From positions 14,444 through 73,367 of the forward strand of contig MNHO01000022.1 in NCBI GenBank assembly GCA_001919285.1: a stretch of 58,924 nucleotides of DNA, given 5' to 3'. Made by a program: the position numbers and the translations under genes. The DNA is from an archaeon 13_1_40CM_2_52_13 (GTDB lineage Archaea; Thermoproteota; Bathyarchaeia; 40CM-2-53-6). Shown here in pieces: positions 1-58,924 of the stretch. Under the pieces are notes generated by a model. That model had not been told where the DNA came from, ran no database searches, and was given only the letters and a program-made list of their open reading frames with translations. Within the stretch, counting starts at the first letter, position 1; every line of letters begins with the position of its first letter.

Positions 1-608
1 GGATTGGCCGAATTTGCTGCGGCGACGAAGGTCGAAGTCGAGACGCTGGTACTGATGAACGTGTCAGAACATGTGTTAGCCGCCGCACAGTGGCCCGGAT
101 TCGTGTTTGAGTAGGCCAAGAATGGAAAATGGTCTGAGCCCCTAGGGCAGCCTTCTGCACAGTAGGCCTGCCAAGTTAGCCCTGCCGCTGTAAGCCTGCT
201 TACGAGGTTCGTAACTGTGAGGCACGGGGCTGATGCACGAGGACAATATCCGTCCGACTTGCCTTGGTCCGAGCCTGAGGTTAGTGCCAGATAACAAGCA
301 GCTGAACAACCGCTTATCGAACGTCCAGACACACCGTAGCCCTGATAGTTAGTGTCTATTGAGCCGGCAGCGGCTAGACTCGGTATGAATGAACTAGAAC
401 CAAGACCGCATACAATGACTCCAGTGCAGTAGTTCTGGTTCTCCATCGCGACAAAGACCGCATTATCAAACATCGACCCATGTGGTGCATTGTTTGGGGC
501 TGATGATTGAGCTGGGTGAAGAAGGAATTGGGAGGCTATGGTGCCGGCGAAGATCGCAAGCAGACAGAGGGAGATTGCTTTGAGACTGTTCTCCCTCGCT
601 TTACTCAG
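1..608 (-). CDS. secreted phosphoesterase-family-like protein; partial, C-terminal part runs off the left edge
   Basis: The minus-strand frame is open from nt 1 up to the TAG at 615-617, about 200 codons. It is absent from the ORF track because no ATG/GTG/TTG precedes the signal peptide. The translation reads (CTG)SKARENSLKAISLCLLAIFAGTIASQ...FVAMENQNY...IPSLAAAGSIDTNYQGY...LTWQAYCAEG...HFPFLAYSN. It has a signal-anchor, and its layout is reminiscent of PF04185-type phosphoesterases. Confidence 0.45.
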   Translation of the reverse strand, partial: MSKARENSLKAISLCLLAIFAGTIASQFLLHPAQSSAPNNAPHGSMFDNAVFVAMENQNYCTGVIVCGLGSSSFIPSLAAAGSIDTNYQGYGVSGRSISGCSAACYLALTSGSDQGKSDGYCPRASAPCLTVTNLVSRLTAAGLTWQAYCAEGCPRGSDHFPFLAYSNTNPGHCAAANTCSDTFISTSVSTSTFVAAANSAN

Positions 609-1578
609 TTGCCGCTATTCTCCAGGCCCCGGAGGAGAGGCTAGAAGCCGAAGGGATCTGTGCTTCCACTGCGAGATCATTCTCGCAAAGTATCCTACAG
701 CGGAATCTGTACGATTCCTCAACCTGATGACCAAAATCCCCGTATCCGACTTTTGAAAATATAACACTTGTGGTAATATGTGTTGTTATGTCATACAACC
801 GACTATCCATCCGAATAGTCCAACACCGAACCATGCTTCACAGAAAAAACGTAAACTTGTGGACGTGGTAGAATCTCAAAAGTAATCTATAGGTTTCTTT
901 CGAGAGCTATAATCTATTATACGGAGAATGATGAGATTCTAGCAGGGTCCCCAGGATATCTTGACCTGATGACCACCCAAGAGCGTCTTGCGACCCTCTT
1001 GGTTCGGGTTTCTTACCCTGGGGCCCTTGTCTTCCTTCTCAGAAAGAACCGCGACTAAATTATCGACACGAGTTTGTTCTGAGGAATCTGCATTCCTGTC
1101 TCAAACGCTACGAGCACTCCGATATGGCAAAGCACTCTATGGTTGAAGGAGGGCGCTCGGTCTCTTGGTTTAGAGGGAAAGAAAGAGTTGTGCTGTTCGC
1201 CTCTGGGTCCTCGTCACTGGGTTGTTGGAGAGACAGCATAATGAGAATGAGTTGGAATCTAGCATCGCGATTGACAGCGGCTCCCACGGGCATGGTGGAG
1301 TACCTGTCCATCGCTCACAGGGACGCAAATGTTCCTCTGCGCATATAATCGTTTGGATACGGCATCGGGAACCGAGGAGACTGGAGTTTCTTCAAGGTTG
1401 ATGCCACTGTCTATTGTCAACCGTGGATATCTCGATCACCCATTTGATCAAGCGATAGACCCTAAAGTGACGACTGGTCTGCCTTCTCCGAAGCCTGTCA
1501 CGTGACCTACTGTGCGCAGCGCCCGAAAACTGGCCTATGTCTTATAGCGACCTTTTGAAGAACGGGGTTCGTTGAACG

Positions 1579-2451
1579 TTGGACCTCAACAGATCGATTG
1601 TAGAGAGCGCGATTCGATCATTCTTGGCTGAGGATCTCGGATATGGAGACATTACCACCAATGTTCTGGTGGACTCCGAGCGTAAAGGCGAGGGACGAGT
1701 CGTCTGCAGAGAGAACGCAGTGATCGCTGGAATAGAGGAAGCGGTTATTCTTCTCGAACTCGTCGGTTGCCAAGGAACAGCTAAGACTCGTGACGGCGGT
1801 CGCGTAAAAGCGGGGACAATGATTCTTTCGGCTCGCGGTCCTGCGCGTGCGTTGCTGGGTGTTGAGCGGACCTTGTTGAATCTGCTGTCCCACATGTCGG
1901 GAGTTGCAACATCAACAGCAGATCTCGTATCGATCGCCAATAAGGAGAGTCGGGACAAGATCAGGATCGCGTGTACTAGGAAGACGCTTCCGGGTCTGAG
2001 ATATTTCGAGAAGCGGGCTGTCGAGCTTGGTGGCGGCGACACGCATCGTCTCAGGCTGGATGATGCTGTGCTGATCAAGGATAATCATCTAGAGCTCGCG
2101 GGTTCTGTAGGTGCGTGTGTTCGAAAGGCGAAGGAGAGAGTGAGTTTCACAAGGAAGGTCGAGGTCGAAGTGACGAACCCTGACCAGGCAGTCGAGGCGG
2201 CTGAGGCGGGAGCCGACATCGTTTTGCTCGACAATATGACTCCGAAGGAAGTGGCAAGTTCGGTGAGCTTGTTGATGAGCAGGGGTCTTCGAGACCGGGT
2301 CCTAGTTGAAACGTCAGGCGGGATAAGAAGAGAGAATCTTGCAAGTTACGCGAGGACCGGGGTGGACGTAATTTCTGTCGGGGCAATTACCCACTCTGCA
2401 CCTGCTGTTGACGTTAGTCTAGAGATACATGCCTCTCGAAAGGGGGGATAA
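1579..2451 (+). CDS. nadC: nicotinate-nucleotide pyrophosphorylase (quinolinate phosphoribosyltransferase)
   Basis: This is a 290 aa ORF with a TTG start. It shows a typical NadC layout: FLAEDLGYGDITT, CTRKTLPGLR, DTHR, LLDNM and ETSGGI. Confidence 0.9.
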   Translation: MDLNRSIVESAIRSFLAEDLGYGDITTNVLVDSERKGEGRVVCRENAVIAGIEEAVILLELVGCQGTAKTRDGGRVKAGTMILSARGPARALLGVERTLLNLLSHMSGVATSTADLVSIANKESRDKIRIACTRKTLPGLRYFEKRAVELGGGDTHRLRLDDAVLIKDNHLELAGSVGACVRKAKERVSFTRKVEVEVTNPDQAVEAAEAGADIVLLDNMTPKEVASSVSLLMSRGLRDRVLVETSGGIRRENLASYARTGVDVISVGAITHSAPAVDVSLEIHASRKGG

Positions 2452-2537
2452 GTGTCCTGAGTTCGAAGACAAGCCAGCTGATCAGGAAAGCCGAAACAAT
2501 CAGGGTCCGAGAGCATCGACTCAAGCCAGGTCTGCGA

Positions 2538-3317
2538 TTGAAGACCCAAGTTGAGATCTTCGAGTTCATTCATGATAGGGGTCTCGTCTCGGCGTTGGGA
2601 GGTAACGAGCTTCCAAGCTTCATCAGCGCAGTATTAGGCAAACCATGGAAGCCATCGTCGAAGGGTTTCACTGGCTGGATGGACTGGTGGTCGATCAAGA
2701 TCTCCGGCCAATCGGTAGCCCATGTTTCCCAGGATATTGAAGGAAGAAAGGACATTCTCGCTAACAGAATATTCAGACGGACTAAGACCTTCGTATCCAA
2801 CAAACTCTGGCCGATAGTCGACACCATCGTGAAACATCACCAGGACCCCGCGGTCAAACAACAGATTCTCTCAGACATCGAACTGAAGATTCTGGAAGCC
2901 ATTGAGAGGGAGGGTTCGATCCGTACGGATCGCTTGAGAAAGAAGCTCAAGCTGGAAGCCAAAGAAAACAATTCTAGGTTTCACCGTTCACTAACCAACC
3001 TAGAAAGCTACGGGCTAATAGTTGGTGTTGAAGACCCTCATCCTGAGAAGCATCTGCACGCCAACATCTGGCAGACGTGGGATACAAGAACCCACGAGTC
3101 GAGAGGTCGTGCAAGCCTCTCCTATAGCGAAGCGTTAGCCAAACTCCTTGTGAAGACAATCGACGCAAGCATCCTTGTCCGCGAAGACCAGATACCCCAA
3201 TGGTTTAAGTGGAATTCCGACATACGAGCCGCAAAGGATCAATTAATCCTGGATGGTGCTATTCTGAAGTCCGGCCAATACCTCGTTTCATCCAGGGTCC
3301 GCGATGTCAATAGTTAA
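2538..3317 (+). CDS. hypothetical protein with a central winged-helix-like segment
   Basis: This is a 259 aa ORF. The segment LKILEAIEREGSIRTDRLRKKLKL...RFHRSLTNLESYGLIVG looks like a wHTH. It overlaps the next ORF by 14 nt, which suggests an operon. Confidence 0.4.
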   Translation: MKTQVEIFEFIHDRGLVSALGGNELPSFISAVLGKPWKPSSKGFTGWMDWWSIKISGQSVAHVSQDIEGRKDILANRIFRRTKTFVSNKLWPIVDTIVKHHQDPAVKQQILSDIELKILEAIEREGSIRTDRLRKKLKLEAKENNSRFHRSLTNLESYGLIVGVEDPHPEKHLHANIWQTWDTRTHESRGRASLSYSEALAKLLVKTIDASILVREDQIPQWFKWNSDIRAAKDQLILDGAILKSGQYLVSSRVRDVNS

Positions 3318-4356
3318 TGACCGAGCACCCCCCGAATTTGGCCCTATGGGAACCTCGCCAGCCGGGGCCTCAAGCTCCGACCTATCCAGTAGAGCGCAAA
3401 TCATAAACCGGATCGAGAGAGACGCAGGCGTACCCCAACTAGCAGATATCCTCTCTGATCGCCTTGCACCAACCGATCTACAATCGTTGCTATTGGAGGT
3501 GTCCGCGCGCAGAGCAAAGAGGCGCGACCCGAAAGCGTTACTTGACGATCACGTCTCAAACCGGTTCACCCAGCCTTCCGTCTCCAATCCCAGATGCCTT
3601 CTTGAATGGGACAGAGTAGCATTCTCGAAACTACCCAAAGACTTCCGGCTCGTTGAACTCTCACCTGTCTGCCCTCTGGGAGCCGCCTCCGTTCTATCTC
3701 CAATTAGTCAGGATTGGATCGTTTCGACGATCCGGAATACCGAGGTTGTCGCGGACTCGACCAATGTGCTCGCACTTGAATGCGCGGTTAGACGCCGCGA
3801 GCAGAAGACCTTCTCCACCGGTAGTGCGGCTCCGGTACATCTCGCAGCAAGCCACCGCGTTCTAAGAGGCCAGAAGATGAGTCTCGGTCCTAGTGTTCGG
3901 CAACACTTCAGACTCTTTTCCTTGTGCAGTGCAGGCCGCGACCCAGGTAATCTTCGATTTGAGATCGAAACAGTGCGCCTCCACGTCGGATTCTTCCTTA
4001 CGGGGCTCAAGAAGTTTCTAGGGTCTAAGATACCTCTTCGGGTCACCGTTTCCGACTTCGGCTCTAACGTTCCACGTTCAATGGTTGAATCGGGAGTCGT
4101 TGACAAGCTTCAATCCTCACACAAGGGCGTAAAAATCGGATTTGACCAGGACAGGAAGCAGGGTCGAGGATACTATGCCGAGTTGTGTTTCAAGATTTCT
4201 GTAACTTCGCTCGAGGGCAAGGAGCAGGAACTCGTTGACGGGGGAGATGTTGATTGGACCCAGAGGCTACTGAACAACGCAAAGGAGCGCCTCGTCATCA
4301 GTGGGTGTGGTAGCGAGAGACTATGCGAACTCTCTGGATCGGGCAGCTCTAGATGA
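3304..4356 (+). CDS. class II aminoacyl-tRNA-synthetase-like core protein (HisRS/HisZ-like paralog), function unknown
   Basis: This is a 350 aa ORF. RQHFRLFSLCSAG is motif-2-like. GRGYYAELCFKI resembles the HisRS RGLDYYTG..FE block. DGGDVDW...ERLVISGCGSERLCEL resembles HisRS motif 3 (GGRYD...G.aiG.eRl). No anticodon-binding domain is present. Confidence 0.4.
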   Translation: MSIVNDRAPPEFGPMGTSPAGASSSDLSSRAQIINRIERDAGVPQLADILSDRLAPTDLQSLLLEVSARRAKRRDPKALLDDHVSNRFTQPSVSNPRCLLEWDRVAFSKLPKDFRLVELSPVCPLGAASVLSPISQDWIVSTIRNTEVVADSTNVLALECAVRRREQKTFSTGSAAPVHLAASHRVLRGQKMSLGPSVRQHFRLFSLCSAGRDPGNLRFEIETVRLHVGFFLTGLKKFLGSKIPLRVTVSDFGSNVPRSMVESGVVDKLQSSHKGVKIGFDQDRKQGRGYYAELCFKISVTSLEGKEQELVDGGDVDWTQRLLNNAKERLVISGCGSERLCELSGSGSSR

Positions 4357-4373
4357 ATCACATGAACTGAATA

Positions 4374-4892
4374 TCAGATGCTGGCCCCGACAATCATCAA
4401 GATGAAGGTCACTGCGAGCAGGAAGACTCCCAGCCTTGCAGCCATACCCAGTCTCTTCTGCAAGTTTCCGACCTGAGCACCTATGGTAGCGTCGCCGCCG
4501 GGTACCGACTGTTTCTGCGACTGCTTCAGCAGCCCAACGAGCTTCCGACTAGTCGGTATTAGGACGCCGAAGGCGATCAGCAGGACGATGAGAGTCACGA
4601 CTGCCCCGACTTGGACATAGATCAGACCTGAGCTGGAGGGTGCAAGGGAGGTCGCGACCTGGGTGATATAGGCGTAAAGAGCGAGTCCTGCCACCGCGGC
4701 AGCGATAGAGCTTCCTCCGATGAACCTCATGTAGGATGGGAGTACGGACAACACGAATTCGCCTCTAGATGCGGGAGACATTCTTCTAAGTGCGGGACTC
4801 AAGACAGATACAAACAATGTGGCGCCTCCCATCCAGGCCACTATCGAGCCGACGTGAACAAGTAGCAGAACGAGAAATACGGCATCGGCCAT
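4374..4892 (-). CDS. integral membrane protein (about 4 TM segments)
   Basis: This is a 172 aa ORF with repeated hydrophobic stretches and an ATG start. Confidence 0.5.
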   Translation of the reverse strand: MADAVFLVLLLVHVGSIVAWMGGATLFVSVLSPALRRMSPASRGEFVLSVLPSYMRFIGGSSIAAAVAGLALYAYITQVATSLAPSSSGLIYVQVGAVVTLIVLLIAFGVLIPTSRKLVGLLKQSQKQSVPGGDATIGAQVGNLQKRLGMAARLGVFLLAVTFILMIVGASI

Positions 4893-5080
4893 TTCTTATT
4901 GAGACCTTTGTACGGGTTGGAAGCTTTGTTATTTATGGTGTGCGATTCTCTTCTGTATGCCGTCTGGTGACTGCGTTCTTACGATACCCTCACCAAGAGA
5001 AACGCATTACACGCCGACATCGGGTCGACATGGGATGACTTCGTCTCGAGCCCCGGAATCAACATTGCCCCTAACTGAAC

Positions 5081-5641
5081 TCATTTTGCTACTTGATATT
5101 CGGCAAGCTGATGTTGATCAATTACTCCGCCACCAACTCTCTTGTAGGCGAATCCTAAGACGAGGCCGGCAACGGCCGCTGCGAGGAAGCTAATGGCGAG
5201 CCCATATACTCGCGCCTCATCACCCAATGGTGTTGATTGTTGAGGGAATTGCGCTAGAGCGTAAAGCAAGTCGGCTACAATGCCGAAGATGGTGCTCCTG
5301 GCAAGAATATTCATGTTTCTCGGGAAAGATTTCTCAAGCCAGGAGAAAACAAAGCCGAGAACCGGTCCAACGATCAGTCCTAGGAAGAAAATCCATGAGA
5401 CTGCCATACCCACTGCGGTCTGAATCAGCTGGTCAGCTGTTGGAGGCGTTGTATAACCCAGTTCGGGAAATCCGGGCAGAATCGGCTGCGGCGGAGGAAT
5501 CCTCGGCTGAATCAGCGCCACTAATCTATCATGATAGACGCTAACAATGACAGCCACTCCAGTTGCCACGATGAAGGCCCAAACTATTCCCGATAGCAAA
5601 CCTGCAAAGATTCCTTTCGAGCCATCCCCCAATATCGACAC
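5081..5641 (-). CDS. integral membrane protein
   Basis: This is a 186 aa ORF with several predicted TM helices. I recognise no family. Confidence 0.45.
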   Translation of the reverse strand: MSILGDGSKGIFAGLLSGIVWAFIVATGVAVIVSVYHDRLVALIQPRIPPPQPILPGFPELGYTTPPTADQLIQTAVGMAVSWIFFLGLIVGPVLGFVFSWLEKSFPRNMNILARSTIFGIVADLLYALAQFPQQSTPLGDEARVYGLAISFLAAAVAGLVLGFAYKRVGGGVIDQHQLAEYQVAK

Positions 5642-5794
5642 TCGCCCAGTCTGAGACCAGGGCCATGTTCTGTTGATGGCGAAAGATATTGATTGTGGAT
5701 GACCCGGAAAACTTTGACTTCGGATAAGAAGGGTCTTTCATGTACAAGACCTGAACCGCTCGAAGGTTTTTAGGAAGTCAGTCTTGGAGGACAA

Positions 5795-7294
5795 TTGCTT
5801 ATCATGACACTCTTTAGCAATCCGTTGGTCGTTGACCTCCTGGCCAAGTATAGACCCATCGCGGCAATGACCCATACCTCCGCTCTGTTTCAGTGGGACT
5901 TGGAGACCAACATGCCCGAAGCTGGCGCCAATGCAAGAGCCCAGGCTCAAGCAGAGATTGAACTTCTACGTCAGAAGATGACCCTAGACCTAACAGGACT
6001 TATCGAGAAAGCTGAGAAACAGAAGACTCTCAACGATGCCGAGAAGGGAGTTATCCGTGTCATCAAGAGAGAACTGGATTTCTACCAGAAGATTCCAGCA
6101 GATCTGCTTGAGCAGCTGCAGAAGGCTACTGTCGAAGCGTCCGTCCCCTGGAGAGAAGCGCGGAAGAAGGCCGACTTCCGAATCTTCCAGCCCCACCTAG
6201 AGAAAATAACTGATCTGAAAAGGAAGCAGGCAGAACGTCTCAACCCGTCAACACATCCCTACAACGCGCTACTGGACCTATTCGAGGAAGGACTGACGAT
6301 CACCGACCTAGACCAGATCTTTTCCGTCCTCATCCCTCAGCTCAAGAAGATTCTCGCCAAGACCCTCGGGCAGGGAAAATTCCCTGAGAAGCATCCCTTG
6401 GAAGAAGCAGACTATGATGTTGAAGCGTTGAAACAGGTAAACGAGAAACTCACGTCGCTGCTTGACATGCCTGGAAAGAGATTTCGTCAGGATGTTTCCA
6501 CGCACCCTTTCTCGATAAGAATCGCTGGCGATGACGTGCGGATCACGACGAGGTACCAGCCTAAGAACTTCAAGGCCTCAATGTTCGGCCTGATCCACGA
6601 ATGCGGCCACGCACTCTACGAGCTCCAGGTGGACCGCGAGTTAGATTTCACACCTTCCGGGACAGGCGTCTCCTCGGGAGTGCACGAGTCCCAATCTCGG
6701 TTCTGGGAGAATATTGTCGGAAGAAGCAGACAATTCACGTCCATGACCTATCCTCTCCTCAAAACCAAGCTCAGCTCCCTCTCCCTCTACGACGAGAACC
6801 AGGTCTACTCATACTTCAACACGGTAAGACCCAGCCTGATACGAGTCGAGGCGGACGAGCTGACCTACAACTTCCACATCGCCATGAGATACGAGCTGGA
6901 GAAGAAAATGTTGCAGGGAACCGTCCAAGTGTCAGAACTGCCCTCTGTCTGGAATGATATGATCGAGGAGTATCTCGGCAAGAGACCACCCGACGACGCG
7001 CAAGGAGTCCTTCAAGACGTCCATTGGAGCTGGGGGCAATACGCCAACTTCCCAGGCTACTCCCTCGGAAACGTAATCGCAGGAATGCTCTGGAATACCC
7101 TCACAAGGAAACAGCTGCTCCCGATCAAAGGAGACAAAAGCATCCCAGCACTCAAGGGATGGCTGGCAGAAAACATCCACAAACCAGGCGCAACATACCC
7201 GCCCAAGGAACTACTCAATCGAGTCTTCGGCCACGGATACGATCCGTCCGGACTGGTAAGCTATCTCGAAAACAAGTATCTCGCTCCGAACTGA
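5795..7294 (+). CDS. M32 family metallocarboxypeptidase (Taq-type carboxypeptidase)
   Basis: This is a 499 aa ORF with the HECGHALYE (HExxH) zinc motif, plus downstream HESQSRFWEN and IRVEADE blocks typical of M32. GGAGG lies at 5786-5790, upstream of the TTG at 5795. An alternative ATG is at 5804. Confidence 0.85.
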   Translation: MLIMTLFSNPLVVDLLAKYRPIAAMTHTSALFQWDLETNMPEAGANARAQAQAEIELLRQKMTLDLTGLIEKAEKQKTLNDAEKGVIRVIKRELDFYQKIPADLLEQLQKATVEASVPWREARKKADFRIFQPHLEKITDLKRKQAERLNPSTHPYNALLDLFEEGLTITDLDQIFSVLIPQLKKILAKTLGQGKFPEKHPLEEADYDVEALKQVNEKLTSLLDMPGKRFRQDVSTHPFSIRIAGDDVRITTRYQPKNFKASMFGLIHECGHALYELQVDRELDFTPSGTGVSSGVHESQSRFWENIVGRSRQFTSMTYPLLKTKLSSLSLYDENQVYSYFNTVRPSLIRVEADELTYNFHIAMRYELEKKMLQGTVQVSELPSVWNDMIEEYLGKRPPDDAQGVLQDVHWSWGQYANFPGYSLGNVIAGMLWNTLTRKQLLPIKGDKSIPALKGWLAENIHKPGATYPPKELLNRVFGHGYDPSGLVSYLENKYLAPN

Positions 7295-7299
7295 AACAA

Positions 7300-8094
7300 T
7301 CATTTTTGCATAGAATCGTTCTGGAGGTTTATGCCAAACCATTTTCGTAACAGCCTATCGAACTCTCCTCGACTCTTAACAAGGCGTTCAATTCGCCTGT
7401 CTCCTCTCGTCACGATGAGCTTCGAATCTGTGAGAGTCACCCTCCCATCTCGTGTTAGCAGAGTGCACAATCGGCCTTTCTTGAAATGCGAGTTCGGAGA
7501 AGCCTGTTGATAGCGGCATCTAGGGACGAAATCCCCAAGCCTTCGAGGGCGAAGACTGAACAGGTATTGAGGCTCCCAGAGATCATTGTCTCGATCCCAC
7601 CGAGACAGCAACCTCCGTCCAGCAGCGCGAGTGATACGGTAGACTCTTCCATTGTCAGCTTGTGAACCTGAATAATCTAGCCGTTTTGGTTCTGTAAACG
7701 AGTCTCCGAAACCAACATCGACCAACCAGCGATCCTTCATCGTGACGAGCAAAGTCATATGATCAAACTCTGGAGTGAAACCACCATTCTTTCGCGCAAC
7801 TCGTGCTGAAAGCATGCGCACCTTGAAACCCAAGCTCGTGAGCAGCGCTGCCAAGGATCCGTTGAGTTCGTAGCAGAAACCTCCACGTTTCTGAGTAACG
7901 ATCTTCTTGTAGAACGCATCATCATTGAGAACTATCGGGCGTCCCAAGTGGATGTCAAGATTCTCAAACGGTATGGAAAGCAAATGCTTCTTGTGAAGCC
8001 CACGCAGACTCTCAACCTTCGGCGGAGTCGGCCCACGATACCTAATTCGGGCAAGGTAGGCACCAGTTGGATCGGCAAGGTGTCGCGTTTTCAG
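7300..8094 (-). CDS. arylamine N-acetyltransferase
   Basis: It carries PFENLDIHLG and GGFCYELN (catalytic Cys) motifs. Family-conserved N-terminal sequence (AYLARIRYRGPTPPKVESLRGLHKKHL) continues upstream of the track start at 7983, as far as the TAG at 8101-8103. The only start-like codon there is CTG at 8092-8094. Confidence 0.8.
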   Translation of the reverse strand: MKTRHLADPTGAYLARIRYRGPTPPKVESLRGLHKKHLLSIPFENLDIHLGRPIVLNDDAFYKKIVTQKRGGFCYELNGSLAALLTSLGFKVRMLSARVARKNGGFTPEFDHMTLLVTMKDRWLVDVGFGDSFTEPKRLDYSGSQADNGRVYRITRAAGRRLLSRWDRDNDLWEPQYLFSLRPRRLGDFVPRCRYQQASPNSHFKKGRLCTLLTRDGRVTLTDSKLIVTRGDRRIERLVKSRGEFDRLLRKWFGINLQNDSMQK

Positions 8095-8149
8095 TGAAAC
8101 CTACGACCCGGAACGGATCGATTAGGGCACAAGCATCAACGGCTTTGAT

Positions 8150-9184
8150 CTAAGCTAGCTGCAGCATTCTCTCGATAGAGAGCCTAGCTCGATCGGCGGT
8201 CTCCTTTGGAACTTTGACCTCGTACACCATGTCCCTCAGTGACCGGAAGACCTTCTCCAAGGTTATGGTCTTCATGTACTGGCAGACAGCATCATCCTTT
8301 ACTGGCAAGAACGTCTTGTCAGGATTCTCCTTCTTCATCCGATGGAGAATGCCCGTTTCTGTAGCGACGAGGAACTTGTTTGCTGATGACTGTCGTGCGT
8401 GGCGTACCATTCCTTCAGTAGAGTAGACTTGTGTCATTGGAAGGTTGAAGTCGCCCTTCTCTGAGAAGTAGAGGAACTGTGTGACACATCCGCATTCTGG
8501 GTGGACTAGGAATTCCGCGTCCCGGTGCTCTTCGAGCTTCTTGTTGATGACGTCGGGTGTGATACCTGCGTGAACATGACACTCTCCCGGCCAGACCTCC
8601 ATCTTACGCTGGGTCTTCTCCATAACATAGGCTCCGAGGAACATGTCTGGCAGAAAGAGAATCTCCCGGTCTCGCGGAATACTATTCACCACCTTTACGG
8701 CGTTGCCTGAGGTGCAGGCGTAGTCGCTCTCAGCCTTCACCTCAGCCGTCGTGTTGACGTACGATACGACAACGGCGTTTGGGTGTTCCTTCTTCCAAGC
8801 CCGTAATTTATCAGCGTCAATGGTTGCAGCCAAGGAACATCCCGCTCCCAGGTCAGGGAGAAGGACTTTTTTCTGCGGAGATATGATTGAAGCAGTCTCG
8901 GCCATGAAATGGACCCCGCAAAACACGATCACATCAGCTTGAGTCCGAGCCGCGGCCTGAGACAGTCCGAGCGAATCGCCAACATAATCGGCGATGTCCT
9001 GAACCTCCGGGACCTGGTAGTTGTGTGACAGTATGACGGCGTTTCGCTCACGCTTGAGCCTCGTGACCTCCGCTACCAGATCTTCTCTATCCGCAGACTC
9101 AAGCGTGGTGGGCAATAGTCGACGTCTAATTGGCAGGATGTCAAATCCTCGGTTAAAATGTTGCTTCGAGGATGCCCCCGCCAA
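8150..9184 (-). CDS. nadA: quinolinate synthase
   Basis: This is a 344 aa ORF with NadA blocks: ILSHNYQ, DYVGDSL, FCGVHFMAETA, VVSYVNT, HPEC and ATETG. Confidence 0.9.
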   Translation of the reverse strand: MAGASSKQHFNRGFDILPIRRRLLPTTLESADREDLVAEVTRLKRERNAVILSHNYQVPEVQDIADYVGDSLGLSQAAARTQADVIVFCGVHFMAETASIISPQKKVLLPDLGAGCSLAATIDADKLRAWKKEHPNAVVVSYVNTTAEVKAESDYACTSGNAVKVVNSIPRDREILFLPDMFLGAYVMEKTQRKMEVWPGECHVHAGITPDVINKKLEEHRDAEFLVHPECGCVTQFLYFSEKGDFNLPMTQVYSTEGMVRHARQSSANKFLVATETGILHRMKKENPDKTFLPVKDDAVCQYMKTITLEKVFRSLRDMVYEVKVPKETADRARLSIERMLQLA

Positions 9185-9358
9185 GAAACCTAGCTAGGGT
9201 GCTAAGTAACAACATTGTTTTCCTCGACGTCTACGATACTAGACTTGGGTTCCTTGAGATTCCAAAATAGTTGATGATGGATTGAATCCCTCTACTGGAT
9301 CCCGAGAGTCCTCGAGCATCGGTACGAAGGCAACGGCTGAGATAGAGATGATTCACTG

Positions 9359-9709
9359 GTGAAGTTTAGCTGGCGCGACGTGGCTGAAGATGTGGAGAAG
9401 CATGCTCACAAACTAGCCGAGGACATATTCGCCCTCGAACCGGACGTAGCGGAAGAAGTTGACCTCAAGGCATTATTCGAGCGCATTCTTGGGAAAGAGG
9501 ACTGGACCGACAAGCTAGCCGGGCAGCTTGGAAGGTTCAAGGGGCTCTTTCACCGACCTCAGAAAGAGACCGAACTCCCTGAGGATCTCAAACAACTCAT
9601 TCCGAACATGGGAGATGTAGAGCGGGCTTATGTGGAGATAACAAGTGGGTACAAGGACTTCATCAAAGCAGTCTGGGTCGCACAGCACGAGCGACAGTGG
9701 CGCGAGTAA
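9359..9709 (+). CDS. hypothetical protein
   Basis: This is a 116 aa ORF with a GTG start. It is acidic and helical-looking, with no recognisable family. Confidence 0.3.
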   Translation: MKFSWRDVAEDVEKHAHKLAEDIFALEPDVAEEVDLKALFERILGKEDWTDKLAGQLGRFKGLFHRPQKETELPEDLKQLIPNMGDVERAYVEITSGYKDFIKAVWVAQHERQWRE

Positions 9710-9717
9710 GCAGAGGT

Positions 9718-10149
9718 CTAGTACATTGGTGATTGTAGTCGGGCTATCTGGGAGGAGACGCGGTCGATGTACTCTTTCAACCTCGACAGCATAGTCTTAG
9801 CAGTGATTACCCCGAGAACCTTATGATCTGAGATAACAAGGACCCGCCGTATTCCCTTCTGAGTCATTATCTGAGCAACCTGATCTATGCCCTCGTTTCC
9901 ATCGACCGAAACTAGGTTGCTCGTCATTATGTCGCCCAGCATGACTCCAGCCGAATCGATCCCCTCCGCCATGATTTTCGCGAGAAAGTCCCATTCTGTC
10001 ACTATGCCCTCCGGGGCGCCACCGCCTGACGCGATTATTACGAAACCGTGGCCCTTCGCCTTCATCTGACGAGCGGCTTCAAATGCGCTCGTGCTTCTCG
10101 AAAGGGAGAGGAAATCCTTCTCGACAATGTCCTTGGCGACTAGGACCAT
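9718..10149 (-). CDS. CBS domain pair protein
   Basis: This is a 143 aa ORF with two CBS-like repeats (GFVIIASGG..GIVTEWDFL and IRRVLVISDHKVLGVITAKTML). Confidence 0.8.
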   Translation of the reverse strand: MVLVAKDIVEKDFLSLSRSTSAFEAARQMKAKGHGFVIIASGGGAPEGIVTEWDFLAKIMAEGIDSAGVMLGDIMTSNLVSVDGNEGIDQVAQIMTQKGIRRVLVISDHKVLGVITAKTMLSRLKEYIDRVSSQIARLQSPMY

Positions 10150-10219
10150 GATTGATGGCCATGCAAATCGGATAGATAATGGTTAACAAGCGCCCATCAG
10201 AAAGCCGCGTTTGTCCCTT

Positions 10220-11665
10220 TCATGCTACTTGTTCACGGACCTCTAGTCTCTGGTCGACAACTGCTCCAACTCCTCGACCTCTGAGGGCAGAGGGAACTAT
10301 TGCCACCAGACTCACGATTGCCATAATCCAGAAGATGGTATGCATTGGCCCGATGAACAGATCCCTACTTGGCGCTCCTGACGGGAGCGACAAGCCGGCA
10401 AAGATGGCCTGCAAGACGTTGATCGGAATGCTCGTCGCCAGGACAGCAAAGGAGATTGAGAGGCTTAGAAGAGCTCCGGTAGTCACAAGGGTAGCAGACA
10501 TTCCGGAAGCCACGCCCCTCCTAGTCACGGGAGCGGAACTCATGATAGAGCTGATGTTGGGTGCCACGAACATTCCCCCTCCAGCTCCTACAAGTACCAT
10601 GAGGAGCGCGAGAACGGTGTAGGAGACGTTTGCTGGGACGAGCGCGAGCCCTATCAAGCCGGCCGTCGAGATTGAGAGGCCGGTTGTCGTGAAGAATCGA
10701 GGTCCATATTTGTCGGAGAGGTAACCGCTTAAGGGTCCTAGGCTGACAAACGCTACCGCGAACGGTATCAAGGCAAGTCCAGCCTTGAAAGCATCGTAGA
10801 TCAGCACTCCTTGGAAGTAGATTGTGAGGACCAGAGAAACGCCGCTTCGGGCTATTGATGCCAGGAAGTTGCTGAGTATGCCTGCGGAGAAAGCGCGGAT
10901 CCTAAACAGTGTCAAATCCATGAGTGGAGTACGAGAGTGCAGTTCCACATACACGAAGCCGCCGACCATAAACAAACCCGCACCTATCGATGCAACATCA
11001 ACCAGTGTATATCCCGACAATGCGCCAAGAGTGAGGCCAACTAGGAAGGCAGTCAGTCCACCCGCAAACAGAACATTGCCCGGGAGATCAATTCTCTCAT
11101 GATGGACCGTACCTAGTTCTCGCAACTTTTTGTAAGCCCAGAAAGTTGCAAAAGCCCCTATCGGAAGGTTGATCCAAAAGATGGACTGCCAGCCGAGCGC
11201 TACGGTTAGAATTCCGCCGAGTATGAGGCCAATGACGGAGCCGCTGATGCCTGCTACGAGGTTGACGCCGATTGCTCGTCCACGTTCGTTGGGGGGAAAG
11301 GCGTCTGTCAGAATTGCAGCATTGTTGGCCCAGATGAGCGCTGCACCTACTCCCTGAACGAGACGAAAGAAGACCAGCATTCCCCCGGTGATCGACAGAC
11401 TGCATAGGCCCGAACCTATGGTGAAAACCGCGAAGCCGAGATTGTAGAGCCTAACTTTGCCGTACATGTCGGCCAACCGGCCGAAGGCCAAGAGCAGAAC
11501 AGCAGTCATCAGAATGTAGCCCATCAGGACCCAGAGAGCTTCGAAGGCCGAAGCGTTCAGGCTCCGGGTGATTGTTGGGAGAGCGATGAGGACGATGTTC
11601 CCGTCCAGCTGGGACATGAAAGCCCCAATCGTCGTGTTGGTCAGAACAGTGTACTTGTACTGCAA
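10220..11665 (-). CDS. MFS transporter, DHA2 (EmrB/QacA-like, 14-TM) type
   Basis: This is a 481 aa ORF. It has LDGNIVLIALPTI near the N-terminus, GRLADMYGKVR (MFS motif A-like), and many TM segments. Confidence 0.85.
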   Translation of the reverse strand: MQYKYTVLTNTTIGAFMSQLDGNIVLIALPTITRSLNASAFEALWVLMGYILMTAVLLLAFGRLADMYGKVRLYNLGFAVFTIGSGLCSLSITGGMLVFFRLVQGVGAALIWANNAAILTDAFPPNERGRAIGVNLVAGISGSVIGLILGGILTVALGWQSIFWINLPIGAFATFWAYKKLRELGTVHHERIDLPGNVLFAGGLTAFLVGLTLGALSGYTLVDVASIGAGLFMVGGFVYVELHSRTPLMDLTLFRIRAFSAGILSNFLASIARSGVSLVLTIYFQGVLIYDAFKAGLALIPFAVAFVSLGPLSGYLSDKYGPRFFTTTGLSISTAGLIGLALVPANVSYTVLALLMVLVGAGGGMFVAPNISSIMSSAPVTRRGVASGMSATLVTTGALLSLSISFAVLATSIPINVLQAIFAGLSLPSGAPSRDLFIGPMHTIFWIMAIVSLVAIVPSALRGRGVGAVVDQRLEVREQVA

Positions 11666-11755
11666 CCAAGAGCCTCGGTTAGATTAAGCCGGCTCGAAGC
11701 CCACTGCTTGTAGACCTTCTCTTCTACACGACTGTAGAGTTCTTGTTTGAAGAGG

Positions 11756-11935
11756 CTAAGATGCTCTCTTGGCTCCGATGTAGTAGTGTTCTTTTGCGAC
11801 TTCTTGGAAGACCACTATCGTCTGATCCCTCGGCGCCTTAGCGATACTCTCGACCGCGTCTGTAATTGCCCGGGCTAAATCATCCTTCTGCTGTTGAGTC
11901 CGCCCACCATACATCAAAACTTTGACTATTGGCAT
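11756..11935 (-). CDS. 4-oxalocrotonate tautomerase family protein
   Basis: This is a 59 aa ORF, below the track cutoff. I translated it by hand as MPIVKVLMYGGRTQQQKDDLARAITDAVESIAKAPRDQTIVVFQEVAKEHYYIGAKRAS. It has the catalytic Pro1 and a typical 4-OT length and pattern. The ATG is at 11933-11935 and the TAG at 11756-11758. Confidence 0.75.
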   Translation of the reverse strand: MPIVKVLMYGGRTQQQKDDLARAITDAVESIAKAPRDQTIVVFQEVAKEHYYIGAKRAS

Positions 11936-12077
11936 AGTTTCCGCTTAGATCGGGTCCCGGAAATGTAGTTGAAGAAAGTTACCTTCACAACACGCGATGG
12001 GGGAAGTGCAGATCATCGAAACTGTCCCGTAGACGATTGAACATGCGCCAAACGTGCAGATGAGAACCAGTCTTCTT

Positions 12078-12392
12078 TCAGTTCAGCTTCTGGACGACCC
12101 GAAATGTCGCGGCTACGGCAACAATCGCGCCGATGACAACGCCATTTAGGTCGTTAAGGAATAGTGCCAGAACGGTCGTCGCCCCTCCCGCAACCAAGTC
12201 TCGAAAGAGTCCCCTGTTTCGCGGAGACTTGTCGATGACGTCGGCGGCTAGAACTAGGAGTAGAGCAAGAAAGTATGCTGGTTGCTGGGAGATTGCTGAG
12301 GTCAGAAGGAAGAATATCGGCCATGCTACGAACTGGCTGACTGGCAGCAGGAACGATCGGATTTCTGTCAGCCGTAAGGACAGGCCGCTCAT
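12078..12392 (-). CDS. small membrane protein
   Basis: This is a 104 aa hydrophobic ORF. Alternative overlapping ORFs exist on both strands. Confidence 0.35.
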   Translation of the reverse strand: MSGLSLRLTEIRSFLLPVSQFVAWPIFFLLTSAISQQPAYFLALLLVLAADVIDKSPRNRGLFRDLVAGGATTVLALFLNDLNGVVIGAIVAVAATFRVVQKLN

Positions 12393-12508
12393 GGATTGAG
12401 GTGGAGGTAGTTGGATAGAAAAAGCGACCCAACTATTTCTACTACTTTTCGGTTTAATTTTTCTTACTGCGTCTCAGTCGAGACATGGTTCTGTCAAACC
12501 CTTCAGCA

Positions 12509-13276
12509 TTATTTTTCTAGGTTCCACGCGGACTTGCCGTACTTGGTGTCATAGAGCTCCTTCGCGGTGGACAGCTCACTCTTCGTCAACGCTCCATCCT
12601 CCAATCGAACATTGTACGAACTCTCGATTCCCTGAACTATCCCGTCTCTTACATCCTTCGTCGTCACATTCTTCCCCAACTCATCACGAACCGTCGTCAC
12701 CCTCTTCTGCACACTAGCAACATGCCTGTCAGCCAGCTTCGCCTGAGGCACGTTCAAGACTCTTCCGAGAATCGCCAAGTCAGAAGCTACAAGAATGCAA
12801 CCGTGATGGAAGACGGCTCCCCATCTGATACTTCCCGCGGCACCAGAGACCTTCTTCCCTTCGACCTGAATATCGTTGATTGGCTGAAACTCGGCTTTTA
12901 CCCCGAGACTCCGCAATCCTTCGACGGCACCTTGCGAGAGTCTTTGAAAGACCCCCTGAAGATCCGTATCCTGGACCAACGGATGCCCTTTCTTCAATGA
13001 GATCGCGTAGTTCAGGTTGCCAGCATCATGATAGACCGCCCCGCCTCCAGTAAAACGCCTAACCACCGTGGTCCCAGTCTCTTTACAGGCGTCAAAGTTG
13101 ACCTCGAGCGGCGCCGACTGGAAGCATCCCAGGACGATCGTGTTTGAGTTATGCCAGAAACGAACAGTGTTTGGAGCCTTACTCTCACCAACCGCACGCG
13201 GAATAGCCTCCTCCACGCTCATGTTCATGAACGGATCGTCTCGGTACTCCACATCGACCAGTCGCCAAGTCTCCAT
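12509..13276 (-). CDS. lplA: lipoate-protein ligase A, catalytic subunit
   Basis: This is a 255 aa ORF. It has VRFW..SNTIVLG, RRFTGGGAVYHDAGNLNY and K(K)VSGAA blocks typical of the LplA/LipB/BirA catalytic module. Confidence 0.85.
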   Translation of the reverse strand: METWRLVDVEYRDDPFMNMSVEEAIPRAVGESKAPNTVRFWHNSNTIVLGCFQSAPLEVNFDACKETGTTVVRRFTGGGAVYHDAGNLNYAISLKKGHPLVQDTDLQGVFQRLSQGAVEGLRSLGVKAEFQPINDIQVEGKKVSGAAGSIRWGAVFHHGCILVASDLAILGRVLNVPQAKLADRHVASVQKRVTTVRDELGKNVTTKDVRDGIVQGIESSYNVRLEDGALTKSELSTAKELYDTKYGKSAWNLEK

Positions 13277-13587
13277 CAGGACCCTGACTCCCCAGGTTTT
13301 GCGGCGAGTATTGCTTTGACAAAATCATCCGGCGCCACTCCTAGGCCCCGTGCACCAGTCCCTCGGAAGAAACGATCCACCAGAAGCTTCAGCTCATTCT
13401 CCCTCAACGGGACATCCTCCAGCATCATCTCTAGCTTCGGGAGACTGTCTTCAGGAATCAGGAAAAAGTCTCCAGAGATTTTCGCAGACTCAATCCGCCC
13501 TTCGGCTTCTCTTAATCGGACCCTCAGAAGCTTTCCGCCTGGAGCCTTGTAATCTGCCGAAAGCAAAGTTGTCCCCACGTTGGTCAT
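13276..13587 (-). CDS. lplB: lipoate-protein ligase accessory (C-terminal domain) subunit, LplB-like
   Basis: The translation from the ATG at 13587 reads MTNVGTTLLSADYKAPGGKLLRVRL...ISGDFFLIPED, which resembles the LplA C-terminal domain. Its TGA overlaps the lplA ATG by 1 nt (TGATG at 13274-13278). Confidence 0.6.
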   Translation of the reverse strand: MTNVGTTLLSADYKAPGGKLLRVRLREAEGRIESAKISGDFFLIPEDSLPKLEMMLEDVPLRENELKLLVDRFFRGTGARGLGVAPDDFVKAILAAKPGESGS

Positions 13588-13625
13588 TGCCCTATTCCTA
13601 CCTTCATTATCTGGACGTAACCACA

Positions 13626-14192
13626 TTAACTACCTGTGAATCGTCTCATTTGCCCTTTCACAATTCTAAGACCAGTCTGAAGATTCTCTTCACCGAAAAG
13701 GCCTGCAATAACCTCACTTCCGTTGCCTGGTGCTCTCGGAAGACCTTCGATAATATCCTTCATCTGAGCGAACAGCCTGTTGTAGTGTTCTAGCTTGTGC
13801 TTTTTCCTATCCGACAGTTGCCAGTAGAATCTGGTACACACGGTCTCCCTGTCTCCTCCGTCCCCGTCGTCGATAACCGCTTGCGCTTCAACCGTGAAAT
13901 CTCTATTCTTCTTTCGAAGACCAAGATAGAGCGCGAAGGCCACATTAGACGGTGGAGAGAATGCGAGGTATCCGCTCTCGTGACGATTGACCTTCCAGCG
14001 AGGATTCGCGGGATGCCCCCCGCTACAGGATGAAAATGTCCGGTATCCCTTCCTGTTTAGTAATGTGACAATCTCTCTAATAGCCGGGTCTATTCGATGG
14101 ATATTTCGTCCGTCCCGAAGGCTCTTCCAGTTCGACCGTTCCAGCTCCCCCAACCTCTTCGAGTGGGCGCGAGGAAGAAAATCGTCACTCAT
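13626..14192 (-). CDS. hypothetical protein
   Basis: This ORF was trimmed to the internal ATG (MSDDFLPRAHS...), which removes the 88 nt overlap with the upstream gene. I recognise no family. It contains an RTFSSCSGGHP motif. Confidence 0.4.
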   Translation of the reverse strand: MSDDFLPRAHSKRLGELERSNWKSLRDGRNIHRIDPAIREIVTLLNRKGYRTFSSCSGGHPANPRWKVNRHESGYLAFSPPSNVAFALYLGLRKKNRDFTVEAQAVIDDGDGGDRETVCTRFYWQLSDRKKHKLEHYNRLFAQMKDIIEGLPRAPGNGSEVIAGLFGEENLQTGLRIVKGQMRRFTGS

Positions 14193-14203
14193 TTTTCTCG
14201 ACT

Positions 14204-14788
14204 CTACAACCGTATCCAGCGGAAGACTGACTCGTCGAAAACATAACTCTCGTTCTGAGCAGCTGAGGTGAATCCTTTGAACTCGTGCCACCTATCAGAC
14301 TTCTTGTCGTAGGCTGCCTCGACCAGTTCCAATGGCTTCTCCATCGACTCGGGACGCAGCATCTGACCCAGAATCCCAGTAAGATGCCCTATCTGGTCCA
14401 TGGCAGAGCTCAACTCTTTCTCTTCAAGAACTCCAGACTTGAAAACGAGTTTGTTCTTCTCTCCTATGAAACTCAAGGTCACCGCTGCGCCGGCTTTTCC
14501 TCTTCGGTATCTGATCTGTCTGAGCAGCTCTTTGAGGTCACGCCAGTTTTCCTGGAGAACATCTGTAAAAACCGTCGTGACGTATGGATGGTGAAACGTT
14601 ATGTTGATTCGAGTGGCCAAATCCTCATCCACGAGTTGAGTATAGGACGGATGTTCGAGCTGGAATCCCTTCCGTAGTATTCGATAGAGGGCCTCGTCCT
14701 CGAACGGCGATAATTCGCCCTCGACCAAGACGTCAGCAAGAGGCTTCACTGGGGCAGTTACAGCCTCGGGAGCAGTCAAGCTAGGCAT
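14204..14788 (-). CDS. hypothetical protein
   Basis: This is a 194 aa ORF with an ATG start and no recognisable family. Confidence 0.45.
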   Translation of the reverse strand: MPSLTAPEAVTAPVKPLADVLVEGELSPFEDEALYRILRKGFQLEHPSYTQLVDEDLATRINITFHHPYVTTVFTDVLQENWRDLKELLRQIRYRRGKAGAAVTLSFIGEKNKLVFKSGVLEEKELSSAMDQIGHLTGILGQMLRPESMEKPLELVEAAYDKKSDRWHEFKGFTSAAQNESYVFDESVFRWIRL

Positions 14789-14815
14789 TAATTGGTTAGA
14801 GTCTGAGATAAGCGC

Positions 14816-15991
14816 ATGGCTCTGCCACTCAAGGGTCTGCGCGTAATAGATCTGACCCAGGATTTCGCGGGTCCCTTCTGCACCATGATACTGTCAGACC
14901 TAGGCGCGGAGGTCATCAAAATCGAGAGGCCTGGGTCCGGCGACGAGACCCGCACCTGGGGACCGCCTTTCGTCAAGACCCTCAGCTATTATTTTCTGAG
15001 CCTCAACCGTGGAAAAAAGAGCGTCACGCTTGACCTAAAGACTTCTGCGGCACAGAAAGTAATCCGGCAACTCGTTCAGGATTCGGATATTCTAGTCGAG
15101 AGTTTCCGTCCCGGCACACTATCCCGGTACCGCCTTGACTATCCGAGACTTCGGAGAGTGAACAAGGCCCTTGTGTACTGTTCTATCTCAGGATTTGGAC
15201 AAACGGGTCCCTACCGCGATCGACCTGGATATGACATCGTGGCGTTTGCGATGAGTGGGATCATGAGCACCACCGGCGAAAAAGGTCGTCCATCGATCAG
15301 AGTTAGCGTTCCCGTTGCAGATATCGCAGCAGGTCACTACGCGTCAACAGCAATTCTCGCCTGTCTCTCCCGTAGGCTGGTGACGGGAAGAGGAGACTAC
15401 ATTGACATTTCACTTTACGACTCGATCGTTTCCTGGCTCAGCTATCTTGCAACCTACTATTTCGCGACAGGAAAAGAACCCGAGAGAATGGGTTCGGCCC
15501 ATCCCAGCATCGTCCCCTACCAAGCTTTCAACTGCAAGGACAGGGAACTGATAATTGCGGTGGGCAATGACCAACAGTTTCAGAGACTCTGTCGCAGCCT
15601 CGGATTAGAGCGCTTGTCGGAAGAGAGGCGGTTCAGCACGAATCCTCAACGAGTGCGAAACAGACAGCAACTTGTCCCAATACTCTCGAGACGCTTGAAG
15701 GGACAGAGCGCAGCATATTGGAACGAACTCCTCAATCAGAATGGAGTCCCCTCAGCACCCGTCTACAAGATCGCCGATGTGAGCAGGGATCCCCAAGTCA
15801 AAGATCGTGGTCTCTTCAAGAAGGCGAGGTCCGGCATCTCGGAGATGACCTCGCCAATCAAGTTCCTCAAACGGGAGAAACGTTTCTCGAGTCCTCCTCC
15901 CACGTTGGGGCAGGACACTGCCCAAGTTCTTCGAGAACTCGGCTACTCTAGACATGCAATAAACAGAATCATAGGAAACAAAGCTGGTTAA
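14816..15991 (+). CDS. family III CoA-transferase (CaiB/BaiF-type)
   Basis: This is a 391 aa ORF. It has LKGLRVIDLTQDFAGPFCTMILSDLGAEVIKIERP at the N-terminus and GYD..AFAMSG and SAHPSIVPYQ blocks. Confidence 0.85.
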   Translation: MALPLKGLRVIDLTQDFAGPFCTMILSDLGAEVIKIERPGSGDETRTWGPPFVKTLSYYFLSLNRGKKSVTLDLKTSAAQKVIRQLVQDSDILVESFRPGTLSRYRLDYPRLRRVNKALVYCSISGFGQTGPYRDRPGYDIVAFAMSGIMSTTGEKGRPSIRVSVPVADIAAGHYASTAILACLSRRLVTGRGDYIDISLYDSIVSWLSYLATYYFATGKEPERMGSAHPSIVPYQAFNCKDRELIIAVGNDQQFQRLCRSLGLERLSEERRFSTNPQRVRNRQQLVPILSRRLKGQSAAYWNELLNQNGVPSAPVYKIADVSRDPQVKDRGLFKKARSGISEMTSPIKFLKREKRFSSPPPTLGQDTAQVLRELGYSRHAINRIIGNKAG

Positions 15992-16006
15992 TTCCGGCTG
16001 TAGTTT

Positions 16007-16777
16007 TCACTGCGCGAACGCTGCCTTAGCAGGTGTCCGAAAGGAAGTCAATTCGACTCCCCTGAGACGATTCCCAATCTTTGCAATGACTCCCGGCGCG
16101 TCCGTGTCGAACTTGCAAACAAGACACTGTACCAATAATGACAGTGTTTCGACTTTGATAACGTCCAATCCGAGATTTGCTGATTGCACTATCTTCTCAG
16201 CATAGTCTCTATCGATGCCAGCAGCGATTACCCGGTCAAAGAGCAACTTCTTCCACCACAGAAACTGGTCTCGGCTCCTGTCAGCCAGTTCGACAGTGAC
16301 GTTCTCTCCCTGAAGCTCGGTAACAATCACATAGACTGGAAAATAGTCGGCAATGCCATTCTCCTGCAGAATCTCTCGAGAGGATTTCGAAGCACCATCC
16401 GATAGTTGAGCCCTCATCCTGTGCAGAGGATAGAGTGCATCTTTACGTGTGGGCTCAAGGATTCCTATGTCGACGTAGACGCCAAAGCCTACTCTTCCCG
16501 ATCCAGTGATGAATCCTTTGCGAACATCCCACCGCTCCACTTTTGAACGGAGCACAGGTGCTTCGCCAAACTTTTCCCTTAGAAGATTGAGAAATGTCTC
16601 AGCATCCTCTCCTCGAGCCTGGACCTGCAACCATTGCTGTGGAGCAGCGATTTCCCAGTCTACCCTTAGACCCTTGGACTCTCTCGAAAGAACATTCCAT
16701 ACTGGCTTGGGCCCTCGGTTCAGAACTGTCTCAGGAATCTTTTCTGCGAGGGTGGCTATCTGCCAACCCTCAGCCAA
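16007..16777 (-). CDS. conserved archaeal protein (DUF2110-like)
   Basis: This is a 256 aa ORF immediately downstream of tfe. The family call is from memory of the gene context and sequence character only. Confidence 0.45.
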   Translation of the reverse strand: MAEGWQIATLAEKIPETVLNRGPKPVWNVLSRESKGLRVDWEIAAPQQWLQVQARGEDAETFLNLLREKFGEAPVLRSKVERWDVRKGFITGSGRVGFGVYVDIGILEPTRKDALYPLHRMRAQLSDGASKSSREILQENGIADYFPVYVIVTELQGENVTVELADRSRDQFLWWKKLLFDRVIAAGIDRDYAEKIVQSANLGLDVIKVETLSLLVQCLVCKFDTDAPGVIAKIGNRLRGVELTSFRTPAKAAFAQ

Positions 16778-16795
16778 GACTATTACTCTCTAGGA

Positions 16796-17332
16796 TCAGA
16801 TTTTTTCGGTGACGAAAGCTGCGGGACGATCTGAGAGCTCCGACTCCAGCTTGCGCGAAAGATCCTCTAACAACTGTATAGTCTTACGATTGTCATCGCT
16901 TACCATCTGTCCATTGCAACCGCTACATCGGAATGCGGACTCCATCGCATCCTCAAACGTGACACGTACGTTCAAACACTCTTTGCACATGAAGAAGCTA
17001 TGGCCCTTCTCAAACTCTAACCGCGTCCGCAACGTCTCGAGAGCTTTCTTCTTCCGACTCCGGACGAACGCGTCCAACTGGTCTGGCTGGAGCTTCCAGT
17101 GATAGATGAACCATCCAGTCTTCTCGTCCCTCGACCGCTGGCACGTCACCAGGGCATGGTCGTAGAGCTTGTAGAGAACCTTTCGAGCCGTGTTCAGCCG
17201 GACGTTAGCCTGGGTCGCGATAACATCATCGGTCGTAGTCCCGGCTTGGGCCAGCGCCTTGACCACGCTGATGGCCTCCTCTCCCCCGAAGAAGCTGGCC
17301 AGGCGAGCAAGATCGTCATGGTGGTTCCCCAT
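16796..17332 (-). CDS. tfe: transcription factor E (TFIIE-alpha homolog)
   Basis: It has an N-terminal wHTH (AISVVKAL...ARKVLYKLYDHALV...WFIYHWKL) plus a zinc ribbon (CKEC...CSGC). The ATG at 17332 is preferred over the upstream GTG at 17356. Confidence 0.8.
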   Translation of the reverse strand: MGNHHDDLARLASFFGGEEAISVVKALAQAGTTTDDVIATQANVRLNTARKVLYKLYDHALVTCQRSRDEKTGWFIYHWKLQPDQLDAFVRSRKKKALETLRTRLEFEKGHSFFMCKECLNVRVTFEDAMESAFRCSGCNGQMVSDDNRKTIQLLEDLSRKLESELSDRPAAFVTEKI

Positions 17333-17433
17333 AATCTCTGATAACCCTCGATACACCCTATAATGCGCATTTCACCATTTAAACTATCGAGTTTATTCTC
17401 TGTCTAGCGAGGGAAATCCCTAATAATCACTTT

Positions 17434-17889
17434 TTATTTGCCAAACCACCCGGGATAGATTTCTCTCCCTGTTGCATACCAGAAGAAACGAGGGGTTTTG
17501 CCTTCTGTGTAAGCGGCACGAACCGCCGGAATGTTCGTTCTCACCGATTCCGCTTCAACGAAGGGGTCTTTTGGAACTGGCTCTAAGCTTCTTGACTTAC
17601 TCTTAGAAGACTTAACATCAATCAGCAATACCCTGTTACCTTTTGCCGCAAACACATCTACCCCTCTAGAACCGAAGGACCTTTTGGCAAACCAGTTCCG
17701 ACTCTGAAGCCAAGAAACAACAAGATACTCACCCCTCCGACCCAGATGCCCGGCTTGTAGCCTTCGAGCTTCCCAATAAGGACAGTCGGAAAATTTTCCC
17801 GATTCACCGTAATCTGTGGAAGCTACGGACTCGTACTTCCTTAGACGATTTGGAGTCGGGCGCGGACCTTTGACATAGCAGTCTTTCAT
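17434..17889 (-). CDS. Hjc-like PD-(D/E)XK nuclease (Holliday junction resolvase-like) with an N-terminal extension
   Basis: GRRGEYLVVSWLQSRNWFAKRS...GVDVFAAKGNRVLLIDVKSSK matches the Hjc pattern (G..E...L...G....R...DiiA......iEvK). Confidence 0.5.
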   Translation of the reverse strand: MKDCYVKGPRPTPNRLRKYESVASTDYGESGKFSDCPYWEARRLQAGHLGRRGEYLVVSWLQSRNWFAKRSFGSRGVDVFAAKGNRVLLIDVKSSKSKSRSLEPVPKDPFVEAESVRTNIPAVRAAYTEGKTPRFFWYATGREIYPGWFGK

Positions 17890-18298
17890 CTTTGGCTTGT
17901 TGCATGATTCGCCGCCGTATAAGGGTCCAAGCCGTTTAATCGGGCAAGACGGTACTTTCGTTTGTCATAGTTGCTAGATACTCTATGCCTTACGAGGAGA
18001 TATGGCCCTCTAAGCGATGTGTGACTCCTTTTGTATCTCTCGTACAGATACCCTCAATTGCCACATTTCGGGCAGATACAGGGGTACTTGTAAAGGAACC
18101 TATCGAGAGTCAGGACCTTATCATCTCGCAAATCCTTGTCGACTGTTGCACTAAGATGAATCGAAGCTCAGAAATCTTATTCTCCGCGATGAACGTCTGG
18201 GAACACTTTTCTCGTGAATGTCTGTCGACGACCTCATTTTTGTCGTCTCAGATGACCTAATCTACACGTATTCTGCAAAACGCTTTCTTGAGGACAGG

Positions 18299-18835
18299 AT
18301 GCCGAAAGTAGTAATTCTCCGGATAGGCCACCGGGTCTTCAGAGACTCACGAGTGACCACCCACGTCTGCCTCACCGCCCGGGCCTTGGGCGCTGATCAG
18401 GTCATCATCGCGGACCATGAGGACAAGGTTGTGGAATCCACAATTCGAGATGTGACAAACAGGTTCGGGGGACCCTTCGATGTCCAGAGCGGAAAACCGT
18501 GGAAACAGGCTATCCGAGATTGGAGAGCCATTGGAGGACGAATCGTCCACCTGACAGCCTATGGACTACCACTACCGAAAACGCTGCCAGAAATCCAAGA
18601 AACAGACAAGGATCTTCTCGTAGTCGTCGGGTCTGAGAAGATGCCGGGAGAGATCTTCAAAGTGGCTGACTGGAATGTATCAGTTACCAATCAGCCCATG
18701 AGCGAAGTCGCTGCATTAGCCATATTCTTAGACTGGTTCAAGCAACACCGAGAATTTGGACACGAGTTTTCGAAAGCTCGAGTCCAGATTGTTCCATCGA
18801 GAAGCGGAAAGGAGATTCAACAGCTCTCCACCTGA
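18299..18835 (+). CDS. trm56: tRNA (cytidine56-2'-O)-methyltransferase
   Basis: From the ATG at 18299 the translation reads MPKVVILRIGHRVFRDSRVTTHVCLTARALGAD..., which is the aTrm56 (SPOUT) N-terminus. VVVGSEKMP is also present. Confidence 0.8.
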   Translation: MPKVVILRIGHRVFRDSRVTTHVCLTARALGADQVIIADHEDKVVESTIRDVTNRFGGPFDVQSGKPWKQAIRDWRAIGGRIVHLTAYGLPLPKTLPEIQETDKDLLVVVGSEKMPGEIFKVADWNVSVTNQPMSEVAALAIFLDWFKQHREFGHEFSKARVQIVPSRSGKEIQQLST

Positions 18836-18881
18836 ATAAGACCGACATCAGATCGCATAGGCGATGACTTGAGGCCAAGAC

Positions 18882-19091
18882 TTAGGCGGCTTGACCCCAG
18901 AACCCCACAATTGCAACGGACAGATCGTGACACTCTCTTGACAGCTTTTCCGCCTTCTTGCTTCCCGAATGACTGGCTAATTCCCGTGCTAGGATATCGG
19001 ACACAACTCTCAGCTTTCCTACAAGTTCGCGGAACTCTTCAAAGGTCCAACCCGGAGATGAGGAGGCTGGCTTGACTACGGGCTTTGCCAT
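18882..19091 (-). CDS. small hypothetical protein
   Basis: This is a 69 aa ORF with an ATG start in an otherwise empty gap. No family is recognised. Confidence 0.25.
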   Translation of the reverse strand: MAKPVVKPASSSPGWTFEEFRELVGKLRVVSDILARELASHSGSKKAEKLSRECHDLSVAIVGFWGQAA

Positions 19092-19230
19092 AGCTTCGTC
19101 ATAGAGAAAATTCGCAATTAATGGATGCTGTTACTGGGGAATAACTGTGACCTAGAACCGGAGACTGACAATTCGCGACGCTTGATCAGCCAAACTAAAG
19201 GAATGGCGAACAAGCGACATGGAATCGAAC

Positions 19231-19902
19231 TTAGGAAGCGCCATGCTCCCTCAACAATTGGAGGATCTCACGATTGTTCGTCTCCTGGGCAAAGGCCAGC
19301 GGAGTCTTGCCCTTACTGTTCTTTGCTGTCGGATCGGCTCCATTTTGGAGAAGGAAACGGACGAGTTCAACGTTTCCTGCATAGGCTGCGTGCATCAATG
19401 GGGTGAATCCGCCCTCGTAGCCATGATTAACTTGCGCTCCTTTCCTGACTAGGAACTTCGCGATCTCATTGTGGTTCTGTGAGACCGCTCCCGTCAGTGC
19501 TGTGTAGCCCGTCTCGTTCCTGGCAAGAGCGTTCAGATCCACTCCTTTCTCAATGAGATATTCAACCGGTTCTTTTTGGCCCAAGTACGCTGCTAGGGCT
19601 AGGGCTGTGAAACCGTCCGGAGAGTAGGAGCTGACCGAAGCGGGATCACGGTTCACTATGTTCTTGAGTCGTTCGACGTCACCTAGCGCGGATGCTTCGA
19701 AGACGTCGAGTTCTGGTTTCTTAGAAGCTATTGCAAGCGCACCGGCCTTGTTTCCTCGGTACAATGCGAGGAATATGGCCGACACGCCGTTCTTCTCTCT
19801 AGCGTTCGAGAGTGTAGGATTCTGATGGAGGAGCTGATTAATTCTCGCGGTATCACCTTTCTTGACCGCGTCCAGGAATTCGTCTGTCTGAATAGTTAGC
19901 AT
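19231..19902 (-). CDS. ankyrin repeat protein
   Basis: This is a 223 aa ORF with about 5 tandem ANK repeats (G.TALH/LA...G...v..LL..GAd.n pattern). Confidence 0.85.
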   Translation of the reverse strand: MLTIQTDEFLDAVKKGDTARINQLLHQNPTLSNAREKNGVSAIFLALYRGNKAGALAIASKKPELDVFEASALGDVERLKNIVNRDPASVSSYSPDGFTALALAAYLGQKEPVEYLIEKGVDLNALARNETGYTALTGAVSQNHNEIAKFLVRKGAQVNHGYEGGFTPLMHAAYAGNVELVRFLLQNGADPTAKNSKGKTPLAFAQETNNREILQLLREHGAS

Positions 19903-19952
19903 AACTAACGGTTAGTAATGCTAATATATATACGTTTAGGAAAACTGGAGAC

Positions 19953-20393
19953 ATGAGCAAGTCGCCAAGCAGAGAAGATGTGGCAAGGAGGGTTCACAGT
20001 GTAGCACTGCACTTGATGCGTTACGTAAGATCCCAAGATACCGCACTCGGGGTGCCACCAGCTCAACTCTCAGCCCTCTCCGTCATAGTCTTTGGTGGGA
20101 AAACCTCACTTTCAGACCTGGCCAAGGCCGAGCAGGTCCGTCCACCAACCATGAGTCGAATCATCGATGGTCTCGTTCGAAGTGGTTTAGTTACGAGAGA
20201 GACGGATAAGAGAGACAGACGCTTAGTTATCCTTACGGCAACGGACAAGGGAACTCGGATCATGCATGAAGGAAGAAGTCGCAGGGAGAAACGTTTGGTT
20301 GACCTTCTTCAACCGCTCGTAAGGGAAGAGATTGACCTGCTGGATAGGGCATCGGACATCTTAGCTAAGGAACTAAGGACATGGACCCACTAA
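19953..20393 (+). CDS. MarR family transcriptional regulator
   Basis: This is a 146 aa ORF. LSALSVIVFGGKTSLSDLAKAEQVRPPTMSRIIDGLVRSGLVTRETDKRDRR is a canonical MarR wHTH. Confidence 0.85.
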   Translation: MSKSPSREDVARRVHSVALHLMRYVRSQDTALGVPPAQLSALSVIVFGGKTSLSDLAKAEQVRPPTMSRIIDGLVRSGLVTRETDKRDRRLVILTATDKGTRIMHEGRSRREKRLVDLLQPLVREEIDLLDRASDILAKELRTWTH

Positions 20394-20408
20394 ACACCGT
20401 TAGGTCGG

Positions 20409-20912
20409 TTACTCGTCAATGTCTTGCTTGTGCTTTACCAAGGCAACATCGCCCAGCGTGACTATAGGAGGCTGCGAAGCCTTGCGAGGTGGAGAGGGGA
20501 GATCAAGCTCTTCTCTTGGAACAAGCAGTCTGACTCTGAGAATATGCTCCAGTTCTTTTGAGAGTCTCATCGTTGGCAGCATCTTTCCAATCTCGATCTT
20601 CTGAATAACCGTCAGCTTTTCCTTCGCCTTGAATGCTAGGTCCTGTTGTGAGATGCCGAGTTTCTCTCGACCCTCCTTGATGACACGGGAATATTCTTCG
20701 ATGAGATCCGATTCTTCAACTGCTTTCGGCAGCCTCTCTATCGGTGCGTGCGTATGCGACGGTGCTATCACTGGGCGACGGGGTCTATCGGGGAAACCGG
20801 GCAGCTTGGTGCCTATGCTCGAACATTGTTGGCATACAATGAGAGTGGCTCCTTCAACCAGTGATCTTCCAGGTTTGCCGACGATCTCACGTCCACAAAT
20901 CTCACAGAACAA
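20409..20912 (-). CDS. archaeal multiprotein bridging factor 1 (zinc ribbon + XRE-type HTH)
   Basis: It has an N-terminal CEICG...CQQC ribbon and a C-terminal HTH (REKLGISQQDLAFKAKEKLTVIQKIE). Confidence 0.8.
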   Translation of the reverse strand: MFCEICGREIVGKPGRSLVEGATLIVCQQCSSIGTKLPGFPDRPRRPVIAPSHTHAPIERLPKAVEESDLIEEYSRVIKEGREKLGISQQDLAFKAKEKLTVIQKIEIGKMLPTMRLSKELEHILRVRLLVPREELDLPSPPRKASQPPIVTLGDVALVKHKQDIDE

Positions 20913-20985
20913 GGGTTCAGGATACCTCTAGGCGAGAACGTTAGAAATAGCTGCTCAGGATGCTTATGTAGGTATCGGATTTAGA

Positions 20986-21471
20986 ATGCCCCTCCAGCTT
21001 GTAAAGCCCCGGCTTCACGAGCTGAGAAGAATCAGGGTCGTCGCCAACTACCAGTTTGGCAAGCGCGCAAGCAAAGCCTTTCCCAAAACCATCCTGATCA
21101 CAAGGTCGCCCAACACTCACAGAATCCGACACATTTACAACAACGACGAACTACTAGCAACCTATCGTCCAAAAGATGGACTGCTCGCATTATCGATCCC
21201 TGGAGGACAGGCCCTACGTGGAATCTTCAAACCACCCAGGCTACGGGTCGAGGTCGTCCCCGGGGTTGAGGAGTTCATTAAGCATGGAGGCAACGTGTTC
21301 TGCAAACACGTTCAACATGTGGATCCTGAACTCCGCCCCGCAGAGGAAGTTCTCGTTGTAGACGAAAAGGATCGCTTGTTGGCGGTCGGCCGAAGCTTCT
21401 TCAACGCAGAAGAAATGTTGAGCTTCAAGATTGGCGTGGCTGTAAAGGTTCGGCACGGGATAGAAGGCTGA
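20986..21471 (+). CDS. PUA domain-containing protein
   Basis: This is a 161 aa ORF. Its C-terminal segment (EEVLVVDEKDRLLAVGRSFFNAEEMLSFKIGVAVKVRHG) is PUA-like. Confidence 0.6.
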   Translation: MPLQLVKPRLHELRRIRVVANYQFGKRASKAFPKTILITRSPNTHRIRHIYNNDELLATYRPKDGLLALSIPGGQALRGIFKPPRLRVEVVPGVEEFIKHGGNVFCKHVQHVDPELRPAEEVLVVDEKDRLLAVGRSFFNAEEMLSFKIGVAVKVRHGIEG

Positions 21472-21517
21472 TAGGCTTAACAATCAGGATCAGCCGAGAA
21501 CTGTAGAGCGTTTCACC

Positions 21518-21868
21518 ATGCAGCGCAGAATCAATCCAAGAGAGGCGAACCGAATGATGCAGCGCATGGGCATGCAAGTCAAACAGGTAGATGATGTGAC
21601 CCGAGTCATCATCGAATCCGCTTCGAAGAGAATAGTAATCGATGACCCTGAAGTTGCGATCGTTACCGTCCAGGGACAGACCGTCTACCAAGTCGGCGGC
21701 GGAACGGCCAGGGAAGAAGGTCCGGCCGGAGCATCTTCACAGGAAGATGCGAAGCTCGTCGCTTCACAGGCAGGAGCGACAACAGAAGAAGCGGCCAAAG
21801 CTCTCCAGCAATCTGGAGGCGACCTCGCCCAAGCCATCATCATTCTCAAACAGAAGAAAGCCTCCTGA
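21518..21868 (+). CDS. nascent polypeptide-associated complex protein (NAC + UBA)
   Basis: It has RMMQRMGMQVKQVDDV..V.I (NAC domain) and a C-terminal UBA-like segment (EDAKLVASQAGATTEEAAKALQQSGGDLAQAIIIL). Confidence 0.85.
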   Translation: MQRRINPREANRMMQRMGMQVKQVDDVTRVIIESASKRIVIDDPEVAIVTVQGQTVYQVGGGTAREEGPAGASSQEDAKLVASQAGATTEEAAKALQQSGGDLAQAIIILKQKKAS

Positions 21869-21881
21869 GCCGTTTAGGCCG

Positions 21882-22370
21882 TTGATCCGAGCGACCCTCT
21901 GCCTCATACTAAAGGACAACAAGATTCTGCTCCTCAAGAAATCGAAAGGCCTACTCGGGCAGGGAAAATGGAACGCTCCTGGCGGCAAGATACTGCCCAA
22001 TGAAGAGCCAAAGGCTTGTGCGGTTAGAGAGGTCTTCGAAGAAACCCGACTCATCGCAAAGAACCCAGAAGAAGTCGGCCTCCTATACTTCTACAACAAC
22101 AGCAAACGCATGAGTCTTGTATGGACAGTTCACGTGTTCCTAACTCACGAATTCGAGGGAGTGCCGATCAATGGACGAGAAGGACGGCTCGAATGGTTCA
22201 GTATCGATGCTCTACCCTTTGAGAAGATGTGGGAAGACGATCAATACTGGTACCGGTTAGCACTTGATGGAACTAGATTTGAGGGATGGTTCTATTACTC
22301 AGGCGAATTTGAGAAACTGATCGACCACAGGATAGAAGTCAAGTCACCACCAAATCGAATAGACGCTTGA
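21882..22370 (+). CDS. NUDIX hydrolase (MutT-like)
   Basis: It has the Nudix box GKWNAPGGKILPNEEPKACAVREVFEETRL. The track ORF starts at 21642, inside NAC in another frame. The in-frame TTG at 21882, just after the NAC stop, is the plausible start. Confidence 0.75.
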   Translation: MIRATLCLILKDNKILLLKKSKGLLGQGKWNAPGGKILPNEEPKACAVREVFEETRLIAKNPEEVGLLYFYNNSKRMSLVWTVHVFLTHEFEGVPINGREGRLEWFSIDALPFEKMWEDDQYWYRLALDGTRFEGWFYYSGEFEKLIDHRIEVKSPPNRIDA

Positions 22371-22438
22371 GACGGCCGTTCTTAGGTCTCTCAGACTTTA
22401 AGACCCAAAGACAGAACCGAAGGCACGGCAAGAGAGTA

Positions 22439-23968
22439 TTGAAGCTCATAGAGTGCGTTCCAAACTTCAGTGAAGGACGACGACAAGAAGTAATCAACTC
22501 AGTCGCAGAGACGATCCGATCAACGCCTGGTGTCACCCTTCTGGATGTAGAATCGAACCCAGACCACAATCGCTCCGTGATTAGCTTCGTCGGTGAACCG
22601 GGTCCCGTAAAGCAAGCGGCGCTCGCCGCATCAGCGAAAGCCATCGAACTCTTGGACCTCAACAAGCACGAGGGCGAACATCCTCGAATGGGGGCCGTCG
22701 ACGTCGTCCCGTTCGTACCATTGTCCGGAGCTACAATAGACGATTGTATAGCCCTGGCGAAAGATTTCGGGAGAGAATTTGCAGAGCGATTTCACGTCCC
22801 AGTCTTCTTCTATGAGGAGGCAGCTTCGACACCTGAAAGACGAAACCTTGCAGATGTAAGAGCAGGCGAATTTGAGGGACTCCGCGACAAAATAGGCAGA
22901 GACCCTGCGAAGAAGCCTGATTTCGGCCCAGACAAGATTCACCCGACAGCAGGAGCCACTGCTGTCGGTGCGCGGGAAATACTGATCGCCTACAACGTTA
23001 ACCTTGGGACAAACGACCTCTCGATCGCGAAGAAGATCGCGCACCAACTTCGGGCCAAGGATGGCGGTCTGTCCTACGTCAAAGCTCTCGGCTTTGAACT
23101 GAAAGAACGCGGAATTGTACAAGTCTCAATGAACATGACCGATTATCACAAGAGCCAGCTTTTCAAAGCCCAAGAACTCGTCGAGCTGTTCGCCGAAAGA
23201 TACGGTGTCCCAGTTGTTGGCAGCGAAATCGTAGGACTCGTCCCTATGGACGCCCTAGTTGATGCAGCCGAATTCTATCTGAAACTTGAGAATTTCAGCC
23301 GCGAACAGATTCTGGAGAAGCGACTATTCACACCCAGCCCTTCGAGCCTTACAGACATGAGCCTTTTGCGTTTCTCGGAAGAAGTCGGTTCAAAGAAAGC
23401 GACTCCGGGAGGAGGCAGTGTCTCAGCCTACATGGGCGCACTTGCCTCGGGACTCGTCTGCATGGTTGCAAGAATAACACTATCCAAGAAAGAGGTCGCG
23501 CAAGAGAGCGATCAACTACAAGAACTCATCAGGAAGGGAGAAGAGCTTCGTCAGCGATTCTTGGGACTGGTTGTCGAGGACGCTGAATCCTTCGATGCTG
23601 TCATGCAAGCGTTCAAGCTGCCCAAAGACAAGCCGGATGCTCGGAGAAAAACGATTCAAGAAGCCACAATGAAAGCAGCCGAAATACCTCTCCGAACACT
23701 GGAATCTTCTATCGAAGTTCTACACCTTGCGGGGGAGGTCGCGAAATACGGCGCTACCAATGCGCTGTCTGATATTACCACATCCATATCCGCAGGGCGA
23801 GCTGCTCTGGAAGGAGCTGCTAGCAATGTCCTGATCAATCTAGACATGCTGGATGACAAGCACTACGTAGACCAGACCCGTTCTCGCGTTTCCGAGCTAA
23901 GAAAAGAGGCTCTGCAACTAGAACAGAGAATTCAGGAAATTGTCGGATCTCGTTCTCGTAAGAAGTAG
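22439..23968 (+). CDS. bifunctional glutamate formimidoyltransferase / formimidoyltetrahydrofolate cyclodeaminase
   Basis: From the TTG at 22439 the translation reads (M)KLIECVPNFSEGRR, the typical transferase N-terminus. The C-terminal roughly 200 aa (GGGSVSAYMGALASGL...) is cyclodeaminase-like. Confidence 0.8.
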   Translation: MKLIECVPNFSEGRRQEVINSVAETIRSTPGVTLLDVESNPDHNRSVISFVGEPGPVKQAALAASAKAIELLDLNKHEGEHPRMGAVDVVPFVPLSGATIDDCIALAKDFGREFAERFHVPVFFYEEAASTPERRNLADVRAGEFEGLRDKIGRDPAKKPDFGPDKIHPTAGATAVGAREILIAYNVNLGTNDLSIAKKIAHQLRAKDGGLSYVKALGFELKERGIVQVSMNMTDYHKSQLFKAQELVELFAERYGVPVVGSEIVGLVPMDALVDAAEFYLKLENFSREQILEKRLFTPSPSSLTDMSLLRFSEEVGSKKATPGGGSVSAYMGALASGLVCMVARITLSKKEVAQESDQLQELIRKGEELRQRFLGLVVEDAESFDAVMQAFKLPKDKPDARRKTIQEATMKAAEIPLRTLESSIEVLHLAGEVAKYGATNALSDITTSISAGRAALEGAASNVLINLDMLDDKHYVDQTRSRVSELRKEALQLEQRIQEIVGSRSRKK

Positions 23969-23969
23969 C

Positions 23970-24323
23970 CTAGGCGTCCAGCTGAATCAGTCCCGTCTTC
24001 TTATCAGCCCACACCATCAACGGAGCCACAAGCATGGTCAACTCTCTCCCCTCCCGGGTCAGAAAATATTCCACTCGAGGAGGAATTTCCTGATAGGCTA
24101 CGCGCTTCACAAGCCCATTTCGTCTAAGATCTTTCAACACATCACTGAGAGTCTTTGCGCTTATGCCTGGAAGCTTCTGAGCCAAGTGGTTGAAGCGAAG
24201 CGTTCCCTCATTTCCAAGCTGAGCTAGCGCACATAAGACCCATTTCTTCCCGATGACATCAACGAGCCCCTCGCACGGACAGGGACAGATGCAACATGGT
24301 TCTCCTTCCTTTTGTCTAACCAT
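23970..24323 (-). CDS. HxlR family transcriptional regulator with a cysteine-rich N-terminus
   Basis: It reads VIGKKWVLCALAQLGNEGTLRFNHLAQKLPGISAKTLSDVLKDLRRNGLVKRVAYQEIPPRVEYFLTREG, which is an HxlR wHTH. The N-terminus is MVRQKEGEPCCICPCPCEG. Confidence 0.85.
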   Translation of the reverse strand: MVRQKEGEPCCICPCPCEGLVDVIGKKWVLCALAQLGNEGTLRFNHLAQKLPGISAKTLSDVLKDLRRNGLVKRVAYQEIPPRVEYFLTREGRELTMLVAPLMVWADKKTGLIQLDA

Positions 24324-24326
24324 TCC

Positions 24327-24407
24327 GTAACCCAGTTACCATATGGGAAGTTGCCGGGTTAAATACTTCACTTTGGTAACTCACGTTACTTACGGAGGTG
24401 AAGTTAC
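24327..24407. promoter_or_regulatory. operator-like GTAAC/GTTAC inverted repeats in the hxlR-micropeptide intergenic region
   Basis: GTAAC-N3-GTTAC lies at 24327-24339, 4 nt from the hxlR ATG. GTAAC-N4-GTTAC lies at 24376-24389. An extra GTTAC is at 24403-24407. That makes five copies of the pentamer pair in 81 nt. Confidence 0.4.
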
Positions 24408-24481
24408 TGGAGAATTGTTGCTCCTGCTGCGGTGGATGCTGCGGCGGCTGCTGTGGACCGACCAGCGCTAAAACGCCCTAA
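24398..24481 (+). CDS. poly-cysteine micropeptide (candidate; about 24-27 aa)
   Basis: I translated this frame by hand as (GTG)KL(CTG)ENCCSCCGGCCGGCCGPTSAKTP followed by TAA. GGAGGTGA lies at 24394-24401. Possible starts are GTG at 24398 or CTG at 24407. A hairpin and T7 run follow downstream. A paralogous copy is at 25572. Confidence 0.4.
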   Translation: MKLLENCCSCCGGCCGGCCGPTSAKTP

Positions 24482-24486
24482 GCGCA

Positions 24487-24537
24487 AAACCTTGCCTTTT
24501 TGGAGGCAGGTTGTCTCAATGTGATACCCATTTTTTT
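24487..24537 (+). terminator. hairpin plus T7 run downstream of micropeptide 1
   Basis: AACCTTGCCT/AGGCAGGTT forms a bulged stem at 24487-24512. TTTTTTT follows at 24531-24537. Confidence 0.4.
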
Positions 24538-24579
24538 GCCTGCTCCGCTCCGGCTTCTCCTAGCTTATGATCAGGTTTC

Positions 24580-25107
24580 TTGCCTCTCTGGTTAATAGCA
24601 GAATGGAAGAACAATATTCGATTAGTTAGACAAACTGGGATGCATTTGATATCTGTAACTCGACTTCTTCGAAAATTGAAACTTCGGCCAAGAACAGAAT
24701 CAGGAGACGGAGGGCTCTTTGCGTACCATGAAGCCAAGTCGGACTTGCTACTCATCTTTCGATGGGATGGAGCTGGCCTAACGAACTCCGGTAGAATTGT
24801 ACTCTTTGAACAAGAAGTACCGGGATTTCAACCGCTTCACATTCAAGGTCATCTGACCCGACTATTATTCATGATCCGTTCTGGCGACGCAGTAGCAAAG
24901 CTCGTTTGGATAGTTTCTAGTCCTCGGTACCATGACCTCGACAAGATCGTGTTCCCTTGGGTTCGAATGTGGGAGGCCGCTTTCGCTGGTAGATTTCCTC
25001 CCATCGAGTACCGAAATGAGAACGGAGAATATCTTGGGTCCCTTGGAGCAAGTCGTAACGGTAAGCATCGGGCGAAACCGGCAACAGCGAAATATGTCCA
25101 CTTTTGA
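24580..25107 (+). CDS. hypothetical protein (weak)
   Basis: This is the longest ORF in the interval at 175 aa. No family is recognised, the start is uncertain, and competing antisense ORFs exist. Confidence 0.25.
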   Translation: MPLWLIAEWKNNIRLVRQTGMHLISVTRLLRKLKLRPRTESGDGGLFAYHEAKSDLLLIFRWDGAGLTNSGRIVLFEQEVPGFQPLHIQGHLTRLLFMIRSGDAVAKLVWIVSSPRYHDLDKIVFPWVRMWEAAFAGRFPPIEYRNENGEYLGSLGASRNGKHRAKPATAKYVHF

Positions 25108-25320
25108 ATAGACCCGTGTTTCATTGCGAAGCAAGAGACTAGGGTATAATCACAGAGGACATAGCGATCCCAATGTTGGACCGACGAGTCGCCAACCTGT
25201 CAGTGCGAATGCGACTGAAAATCTAGAGGATCGCAATTCGTTTTTCCAACCATTTTTTCAGATTAGACCGTGACCCAAAACCGTCGAAGCTTTCTTCGCT
25301 ACCTGTCGCATTCAGTCAGT

Positions 25321-25545
25321 GCTCCGATCATCGCAACGAAGGTAAGGCTGAGCACTGGGGAGGGACCGAACAAGGAAGGACTCTCACGATACCGTATAAT
25401 GGACCATGCCAGGAGAAGGGAGTAACTCCATCTCAGATAGCATTAGCATGGCTGTTGCACAAGGGAATGTGCTCACCGATAATCGGGGCTAAAAAAGTAG
25501 AGCATGTTGAAGACGCGGTTCATTCCATGGGTGTTAAGCTGTCAC
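25321..25545 (+). pseudogene. internally deleted aldo/keto reductase remnant (paralog of 26447..27433)
   Basis: APIIATKVRLSTGEGPNKEGLSRYRIM aligns to AKR residues near 78-102. It then jumps directly to ...VTPSQIALAWLLHKGMCSPIIGAKKVEHVEDAVHSMGVKLS, which aligns to residues near 268-310. The N-terminus is missing, about 165 codons are deleted, and there are frame breaks. Confidence 0.65.
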
Positions 25546-25571
25546 TGCTCAGTTACCGAGGTGAAGCGTTA

Positions 25572-25658
25572 ATGAGCTGTTGTGGACCCGGCTGTGGATG
25601 TTGCGGCCCGGGATGTTGCTCGAGCGAGCAGTCAAGCGGGAACACTCGAAGGAGTTGA
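25572..25658 (+). CDS. poly-cysteine micropeptide (candidate; 28 aa)
   Basis: From the ATG at 25572 the translation is MSCCGPGCGCCGPGCCSSEQSSGNTRRS. GAGGTGA lies at 25558-25564, 7 nt upstream. It shares the upstream block GTTAC..CG(G)AGGTGAAG and the CCGP motif with the copy at 24398. Confidence 0.45.
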   Translation: MSCCGPGCGCCGPGCCSSEQSSGNTRRS

Positions 25659-25739
25659 GTGCTTGACGAGCTAGTTAGAATTATTGGCTACCGCTTTTCT
25701 TCAGAACCCTCGGCCAATTAGTTGAGTGCGACTGCCTGT

Positions 25740-26207
25740 CTAAGTGATAGACGTGGCGAATGCGGGAACTGGACCTAAGGTTGCACCAGTTGGTATGGCC
25801 CAATCCAGTTCGATAGCCAGAGTGCTAGCTGGAGTCAATATCATACTGTTTTCTGGACTACTAATCGTACCATAGCCCGACGGGGGACTGCCCGAGACCG
25901 TGATCGTGTCTGGAGCGCTGCCAGTGTTTATGACACACACATAATGCTTCACAGTCGCACCGGCAGCTAGAGGCCCCCAAACAATGCCTACAGGGCCTGG
26001 TCCGTAGCTCGTGGATGCACTTGGACAAGACGTTGGGGCGCTTGGTCCAATATCAGTAACTCCTAAAGTGGCGCCTTGAACTATGGTTGCAGTGTGGTTC
26101 AACGTTATGATATTGCTAGCGGCTAGCGCAAATGCGACGCCACCCACCATCACAAAAAGAAACAGACCGATGAATCGTCTAGCTACTTTCAAGCACCCAG
26201 ATACCAT
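25740..26207 (-). CDS. secreted/cell-surface hypothetical protein
   Basis: This is a 155 aa ORF with an N-terminal hydrophobic signal-anchor (FIGLFLFVMVGGVAFALAA). The remainder is rich in Gly, Pro, Ser and Thr. Confidence 0.45.
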   Translation of the reverse strand: MVSGCLKVARRFIGLFLFVMVGGVAFALAASNIITLNHTATIVQGATLGVTDIGPSAPTSCPSASTSYGPGPVGIVWGPLAAGATVKHYVCVINTGSAPDTITVSGSPPSGYGTISSPENSMILTPASTLAIELDWAIPTGATLGPVPAFATSIT

Positions 26208-26446
26208 TTGATAGAGGCCATGTTCCGCCTAATAAACATAGACCAAAAACGAGACTGTTTGGAATCATTTACGTGAAAATTGCCTCAATTTAGAAGCATA
26301 TGGCGCTTTTGGTCTGAACAGTGATTTTTTCATTCGCTTCAGATGGTAATTACAGAAACATCTTCTCTCAGGCCTCAAGTTTATCCTACGTTCTCCCTGG
26401 ACCTCTTAAACAGGGAAATGGGTCGAATCACTCTCGGTAAGCCCTG

Positions 26447-27433
26447 ATGCAGTACATCCAACTAGGCCCCACCGGACTAGAGGTCTCGCGCATCTGTCTC
26501 GGAGCAATGTCTTTTGGTAATTCTGAAGAATGGATGGTAGAGATCGATAAGGCGAGGATGATTGTGAAACGTGCTCTTGACCTCGGTGTGAACTTCTTCG
26601 ACACTGCGAACGTTTACTCGAATGGAAGATCAGAGGAGATCATCGGGGAGCTTTTGAAGGACAATCGGGACGATGTAGTGATTGCCACAAAGGTCAGATT
26701 GAAGGTTGGCGAGGGACCGAACAGCGAAGGCCTCTCAAGATACCACATCATGGGTCAGGTGAAGAAGTCTCTCAAGCGTCTCCGAACTGATAGAATCGAT
26801 CTCTACCAGACGCACCGCTGGGACTACTCGACCCCGATAGAGGAAACGCTTCTCACTCTCAACGATCTGGTCCGACAGGGAATGGTCAATTACATAGGCA
26901 CTTCAAGCATGTTCACATGGCAATTCGCGAAAGCACTCGCTGCGAGCGACCTGCTGGGGGTCGCGCGTTTTGTCTCCATGCAGAATCACTACAGTCTTTG
27001 CTATCGTGAAGAAGAGCGAGAGATGATACCATTCTGCAAAGACCAAGAAACAGCTCTGATCCCCTGGAGCCCCTTGGCCCGCGGCTTCCTCACGGGAAGA
27101 TACAAACGAGGAGGAAAAACGGATACTCCGAGGTATCGGTCTGACAAGTATTTTGCTGAGAGATTCTTCAGACCAGAAGATTTCGACGTATTAGAGCGGG
27201 CCGAAGAGATAGCAAAGCAGAAGGGAGTGACCGTGTCTCAGATTGCCCTGGCTTGGCTATTACACAAAGGCGTCTGCGCTCCGATAATCGGAGCAACGAA
27301 GGTGGAGCACGTGGAAGATGCTGTCAGCGCGCTCGACGTAAAGCTCTCGCCGGATGACATGAAGAGGCTCGAAGAACCCTACAAGCCCCATCGAATAATA
27401 GGCCCGCTACTGGTCCCGGATGCCACGAGATAG
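26447..27433 (+). CDS. aldo/keto reductase
   Basis: This is a 328 aa ORF. GLEVSRICLGAMSFG, FFDTANVYSNGRSEEIIG, DLYQTHRWD and PIIGATKVEHVEDA are canonical AKR blocks. Confidence 0.9.
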   Translation: MQYIQLGPTGLEVSRICLGAMSFGNSEEWMVEIDKARMIVKRALDLGVNFFDTANVYSNGRSEEIIGELLKDNRDDVVIATKVRLKVGEGPNSEGLSRYHIMGQVKKSLKRLRTDRIDLYQTHRWDYSTPIEETLLTLNDLVRQGMVNYIGTSSMFTWQFAKALAASDLLGVARFVSMQNHYSLCYREEEREMIPFCKDQETALIPWSPLARGFLTGRYKRGGKTDTPRYRSDKYFAERFFRPEDFDVLERAEEIAKQKGVTVSQIALAWLLHKGVCAPIIGATKVEHVEDAVSALDVKLSPDDMKRLEEPYKPHRIIGPLLVPDATR

Positions 27434-27570
27434 GCCAACACGGACACTTACCTGCTCGTTAGCGTTGGAGAAGCTGCTCGTTTTTCGGGCTTCTCAGAAG
27501 TCGATTTACGGTTCAAAACAGCCCCAAAACACATAGTCAGGCTTAATCAGGGAAAAAATCTGACTTGCAA

Positions 27571-27615
27571 CCCCCGGGGGGGCGGGGGCCAACTCATCCA
27601 GATCCCGCGGTTTTT
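27571..27615 (+). repeat. GC-homopolymer hairpin plus CCCGCGG-T5 element
   Basis: CCCCCGGGGGGGCGGGGGCCAAC lies at 27571-27593 and CCCGCGGTTTTT at 27604-27615. It is related to the element at 47084-47125. Confidence 0.4.
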
Positions 27616-27649
27616 CGTGCGATTTTCCCACGTTGAAATATCCTCAGCC

Positions 27650-28408
27650 TTACCTGATCTTCGCCGGCGTATTGAGATGTCGAAGTTGTGCTGGGTCCCA
27701 TCCGACTACTTCTACAGTTTCTCGACGACGAACTGTCTTCTCCGGATTCTCTGAGTGAAGCCGCTGAATGATCTTATCGTTGACTTCCGCCGGGACATCC
27801 CAAGAGACTGAAGATTTCCTCCTGTCGAACGAGTCTATCTCTTCATGCACATCGACATCTGTCCAATAGTCACCGACCAATTTGACGGTAGCTGGAGGTA
27901 CTACTCGGCGAAGCCCCGCCTCACCATCATTGAACCGATCCAGAGGATAGCCCATCTCCTTCCTCAGCTCCAAATACCTCGACCGCGGACTGAACCCCTC
28001 CCCATTCTCCACCTCTGCAACAATTACTCTCCCCGTCACTCGGCCTACTTCGCCAACTACCCGAACCCAATCGCGAACAAGATGCAACACATGAACCATG
28101 ATCGCACCATCAAAGACCCGATCCCGGAAAGGCAAATAGTGCGCATCAGCTCGGACCAAGCTTCGGATCCGCTTCTCCCGAGCCCTAGCCATCATAGAGA
28201 GTGACACGTCAATACCGACGACTTCGAAACCTGAATAATTCAGGTACTCTGCAAATCGTCCCGTCCCAATTCCCACATCGAGAATGGTCCTGCAACCAGC
28301 GAACAGTTCATTCATCGCGTTCAAGAGACTCTTCATTACTTCCGGTGGAACGCCAGACCATCTCGTAGCATCGTAGACGCCAGCTATACGATCAAAGGAA
28401 ACCGCCAA
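27650..28408 (-). CDS. class I SAM-dependent methyltransferase
   Basis: This is a 252 aa ORF. ILDVGIGTGRF is SAM motif I, and VFDGAIMVHVLHLV is a motif II/III-like region. Confidence 0.8.
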   Translation of the reverse strand: MAVSFDRIAGVYDATRWSGVPPEVMKSLLNAMNELFAGCRTILDVGIGTGRFAEYLNYSGFEVVGIDVSLSMMARAREKRIRSLVRADAHYLPFRDRVFDGAIMVHVLHLVRDWVRVVGEVGRVTGRVIVAEVENGEGFSPRSRYLELRKEMGYPLDRFNDGEAGLRRVVPPATVKLVGDYWTDVDVHEEIDSFDRRKSSVSWDVPAEVNDKIIQRLHSENPEKTVRRRETVEVVGWDPAQLRHLNTPAKIR

Positions 28409-28514
28409 TCATGTTTCACCTCAAAGCCCTCCAAGTGACATCAACTCTCGAGGCACCTACTCCTTTGGACGTGTGGAAGGTCAATCGACCCTCTGCTAAA
28501 CCTATACGTCACGA

Positions 28515-29471
28515 TTGACTCTGTGGATTCCTATCTTGCTTCATGCTGACCGGCTCGCGCGGAGCCTATACTCAGAGGAGGGTTTCCTCAGCCCCAAGCC
28601 ACCTTTCGACTTTTCCAAAGCGCTGGACTTTTTGAGAGGCTATCCGCCGATGCGAGACGACCAGAAAATCGACGAACTCTCTCTCACGAGGGCCGTCTGT
28701 ATCGGCGGCCAAACCATCGTCTTCAACGTTCGATCAACCGGCCTCATCAAGAGCCCACGATTGAAGTACACTCTCATCTCTGATCGTTCTCTGACACAAG
28801 GTGCGCGCGACGCCGCTGTCGATCGAATCGGGTTCTTTCTGAGCTTGGCTGATGATCTTGAGCAATTCTACAGGATCGGTTATGGCGATGTGGATTTTGC
28901 TCCGGTGTTGCAGAGGCTTTACGGTCTCCACCAGGTAAAATTTCTAACACCCTTCGAGTCTGCTTGCTGGGCCGTTCTCTCCCAGCGCTATCCCACCGGA
29001 GCTGCACAGAGGACCAAGCAGGCTATCACTGAAAAATTTGGAACAAGTCTAAAAGTGAATGGTCAGAGGTATGTTACTTTTCCCGAAGCTTACCGACTAG
29101 CTTCCGCCAACGAGCAGGACCTGCTTGCCATCGTTAGAAACCAGCGTCGAACCAAATTCCTATCAGGTGTCGCGAAGGCCTTCGCCGAAACAGATGAGAG
29201 GTTTCTCAGGACAGCAAAGTACGCCCAAGTTGAGGAGTGGCTAGGTCAGATCCGAGGCATTGGAGAATGGTCGTCAAAACTGATTCTGCTCCGAGGATTG
29301 GGCCGAATGGAGAAGATCGCTGTGGAGAAGCGATTGCTCAAAGCGGCTTCAAATGTCTACGGTCGAGGCAGGATCCTCAATCAGAGCGTTCTAGACCAGA
29401 TAGCCGAGAAATATGGGTCCTGGAAAGGGTACTGGGCGTATTATCTGAGAACAGCTTCTTTGAAATCTTGA
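28515..29471 (+). CDS. HhH-GPD superfamily DNA glycosylase (AlkA-like)
   Basis: This is a 318 aa ORF. The HhH element reads IRGIGEWSSKLILLRGLGR. The AlkA-like N-terminal and core layout is present. The position of the usual catalytic Asp reads E (IAVEKRL). Confidence 0.65.
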   Translation: MTLWIPILLHADRLARSLYSEEGFLSPKPPFDFSKALDFLRGYPPMRDDQKIDELSLTRAVCIGGQTIVFNVRSTGLIKSPRLKYTLISDRSLTQGARDAAVDRIGFFLSLADDLEQFYRIGYGDVDFAPVLQRLYGLHQVKFLTPFESACWAVLSQRYPTGAAQRTKQAITEKFGTSLKVNGQRYVTFPEAYRLASANEQDLLAIVRNQRRTKFLSGVAKAFAETDERFLRTAKYAQVEEWLGQIRGIGEWSSKLILLRGLGRMEKIAVEKRLLKAASNVYGRGRILNQSVLDQIAEKYGSWKGYWAYYLRTASLKS

Positions 29472-29496
29472 ATTCTGAGCAGAATTTCTCTTTGAC

Positions 29497-29940
29497 CTAT
29501 CTGGGGCTTGACGTTGTCAGAGGTTGTGCTTTCCCGAGGGCATGTTTAACGAGAACAGTCCTTCCCCAGCCATGGTGAGCGAAGTCCTCCGCTGGCGGCA
29601 ATTTGTCGATCTCGAACCATCTCAGCTCTGCAACTGCCTTCCCCGGTGATGTACTCATCGTGCGGGTGAACGCGAGGTAGTCGAAGATAAGATGCCAAGT
29701 CTGATTGTTCCCCACGAAAGACTCGATCTCGGCGAGTTTCAACGTTGCATCATCTATCCCCGCCTGTTCTTTCAAGATACGCCTAGCAGCTTGTTCCGGA
29801 TGCTCCAAGTGGTGAAGATCATCGTTGGGTAGGAACCATCCGTGCTGATTATCAGGGCCGACTCTGTACTTCAACAGGAGAGCGGAACTGTGATGCAAGG
29901 CTGCGACATGAGCTACTAGTGTATGTGTGTTGCACCCCAT
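29497..29940 (-). CDS. NUDIX-fold protein with a degenerate Nudix box
   Basis: GWFLPNDDLHHLEHPEQAARRILKEQAGI resembles GX5EX7REUXEEXGU, but with RE changed to RI and EE changed to EQ. Confidence 0.5.
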   Translation of the reverse strand: MGCNTHTLVAHVAALHHSSALLLKYRVGPDNQHGWFLPNDDLHHLEHPEQAARRILKEQAGIDDATLKLAEIESFVGNNQTWHLIFDYLAFTRTMSTSPGKAVAELRWFEIDKLPPAEDFAHHGWGRTVLVKHALGKAQPLTTSSPR

Positions 29941-29988
29941 GGGTCAAGTCCAAGCGTCTGCTCTGTACGATAGGGGCAAGATTAGCTT

Positions 29989-30501
29989 TTAGTCGCGCAG
30001 AATGCCTTCGACAACGTTTCCCTGCAGGAGTGAGTCTTCAGACTTCTCTGCTTTCTCGAAGATTGTGGTTTCATCTACCTGAACCGAAGCTCGTTTCTGG
30101 TAGATTTTCGCAACCTGTCGAAAGATGTCTGAAAGCTTGTCAGATTTGGGCCGAATCTCTTTGCCAAGTCGCCTAGTCAATATCTCCGAGCAATGGTTCA
30201 CCACCATTCTTCTCCCGGTCCCAAGAATCTCGCCAAGAGCCTTGTCGAGCTCCTCAATTCCGTCGGGCAGCTTGTTCATGTCTACATGGTGTCTCCGTCT
30301 GGCATAGTGAAGAATCAGCTCGGCAGTCGCGCCCCCTAGACTCTGAAACGCTTCTTCAACAGAGTCCTTCAGCTGCATGGCTAGGTCGGGAGGAAGATGT
30401 ACTAGCCGGAACAAGCCCCGTTGGGACATCGACAGCACTGGACTAGCCCATCTGCTCATCTTACAACTAACGTTACTAATCCGGCCTACTACAGGTTGCA
30501 C
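29989..30501 (-). CDS. hypothetical protein
   Basis: This is a 170 aa ORF with no recognisable family. Confidence 0.35.
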   Translation of the reverse strand: MQPVVGRISNVSCKMSRWASPVLSMSQRGLFRLVHLPPDLAMQLKDSVEEAFQSLGGATAELILHYARRRHHVDMNKLPDGIEELDKALGEILGTGRRMVVNHCSEILTRRLGKEIRPKSDKLSDIFRQVAKIYQKRASVQVDETTIFEKAEKSEDSLLQGNVVEGILRD

Positions 30502-30566
30502 GCAATAGGCCGAATAAGGTCCGAGCGGAACCTCTTTCAGGATTCTCGTGAGCTATAGGACGAATC

Positions 30567-31364
30567 TCAATCCTCAGGGTTGAGAAGAGCCTGTACTTCC
30601 CTCTTGAACTCTTCACCATCGAAGATAGAATGTTTCATTGGTTTGCCGTTGATGTAGACGCATCCCTTAACGAGCGCCCTGCGCTTGGCCATCTCAGGCT
30701 TTTCCCACATGTTTACCATTTCAACCGAGACGTTAGGATCGATGGCCCTGACTGCCTCAGCAATCCTGTCGCTGAACTGGTGTGTGAAGATACACGTGGG
30801 TTCGTAGAAGATTTTGACACCCTTCTCCCCGACACGTCTTGGATTGTTCTTTCTCGGCCTAGTCAGGCCGCCGTTTATGAGATACTCTAGTTCGTGAGGC
30901 TCGCCTTCAGGTCTCTCTTTGAAACCCATCCGTTTCCAGAAGGCCGTTTGGGAGAGTCCACATCCTGGAGGATCGAAGCTGACAGTTTCCAACCTATCAT
31001 ACTTGGCCTGAGTCTTCGCATCGTTAACTACACTCTTGAAGAGAGCTTTGCCATGGCCCTTTCCCTGTTGGGCAAGGTGCACGAAACTGCACCTGACATG
31101 AAGCATCTTCGGGTCCGGATCTTTCAAGAAAGGGATTGAACTCTCTGGATAGTAGAGTATTTGGCCCACTGGCTTATTGTCAACGTAGAGAATCTTGGAG
31201 GGAGAGCTGGACTCCTCTAGCATTTTGCGAAGCCACTGCTTCTTCTCCCCGATCCCCTTCTGAACAGAAAGCTGTTCAACTGGTTGCTCATCGCCACAGA
31301 CAGATATTCTGTCGTCGAGGAGGTTTTCCTTCAAGTCCTCGATCCGAACGTCTTGGGTCATCAA
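30567..31364 (-). CDS. GNAT N-acetyltransferase fused to a thioredoxin-fold-like C-terminal domain
   Basis: The GNAT motif A-like segment is QQGKGHGKALFKSVV. The C-terminal VKIFYEPTCIFTHQ...VYINGKPM resembles small Trx-fold proteins but lacks CxxC. Confidence 0.55.
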   Translation of the reverse strand: MMTQDVRIEDLKENLLDDRISVCGDEQPVEQLSVQKGIGEKKQWLRKMLEESSSPSKILYVDNKPVGQILYYPESSIPFLKDPDPKMLHVRCSFVHLAQQGKGHGKALFKSVVNDAKTQAKYDRLETVSFDPPGCGLSQTAFWKRMGFKERPEGEPHELEYLINGGLTRPRKNNPRRVGEKGVKIFYEPTCIFTHQFSDRIAEAVRAIDPNVSVEMVNMWEKPEMAKRRALVKGCVYINGKPMKHSIFDGEEFKREVQALLNPED

Positions 31365-31415
31365 GTCGCCTTGTCCAGTGAAGAATCCTCTACTGCTGAA
31401 ACTAATGTTTTTCGA

Positions 31416-32318
31416 TCAGGACCCAACTTCAGTCTCTTCCTTCAAGCTCGGAATCATGTCCTGAACGACCTCCTTGAAATCTTTGTAGATGGAAGGGTCC
31501 TCTGCATAACGCTCGAAGAATGGATACAATTCCGCCACCGCTGGATAGTAGTTCGGATTGGGTTTGATTCCCTTCTTCTCAGGATTGGGATAGACAGGCC
31601 TTTCTAGAAAATCTCTCACGCTGAAGTAGGCCAGCATGTCGACAATTGTATGTGCAATCTCTGAGTTGAGACTCGCCCTTCTCAGAGCATCTCCAACTAT
31701 CCGTCGAGGAGTAATGAGCTCGGACAGCTCATGGGCGAGAAACTTTTTCTGAACCTGAAGATCAGGGAAAGCTGAGAATCCGATACAGTGATTCCAGCCA
31801 AATCCTCCGTATAGGCAGTCTATGAAATGAATACGAATTCTGTCCACGGTCCACGGGCTTTTGGCGAGTATCGAGAGGCGTGACAATACCCGGTCGCTTA
31901 TCGGGACCCATTCGGACTGGAACTTCTCCATGTACTCCTCCAGTCGAGGCTTGACTTCCTTCCAGATCTCATCAAAGCCTGCGACTCCTTCTTGACGAAT
32001 CTTCCGAAACAATTCGGCTGGCTCGCTACTCTCAGATAGCGCTTCAAGACCTCCCGACGGGCCTCGCTTCATTAGACCAGTGACGAACCCGTACCATTCA
32101 GATTCGGATGCGAACGGACCCACTCTCTGAAGCTCGAGGCGGACCTCATCCCGTCTGAGATGACCGTTTCGTGCCTGGTACGCTATGTTCTTCAGCATTC
32201 CCGTTGCCAGTTCTGCGGGCATCAGTTCACTATAGAGGACTGAGATGTGGCAGAACGCATTTACTACTCTGCTGACTCCAAACTCGACCTGAGGATTCAA
32301 CCGTACAGTAACCACCAA
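31416..32318 (-). CDS. hypothetical protein
   Basis: This is a 300 aa ORF with no recognisable family. Confidence 0.4.
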   Translation of the reverse strand: MVVTVRLNPQVEFGVSRVVNAFCHISVLYSELMPAELATGMLKNIAYQARNGHLRRDEVRLELQRVGPFASESEWYGFVTGLMKRGPSGGLEALSESSEPAELFRKIRQEGVAGFDEIWKEVKPRLEEYMEKFQSEWVPISDRVLSRLSILAKSPWTVDRIRIHFIDCLYGGFGWNHCIGFSAFPDLQVQKKFLAHELSELITPRRIVGDALRRASLNSEIAHTIVDMLAYFSVRDFLERPVYPNPEKKGIKPNPNYYPAVAELYPFFERYAEDPSIYKDFKEVVQDMIPSLKEETEVGS

Positions 32319-32459
32319 ACTCTTCTGCGTTCGTCGATGTTGGCCGGACTTAGTCCGCAGAGGGTTCTGAAAGTATCAGAGAAATTCGGTGTGAGACCTT
32401 CCTCCTGGCTCACTAATGGGATACTCGAGCCGGCAAACGGCTCCCATTTACCCTAGGCA

Positions 32460-33653
32460 CTATTCTTTCAGCTCTCTAATCAGCTGTTTAGCTATGGTCA
32501 GCCTTTGGATATCGTTGGTGCCCTCGTAGGTTTTGATGATCTGCGAATCTCTCAGGAACCGTTCCACCGGGTACTCTGTCGCAACGCCGTAGCCACCATG
32601 TATCATCATAGCCAACAAGGCCAACTTTTCAGCTGTCTCAGTGGATGTCACCTTCGCGATCGATGCGGCTTTGACAAACTCCTTGCCCTGATCCTTGAGC
32701 GAGGCTGCCCAGTACGTCAGCAGACGCGCTGTGTGAAGCCCCATGGCCATCTCCGCCAGCTTGTATTGGACCTGCTGAAAATCGATCAACGGCTTCTCAA
32801 AGCTTGTCCGGGTCTGAGCATAACTTATCGCGGCCTCGTAGGCCGCCTGGGCAATACCAACACCCTGCGCCGAGACGTCCACGCGCCCCCGATCATACGT
32901 CTTCACGCCGATGTAGAACCCGTCGCCTTCCTTTCCCACGAGATTGTCCGTGGGGATCTTGACGTGATCAAGGATCAGCTCTGAGGGTTGCGAGCCGCGA
33001 AGACCTGTCGTTTCGATATGGCTGCCAACCTGAAAACCCTCTGTTCCCCTTTCGACAATGAACGCGCTCAAACCCTTGTGCCGCTCCTTGCTGCTTGGAG
33101 GTGGACTTGTCCTGGCGAAAACCAAGTAGAGGTCTGCGATTTCACCGTTCGTGATGAACGTCTTCCGGCCGCTGATCTCCCAGTGGGTCCCGTGGAGCTT
33201 GGCGGTCGACTTGATCCCTGCCACATCGGACCCTGCCCCAGGCTCTGTCATCGCGTGAGCGCCGATCTTTTCCCCTGACACCATCGGGACGAGGAATCGC
33301 TTCTTCTGCTCTGCTGACCCCCACTCATTCAGAGGCTCGGAGACTAGGTGACTCGCGACAAAGACCGTCGAGCATGCCGCCGAGACTCGAGCTATCTCTT
33401 CAATGGCAATGACCATCGAGAGAAGGTCGCCACCTAGACCACCATACTCCTCCTTGTAAGTGATAGCGGTCAGACCAACTCCTGCGATTCGTCGGAGGAG
33501 GTCTCTCGGTATCTTGTTATTCTTGTCAATCTCAAATGCAACGGGCCGAATCTCCTTTTCAGCAAAATCCCTGATGGTGTGTCGGAGACTCTCATGGTCA
33601 GGAGTGAGCTTCACCTCATAATCAGCCGAACGCGGCATCATCGTGCTCGTCAA
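32460..33653 (-). CDS. acyl-CoA dehydrogenase
   Basis: This is a 397 aa ORF with ACAD blocks: GAHAMTEPGAGSD, WEISGRKTFITNG, QIIKTYEGTNDIQR. Confidence 0.9.
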   Translation of the reverse strand: MTSTMMPRSADYEVKLTPDHESLRHTIRDFAEKEIRPVAFEIDKNNKIPRDLLRRIAGVGLTAITYKEEYGGLGGDLLSMVIAIEEIARVSAACSTVFVASHLVSEPLNEWGSAEQKKRFLVPMVSGEKIGAHAMTEPGAGSDVAGIKSTAKLHGTHWEISGRKTFITNGEIADLYLVFARTSPPPSSKERHKGLSAFIVERGTEGFQVGSHIETTGLRGSQPSELILDHVKIPTDNLVGKEGDGFYIGVKTYDRGRVDVSAQGVGIAQAAYEAAISYAQTRTSFEKPLIDFQQVQYKLAEMAMGLHTARLLTYWAASLKDQGKEFVKAASIAKVTSTETAEKLALLAMMIHGGYGVATEYPVERFLRDSQIIKTYEGTNDIQRLTIAKQLIRELKE

Positions 33654-34089
33654 ATCAATATCTACACTCGCAATCCCGCTTGGCTAATCATTCCTTTAAA
33701 CTTTGAATTCAAACATGAATGGCAAGTGCAGGTCACGAGCCTGAGGGTCAGGAAGGCACCTCCAAACCTTGAACACATTTTCGACAGTAACACTGCACAT
33801 GAAATTCTCAATGTAGGTCTCCTCTTGTTATCGCCAATATTGGACCCTATTCCTTAGAGTCATTTACGACTCAATTATCTAGGAACAGTCGGCGACCATT
33901 GAATACCGAGAAGGTCGGCCTCGGAGCAATCGGCCATGACCTCGGACTCGAGATATCCTGACACCGCGGAGTCGGGTGAAACGTACGACGTAGAGCAGAG
34001 TTCCCTCCCCCAGAGGCTTCCTCGACGGAATGCTTAGCGAATCTTTAGCAAGAGATTGCCCTAGCCCCGATGCACGTTCAGGGTATAGA

Positions 34090-35178
34090 TCAGTTGATAA
34101 CTGGCAGAAATCTCTCTTCTGATACTGCGGTGCTGAGCCCGCCTATGATCGGCAGTTGATAGCCGCAGCTACCGCACTTATTCTGCTCGTCTAGGTTCCA
34201 TCCGGTTATGTCGAACCCGTAGCGTTTGATGGCTATGGAGTTACACTCAGGACAGTAGGTGTGCTCCCAAGGGTGACCTGGAACATTTCCAACATAGACG
34301 TATCGCAGTCCTTCTTCTCTCGCGACTCTGCAATGCTCCTCCAACGTCTTGACTGGCGTGTGGGGTAAGTTCATCATCTTGTAGTCTGGGTGGAAACGTA
34401 GAAAGTGGATTGGAAAGTCCGGACCCAGATTGTCATAGAGCCATCGGCTGAGCTTTCTAGCATCCTCTATTTTGTCTCCTACTTCCGGGATCACTAGGTC
34501 GGTGAATTCCATGTGCACCTTCGTATTGTCTCTAATCTCTAGTATCGTCTGGAAGATAGGCTCAGCGTTCGCTATGCCGATGTATTTCCGGACAAAATTT
34601 GTCTCGGCGTTTCCCTTGAAATCGATCGTGATACAGTCAAGAAAATCATTCATCATCCCGACCGTGTCCGGAGTATCGTAGCCGTTGGAGACGAAGATGT
34701 TGATCAAACCGTTCCTGCGTGCTTCGACGCCTACGTCATGCGCGAACTCCATGAAGATTGTCGGCTGATTATACGTATAGGCCAGACCCTGACAGCCATG
34801 ACTCAGAGCTAGGGTCGCAACTTCAGGGGGCATCATATCAGTCCCCTCAACCTTACGCCGTTGGCTGATGTCGAAGTTCTGGCAGTACGAACAGAGCCAG
34901 TTACAGCCTGTCGTGGCAATCGAGAATATCTTCGAACCCGGCATGTAGTGCGTTACCGGCTTCTTCTCTATCGGATCGATGTGCCCAGTAATCACTTTCC
35001 CATAGACCAAGAGATGGAGTTTGCCACCAATATTCTGTCTCACACCGCAAAGTCCAACCTTCCCTTCGGGAATGTTACAGTAGCGAGCGCACGCTGTGCA
35101 TCGCACTCTCGCGTCCGCAAGTGGTTGGTACAGCTGCGCTTCTCTTATCATATCACACCATCCTACTGGGCCGAACAC
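34090..35178 (-). CDS. AmmeMemoRadiSam system radical SAM enzyme
   Basis: VRCTACARYCNIPEGKVGLCGVRQNIGGKLH is the family N-terminus. CNWLCSYCQN is the CX3CX2C cluster. A C-terminal CPEC...CGSCG is present. The start is more likely the ATG at 35151 (MIREAQLY). Confidence 0.8.
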   Translation of the reverse strand: MFGPVGWCDMIREAQLYQPLADARVRCTACARYCNIPEGKVGLCGVRQNIGGKLHLLVYGKVITGHIDPIEKKPVTHYMPGSKIFSIATTGCNWLCSYCQNFDISQRRKVEGTDMMPPEVATLALSHGCQGLAYTYNQPTIFMEFAHDVGVEARRNGLINIFVSNGYDTPDTVGMMNDFLDCITIDFKGNAETNFVRKYIGIANAEPIFQTILEIRDNTKVHMEFTDLVIPEVGDKIEDARKLSRWLYDNLGPDFPIHFLRFHPDYKMMNLPHTPVKTLEEHCRVAREEGLRYVYVGNVPGHPWEHTYCPECNSIAIKRYGFDITGWNLDEQNKCGSCGYQLPIIGGLSTAVSEERFLPVIN

Positions 35179-35269
35179 AACTTTTCAAACACGACGGCCC
35201 ATCCGATACTGGGTCAATCAGCTTGAAATCCCTTTCCTTACCTACTAGTTGGTAACGTGAGTTGATGGG

Positions 35270-35812
35270 ATGAAGGCATACTCTGGAACAGGCGATAAAG
35301 GCGAGACGAGTCTCTACGGAGGGACTCGGGTTGAGAAGGCGGACCCCAGAGTGGAGGCGTACGGAGCCATCGATGAACTGAATTCTCAGGTCGGGGCTGC
35401 CAGAGCGCATATCAAAGGGAAGAAGTTGGACCAAACTCTGAAGGGCATCCAGAGGGATCTATGGATCCTGGGAGGAGACTTGGCAAGTGAACTTGTGACC
35501 GCGAATGTTCCTCGAATCAGCAAAGAACAGCTTGACAGACTAGAGAGTGTTACTGATGAGTTGAACTCTGGACTGCCGCGCCTTCGAAGGTTCATTCTTC
35601 CTGGAGGCAGCGTTCCGGGGGCCGAACTCCATGTGGCTAGGGCAGTGTGCAGGAGAGCCGAGAGGAGGATTGTAGCTCTCTCGAAGATAGAATCGATTAA
35701 CCCTGACGTGCTCCCTTACATCAACAGATTGTCTAGCTTCCTGTTCGTTCTTGCACGGACAGTGAATAAGATGCAACGGGTTCCTGAAGAGGAATTTGTT
35801 CGAGACAAGTGA
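35270..35812 (+). CDS. PduO-type ATP:cob(I)alamin adenosyltransferase
   Basis: MKAYSGTGDKGETSLYGGTRVEKADPRVEAYGAIDELNS is the canonical PduO/MMAB N-terminus. FILPGGS is also present. Confidence 0.85.
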   Translation: MKAYSGTGDKGETSLYGGTRVEKADPRVEAYGAIDELNSQVGAARAHIKGKKLDQTLKGIQRDLWILGGDLASELVTANVPRISKEQLDRLESVTDELNSGLPRLRRFILPGGSVPGAELHVARAVCRRAERRIVALSKIESINPDVLPYINRLSSFLFVLARTVNKMQRVPEEEFVRDK

Positions 35813-35825
35813 TGGAAAGATCCGA

Positions 35826-36257
35826 ATGAAGGAGGACTGTATTTTCTGTAAGATTGCGGACAAGGAAGCGGATGCGACGGTTGTCTATGAAGACCCTCAC
35901 ACGCTTGCATTCTTGGATATCCATCCACTGAACCCTGGACACACTCTAGTCATTCCCAAGAAACACTATGTCAACATGCTGGAAATGCCAAGCGAGGAGG
36001 CAGGACGAGTCTTCGCTTCCGTGTCCAAAGTCATGAAGGGAGTCCAGAAAGCCTCGGGTGCTGATGGGATCAGTGTCGGGCAGTCAAATGGTAGGGCTGC
36101 TTCGCAGGAAGTGTTCCACATGCACGTTCATATTATCCCGAGATTTAATCATGAAATGATGAGCGGATTCCCGAACCGCAAGAAGACGCATCGCGAGGAA
36201 CTCGACGAGATTGGTAAGAAGATCAGGACAGCTATCGATACTTCGAAACACATCTAG
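35826..36257 (+). CDS. HIT family (histidine triad) protein
   Basis: From the ATG at 35826 the translation begins MKEDCIFCKI. The histidine triad reads HMHVHIIP. Confidence 0.85.
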   Translation: MKEDCIFCKIADKEADATVVYEDPHTLAFLDIHPLNPGHTLVIPKKHYVNMLEMPSEEAGRVFASVSKVMKGVQKASGADGISVGQSNGRAASQEVFHMHVHIIPRFNHEMMSGFPNRKKTHREELDEIGKKIRTAIDTSKHI

Positions 36258-36949
36258 TTCTTGTCTCTGTAGTTCTCTCGATACCAGTCGCATCTGTCCG
36301 TGAGCGGGCACACGGGACATCTTGGGCCGATGGGCTTGCAGATCAGCTGGCCGAACTTCACAAAGACTTCGTTCAATGGAAGCCAGTCTTTCCGGTCCAC
36401 TATTTTGGTCAGTTCTTCTTCGGTCTCTTCAGGAGTCTTTGTTTTGACGACTCCAATTCGGTTGAAGATTCTGTGTACGTGCGTGTCGACCGGAATCGCG
36501 GGCCGCTTGAATCCGTAGACCAGTACGCAGTTCGCTGTCTTTCGGCCTACGGAGGGTAGTTTGAGTAGATCCTCGATATCGTCTGGGACTCTGCCTTTGT
36601 ATTCTTTCAGGATGATCCTAGCGACCCGCTTGACGGTCCTAGCCTTGGTATTGTAAAAGCCGACAGGCTTGATGAGTCGGGCTATGGTCCGGGGGTCTGC
36701 TTGGGCGAGTTGCGTTGGCTTTGGATATTTTGCGAAGAGGCGTGAGGATGCCAGGGCGGTGACGGGGTCTTTTGTCCGGTGCGATAGGATGGTTGCTATG
36801 AGGACGCGGAAGGGGTCTCCGTCTGTCGAGTCGCTGATCTCTTGCAGAGCTGTCGGGTCCTCTCTCCTAGCTTTCTCGATCGCATGGGCGGCGTCTTGTA
36901 TTATCCGGTGTAATTCGCGAGGAGAGTGTTTGCTGACGCTCGCCTGCAA
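36254..36949 (-). CDS. nth: endonuclease III (DNA-(apurinic/apyrimidinic site) lyase)
   Basis: The HhH reads LPSVGRKTANCVL and the catalytic region VDTHV. The 4Fe-4S motif reads CKPIGPRCPVCPLTDRC. Its TTG start at 36949 abuts the nfo stop at 36950. Confidence 0.9.
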   Translation of the reverse strand: MQASVSKHSPRELHRIIQDAAHAIEKARREDPTALQEISDSTDGDPFRVLIATILSHRTKDPVTALASSRLFAKYPKPTQLAQADPRTIARLIKPVGFYNTKARTVKRVARIILKEYKGRVPDDIEDLLKLPSVGRKTANCVLVYGFKRPAIPVDTHVHRIFNRIGVVKTKTPEETEEELTKIVDRKDWLPLNEVFVKFGQLICKPIGPRCPVCPLTDRCDWYRENYRDKN

Positions 36950-38926
36950 TTATCTTGCTAGCTTCCTTACGGCTTCTAGGTTCCCTGCGTTGCCTCGTCT
37001 CTCGTCGATCGGTGTTTCGAGTATGAGCGGCTGATCCTTGATGGCTTTATGGTGGAGTATCGCTTTGAATCCTGTCGTCCCAATGTAGCCTAGTCCAATG
37101 TGCTGATGCCGGTCGTGTCCAGAGCCCAGTCCATCTTCGGAATCGTTCAGATGGACGACCTTGAGATTCTCGAAACCGATAGTATCGTCGAACTTTGCAA
37201 GGGTCCTGTCGACCGCCTTCTCCACGTGCAGGTCGTAGCCGGCCGCGTAAGCGTGGCAATTGTGGGTGACTATGAAAGGCGCCGCAAATGTACCGTTTTC
37301 AGCCTCTAGGTTGTAGACGGTCCCCTGAAATTGTTCGACCGCGATTTCTCTTACGGGCACATAGAAGTGCCTCTGATCCCTAAGTATCCGGCGCGGGGCG
37401 GCTGCAGGTAATTCGTATGAAAATCCCAGTTTGCGCGCTTCGTGGCTCGCAACGTGAACAACGTACCAACCAAGGCTAGCAACGGTCCTGCCCTCTATCG
37501 AGGTATGGGAAGGGCGATGCCTAAAGATCGTCCCTCGAATGTCAATTCTCGCTAGCAAATGAACTAACTGGTACGCGACAGTTTTTGAGACGGTTGTGTA
37601 TCTTAATCCCCGGTTATCTACACATCCGTCCCCAGATAGATATCCAAGAAGGAATGCTTTGACGCACACTGGCGATGCCCGTAGGATGAATGACGGGATC
37701 CGTTTGTTCCCAGCATTAGGCCCAAAATTGCCTTTGAAAAAGCGGACTAGGATGTTTGAGCCGACACATACCCTCGACGCAGTTCGAGTTTCGTCAATCC
37801 AAGTCTTCAGAGAAAAGAGTTCCTCTATGAGTTTTCTGGCATGCTCGATGAGAGATTTCTCATGTCGTCCGAATGAAAGGTACATTTTCCCGTTTTCTCC
37901 TCTCTCCCCATTCCCCATGAAAGTAAAACCTTCAGCAAGGTAGAGCCCGAGAAGTTCGGCCAGCATTTCCGTAAGGGGTAGAACGGTTGGAAATGGGAAG
38001 CGCCGCGTTGCTGATCCGATGTAAGGACGAAAGTCCACCCAGTCTTGGCTATGAGCTGAAAGCTTCGGCATAACTACGAAGTATCCGGGCTTCATACTTC
38101 CAGCATACACCCACGTAGGACTGTTCACGAGTCTGATTCTCCACTGTTTCGCGTCAAGGAATTTCCAGCCGTTGGGTCTAAGGCAAAGAACCGGGTGCTC
38201 CGCGGTCACCTGCATCCAGGGCAGTCCTTCCGGCTTGATTGATACCAAGCTTCCTGCGTACGGTCGTCTGAACACTTTCACAACTCGGTCTGCTCTACCA
38301 TCTGAGCCTACCACGGTATCGTTCGGTTTGACGACTTCTACAGGTCTTGGCACATCATTAGTGAAAACCAGAGAACCCGCCGGAAGGCAGGTATCGAGGC
38401 AGACGGCGACGTGGTCTTTCTGCTTGACGCTGTCAAATATCTCTCGGACCTCTTCAAACTTCGAGCCCATGCTGTTGCTGGTGCCGGCCATGTTTTCTAG
38501 GCAGATCTGAAAGTTGCCTTTCGAGTGGTTCGTTGCTTGGTTGAGCGCGTCGCTGATTCTCTTCAGTCCAGTTTCCCTTCCCTTTCCAAGGTGGCTGCCG
38601 AGATGTGTGACTAGGTATGGGATTCCAAGTGCTATGCAACGGTCAACCTCTGCGACTAGAGTGTCGACAGATTTCTTGTAGAGTTCGTCCTCGGGACAGG
38701 AAAGGTTAGGCAGATACGGCATATGATCAACAACAGGTCCGAGGCCGCTCTTCTCGAGTTTTTCTCGGAAGCTCTTCACTTCGTCTGGATCGAGGCTGCT
38801 GAACTTCCACCCTCTAGGGTTCCGGGTGAAGACTTGGAAAGTATCACACTTCTCCGCAACTGCGGTGTCTACTGCGTTGTCGAAGGATTTGGCGATGGAG
38901 ACGTGGACCCCGACCTTGACCGTGAT
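36950..38926 (-). CDS. nfo: endonuclease IV (deoxyribonuclease IV) interrupted by an intein
   Basis: The exteins read ...VKVGVHVSIAKSF...FQVFTRNPRGW...YLVTHLGSH...CLENMAG...VAVCLDT | CHAYAAGYDL...VHLNDS...GSGHDRHQHIG. Conserved N-terminal sequence extends upstream of the track ATG (38779) to the TGA at 38930-38932, and only ATC (38924-38926) or ACG is available as a start. Confidence 0.85.
   Translation of the reverse strand: MTVKVGVHVSIAKSFDNAVDTAVAEKCDTFQVFTRNPRGWKFSSLDPDEVKSFREKLEKSGLGPVVDHMPYLPNLSCPEDELYKKSVDTLVAEVDRCIALGIPYLVTHLGSHLGKGRETGLKRISDALNQATNHSKGNFQICLENMAGTSNSMGSKFEEVREIFDSVKQKDHVAVCLDTCLPAGSLVFTNDVPRPVEVVKPNDTVVGSDGRADRVVKVFRRPYAGSLVSIKPEGLPWMQVTAEHPVLCLRPNGWKFLDAKQWRIRLVNSPTWVYAGSMKPGYFVVMPKLSAHSQDWVDFRPYIGSATRRFPFPTVLPLTEMLAELLGLYLAEGFTFMGNGERGENGKMYLSFGRHEKSLIEHARKLIEELFSLKTWIDETRTASRVCVGSNILVRFFKGNFGPNAGNKRIPSFILRASPVCVKAFLLGYLSGDGCVDNRGLRYTTVSKTVAYQLVHLLARIDIRGTIFRHRPSHTSIEGRTVASLGWYVVHVASHEARKLGFSYELPAAAPRRILRDQRHFYVPVREIAVEQFQGTVYNLEAENGTFAAPFIVTHNCHAYAAGYDLHVEKAVDRTLAKFDDTIGFENLKVVHLNDSEDGLGSGHDRHQHIGLGYIGTTGFKAILHHKAIKDQPLILETPIDERRGNAGNLEAVRKLAR
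37259..38389 (-). mobile_element. intein (377 aa) with a LAGLIDADG homing endonuclease domain
   Basis: Block A reads CLPAGSLVF (Cys1) and block B TAEHPVL. The LAGLIDADG motifs are LLGLYLAEGF and LLGYLSGDGCV. Blocks F/G read VYNLEAENGTFAA..FIVTHN, followed by the +1 Cys of CHAYAAGYD. Confidence 0.85.
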
Positions 38927-39016
38927 GCGTCACTCGTCAGCCGTCACGTTGCTGTCTGGTAGATAGCTTTGGCTAGGTTAGAAGAAGAGTTGGAGTTGGA
39001 GAGAGGGAGAGACTTG

Positions 39017-39517
39017 TCAGAGCTTGCCTTTTAGCGCGTCCAGGATTTCCTGTGGGTGTTGGTCTGGCTTTACTGTCTGGAATGTTTTGAGAATTTTGCC
39101 GTGTTCATCGATGAGAAACGTGACTCTCCTAGAGGTGTTCGATTTCTCGTTGAGGACGCCGTAGGCTTTGCTGACGCTCTTGTCCGTGTCTGCGAGGAGC
39201 GGGAACGGGAGGTGGTATTTCTCGGTGAACTTTTGATGGGAGGCTGTGCTGTCTACACTAACACCTAGTACCTCGGCGCCTTGCTCACGGATCTTCTGGT
39301 ACTCGTCGCGGAGTCCGCAAGCCTCGACTGTGCAGCCTGGAGTATCGTCTTTGGGGTAGAAGTAGAGGACGAGTTTCTTGCCGTGAAAGTCGCCTAGATG
39401 AACTGTCTTGCCAGTGGTGGTCTGGGCGGTAAAGTCCGGTGCAGCGGTTCCTGGTTGCGGAGCTGTTAGGGTTTCCATTGCTGGAGTGTCGTGTTTGTTT
39501 GGCTGATTTATGGGCAT
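39017..39517 (-). CDS. bcp: peroxiredoxin (Bcp-type thiol peroxidase)
   Basis: It has FYPKDDTPGCTVEAC and FPLLAD blocks. Confidence 0.85.
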   Translation of the reverse strand: MPINQPNKHDTPAMETLTAPQPGTAAPDFTAQTTTGKTVHLGDFHGKKLVLYFYPKDDTPGCTVEACGLRDEYQKIREQGAEVLGVSVDSTASHQKFTEKYHLPFPLLADTDKSVSKAYGVLNEKSNTSRRVTFLIDEHGKILKTFQTVKPDQHPQEILDALKGKL

Positions 39518-40166
39518 CGCTCTCGAGGAGGTATGCGACAGTTACGCCTGTTTTCTTTGAGCTCTAGGAGTCTTGTATGAAGACCGAGTCATAGTGTATT
39601 CATGTTCGTCGATCCTCGGAGAGTAAGGGAAAGAGACAGATGGCGAATCTGGATTCTTCAGGTGCTGCGAAGAATCGCCTAAGAGAGAACGCGGAATCTC
39701 GCACTCGCGTCAGAGAGGAAAAATTCCTACCCCTTTTTTTCTGGAGAGGCTCTCGCCAGCTGGAACGTTTCTCGGCGAGGATTCCGGTTTAGAACGCAGA
39801 ATAGGCTTGAATAAGGATCTCCTCGACCGGATTTTACCCTAGGGTCCAACGTGAAATACTCTGGTCCCGAGATGGCATGCTCAGATTTGGGATTCGGGCG
39901 TATTATGGCCGATTTCAGGATCGTGCTTGATAGGCATCGTTCCATCTCTACCTTTCCTTAGATAAAAAGTAGAAAATGTTTCCATGAAAGAATCCAGAAA
40001 GAGAATGGGACTCAGAGTATTGGACAATAGACAACGGATTCGGGGTCATCAGGAATCATTTCGCGGAAAATCGTACACTAGCTTAAAATATTCAACGACC
40101 CGAGAATAGTGTGTTTTAGGAGCAAGACATCGAAAAATCTTGCCGGATGATGGAGAGTGCACGTGA

Positions 40167-41717
40167 TTGACCAGGATTGTCCTTACCGCTGATTCCACCC
40201 AGATGAGCGAGTACTGGGGCATACCTCTACTTCCATTCTTCAGCTGCGCTCCTGCTGAGAAGGTTCCCCGTTTCGTCTTCGACTTCCTATCCCCCTCAGT
40301 CCGGCACAATAACGGCGTGGCAGAGAAAGCGCCTTACGGGCTTAGGAAGCTGGAGTCTTCGCTTCTAAGAAAATACGGCGCGGATGAGGTGGTGGTTGCT
40401 CACCCGGACCACGTGTCCAAATTCGTAGACGACAAAACGAGTATTATCGGAATATCGACGATGGACCCGATGGGCTTGGGACCGGTGAGCATGATGTTCA
40501 CCGACGGTGGAAAGCTTACCGCGTATACGAAGAGAAAATTCCTCGAGCTTGTCGGAGATATCAACAAGACCCGGAAAAAGTTCCCCAAAGCCAAACTGGT
40601 TCTAGGTGGATCCGGGGGCTGGCAGATGGAGGTCCGCGACCGAGACACCAGAGCGCTCGGCGTCAACCACGTGGTGATAGGCGAATGCGACCATGTAATT
40701 GGAGACATTTACAACGACATCGAGTCCAACAATAGCCCCGAGTTCATTCACGTTCCCCGTGGGCCCAAGCTGGAGGACATTCCCGACATTCAGGCTCCTT
40801 CGACTCATGGGCTTGTCGAGGTCATGCGGGGATGCGGCCGCAACTGCCAGTTCTGCGAGCCTAACCTACGAATCGCAAAGTACTATCCATCGGACAAGAT
40901 AGAGCGAGAAATCGCGGTTAATCGGAAGATCGGCAACCCGAACGTCTGGGTCCACAGTGAGGATATCTTCCTCTACAAGCTGGAGGACAAGAGAGGCTTC
41001 ATGCCCAACCATGACGCAGTAGTTGACCTCTTCAACACGGTCATGTCCCAGAAAGGAATAGGCTACGCCAATCCCACGCATGGGACGGCTGCTCCAGCAT
41101 GGGCTGATCCTGATCTAATCCGGGACATTTCCGAGACTGTTCTGAAGGGGTCTAAGCGGCATATTGGAATCCAGTCAGGTCTAGAAACAGGGTCCAGCGA
41201 ACTGATCAAGAAGTACATGCCGTTGAAGGTGAAGCCGTTCAGCCCGGACGAGTGGCAGGACGTAATCTACAACGGGACCCGGATATTCAACGAGTACTAC
41301 TGGTTCCCGGCCTACACCATCATCGTCGGGCTGCCCGGGGAGACGGCTGAGGATGCAGTGGAAACTGTCCGTCTCATAGATCGGATGGAGCATGGACTGA
41401 AGAAGGAGGTCGGTGTCAAAGCACACTTCACCGTGACCCCGCTCAGCTTCGTCCCGTTGGGGGTGTTGAAGAAGAGCGGATTCTACAATATCGACGACCA
41501 GGTCGACGAGGCCCGCTTCTGGGTCATATACCGCAGCTGGAGACACACAGTGCTGGAATTGCACACGATGCCGCCCACGCTTCTGCAGCTAAACCCAGTT
41601 CTGAAGGGGGTCTTCACGACGCTCTGCTGGTTCGGGTCAAAGAAGATTCTCGACGGGATCAAAGCCTGGGGACGAAGACGCGGCTTCGACGCCGACAAGA
41701 GCCTACGACTAAACTAG
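40167..41717 (+). CDS. B12-binding-domain-like radical SAM protein of unknown function
   Basis: This is a 516 aa ORF. MRGCGRNCQFC is the CX3CX2C cluster. The N-terminal Rossmann-like segment (IIGISTMDP...LVLGGSG) is typical of archaeal B12/rSAM families. Confidence 0.75.
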   Translation: MTRIVLTADSTQMSEYWGIPLLPFFSCAPAEKVPRFVFDFLSPSVRHNNGVAEKAPYGLRKLESSLLRKYGADEVVVAHPDHVSKFVDDKTSIIGISTMDPMGLGPVSMMFTDGGKLTAYTKRKFLELVGDINKTRKKFPKAKLVLGGSGGWQMEVRDRDTRALGVNHVVIGECDHVIGDIYNDIESNNSPEFIHVPRGPKLEDIPDIQAPSTHGLVEVMRGCGRNCQFCEPNLRIAKYYPSDKIEREIAVNRKIGNPNVWVHSEDIFLYKLEDKRGFMPNHDAVVDLFNTVMSQKGIGYANPTHGTAAPAWADPDLIRDISETVLKGSKRHIGIQSGLETGSSELIKKYMPLKVKPFSPDEWQDVIYNGTRIFNEYYWFPAYTIIVGLPGETAEDAVETVRLIDRMEHGLKKEVGVKAHFTVTPLSFVPLGVLKKSGFYNIDDQVDEARFWVIYRSWRHTVLELHTMPPTLLQLNPVLKGVFTTLCWFGSKKILDGIKAWGRRRGFDADKSLRLN

Positions 41718-41736
41718 GAACCCTGGACTAGCCCTC

Positions 41737-42135
41737 TCACCAGATTCTCTTCAATCCCTTGAGCTTGTCGAAGACTTTGTCAGTGGATACGACTTTCCCA
41801 TCGAGGACCTTCGCCTCGGCTGCAACTCCAGCGTCAAAATAGTCTGTTCCCTCCTCGCCTTCTATTTTGTCCGAAAGATACAGGACTGTTGGTGAGAGGG
41901 CCCTAACCTTTACCGTTGAGGGAGGATAGTCTTTGGCAAGCAGTGCATGTTGCAGCATCCTCTGTTTATAGCTGAAACCTCGGCTCTTCATGACGATGTC
42001 GAATTCGAGCAATGCAAAACTCGCTAGATAGTAATCTGGCTCTGCGAGACGGGCTAGAAACCGCTTGGACTTGTCGTGGGCAGCATCCTTAGGGTCCACG
42101 GCCCCAAAGAGCACTACCGTATCGAGAACGGGCAA
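41737..42135 (-). CDS. vapC: PIN domain toxin (VapC-like)
   Basis: This is a 132 aa ORF. The acidic residues are in PIN positions (VLDT, LLEFD, YFDAGVAAEA, STD). It lies immediately downstream of an AbrB-type gene. Confidence 0.75.
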   Translation of the reverse strand: MPVLDTVVLFGAVDPKDAAHDKSKRFLARLAEPDYYLASFALLEFDIVMKSRGFSYKQRMLQHALLAKDYPPSTVKVRALSPTVLYLSDKIEGEEGTDYFDAGVAAEAKVLDGKVVSTDKVFDKLKGLKRIW

Positions 42136-42141
42136 GAATTC

Positions 42142-42375
42142 CTAGTTCTTCGTGAAAATGAAACGAGAAGCCTCATGATCCCGCTCCTTATAGCGAAATC
42201 CAGGGAGAGAAGTGTTGAAGCTCTTCCTCTTAAGAGAGACCATCAAGACCCCTTCCGAAGACGGAATCGCCAACACGTTGTCTCCAGGCTCAACCTTCAA
42301 GAACTCGCGAACCTCCCTGTCCAACACAACCCGGTAGCGATCATCCACTCTAAGCACGGCCATTGCCTTTCCCAC
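42142..42375 (-). CDS. vapB: AbrB/SpoVT-type antitoxin (VapB-like)
   Basis: This is a 77 aa ORF. VLRVDDRYRVVLDREVREFLKVEPGDNVLAIPSSEGVLMV is a swapped-hairpin AbrB-like pattern. Confidence 0.7.
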   Translation of the reverse strand: MGKAMAVLRVDDRYRVVLDREVREFLKVEPGDNVLAIPSSEGVLMVSLKRKSFNTSLPGFRYKERDHEASRFIFTKN

Positions 42376-42431
42376 ATTACTAACGTTTCTCCCACGATTA
42401 AATCTTTCCTGCCCTGGTCAGCCCTGGGCCA

Positions 42432-42938
42432 TTACGACAGCTTCGGAACATCTGATTCCAGGTAAGCTTTGCTTGCTGTTTGAAGGGCGGTTACAATTGT
42501 TTGATTGACAGAATCATCTTGGCGTTGCTTGAGCCCGACCAACGCATATCGTCTTTTCTGTTCAAGAATATTGGCAGTCATAGATAGAATCTTTTCCTTG
42601 GTTTGTACAGGATCTAAGGTTGTGAGCACCAGTTCGACACCAGTCTTCTCCGCCCATAGTGTGCCTACAGGCGACCTTGCCAGAGGAGTCAGATCAGCCC
42701 AGGCCTCCCTTGATGCCTTCACGACTTCGTTCTTGACATTGTAGGGGCCCTGTCGAACCTTCTCTGAGGCGATTAGTTGTCTGGCGTATTCTAACGCATG
42801 TGATATTTCGTCGTCTCGAAAGAGATGAACCCGAAGACCCGTTACGCGGGCCACGATCGAAACCGCGTCAGGAACCGGGACTTCGTTCCCGGGATATTTC
42901 TGAAGTTCTCGCTTGGCACTAAATAATTCACTGCCCAA
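42432..42938 (-). CDS. hypothetical protein
   Basis: This is a 168 aa ORF with no recognisable family. Confidence 0.35.
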   Translation of the reverse strand: MGSELFSAKRELQKYPGNEVPVPDAVSIVARVTGLRVHLFRDDEISHALEYARQLIASEKVRQGPYNVKNEVVKASREAWADLTPLARSPVGTLWAEKTGVELVLTTLDPVQTKEKILSMTANILEQKRRYALVGLKQRQDDSVNQTIVTALQTASKAYLESDVPKLS

Positions 42939-43233
42939 TAAGCGATACCATAATTCAAGAAACAGTTGCGAGTCTTAGGTTGGTGTCCCAGGGAAAAGTA
43001 CGCAGGTCCACGACAGCCTGACGGGACTGTGGAGAAGGTGATTGTCGAGATGACAGCCTCGACCCGTAAATTAGAAGCTCCGGAGGAGGGCTCCCCAGCG
43101 GCTTACACAGGCAGTTGCTAGTTTCCGCTTTGCCTCTGGGTCTTTCGCCTAACCACTCTGCCCCGACGAAGAGTGCCGATTATTCTGCTCGCAGCCTTCT
43201 TGGGTCGAGTGCACGATTCTCCCTCTCTCTCGG

Positions 43234-43515
43234 TCATATGACTAGACCTCTAACAATCTCTCGTGCAAGCGGGAGTAGACCGCTTCTTCCCCCATAGCCT
43301 ACATCACCTACTAAGAGCCAGAAATTATCGTCAGGACGATCATTCGGATCGAAGAAGTCAGACTTGATTCTAACTCCGCGCTTGGTGAATAAGCCGACCG
43401 TGTCGATCCAGCCTTTTGAGCTTCTTCCCACGATATGGGCGAACCGGGAGCATATTCCACAATCATTGTCGTAGAGAAGGATCGGCCGGGCAAGTGGCAG
43501 AGAAGACTCCTCCAC
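43234..43515 (-). CDS. DCC1-like thiol-disulfide oxidoreductase (DUF393), possibly C-terminally short
   Basis: PILLYDNDCGICSRFAHIV is the DUF393 CxxC N-terminus. The ORF is only 93 aa. Confidence 0.55.
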   Translation of the reverse strand: MEESSLPLARPILLYDNDCGICSRFAHIVGRSSKGWIDTVGLFTKRGVRIKSDFFDPNDRPDDNFWLLVGDVGYGGRSGLLPLAREIVRGLVI

Positions 43516-43572
43516 ATGGATCTAGGGCTATCAGTAGACTGTAAGTCTTTCCGAACGGAAGAGGTCTCTCTG

Positions 43573-43902
43573 ATGGCACGAGAGCCTAGGCTGATTATCC
43601 GCTTACTTAGCGCGCGCCGTAGCTGCCTTGGCTGCGAGGGCCGCGAATTCCTGACGGCCGAAGGCCGTGCCTGAGAGGCCTCATCCCGGCGTCTTCGAAA
43701 TATGCAGAAAGAAGGCTTGATTGAAAGGACAGTAAGGTCGGACCGAATCACATACTTGTTAACTCCTCGTGGAGAAGACGCTGCGTACGTACTGTTGGCA
43801 TTCTTGCGCTACGGGCTGAGGTATTATGCGGCCTCGGCAGAGGTTGCAAGAATGAAGCCTCTTCCTTCGTTCCAAGACTTGATCAGAGAATACTATCGTT
43901 GA
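43573..43902 (+). pseudogene. winged-helix regulator interrupted by an in-frame TGA
   Basis: The two track ORFs (43435..43674 and 43702..43902) are in the same frame. The joined translation is MAREPRLIIRLLS...REFLTAEGRA*EASSRRLRNMQKEGLIERTVRSDRITYLLTPRGEDA. It reads like one wHTH with the stop (43672-43674) inside the recognition-helix region. Confidence 0.45.
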
Positions 43903-43983
43903 AGCGTTCTGAAGTATACGAACCCAGCAATGCATTCAGGTTCTCTAAAAGACCAAACGGTTCTATTCTTGGGATTCGAAACG

Positions 43984-44643
43984 TCAAGGCCGAAGCGAAG
44001 GATGATGACCCGAAATGCGCAAGAGCCGTATGGCAACGACTTCGATCCAGAGAAACGTCGCGGCAAGGAACAATCGTTGAAAGAGTCCGACAAACCCGAG
44101 ATAGCCAAGGGACGCGGCCGAGAAGACCAAGAACAGGCCGATGGCTATGAGCCCTGTGACCAGAGAGTAGGACCGATAGCCTTTCCAACGATCATCACTG
44201 TTCAAGCCCAAGGAAAATAGAAAGGGCGCAAGTGCGATCGCTACGAAATCAATGACTGCGTCCACGTTGTGCGTTAGCTGAGAAACGGACTGCGCGGTTA
44301 TAGGACAACCCGGGTCGCACGGAAAGAATCCTCCGGCCCCTTCTCCGGCGCCAAAGACTCCTAGCAGAATCGAACCCATCCGAGTCCATCGTACTCCACG
44401 GATGTTTGCGAAGAGTCCTGTTGCAAACACGATGATTAGGAGACCGGTGACGACGAAGTTTGCATTCATGATAGTAGCGTTAGGACCAGTGCCCAATTCG
44501 CTACCGTACTGGCTGAGCTGGTCATATCCAGGTCTCATCAAGCTGGCGACAGTCCAGAGAACCAGCATCAAAACAGGAGCAGTCATGCCGCAGAGTGCAA
44601 CAAAGCGGAACACCGCGCCCGCGCGTGAATTGATCATCAACAA
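43984..44643 (-). CDS. DUF998-like membrane protein
   Basis: This is a 219 aa ORF with about 6 TM segments. Its pattern is similar to the second paralog at 54824..55462. Confidence 0.5.
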   Translation of the reverse strand: MLMINSRAGAVFRFVALCGMTAPVLMLVLWTVASLMRPGYDQLSQYGSELGTGPNATIMNANFVVTGLLIIVFATGLFANIRGVRWTRMGSILLGVFGAGEGAGGFFPCDPGCPITAQSVSQLTHNVDAVIDFVAIALAPFLFSLGLNSDDRWKGYRSYSLVTGLIAIGLFLVFSAASLGYLGFVGLFQRLFLAATFLWIEVVAIRLLRISGHHPSLRP

Positions 44644-44694
44644 GACCGGTCTAACGATATGAGCCCAACGATCCCCAAGCCTTGATGACTTCCG

Positions 44695-45327
44695 TCAGAT
44701 GATCAACGAGGCAATCAACGTGAATGATCCGAACCCCAATAGTGCCAGACCAGCGTAGCCGTTGGACGATTTGACGCTGTTCTTTCTCATGGATCCGAAG
44801 AATGAGGGGAAATTGATCGCGTGAAAGACTCCCCCGAGAATGAGCGCGTATACTAGTGAGAGACCCGATAGAGCAAATAGAGTAACAATCGCGTAGAAGG
44901 CGTATTCCACGACGAAGGCGACCGGGCCTCTCTTCCACAATCCCGCCCCCACCTTTCGATCCCCATCGAAGCCGAGGACGGGCAAGTCCTTCAGATGCAC
45001 AACTGTATCGAGCAACCAGTGAGAAGCCGAACCCGCAACGAACACCGGAACGACAAGCCGAGTATTCAGAAGCCCGGCAATGAGGAGACCGACAGGGAGC
45101 GACCAGACACTTCCGAGTACGAGAGAATGAGAGTAGGGAAACTTCTCAAAGACGATAAACTTCTGCAGAGGACTGTCCGGGTTTATTCTAACCTTCTCCA
45201 CGCCGGCCGGAACCAGTAACGACCATAGCAGGTCTGGAAAGCTGACCGCTATCAGAACGACCGGCAGGGGAACCTGCGGAAACAGTCTCCAGAGAAGAAA
45301 CGCAATCGCAAAGTGGCCGACAAACAT
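44695..45327 (-). CDS. membrane-bound metal-dependent hydrolase-like protein
   Basis: This is a 210 aa ORF. It has an MFVGHFAIAF N-terminus, multiple TM segments and conserved His residues (SHSL, SHWLLD). Confidence 0.5.
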   Translation of the reverse strand: MFVGHFAIAFLLWRLFPQVPLPVVLIAVSFPDLLWSLLVPAGVEKVRINPDSPLQKFIVFEKFPYSHSLVLGSVWSLPVGLLIAGLLNTRLVVPVFVAGSASHWLLDTVVHLKDLPVLGFDGDRKVGAGLWKRGPVAFVVEYAFYAIVTLFALSGLSLVYALILGGVFHAINFPSFFGSMRKNSVKSSNGYAGLALLGFGSFTLIASLII

Positions 45328-45491
45328 GCTTGTGGTCCCAGCATCTGAGGTTCTGTCTAATAACGGAGTGGTTTACCGGTCGTATTCGAATCGAATCTAG
45401 TAACGATAGTTGGTCTCGTTGCGAGAGTACCAATTGTGCGCGGCAGTTATAGGAAGAGTCTAGCCAAGAGAAGAGATGGAGGCCGACTGAC

Positions 45492-45680
45492 TTGGAAATG
45501 ATGTACGAAACTGGGGAGGGGTCCTATGCGGCGCATGAAAGGAGGCTGGCACTGGTCCACCGGGTCATCGTCCCGGACAAGGACTATCCGAAAGAGTATG
45601 TGATTCTCGTAACTGATCGTCGATCAATCTTCATCCCGCAAAGGAAAACGAGGAGCAGTTTTGTGCTTCGTGCGAGATGA
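45492..45680 (+). CDS. small hypothetical protein
   Basis: This is a 62 aa ORF. Its stop overlaps the next ATG (ATGA at 45677-45680). Confidence 0.3.
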   Translation: MEMMYETGEGSYAAHERRLALVHRVIVPDKDYPKEYVILVTDRRSIFIPQRKTRSSFVLRAR

Positions 45681-46087
45681 GATACGGAACGGCACTGGTG
45701 ACTGATGTGGAGCCGAGGACCCTTGAGGACTATGAGCAAACCAGTCTGGAATGGCTGGCGGCTGATGCTTCGAATATTGCCATTCCGCATGACGCGGTCA
45801 TCTCACTATTCATGACGAAGGGAGAGCCGAAATTCCGTTTACGGGACTTTTTCGTCTGGCTGACGATGAGAAGGCAGGGGCACAAGTTTCACGTGTACGA
45901 TTTCGAGATGAACTACAGAGATAATGCGAATTTGGAGACCCGGATTAGATTCTATATGGTGCCGTTAGGCGTGTATTTCAAGACCAGAAGACAAACCCAG
46001 ACTAGGGAAACGATCCTCCGTGAATACGCCATGGACGCGCTCCAGATTTTCCAAAAGGTCCTCCCGAACAGAATCATATCGTCGTAA
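45677..46087 (+). CDS. hypothetical protein
   Basis: This is a 136 aa ORF, apparently translationally coupled to the preceding small ORF. Confidence 0.4.
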   Translation: MRYGTALVTDVEPRTLEDYEQTSLEWLAADASNIAIPHDAVISLFMTKGEPKFRLRDFFVWLTMRRQGHKFHVYDFEMNYRDNANLETRIRFYMVPLGVYFKTRRQTQTRETILREYAMDALQIFQKVLPNRIISS

Positions 46088-46184
46088 TATTTGTTCATGA
46101 AAGAGTTGGAGCTTCGCAGCTGTCAATCCATGAGCGGAAGAAAGGTTAATTAAGTCTACACTTAATTAAGCGGCTGCTAATCGT

Positions 46185-46556
46185 ATGTCAAGCGTACAGC
46201 GAGACAACGCGACGGAAACACAGGAACTCTTCAACGCACTAGCTGAGCCTACAAGGCGTAGCATCATAGAGCTTCTCGCAACCAAAGGACAATTGTCCGT
46301 TACGGACATCTGCGATAACTTTGACGTCAGTCCACCAGCAATCTCACAGCACCTCAAGGTACTGCGGAAAGCTAATTTCGTGCGCGTGGAAAAAAGGGCC
46401 CAACAGCGCATATACCAGATCAACCGCCGTGCGATGTCAGAGCTTGAAGACTGGGTTCAAAAAATGACCAAGCGTTACGATGCTCGCTATGATGCCTTAG
46501 ACAAACTATTGGAAGCAGAAAAGAAGAAACTTGCAAAGGGTGGTGAGAAGAAGTGA
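46185..46556 (+). CDS. ArsR/SmtB family transcriptional regulator
   Basis: [48 protein letters not shown] is a canonical ArsR HTH. Confidence 0.85.
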
Positions 46557-47080
46557 GTAAGACAAAAATTACTGCCGAACCTGGCAAGCAAGAGTTCTTC
46601 GTCACAAGGGAGTTTGACGCCTCCCGGGAGCTCGTCTTCAAAGCACACACTGATCCGAAGCTCTACACGCAGTGGCTTGGACCGCGAAGACTGACAATGA
46701 GGCTCGAGAAATTTGAACCGAGAAGCGGAGGCATGTGGAGATACTTCCATAAAGACAAGGACGGGACTGAATATGGATTTCACGGCGTGATTCACGAAGT
46801 TCTCCCGCCTGAGCGAATCATTGACACGTTCGAATTTGAAGGCTTACCTGAAAAGGGACATGTAGCTCTCCAGACACTGAGATTGCAAGAATTACCGGGC
46901 GGAAGAACCAAGCTGACTGTCCAAGCAGTTTTCCAGTCTGTCGCAGACCGGGACGGAATGATCCAGAGCGGTGCTGAAGAAGGAATGAATGAATCCTACG
47001 AGCGTCTCGATGAACTCTTGAAAGAGCAGCGCGAAGGCCAGCGGCACGAGAAAACTCCAATGCAACAGGCCGCAACGTGA
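46553..47080 (+). CDS. SRPBCC (AHSA1/START-like) domain protein
   Basis: This is a 175 aa ORF with a GTG start that overlaps the arsR stop. [23 protein letters not shown] and the ArsR pairing are typical of this family. Confidence 0.8.
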
Positions 47081-47083
47081 CCA

Positions 47084-47125
47084 CCCGGGTTTTTACCCCC
47101 CCGCCCTACGAGGGCGGGACCAACC
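47084..47125 (+). repeat. CCCGGG-T5 plus GC hairpin element
   Basis: CCCGGGTTTTT lies at 47084-47094. CCCGCCC-TACGA-GGGCGGG-ACCAAC lies at 47100-47125. It starts 4 nt after the stop at 47078-47080 and is related to the element at 27571-27615. Confidence 0.4.
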
Positions 47126-47221
47126 CCCTCTTGAGCACAGTTGTTGAGATTATCCCAGAATAAATATCAGAAAAGAATCTGAAATCAAGAGGGAATCAAC
47201 CTGAGAAATATTGTCTGGCTC

Positions 47222-47770
47222 ATGCACGTGTCTCTTGATGGTTTTGTTGCGGGTCCGAATGGAGAAATTGACTGGGCCCGTTTTGACGACGACCTCGTCG
47301 AAGATGTCCAAGCTCTGGTAGGCTCAGCTGACACGGCCCTTTTTGGACGAGTGACCTATCAGCTCATGGAAAGCTACTGGCCGACTGCAGCGGATAGTCC
47401 GACAGCGTCGAAGCATGACCTTGACCATTCACGATGGCTCAATCCCGCACCCAAGATAGTATTCTCCAGAACCCTGAAAAACGTTCATTGGCAGAATACG
47501 AGAATTGTCAAAGATCATATCGGCGAAGAAATTGCCAGACTGCGGAAACAGCCTGGCAAGAACCTCATGCTATTCGCTAGCCCAACGCTTGGGTCAACGT
47601 TCATGAATCTGAACTTGATCGACGAATACTTCTTCAACATCAATCCTATCGTTCTCGGGAAGGGAAAGCCCTTGTTCAGTGACCAGAGTGAGATGCGTCG
47701 GTTGAAACTATTAGGATCTAAGACGTACAAGAACGGTGTGGTCAGTCTTCGCTATCGCGGGGGAAGCTAG
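47222..47770 (+). CDS. dihydrofolate reductase family protein (RibD C-terminal domain-like)
   Basis: It has MHVSLDGFVAGPNGEIDW, GRVTYQLM and LFASPTL blocks. Confidence 0.8.
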   Translation: MHVSLDGFVAGPNGEIDWARFDDDLVEDVQALVGSADTALFGRVTYQLMESYWPTAADSPTASKHDLDHSRWLNPAPKIVFSRTLKNVHWQNTRIVKDHIGEEIARLRKQPGKNLMLFASPTLGSTFMNLNLIDEYFFNINPIVLGKGKPLFSDQSEMRRLKLLGSKTYKNGVVSLRYRGGS

Positions 47771-47774
47771 TAGA

Positions 47775-48347
47775 ATGAGAAAGATAGTCGTTTCAGAGTT
47801 CGTGTCACTGGATGGTGTCGTGGAAGATCCGGGGGGAGCTGAGAAGTTCAAGCATGGGGGCTGGAGTTTCAAATTCCGAGACGATCAAGTTCCAAAATAC
47901 AAGATGGATGAGCTGAAGGCGAGCGAGTCGCTCTTGTTAGGACGCGTTACCTATGAGGAATTCGCAAAAGCCTGGCCTTCAAGGAAGGACGATGTAGGTT
48001 TCGCTGATAAAATGAACAACATGCACAAGTACGTCGTTTCAACGACTTCGAAGAAACTCGACTGGAACAATTCTCACCTGATAAAAACGAATGTCGTGGA
48101 GGAGGTCAAGAAGCTGAAACAGCAGCCAGGTCAGGACATTCTGGTCTATGGTAGCGGTAAGCTGGTGAACATGCTGTTGAAGCATGACCTCGTCGACGAG
48201 TTGCGGCTCATGGTCCATCCTGTCGTCTTGGGAAGCGGGAGACGACTCTTCGATGACAACGCGGAGACAATGAAGGTCTTGAAACTTGCAGAATCGAAGA
48301 CCTTCCCTTCAGGCATCGTCCTCCTCTCCTACCACCCAGCAAAGTAG
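47775..48347 (+). CDS. dihydrofolate reductase family protein (RibD C-terminal domain-like), tandem paralog
   Basis: From the ATG at 47775 the translation begins MRKIVVSEFVSLDGVVEDPGG. GRVTYEEF and LVYGSGKL blocks are present. Confidence 0.8.
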   Translation: MRKIVVSEFVSLDGVVEDPGGAEKFKHGGWSFKFRDDQVPKYKMDELKASESLLLGRVTYEEFAKAWPSRKDDVGFADKMNNMHKYVVSTTSKKLDWNNSHLIKTNVVEEVKKLKQQPGQDILVYGSGKLVNMLLKHDLVDELRLMVHPVVLGSGRRLFDDNAETMKVLKLAESKTFPSGIVLLSYHPAK

Positions 48348-49580
48348 CGAAAAATAGAGGACCCAGCGCCCGAGACCAAACAGCCCATACGGGGAATCAA
48401 AAAAGGTTCGGACCCGATTCCGAAAGTTGGATACTTCACATTCCATTAGGGACCCTTTGCTTAAGATCGGGTAATATTTTCGGATTGACAGTAGAAAGAA
48501 ACCAGTCAAAACCATTGTCGAGCGTCCGGAAACGGGCAGTATCAAATGAGGACCGAAGCTCGTGGGTAAAATGCTGGAAGTGTGGAAAATGGCTTCATTG
48601 TCGGAAGTGCCTGACACACCACCTTTACAACACACCGCACAGATAGAACAGGGAGAAAATTGCGGATACCTTGATGACCCAACTTCAAAATTTGAGGGGT
48701 GCTGATCCCACTTCGAGGAAGATGTCCCTTCTAAGGACCAAGTCACAGGTCCCGAAAGGAAAATATGCTTAACCCTTCTGAGAGGTTTGAACTAGCGCCT
48801 CAGGCTTGGGTTCAGATGAAAGTTCAAACCTTCGCTCGCTTGTTTTCACTTAATATTCTTGAAAAGCGTGCGATCCGGCAACCCATCCGAACCAGGTCCC
48901 TCCTCGACCAGAGAGTTAGGGTCTCAACGACGACCGTAGAATGTGGTGGCAGTGCTGCCGGAGTAACGCGCTACTTACCTACGCCTGCTGCCGACCAATA
49001 GTCCCTCCTTGACTACGAAGTTGAACCGCCTATTCCGATTGTACTCCATGCGAAGAGAGAGTCCTGATGCCAATCCGCCGGCGACTGAAAGTACGGGTCA
49101 GAAGCCACCTCGTAAGCAGAAGGATTCTCGCCGCGCAAACCATAGAGCAAGGTCAAAGCCGGCCGACCGGGCAAAGGCCAGGAGCGCCCAGGGAGTCCAA
49201 GCTTAGGTCGAACTAAATACCCACGAGCCACTATCTAGTGGCAATAGGCATCATGCAGCGCTCCACTAGGAGGTTGGTGATCGTAAAACCGATTGGAGAC
49301 GACCTTGTCCCAGATTTCCGAATCTTGAGGCTGCACGCGAAAAGCAGCCTTGCCAGAAATCCTGTCATGCAATTGCTCTTCGAAGTTTCCAAAGAGCCCC
49401 CGGGAAAGGGAAACTGCCTGCTCACTACCATAATGGCCCGCCTCGGAAAACGCAGCTTCCTACTATTCTTCCACATACCGGTCGGCGGCTGCCAAGACCC
49501 CTCCATATGCGTCACAGCCCTGGGACGATTCATCGTAACCAGGTTCAAGATGCGATAGTCCCAGCCACCCTAATCGCCTC

Positions 49581-50723
49581 ATGGTAACTGAAGGCACTAT
49601 CCACGCTCAACAAAGAACTCGTCGAATGCTCCTGGCCACGCGCGCTGTTAGGCGATCGGTTTCGGGGCTCACTGGAATGACGAGTGGCCCTGCGTGGCGT
49701 TTTTCAGACACTCGGCACACCGAGAAAAAACATGTGCCTTTAATGCTTGTGCACGCCGATTGGGTCTGGGCTACAGTGCGATCTCTAGCGCCCTCAGCTA
49801 TCGTCCTCCGATATCATCGAGATAGGTTTGAAAGAATTGCCACAGACCCAGAAGACAACATTCGCTGGATAGCTTGGAGGAGGGATGGAAGATCAGCCCT
49901 AGCCGTAGGAAACCGGGGCCTTGTTCTCGGCTTCGATGGTCAGAAATTTAGGAAATTCAACAGCCCGACGCGAGAGAATCTCAGGTGCGCGTCTTACAAT
50001 CCCATGAACGAGGCAATGATAGTGGGCAACCGCGGAGCCGTGCTTCTGTTCAAAAATGGAAATCTCGAAGTGGTCGGAGTAGGCACGGAAGCTAACCTGA
50101 GACGTGTGGCTTGGTCACCTGACGGCTCGACAGCCCTCTTGGTAGGAAACGACGGAGCAGCTCTTGGATGGAAAGTTGGAAAAACTCAGGAGCTGGCCGG
50201 TGCTCTCAACAATCTCCGCTCGGTTTCGTGGCATCATCAAGGCAGGAATGCCTTGGTTTCGGGCAACTACTTTGGCACGTCGATGGTTCCATGTCCCACG
50301 CTTTACGGATATGAGGAGGGTGCGAAAGAGCTGAAACCTCTCATAACGATCGAGAAAACGGACATTATTGGGGTCGAATGGAACCCTGACGGGTCATACG
50401 CTCTTGCGGTTGGCTACGAAGTGGTCTGGCACGAACCCCGCGTATTTCGATGGACCAACGGCGAACTCGAAAACATACCAGTCACTGAGCCGAGTCTATA
50501 CCCGACCTTAGTTGCTTGGGACCCGAGGAATAACCGGGCTTTGATAGGAACAGGTAGCCCGTTCCCTCGTAGCCGAGGACAAGGAGCCATACTCAACTTT
50601 GAGGAGGGACACATTCGGAAGCTCTACTCGTGCCCGCACAGGATAACGTGTATGGCCTGGCATCCGAAAGGGGATGTTGCTATCATCATTGGAAACACGA
50701 ACGCGAGAACCTTCACAACCTGA
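49581..50723 (+). CDS. beta-propeller repeat protein
   Basis: A unit of about 45 aa repeats (W..DG..ALaVGN.GavL.f...). The first roughly 55 aa look non-native, so the true start may be the internal Met of MLVHADWVW. Confidence 0.5.
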   Translation: MVTEGTIHAQQRTRRMLLATRAVRRSVSGLTGMTSGPAWRFSDTRHTEKKHVPLMLVHADWVWATVRSLAPSAIVLRYHRDRFERIATDPEDNIRWIAWRRDGRSALAVGNRGLVLGFDGQKFRKFNSPTRENLRCASYNPMNEAMIVGNRGAVLLFKNGNLEVVGVGTEANLRRVAWSPDGSTALLVGNDGAALGWKVGKTQELAGALNNLRSVSWHHQGRNALVSGNYFGTSMVPCPTLYGYEEGAKELKPLITIEKTDIIGVEWNPDGSYALAVGYEVVWHEPRVFRWTNGELENIPVTEPSLYPTLVAWDPRNNRALIGTGSPFPRSRGQGAILNFEEGHIRKLYSCPHRITCMAWHPKGDVAIIIGNTNARTFTT

Positions 50724-50984
50724 CTATGTGAGGTGTTTCTAAAGGAAACTGCGGTAGGAAGTCTCGCCCTAAGGGTTGGACCCTTCCTTAACGGTAGATC
50801 AGCAGGTCGCTAAACTGGACAAGCCCGACTGTGGAAACAAATCATTGCGAAGAAAGGATTCTGCGGACTTGAGGGCAGGCCTTCGCCGGGTTTCGGGTAG
50901 ACCCACTGGTAAAAGGGCGGCCCTTCCGATAAGAACAATTAGCCTAACAAGGGCCTACTCATTCTCAGTAGGAGCATAGCAGGA

Positions 50985-51299
50985 ATGGTCGCTGAGTTGG
51001 TCAACGTCGCAACAACACTCGAAGTTCCACCGGGCGTGATGAAGATGGTCCAGGTGGCGGACCAAGAAGTCTGCCTCGCAAACGTGGACGGCAAATGTTA
51101 CGCGATAGGAAACGTGTGCACCCACGAGGAAGGACCTCTAGACCAGGGGAGGCTAGAAGAGAACGAGATCGAATGTCCTTGGCACGGGTCCCGGTTCGAC
51201 GTCAGAACGGGCCAGGTAATGGTGGGCCCTGCCTCAAAACCTGAATCTGTCTATGAGGTCATCCTAGAAGGAACCAACATCCTCGTCAGACCCAAGTAG
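50985..51299 (+). CDS. Rieske [2Fe-2S] ferredoxin-type protein
   Basis: It carries the CTHEEGPL...CPWHGSRFD cluster motifs in a 104 aa ORF. Confidence 0.85.
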   Translation: MVAELVNVATTLEVPPGVMKMVQVADQEVCLANVDGKCYAIGNVCTHEEGPLDQGRLEENEIECPWHGSRFDVRTGQVMVGPASKPESVYEVILEGTNILVRPK

Positions 51300-51581
51300 T
51301 TTCTCTTGGCTGATCGGGCTGTAATTTCGGGGCGCGAGTCCCTCCGGCTCACTTCGAGTTTCAAATCCTTCTGAGGGTCGTCAGTCCTACCTCGGCTTGA
51401 GAGCCTGGTCCAGTTTCTAGTCTGTTTGTATTATGTCGTTTCCACGTATTTCCTCCGCCACTCAAGGGCATCTCCAAATTTGACGGATACGAAAAAGAAA
51501 GAGACGAAATGTTCGTCGGGCTTCTCGATTCACTTTCCCAAATCCAAAGACTGCCCTCTAGAGGTTCAAATCACTCAAGCG

Positions 51582-52364
51582 TCACGAAGTACGATGTATG
51601 TTGAACCGGAACGGATCTTCGTACCTGTCGATGAGTCCTAGTTGTCGCTGTTTTTCCTGTATTCTTGTTATAGCCTTCCCGTGAATCCTGTCATGCCAAA
51701 CGAACCGTCTTAGGATTTTCTTCAGGGTCCATTCTTCGTTTTGCACATTGTAGATTTTCGAGTTGCCTTCCTTACTGAAGAGGTGTGCAAGACTGTCAAA
51801 GCTTAATTCGCGGATTTCCATTAAGGGTAATGCGTCGTCTTCTGAAAAGGCGATTCCGGTCCTTGATAGGTAGTAGTACTGTGTCCTCTTTACATGATCG
51901 AATATTTCTTTGATGGTCTTCTTGTTCTGGCCGTAAAATGTTTTCCTAATACGGGCTTCATCTACCCAGTCCTTGAGCTGCGTCCGATCATACAGCTTTG
52001 CGAAGCTGGCCCCGGAATGCTTCGCTAGTTCGACTAGCAATTGAAATTCCCTGTCGCTCATTGGGCCTCGATCGACATCTAAGAGGATCTCGCAGTCTGC
52101 ATCTTCAACCGTTAGCTTGCATTGATGAGTCTGAACAATATGTGCTTTCGGGAGTTGTTTGAGTTCTCGTCCAAGCCACGCGAGGTAGGACGTGGCCTCG
52201 TGCTGTGCTTTGGATAGAGCTTCTTCCTCTTTGGCACCTCTGACGAACGCTCCCGGTAGCTCCACAATGAATCCGTGGAACCCCTTACCATTAGTCTCTA
52301 AGGCCACTGAAAGGTGACTACTTGCAACAAGGCTCAGTTCTCTGGCAAATGATAACAACGCCAA
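51582..52364 (-). CDS. hypothetical protein with a HicB-like N-terminal domain and a DinB-like C-terminal helical domain
   Basis: FHGFIVELPGAFVRGAKEEEALSKAQHE resembles the HicB/UPF0150 fold. The C-terminal WTLKKILRRFVWHDRIHGKAI resembles DinB-superfamily His motifs. Confidence 0.4.
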   Translation of the reverse strand: MALLSFARELSLVASSHLSVALETNGKGFHGFIVELPGAFVRGAKEEEALSKAQHEATSYLAWLGRELKQLPKAHIVQTHQCKLTVEDADCEILLDVDRGPMSDREFQLLVELAKHSGASFAKLYDRTQLKDWVDEARIRKTFYGQNKKTIKEIFDHVKRTQYYYLSRTGIAFSEDDALPLMEIRELSFDSLAHLFSKEGNSKIYNVQNEEWTLKKILRRFVWHDRIHGKAITRIQEKQRQLGLIDRYEDPFRFNIHRTS

Positions 52365-52512
52365 ACCTTGTCTCTGATCATTGATGGATCTATGAAGACT
52401 TCTCCGAAACGCAAAAGCCCTCCATTCTTGGAGGGGCTGTGAACATTATGAAAAGAATTGTCAAGAACTTATCCCGGGTTTTCAAGAACTCAAGACCGTC
52501 CCCAGACCAAAC

Positions 52513-52896
52513 TTGAAACTCATCTTCATCTATGGACCCCCTGCAGTTGGAAAGCTCACTGTCGCAACTGAACTCGCAAAACAGACTGGATTCAAACTGT
52601 TCCACAACCACATCTCCCTTCAATTCGTTCAATCTGTCTTTGAGTTTGGTACAAAGCTGTTCTGGAGACTGACCGACAAGTTTCGATTGGAGATGTTAGA
52701 GGAAGCTGCAAAAGAACGAGTCGATACAGTCTTCACGTTCGTCTATGTCAAAGGCACTGACGATTCTTTTGTAAGACAGACAATCCGAAGAGTCAGGTCA
52801 CGCGGTGGTCAAGTTTGTTTCGTCCAGCTCCATTGCCACGAGGAAGAATTAGCCAAGCGAGTCAAGACCAAAGCTAGGAGGAACATGGAAAAATAA
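52513..52896 (+). CDS. P-loop NTPase/kinase-like protein, apparently truncated by a frameshift at an A5 run
   Basis: The Walker A region reads IFIYGPPAVGKLTVA. After the stop at 52894-52896, the -1 frame continues for 55 codons (ISTKTKLNSVLKKYHFDSEVPFQPSLSIDTTNYSPKSAARIIEQHYDL) to the TGA at 53058-53060. Confidence 0.6.
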   Translation: MKLIFIYGPPAVGKLTVATELAKQTGFKLFHNHISLQFVQSVFEFGTKLFWRLTDKFRLEMLEEAAKERVDTVFTFVYVKGTDDSFVRQTIRRVRSRGGQVCFVQLHCHEEELAKRVKTKARRNMEK

Positions 52897-53082
52897 GCAC
52901 AAAGACAAAACTCAATAGCGTCTTGAAGAAGTACCATTTTGATTCAGAAGTCCCATTCCAGCCAAGCCTAAGCATCGACACTACAAACTATTCTCCAAAG
53001 AGCGCAGCAAGAATAATCGAGCAACACTACGATCTCCGCCTTTTGAGGAAAACTACATGATCCTGCTGACAGAGTGAGTGTC

Positions 53083-53826
53083 TCAGGTTGAGCCTTGGTG
53101 GATCAGATGGACCATTTTGTTAATGATCCGTTCGTGCTTCTTCTCGTCTGCGTCGATCCACTCAAGAAGTAGCCTCGCTACTGGGTGAGATATTTTCACT
53201 GTGTCTCTGAGCGATTGTTCTCCCGCTTTGTCCTCTATCTGCAAGATCGCGTCGAGGAATTCTTTCTTTGGAACGTTCAGAGTAGGTTCGTGAGGTAGTT
53301 CGGTCCATGAGATTATCTGAGAAACAACATCAGCATGCCTCATGCTGTCCGCAGCTATCATTCTGAGCAGAAGTTTGGAGTATTGATCATCAAACTTTAC
53401 CGCTGATTCGAGGCACCTCTCCGAAGCCTTCAATTCCAATTCGAGTCTCTGTCGAAGAACCTCAACCACCTGTTTCTCCCTCTTCCGCGGTGTCTCTTCA
53501 AGCACCCTGCTGCCCTTGCTAGCAATTATTATCTGGTCAGCTGCTTCCATCAATTCCGCCATCCGCACTCCCTCTCTCACGCCACTTCGGACCCTTTGCA
53601 AGACCCTCTCTGCAAGAGCATCGATGGTACGGTCGACTTGAGCCGGTCGCGCGACTAGCCTCCCCCTCTTGCCCTTCAGATACTGAACCACTGCAGCGGG
53701 AGTGGTGTTGAGAACAGTTGCGATATCCTTCACCCTGAGACCCTCCCGTCTCAAGCTGAGAGCGAGGCGGGCACGAACGACAGGAATCAAGTTCTCGCTC
53801 TTGATCCCTTCAGCAATATTTCGCAT
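53083..53826 (-). CDS. HTH transcriptional regulator with a helical (ferritin-like?) C-terminal domain
   Basis: The N-terminal HTH reads LRVKDIATVLNTTPAAVVQYLKG. The C-terminal repeats contain DSMRHADV and DADEKKHERI. It is divergent from the ZIP transporter gene. Confidence 0.5.
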   Translation of the reverse strand: MRNIAEGIKSENLIPVVRARLALSLRREGLRVKDIATVLNTTPAAVVQYLKGKRGRLVARPAQVDRTIDALAERVLQRVRSGVREGVRMAELMEAADQIIIASKGSRVLEETPRKREKQVVEVLRQRLELELKASERCLESAVKFDDQYSKLLLRMIAADSMRHADVVSQIISWTELPHEPTLNVPKKEFLDAILQIEDKAGEQSLRDTVKISHPVARLLLEWIDADEKKHERIINKMVHLIHQGST

Positions 53827-53930
53827 GCTGTTGGGAAGCGAAATGCGCTGTTATTAACAGTGTTAACAGCTTTCGTTAACGTCGATTGGCTTAAATGACG
53901 TATGTCATAACCTAGAGTTACGTTGCGGCT

Positions 53931-54827
53931 TTGATCGACTACGCACAGCTCTTACTGCTAGGAGCCATCGCTGGGCTGACCATATTCCTAGGCCTACCCA
54001 TGGCTCTGCTCCAGGGTGTCAGCCGCATGAAGAAAGGGTTCCTCAACGCGCTCGCAATGGGTATTCTCGTATTCCTGATAACTGACGTTTTGTCCGCTGC
54101 CTGGCAGCCAACAAAGCTTGCCGCGGTCGCAGGCTACACGGGAAAGGGTCCCGTTACGGACGGGGCCATCGATCTTCTCGCATTGTTCGGTGGGCTGGGT
54201 CTGGGACTCTTGGGACTCGCTCTCTACGAACAGAGGTATCTCAGACGAATCATCTCAACCAAAAGGAAACTAGCTGCCGCCGAAGAGAACAGCGATAATC
54301 ACGGAGCAAAACCAAGCCCTGTTGGTACGCGGGACAAGATGCCTCAACAGCATGGCTCTGAGCTCTTCGGCAACCCCCGCCATCTTGCGACGATGATCGC
54401 TGTCGGCATCGGACTACACAACTTCAGCGAAGGCCTAGCCATCGGCCAGTCCTACGCTTCAGGCGCAGTCGCGCTTGCAGTAGTTCTCATTGTTGGTTTC
54501 GGAGCTCACAACGCCACCGAAGGCTTCGGAATCGCGGGACCCCTAACGGGTATCTCAGAGAAACCCCAGATCTCGTTCCTCGCCAAGATGGGAATAATCG
54601 GAGGCAGTCCCACCTTTCTAGGGACCGTGGTTGGGAGCGTCTGGGTATCCCAGCTAACCTACGTCATGTTCCTATCCCTCGCCGGGGGAGCCTTGATCTA
54701 TGTCACGCTTCTAATGTACAATACTGCGAGACGAGAATCTCGGAATGATCTGATAATGGTCGGGCTCTTTATCGGGCTTCTGGCCGGTTTTCTGACCGAC
54801 CTGATTGTCTCATTGGGGGGAGCCTAG
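53931..54827 (+). CDS. ZIP family metal cation transporter
   Basis: It has HNFSEGLAIG and GAHNATEGFGIAG motifs, about 8 TM segments and a TTG start. Confidence 0.85.
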   Translation: MIDYAQLLLLGAIAGLTIFLGLPMALLQGVSRMKKGFLNALAMGILVFLITDVLSAAWQPTKLAAVAGYTGKGPVTDGAIDLLALFGGLGLGLLGLALYEQRYLRRIISTKRKLAAAEENSDNHGAKPSPVGTRDKMPQQHGSELFGNPRHLATMIAVGIGLHNFSEGLAIGQSYASGAVALAVVLIVGFGAHNATEGFGIAGPLTGISEKPQISFLAKMGIIGGSPTFLGTVVGSVWVSQLTYVMFLSLAGGALIYVTLLMYNTARRESRNDLIMVGLFIGLLAGFLTDLIVSLGGA

Positions 54828-55462
54828 CGGGTCTCCCGATCGGCGAGCTGTGTGAGTTTTCCAGAACGAAGCTGGTTGGCAATGAGGCTCATCCATAGGA
54901 CGACTAGTGCAAAGAACAATCTAGGCTGAACGGCTCCGAGACCAAGAAAGCCTCCTAGATAGGTTATCATTGCAGCGATTCCCAGATTTCTTGATGTTAG
55001 TCCGATAGCTATGCGTTTTCCGTCTTGGCGAAAAGCTATAGCGAATAAAAATATTCCGACGATCGCCGAGATTGACCAAATATTTGCAGCCGTGCTATGA
55101 ATGAGACCGGATAGAGTCGAAGGGGTCCCAATAGCATCTGTGTTGAACGCACCTATAATGACAAGCCCTGCACCGGCTATGGAAAGCATGATCAAATCAA
55201 CTCTGTAAAGACTAGTAGGTCTCGCTTGGCCGCGTAATCCAGCTGCAAGGGAGACAAATGCGAGACCGAGAAATACGAAACCAATCCTCATCACAATGCC
55301 AAATGGTCCAAGAGAGTATACACTGATAGGACCAAAGTTCGTTTCCGGCTCAATAACGTGAACAGTGACTAGACTCACTGCGAAGAGTGAGGTGAAAGCA
55401 AGAGCGATGGTGCCTTTGACCGTAGCCCTCTGCCCAAGAGACTCACCCAAGTGACCAACCAA
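54824..55462 (-). CDS. DUF998-like membrane protein (second paralog)
   Basis: This is a 212 aa polytopic ORF with an architecture similar to 43984..44643. Confidence 0.45.
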   Translation of the reverse strand: MVGHLGESLGQRATVKGTIALAFTSLFAVSLVTVHVIEPETNFGPISVYSLGPFGIVMRIGFVFLGLAFVSLAAGLRGQARPTSLYRVDLIMLSIAGAGLVIIGAFNTDAIGTPSTLSGLIHSTAANIWSISAIVGIFLFAIAFRQDGKRIAIGLTSRNLGIAAMITYLGGFLGLGAVQPRLFFALVVLWMSLIANQLRSGKLTQLADRETR

Positions 55463-55697
55463 CGTCCAACGCTACACCCTGGACGCATTATCGTTTTGGT
55501 TCAGAGAAACCCTCAGGTGGGTCGATTGCTTCGCGATTGAAGAGTTCACGAAGTTTTTCCGGGGCCTTATGTACTCTGGAATTCCGAGAATTCATTTCAG
55601 ATTGTAATTTTTGCAACTATCCCTTCAATCACCTGCAGGCTTATCAAACCAAACAACGCGCCAACAAACCCAAAGCCAAGGGAGGTGAAATGATAGA

Positions 55698-56567
55698 ATG
55701 AAAAAGTTCATCCCGTTAGCAATCCTCGCTCTTCTCATCGTTCCGGCTTATGTCGTAGGTGCGAGATCTGATAGCGTATCCGGACCGAAACCGTCCATCG
55801 TTCTCATTCACGGTGCATGGGCGGACGGATCAGGTTGGAGCGGCGTTATCAGCCGTCTTCAAGACCAAGGATACACAGTATACGCTCCGTCGAATCCGTT
55901 GCGCGGCCTAGCATCTGACTCCGCCTACATTGCCAACTTCCTCCAGAGCATTAGCGGACCAATCATCCTTGTCGGACACTCGTATGGAGGCGCCGTCATC
56001 ACCAACGCGGCGACAGGAAATCCCAACGTTAAGGCCCTCGTCTACGTGGACGCCTTTGTGCCTGACCAAGGAGAGTCATTGATACAACTCCTCAGCATGC
56101 CACCACCAATCGGCCAATCAGCCTCCTGCCTAGGAGGAGACCCCAGCAAAGTGTTCAACTTTGTCAACTACCCGGGCGCTGCGGCTGGAGACTTCGACGT
56201 GTACATCAAGCAGAGCGTCTTCCCATCGTGCTTCGCAAATGATCAACCAGTCGACAAAGCTGCCATCTTAGCATCTGCGCAGCGTCCTGCGGTTCTCAGC
56301 ATACTACCCGCCATGTCAGGAGTACCCGCCTGGAAGTCGATTCCCAGCTGGTACCTGCTAGGAACAATTGACCTCGTCATCCCTCCGTATCTGCAGCTTT
56401 TCATGGCTCAGCGCGCGCACGCACAAATTGTCGACGTTAGGGCAGCACACCCCTCCATGATCTCCCACCCTGAAGCGGTAACACAATTGATCGAACAGGC
56501 AGCACAGACCGTGACAGAGAACTCCAACATCGGCTCGGGACTAACACTCGCATCCGCGAGTCTATAG
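55698..56567 (+). CDS. secreted alpha/beta hydrolase
   Basis: A signal peptide is followed by IVLIHGAWADGSGW and the nucleophile elbow VGHSYGG. GGAGGTGA lies at 55681-55688. Confidence 0.8.
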   Translation: MKKFIPLAILALLIVPAYVVGARSDSVSGPKPSIVLIHGAWADGSGWSGVISRLQDQGYTVYAPSNPLRGLASDSAYIANFLQSISGPIILVGHSYGGAVITNAATGNPNVKALVYVDAFVPDQGESLIQLLSMPPPIGQSASCLGGDPSKVFNFVNYPGAAAGDFDVYIKQSVFPSCFANDQPVDKAAILASAQRPAVLSILPAMSGVPAWKSIPSWYLLGTIDLVIPPYLQLFMAQRAHAQIVDVRAAHPSMISHPEAVTQLIEQAAQTVTENSNIGSGLTLASASL

Positions 56568-56610
56568 GCGGAACATCAACCTACCTTAGAACAAGAAATC
56601 TCGAAAGGGT

Positions 56611-56656
56611 CTCACATCCGCCCGCGCTTCGTTAGATGTGAGCGTCCCGTTTTTTT
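56611..56656 (+). terminator. stem-loop plus T7 run downstream of the alpha/beta hydrolase gene
   Basis: CTCACATC (56611-56618) pairs with GATGTGAG (56635-56642). TTTTTTT follows at 56650-56656. Confidence 0.5.
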
Positions 56657-57009
56657 CTAGAACAATATCTCGACGTCAGCTATTGATGCGATCTTACCGA
56701 TTTCGGTCTTTTGTTGCGAAACTATGGCCGCTAGTCTAGCATTGCGGGACAATCTGCAGCGGCCGGGATACCTTGGCCTTACGCAGTCGCTGAGACTTGA
56801 TCAGTTGCCTAGAACGTATGAGAAAGGGTTAGGCTGAACCTGAAGGAGCTTCGCCCAAAGTCGTTCGGGTTCTTCTTTCGGAAAGGTCTAGGATGTCGTT
56901 CTATAGGCTGCCAGTCTAGTCTCACTACGTCGAAACTGTAATCCAACTGGATAGATTCTCCAATCATTCTCTTTCTTCCTCACCATACGACTGTTTACGG
57001 CGACCCATA

Positions 57010-57888
57010 TTGACTGGGGAAATCGCAACTCAGTCAATCCTTGGAGCATTGGATTATATCGCCATAATCCCCGTTTGGATGATGATCATGACTCAGGATG
57101 TCTTGCCTTCGGTCGAAAAGCCAGCCTTGAGCAGTTACAAGGAGCAAGTCGTCGAGATTCTCAAGAGCATCGAGACAGGTGACAGAAAGCCGCTCGTTTA
57201 CATCAGCCCCAACAAGTATGTTCAACACAACCTAGCCTTAGCTGATGGTCTAGCCGGATTAACCGCTCTCTGGCAATCCCGTCCCAAAGGATCAGTTAGG
57301 GTCAACCCTGTGCGCGTCTTTCAGGATGGCAATTTCGTGTTTGCGCATACCGAATACAACTTCGCTGTCCCGAGGGTCGGTTTCGACATTTGGTGTTTCG
57401 AAGATGGAAAGATCGTCGAACACTGGGACAACCACCAGGAAAGAGTTGCCAAGCCGAGCCCAAGCGGCCATACGATGATCGATGGCCCCACGACAGCGTC
57501 CGACCTCGACAAGACCGAAGCTAACAAGGCTCTGATGCGGACCTACATGGACGATCTTCTCAGCGGCCGCAAGAACAAATTTGCAGGGTACTTTGACGGC
57601 AACAACTACATCCAGCACAGCCCGCTAGTAGCCGACAATTTGACAGGCCTTTTCGCTGGACTGCAATCCCTAGCCAAGCAAGGCTTGACAGTCAAATACG
57701 ACCGCGTCCACAGAGTGCTCGGCGAAGGTAATTTCGTCCTCGTCGTCGCCGAGGGCAGCTTCGGACAACACCCCTCGTCCTACTACGATCTCTACCGAAT
57801 ACAGAATGGGAAAATCGCTGAGCACTGGGACACGATTCAGCCAATACCGCCGCGCGCTGAATGGAAGAATTCGAACGGAAAGTTCTGA
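57010..57888 (+). CDS. SnoaL-like (NTF2 superfamily) two-domain protein
   Basis: The IVEHWD/IAEHWD motif repeats in two halves, typical of predicted SnoaL-like condensation enzymes. The true start may be an internal ATG (MIMTQDV). Confidence 0.65.
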   Translation: MTGEIATQSILGALDYIAIIPVWMMIMTQDVLPSVEKPALSSYKEQVVEILKSIETGDRKPLVYISPNKYVQHNLALADGLAGLTALWQSRPKGSVRVNPVRVFQDGNFVFAHTEYNFAVPRVGFDIWCFEDGKIVEHWDNHQERVAKPSPSGHTMIDGPTTASDLDKTEANKALMRTYMDDLLSGRKNKFAGYFDGNNYIQHSPLVADNLTGLFAGLQSLAKQGLTVKYDRVHRVLGEGNFVLVVAEGSFGQHPSSYYDLYRIQNGKIAEHWDTIQPIPPRAEWKNSNGKF

Positions 57889-58056
57889 CGCGCTTCAAGA
57901 GTTTTGCTATTCTCAAGTTGCCTCGTAGCGTTGCCGTAATTTCTAACTCTCGAATTTTCTCACGCGCAAGTGCGGAAACTTGTAGGTCTGGCAATTGTTC
58001 TCGGTTCAGCGATCCTGAAACTCTAGTCTGAGATATCATATCATCTAGCGATTCTT

Positions 58057-58401
58057 CTAACCTGGCGGGAGGCCGATGTAAGTCAAGAAGAGGACTATGA
58101 CCACGATGATTGCGAGAGCTGGGAGTATCAGAAGGTAGGTCGCGAGCATCTTGACACTTACCTTCATGGGAGTCTTCTCTCCCTTCTCTCCTGTTAGCCA
58201 TGAGGTGGCCAGAAGAAGTGCCCCGGCGGTGGTCGTCACTGTTGAGGATAGCGTCAGTCTTGCAGTGCAGGATGTCTGGTGTATTGGGCTGCAGCCTACT
58301 GTGAGGAGGAATATTCCGGCAAGAACAGTTACCCAGCCAAGGAGTCCAATGACTGTCCTCCAGCTTAGGACAGGTTCAGGCTCGGTCGGGGATGCCTCCA
58401 T
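58057..58401 (-). CDS. small membrane protein (weak)
   Basis: This is a 114 aa ORF with 3 hydrophobic segments. A competing + strand ORF overlaps it. Confidence 0.3.
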   Translation of the reverse strand: MEASPTEPEPVLSWRTVIGLLGWVTVLAGIFLLTVGCSPIHQTSCTARLTLSSTVTTTAGALLLATSWLTGEKGEKTPMKVSVKMLATYLLILPALAIIVVIVLFLTYIGLPPG

Positions 58402-58514
58402 TGCCGCTATTAGTCTCCGTGAGCGTCCGGGTTTTCAAGTAAATAATAATCGTGCCTGGGCTGAAGATATTCTGGTTTCACTCTAGGAGTGAAACTCGAC
58501 CCAGATCTGAAAGT

Positions 58515-58924
58515 CTAGCTGTTTTCGCCGAGTTCTGGTACCATTCGACTGATGCGGTCGAACAGTTCGTAGGCCGCAGTCACGGGAGAATCCGTCTCTT
58601 TTGGATCTGTCGGCTGGGACCAGACCAGAATCTCAATGGGCGAGAGTTGAATCCTGACTTGGAACTTGTTGTCTTCTGTAATCCAGTAGAGCGACAGCTC
58701 ATCTGTCCCATTGGCGTAGCCTACCCAGCGGAAATTCTTGAACCATCGACCCTTGATCTTTCCCAGCAGGTTCTGCGCGTCTATCCCTGGCGGAAGCTGA
58801 CCTCGAATCACTGGTTCACCATTCACGAGGTGTTGCGGTGCCTTGCGCGAATGTTTCAGGGTCCGGTATCCTTCTTCGGTCTTCGCGACGAGATTATTGT
58901 CCTCTAGTCGTCTGAGGATTCTCG
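58515..58924 (-). CDS. hypothetical protein with an N-terminal wHTH-like segment; partial, start lies beyond the right edge
   Basis: The minus frame stays open upstream of the track start to the window edge (RILRRLEDNNLVAKTEEGYRTLKHSRKAPQHLVNGEPV...). Confidence 0.4.
   Translation of the reverse strand, partial: RILRRLEDNNLVAKTEEGYRTLKHSRKAPQHLVNGEPVIRGQLPPGIDAQNLLGKIKGRWFKNFRWVGYANGTDELSLYWITEDNKFQVRIQLSPIEILVWSQPTDPKETDSPVTAAYELFDRISRMVPELGENS

Follow-up and report, generated by a model that had tools for sequence, protein, structure and literature searches.

The intergenic region upstream of an hxlR gene, within the 58,924-nucleotide (nt) stretch of archaeal DNA analyzed here (the window), contains a short reading frame with an unusual density of cysteine codons. 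This raises the questions of whether the frame is a gene and, if so, what its product does and what the regulator next to it responds to. An earlier sequence-only reading had proposed a thiol-rich peptide, encoded by a self-contained unit linked to HxlR and belonging to no archaeal family known to that reader, and this proposal gained support from our comparison with related loci, in which both the Cys frame and the linkage to hxlR are conserved. On balance, we lean toward the view that the locus pairs a dedicated regulator with a genuine cytosolic peptide of very small size (about 24 to 28 amino acids [aa]) that is thiol-rich and metallothionein-like.

The micropeptide frame and its family

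The Cys frame at positions 24398 to 24481 of the plus strand is present and translates as MKLLENCCSCCGGCCGGCCGPTSAKTP, and it is accompanied by a perfect Shine-Dalgarno (SD) motif, GGAGGTGA, at 24394 to 24401 on the same strand, which is conserved in relatives. The core CCSCCGGCCGGCC, which had been credited with 10 Cys in 13 residues, contains 8, and so does the entire peptide, so that about a third of its roughly 25 residues are Cys. The GTG at 24398 falls within the SD motif, and therefore the SD and the GTG start cannot both function as originally described. Sequence comparison placed the counterpart of the relatives' start codon at CTG 24407, located 5 nt past the SD; the relatives carry ATG, GTG or TTG there (GTG in loci L112 and L148; the L150 homologue reads ATG-ENCCSCCGGCCGGCCGPTSTQTP). 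Counted from this CTG, the micropeptide ORF, which belongs to the EN type, spans 24407 to 24481 (plus strand) and encodes (M)ENCCSCCGGCCGGCCGPTSAKTP followed by a stop, and the alternative in-frame start at GTG 24398 would yield a 27-aa peptide. Judged by its sequence, the start of the window strain is either a non-canonical CTG or a GTG without usable SD spacing; a 1-nt insertion brings the upstream GTG in frame and may rescue initiation.

To define the family, we considered those related loci that had sufficient upstream sequence and encoded an HxlR bearing an N-terminal PCCxCPCPC cluster. All 98 of them carry a divergent Cys-rich micro-ORF of 19 to 29 aa with 5 to 10 Cys, located 79 to 86 nt from the hxlR start with one exception, and thus the linkage to hxlR holds in every relative examined. 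Upstream of other HxlR homologues no poly-Cys micro-ORF was found (0 of 76 loci), and many archaeal loci among these have longer Cys/His-rich proteins there instead. Within the commonest subtype, the S type, core codons 2 to 16 were compared across 16 distinct DNA sequences. Third positions were variable in 11 of 15 cases and first or second positions in 1 of 30 (Fisher P = 1.4 × 10−6), and this third-position bias indicates that the Cys frame is under protein-level selection. Between the window and L150, the 17-codon EN-type core differs by five substitutions, all synonymous and none non-synonymous. The TGC/GGC tract is identical, base by base, among 10 conspecific contigs and its indels across the family are all in frame, which does not fit a free-running hypervariable repeat. 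Collectively, these comparisons of DNA sequences showed that, in this family, it is the Cys frame that codes for protein, with variation that is mostly synonymous.

In composition, the 48 distinct peptides (19 to 29 aa, median 26 aa, median Cys content 27%; aromatic residues in three and His in two of them) agree with the operational definition of a metallothionein, that is, a small protein with approximately 25 to 30% or more Cys in CC, CxC or CxxC motifs and few or no aromatic or His residues. The S-type peptides include CC-x3-C and C-x-CC triads. Profile searches of both window peptides against Pfam and NCBIfam returned no family at an E value of ≤1 except a chance match to a coronavirus spike tail, and no sequence similarity to the known metallothionein families in these collections, including BmtA/SmtA. 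There is no gene call at the peptide position in any of the 10 public contigs with an identical HxlR. A search of the protein collection with a 40-aa window reference found P0121 (30 aa) alone, and phmmer against 1.84 billion representative proteins retrieved P0122, P0121 and one spurious repeat protein, P0123. As P0122 is a mis-called 142-aa fusion, standard annotation has captured just two true relatives, one of them incorrectly.

The window contains a second micropeptide, MSCCGPGCGCCGPGCCSSEQSSGNTRRS, at 25572 to 25658 (plus strand). It is of the canonical S type, starts with ATG and matches the commonest family form adjoining hxlR in relatives. Its SD, GAGGTGAAG, at 25558 to 25566 (plus strand) is preceded by the right half-site AGTTAC alone, and neither a TATA box nor a full palindrome was found in the sequence upstream. 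This copy lies 1.2 kb downstream of the hxlR-proximal one, behind an insertion of 1.14 kb (about 24405 to 25547) that is absent from most relatives; synteny breaks there, and the alignment with other loci resumes at 25548. The inserted segment contains ORF175 (24580 to 25107, plus strand), which has no Pfam or NCBIfam match and was found only in the window lineage, L148 and L150, always together with EN-type peptides. Directly before the second copy, and open in frame into it, lies an aldo-keto reductase (AKR) pseudogene fragment (25227 to 25571, plus strand; PF00248, E value of 3 × 10−8) that covers model positions 207 to 279 only and shares 78% identity over 45 aa with the full AKR at 26447 to 27433.

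Beyond the peptide, the neighbors vary across lineages and hxlR alone is constant. The AKR is syntenic in many lineages, with a methylglyoxal reductase as its best match, below the family cutoff. We rejected an AKR-peptide operon as a general rule: a convergent gene usually lies between the two, leaving no obvious co-regulation of the AKR, and no operator precedes the AKR. Similarly, the methyltransferase at 27650 to 28408 was rejected as an ArsM, having weak generic methyltransferase matches alone. No metal or ars transporter adjoins the soil-clade loci.

The control region and the 3′ end

The sequence between the two genes has a conserved architecture. Box 1, the palindrome GTAAC-CCA-GTTAC at 24327 to 24339, lies 4 nt from the hxlR start codon and is a putative autoregulatory operator. 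A TATA-like box, GTTAAATA, follows at 24358 to 24365 within the invariant GTTAAATACTTCAC and is itself nearly invariant in the intergenic alignment. Box 2, the palindrome GTAAC-TCAC-GTTAC at 24376 to 24389, is located between the TATA box and the SD and may serve as the operator of the peptide gene. Each palindrome occurs once in the 58.9-kb window, where shuffled sequences gave expectations of 0.01 (N3 spacing) and 0.02 (N4 spacing). The five GTAAC/GTTAC pentamers noticed earlier were all recovered within 24327 to 24407, out of 59 in the entire window; at the window density, approximately 0.08 would be expected in 81 nt. Two details need amendment, since 74 nt, and not 81 nt, separate the hxlR ATG from 24398 and the fifth pentamer (24403 to 24407) falls inside the claimed ORF and not in the intergenic region.

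In 558 kb of related loci, we counted 135 palindromes (116 N3 and 19 N4), every one of them in the hxlR-peptide intergenic region; the GTAAC-N3/4-GTTAC palindrome was found nowhere else in these loci, including upstream of the AKR. Box 1 is kept in nearly all of 61 distinct intergenic regions, although 4 of 10 near-identical strains have lost the palindrome through a GTAAT. At the position of box 2, most relatives carry GGTAAC-N3-GTTACC, and a 5-nt insertion common to several lineages, including the window, gives the N4 form. The order of box 1, TATA box, box 2, SD and start codon is conserved over 79 to 86 nt. The comparison thus supports the pentamer repeats as conserved putative operators confined to this region, and we infer that HxlR controls the gene pair through them. 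Box 2 sits where the transcription start would be expected, and a single TATA box possibly serves both divergent promoters. The TTTAAATACTT core recurs in intergenic regions of distant archaeal homologues. All relatives keep the SD as (G)GAGGTGAAG, a few of them in a GGGGTGAAG variant, and the start codon lies about 3 to 9 nt after the conserved GAAG; an SD of similar strength precedes just two long ORFs in the window.

Downstream of the peptide frame, the run of seven T residues at 24531 to 24537 (plus strand) was confirmed and is a likely archaeal oligo-T terminator of the peptide transcript, and L150 and L164 have a conserved T run at the same position. Runs of at least five T residues within 80 nt of the stop codon occur in 30 of 67 distinct loci, compared with 4.5% of random windows. 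The bulged hairpin proposed at 24487 to 24512 can indeed be drawn, but its folding is ordinary (z = −1.13; 29 of 200 shuffled sequences fold at least as well). We rejected it as a terminator on the grounds of this folding energy and its lack of conservation in L150. The hairpin is separated from the T run by 18 nt and only the T run is conserved, which does not correspond to an intrinsic terminator; a sigma-70/intrinsic-terminator scan of the plus strand at the locus detected no bacterial-type terminator, although such a scan is uninformative for an archaeon. Termination is therefore likely to depend on the oligo-T run and not on the hairpin. In many relatives, a convergent gene follows the peptide. 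The T-run enrichment after the stop codon and the convergent next gene were counted toward a stand-alone peptide unit.

The regulator and its relatives

The hxlR gene (23970 to 24323, minus strand) encodes a 117-aa winged-helix regulator of the HxlR/DUF24 family (Pfam PF01638, E value of 1.2 × 10−24), with a match of 86.4 bits against a cutoff of 20.8. Its cysteines form an N-terminal cluster of C10, C11, C13, C15 and C17, plus C31, and the PCCxCPCPC motif is invariant in 14 relatives of 71 to 94% identity. The closest solved structures, 7bze (1 × 10−16), 4a5m, 5hs7 and 4hqm, represent HxlR, YybR, YodB and QsrR relatives. C15-P16 aligns with the N-terminal Cys of Bacillus subtilis HxlR (7bze) and the C-P of YybR (4a5m), so that, by alignment, the protein carries the conserved N-terminal helix-1 Cys of the family. 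The Cys equivalent to C15 is retained in archaeal homologues; the wider archaeal clade carries CxCP, to which the soil clade adds C10, C11 and C17. In the AF2 model, residues 1 to 21, comprising the cluster, have a pLDDT below 50, and the model therefore offers no structural insight into the sensor.

In HxlR and YybR/HypR, the N-terminal Cys is the sensor, and regulators of this family are often divergent from their target gene. To our knowledge, all characterized HxlR/DUF24 regulators sense electrophiles or oxidants and none senses metals or metalloids; no paper on HxlR sensing of arsenite was among the best-ranked results of our literature search. The window regulator resembles B. subtilis HxlR, YodB and YybR/HypR and Staphylococcus aureus QsrR in its Pfam family and its helix-1 Cys (C15). 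In YodB, the N-terminal Cys6 is established as the sensor of electrophiles, and the YodB box is TACT-N7-AGTA (PMC8063818). The palindrome described here, GGTAAC-N3-GTTACC (GGTA-N7-TACC), has the same 4+7+4 geometry, both being palindromes of 13 to 15 bp. On the other hand, the known members have a single N-terminal sensor Cys, sometimes with a second one elsewhere, whereas the window protein has five within eight residues; and their targets are oxidoreductases, not a poly-Cys peptide.

More distant archaeal relatives of the regulator that carry CxCP are divergent either from Cys/His-rich DUF5320-like proteins and ABC exporters or from metal(loid) genes. The divergent neighbors of CxC-motif homologues are arsD and arsA in L030, ACR3 in L034 and arsB in L042, and an HMA P-type (heavy-metal) ATPase adjoins a related regulator in L035. 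In L030, the gene at the equivalent position encodes a true ArsD (97.9 bits against a cutoff of 90). The ars or metal-transporter partners of these related regulators point to metal(loid) sensing, although the ars-linked homologues are just 43 to 46% identical to the window HxlR. Among 29 more distant archaeal loci, 15 have at the equivalent divergent position a gene for a protein of 44 to 97 aa with a Cys/His-rich N terminus and a C-terminal coiled coil, and in L017, L023, L024 and L025 a Cys/His-rich small protein is found together with an ABC-2 exporter. Some of the 44- to 97-aa proteins are annotated or scored as DUF5320 (PF17253), the longer cousins giving E values of 0.03 to 0.5, below the cutoff. 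These loci share the promoter core, SD and layout with the window locus. The window peptides do not match the PF17253 model, which is informative in its C-terminal coiled coil, a region that they lack, and they are too short for homology to the Cys-rich parts of DUF5320-like proteins to be demonstrable. We know of no function for DUF5320 itself.

A candidate function and its rivals

A close parallel is the smtB-smtA divergon of Synechococcus PCC 7942. There, smtA and smtB are transcribed divergently, and SmtA, a protein of about 56 aa, adopts a Zn4Cys9His2 zinc-finger-like fold. The layout of regulator, intergenic palindromes and Cys-rich product is alike. In that system, a winged-helix repressor bound to inverted repeats near the transcription start controls the Cys-rich metal-binding protein and is released by metal (PMC8790569). 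Unlike it, the window locus has an HxlR/DUF24 regulator in place of ArsR/SmtB and an archaeal, TATA-based promoter, and its peptides are of 24 to 28 aa, with CC doublets, almost no His, no Pfam or NCBIfam similarity to SmtA and a metal binding that is putative. In size class, Cys fraction and rarity of aromatic residues, the peptides resemble fungal copper metallothioneins (Neurospora crassa CuMT type, about 25 aa) and mycobacterial MymT, which have no aromatic residues and no folded core without metal. However, CxC spacing prevails in the fungal proteins, whereas CC and CC-x3-C dominate here. The hosts of these proteins are eukaryotic or actinobacterial, their regulators are of the ACE1 type (fungal) or CsoR/RicR (MymT), and homology is not detectable in sequence. 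The ArsR-ArsD-ArsA-ArsB/ACR3 operons share vicinal-Cys motifs with the peptides, ArsD binding As(III) through CC-x4-C and ArsR using CVC, and the CxC-motif homologues described above are divergent from ars genes. ArsD is a protein of about 110 to 120 aa compared with about 25 aa here, the ArsD profile (PF06953/NF033727; Cys12-Cys13-Cys18 site) did not match the window peptides, their As(III) binding is putative, and an adjoining ars transporter is absent from the soil-clade loci.

Judging by composition and context, the peptide most likely works like a minute metallothionein, soaking up metals, metalloids or electrophiles that have an affinity for thiols. An HxlR dimer would bind the two GTAAC-N3/4-GTTAC boxes, which flank the central TATA box at the expected transcription starts of the two genes, and would thereby repress both hxlR and the peptide gene. 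Thiol-reactive agents, most probably soft metals or metalloids (As(III), Cu(I), Cd or Hg, for example), or alternatively electrophiles or oxidants, would engage C10, C11, C13, C15 and C17 and cause HxlR to leave the DNA. The mRNA, led by its strong SD, would then be translated into a peptide that captures the agent with its CC, CxC and CC-x3-C motifs and thereby also resets the sensor.

Several observations weigh against this metallothionein-like reading, namely, the lack of similarity to any known metallothionein family, the soil-clade loci without an adjoining metal transporter, the low identity (43 to 46%) of the ars-linked homologues to the window regulator, the non-canonical start of the proximal copy (CTG, with the in-frame GTG within the SD) and a distal copy devoid of TATA box and operators. 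Characterized HxlR/DUF24 members sense electrophiles or oxidants, YodB for example through its N-terminal Cys (PMC8063818), and the syntenic AKR suits carbonyl or electrophile stress equally well. The same gene pair could thus respond to oxidants, for example of the HOCl type, or to organic electrophiles, among them quinones and aldehydes like methylglyoxal, with the peptide acting as a sacrificial thiol buffer and the regulator sensing by S-alkylation or disulfide formation like YodB, QsrR and HypR. The alignment of C15 with the HxlR/YybR Cys and the sub-cutoff resemblance of the AKR to methylglyoxal reductase fit such a role, which we nevertheless consider unlikely: the operator palindrome is absent upstream of the AKR and from all other sequence outside the hxlR-peptide intergenic region, a convergent gene usually separates the AKR from the peptide, related regulators adjoin ars genes and a heavy-metal ATPase, and a five-Cys cluster with CC doublets is more typical of metal-thiolate chemistry. 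Somewhat less improbable, yet still doubtful, is that the hxlR-proximal ORF (24398/24407 to 24481) is a paralogue that is in decay or poorly translated, in which case the copy at 25572 to 25658 would be the functional one, or neither would be. The CTG in place of ATG, GTG or TTG, the second copy equipped with SD and ATG in the same lineage, and a 1.14-kb segment that resembles a rearrangement leaving an AKR pseudogene argue for decay. Against it, the ORF is intact in all 13 sequences with the CTG allele (12 public contigs and the window), L164 has this allele as its sole copy of the peptide gene, the core changes relative to L150 are synonymous throughout, the 1-nt insertion that sets the upstream GTG in frame may rescue initiation, and it is the distal copy that lacks the conserved TATA box and operators.

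The remaining two explanations are both highly improbable. Among the functions suggested by the sequence-only reading, a metal(loid) buffer gained from the ars and metal-transporter partners, but a RiPP precursor, for instance of a chalkophore or thioamide-type product, fared poorly. The peptide is short and Cys-rich with a variable tail, and ORF175 and orf155, neither with a Pfam or NCBIfam match, are nearby; yet there is no leader, because the Cys core begins at residue 3, and no conserved maturase. No radical-SAM, YcaO, lanthipeptide-synthetase or DUF692-type gene was found in the conserved neighborhood, where hxlR alone is constant, and L181 and L182 have no co-directional gene after the peptide. 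Equally slight is the chance that the Cys codons form a Cys-tRNA-sensing leader peptide or a productless GC-rich simple repeat. Cys codons packed densely together, with a hairpin and a T run downstream, would suit a leader, and Tandem Repeats Finder (TRF) reported a weak 12-nt repeat (2.4 copies, 24425 to 24453, score of 44). This reading is largely refuted by the sequence comparisons: the third-position periodicity reflects selection on the amino acid sequence, the 10 conspecific contigs show no difference in the tract, the hairpin is neither significant nor conserved, and an Rfam scan of the window gave no match. A tRNA scan of the window was negative as well. An attenuator would call for a co-directional downstream gene and alternative RNA structures, but the convergent next gene in many relatives leaves nothing downstream to attenuate.

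The metallothionein-like reading can be extended to a more tentative one, possible rather than probable, in which the locus is the minimal form of an unrecognized multi-phylum archaeal module. In this module, a Cys-motif HxlR would directly sense soft metal(loid)s (As(III), Cu or Cd, for example) and control an ultra-small metallothionein or metallochaperone here, and ars genes, a P-type ATPase or ABC-2 exporters elsewhere. We know of no characterized archaeal metallothionein; among the papers that our searches listed, the phrase "archaeal metallothionein" did not occur, and neither an archaeal system of HxlR and a poly-Cys peptide nor the peptide strings CCGPGCC and CGCCGPGC were described. 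If the module is real, the Cys-motif HxlR (CxCP, expanded here to CCxCPCPC) would represent a new class of metalloregulator, extending the HxlR/DUF24 family from electrophile and oxidant to metal(loid) sensing, and the ultra-small divergent metallothionein or metallochaperone would be the first of its kind from archaea; metal(loid) binding, if confirmed, would make the family an archaeal metallothionein at the lower end of the size range of these proteins. Such a result would also offer a testable handle on the DUF5320-like Cys/His-rich proteins that adjoin related regulators in methanogens, Archaeoglobi and other Bathyarchaeia. With products of 117 aa and about 25 aa and a control region of 80 bp, the gene pair is compact, which favors tests in vitro and possible use as a biosensor part. 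As the micropeptides escape standard annotation, annotation of a widespread soil archaeal group appears to be overlooking a conserved stress-response gene.

A coding cysteine-rich frame divergent from hxlR

The sequence-only reading placed an unannotated poly-Cys micropeptide, with its own Shine-Dalgarno (SD) sequence, operator-like repeats and terminator, divergently from an HxlR regulator. This arrangement was borne out: the frame at 24398-24481 (+) translates as MKLLENCCSCCGGCCGGCCGPTSAKTP, and the opposite strand encodes a 117-aa HxlR protein (23970-24323, −; PF01638, E = 1.2e-24). The peptide core holds 8 Cys rather than the 10 counted initially, and no gene is called at its position on 10 public contigs with identical HxlR. 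Segments with at least 6 Cys per 14 residues occur just twice in the window, in this proximal ORF and at 25572-25658, and in 0/30 shuffles. The formimidoyltransferase-cyclodeaminase gene (22367-23968, +) is convergent with hxlR, one base separating the stop codons; the adjacency is conserved in most related loci, a few having another gene in between.

The exact HxlR of the window was also found on many soil-metagenome contigs and in GCA_005884635.1, and its nearest genome-collection matches are Candidatus Bathyarchaeota MAGs. We assembled 101 loci (the soil clade) whose HxlR, 71-100% identical, carries an N-terminal PCCxCPCPC; the sources were contigs of genomes and of metagenomes, and look-ups of HxlR proteins that are less closely related. 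A divergent-strand Cys-rich micro-ORF was present in 98/98 loci having enough upstream sequence, and its start lay 79-86 nt from that of hxlR in 97 of the 98, the exception carrying a 21-bp duplication. Among 48 distinct peptides, lengths run from 19 to 29 aa and Cys counts from 5 to 10; G, S, P, T, Q, E and N are abundant, and aromatics occur in three and His in two. The three main types are S-type (MSCCGPGCGCCGPGCCSNEQ...), G-type (MGCCCCGCCGPGCCTNEQ...) and EN-type ((M)ENCCSCCGGCCGGCCGP...) sequences, the last being the proximal copy of the window. The most divergent, at L011:3869-3922 (MDGCECPCGCGCCGPGF) and upstream of hxlR in L183 (MDCGCDCGPECCTDES...), have Cys spaced as CxC, reminiscent of the CCxCPCPC at the N-terminus of the regulator itself. 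Neither window peptide matched any family in Pfam or NCBIfam, and protein sets of 5.8 billion and 1.84 billion yielded as relatives one 30-aa call, one mis-fused 142-aa call and no others.

At the level of the peptide family, the Cys frame is coding. Across codons 2-16 of 16 distinct, equally long S-type DNA sequences, 11/15 third positions varied against 1/30 first and second positions (Fisher p = 1.4e-6), and the EN-type cores of the window and the related locus L150 differ by five substitutions, all synonymous; the conservation of the Cys frame with synonymous variation, proposed earlier as a check, was thus observed. Cys codons swap freely (215 TGC vs 187 TGT), and length changes of the Cys/Gly tract across relatives are in frame every time. 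Tandem Repeats Finder (TRF) reported a weak 12-nt periodicity in the tract. A base-by-base comparison revealed no difference among 10 conspecific contigs, so the tract is not a free-running hypervariable repeat.

An ATG lies a few nucleotides past a conserved (G)GAGGTGAAG in nearly all relatives; TTG takes its place in L012, L013, L123, L152 and L155, and GTG in L112 and L148. The window allele, shared with 12 public contigs, has CTG at the homologous position (24407), and a 1-nt insertion brings an upstream GTG (24398) into frame. The proposed SD, GGAGGTGA, is present at 24394-24401 (+), but the proposed GTG start falls within it, and therefore the two cannot both function as first described. 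The CTG allele is the sole copy in locus L164. Translation of the proximal peptide in the window strain is thus plausible, although uncertain. Strong SD hexamers precede long ORFs in two cases in the whole window (starts 55698, +, and 28408, −), which makes the conserved SD of the peptide notable; unlike the peptide genes, most genes of this archaeon are apparently not preceded by a strong SD.

Control region and second peptide copy

The five GTAAC/GTTAC pentamers and two inverted repeats described from the sequence were found. The 58.9-kb window contains a single copy each of GTAAC-N3-GTTAC (box 1, 24327-24339) and GTAAC-N4-GTTAC (box 2, 24376-24389), against 0.01-0.02 copies expected from shuffles, and 5 of the window's 59 pentamer sites cluster inside 81 nt. 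When 61 distinct intergenic regions were aligned, these operator-like repeats proved to be conserved, with the consensus CAT-TCC-GTAAC-CCA-GTTAC ... GGGAACTT ... GTTAAATACTTCAC-TTTG-GTAAC-TNA-GTTACC-GAGGTGAAG-N-ATG. In most lineages the half-sites of box 2 are three nucleotides apart (N3); a common 5-nt insertion makes the spacing N4 in the window and several others. Across 558 kb of these loci, all 135 palindromes (116/116 N3 and 19/19 N4) lay inside the hxlR-peptide intergenic region, and none was found upstream of the aldo-keto reductase (AKR) gene. In locus L124 (360-480), the hxlR start and box 1 are tandemly duplicated over 21 bp (CATTCCGTAACCCAGTTACAC then CATTCCGTAACCCAGTTAC), which creates a putative extra operator copy.

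Archaeal repressors usually act at the position of the transcription start. With a TATA centre at ~24362, starts would be expected ~25 nt away, that of the peptide within box 2 and that of hxlR within box 1. If written as GGTA-N7-TACC, the GGTAAC-N3-GTTACC repeat shares its 4+7+4 geometry with the YodB operator TACT-N7-AGTA (PMC8063818).

A run of at least five T within 80 nt past the stop was found in 30/67 distinct loci, compared with 4.5% of random windows, an enrichment that, along with the convergent neighbour, argues for a monocistronic peptide unit. The terminator envisaged from the sequence stood in part: the T7 run is present (24531-24537, +), and the hairpin 3′ of the proximal ORF, being ordinary (z = −1.13) and missing in a close relative, was rejected as a terminator element.

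The usual order in relatives is hxlR, intergenic region, peptide, mostly a convergent 155-aa gene, and AKR. The window contains an extra segment of ~1.14 kb (24405-25547), comprising the EN-type peptide body, ORF175 (24580-25107, +; no family match) and an AKR fragment, 3′ of which lies a canonical S-type peptide with SD and ATG (MSCCGPGCGCCGPGCCSSEQSSGNTRRS; 25572-25658, +). This second copy has half of box 2 only and neither a TATA box nor a full operator. The AKR fragment reads open in frame into it (25227-25658, +), and a public 142-aa gene call, P0122, joins both. ORF175 (72-75% aa identity) is confined to EN-type lineages (the window lineage, L148 and L150), and this candidate ORF may be a cassette travelling with the EN-type peptide. 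The 155-aa ORF (25740-26207, −) has a hydrophobic stretch at its N-terminus and matched no Pfam or NCBIfam family. It is kept in many relatives (29-89% identity), typically between peptide and AKR and convergent with the peptide gene; a few have the match on the opposite strand.

The regulator and its distant archaeal relatives

The closest solved structures are B. subtilis HxlR (7bze, 1e-16), YybR/HypR, YodB and QsrR, with whose N-terminal Cys C15-P16 of the regulator aligned. This Cys is the reactive sensor in HxlR, YybR/HypR and QsrR. The reactive sensor of YodB is likewise its N-terminal Cys6 (PMC8063818). Archaeal homologues at 43-57% identity share a C-x-C-P motif corresponding to C13 and C15, beyond which the soil clade has C10, C11 and C17. 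AF2 modelled the winged-helix core confidently, but not residues 1-21.

Reaching outward from the regulator, we compared 29 more distant archaeal loci (Bathyarchaeia, Methanomicrobiales, Methanosarcinales, Archaeoglobus, Nitrososphaerota and others). The equivalent divergent position in 15 of the 29 encodes a 44-97-aa, weakly DUF5320-like protein that is rich in Cys and His at the N-terminus and has a coiled coil at the C-terminus (e.g. MDEDCGCGGHHRRHEDHCGCG...KAEKLEKLKSYAEELKNELKAVEEKIKEM). These genes, within L014-L042, lie ~70-130 nt upstream of CxCP-type hxlR on the divergent strand, and their source labels are mostly 'hypothetical protein', with a few odd ones. In L017, L023, L024 and L025, genes for an ABC ATPase and an ABC-2 permease come after that of the small Cys/His-rich protein. 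Elsewhere, an HxlR with a C-x-C motif is divergent from arsD and arsA (L030:1664-3924), a SelW-like protein and ACR3 (L034:2494-3924), arsB (L042:1921-3294) or an HMA-domain P-type ATPase (L035:1459-3918). The distant intergenic regions share a TTTAAATACTT core, GGAGGTGA ahead of the small ORF, and flanking palindromes such as ACTAT-N7-ATAGT or ATACTAC-N7-GTAGTAT; those of L030, L034, L042 and L035 have perfect palindromes, e.g. AATGCTAC-N7-GTAGCATT, directly past the TATA box. The divergence of C-x-C HxlR genes from ars genes, with palindromes by the TATA box, suggests that an HxlR-type regulator may control archaeal ars operons.

A proposed repressor paired with a thiol-rich peptide

Given a coding peptide family, constant hxlR linkage and conserved operators and SD, the evidence best fits the model of a repressor paired with a metallothionein-like peptide. 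HxlR would repress the peptide gene, modification or metal binding at its Cys cluster would release it, and the peptide would sequester the agent. The logic is like that of smtB-smtA (PMC8790569), although the component families are unrelated. We favour a thiophilic metal(loid) as the probable signal over organic electrophiles, mainly because of the recurrent pairing with metal(loid) resistance genes, which is associative and comes from homologues only ~45% identical. A version in which HxlR senses, and the peptide answers, electrophiles or oxidants instead of metals stays a serious rival, because this is what characterised HxlR/DUF24 members sense and because AKR is syntenic with the locus.

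Other readings of the peptide ORF, including a RiPP, are disfavoured. A simple repeat is at odds with the identity of the tract among conspecific contigs and with the third-position variation, and a leader peptide with the unremarkable, unconserved hairpin and the usually convergent downstream gene in relatives.

In the literature searched, we found no description of these peptides, no HxlR-type regulation of ars operons or other HxlR-arsenic link, and, among the papers listed, no use of the phrase 'archaeal metallothionein'. The pairing of a thiol-rich binder with a winged-helix sensor is itself of an already known kind, of which we rate the HxlR locus as a variant.
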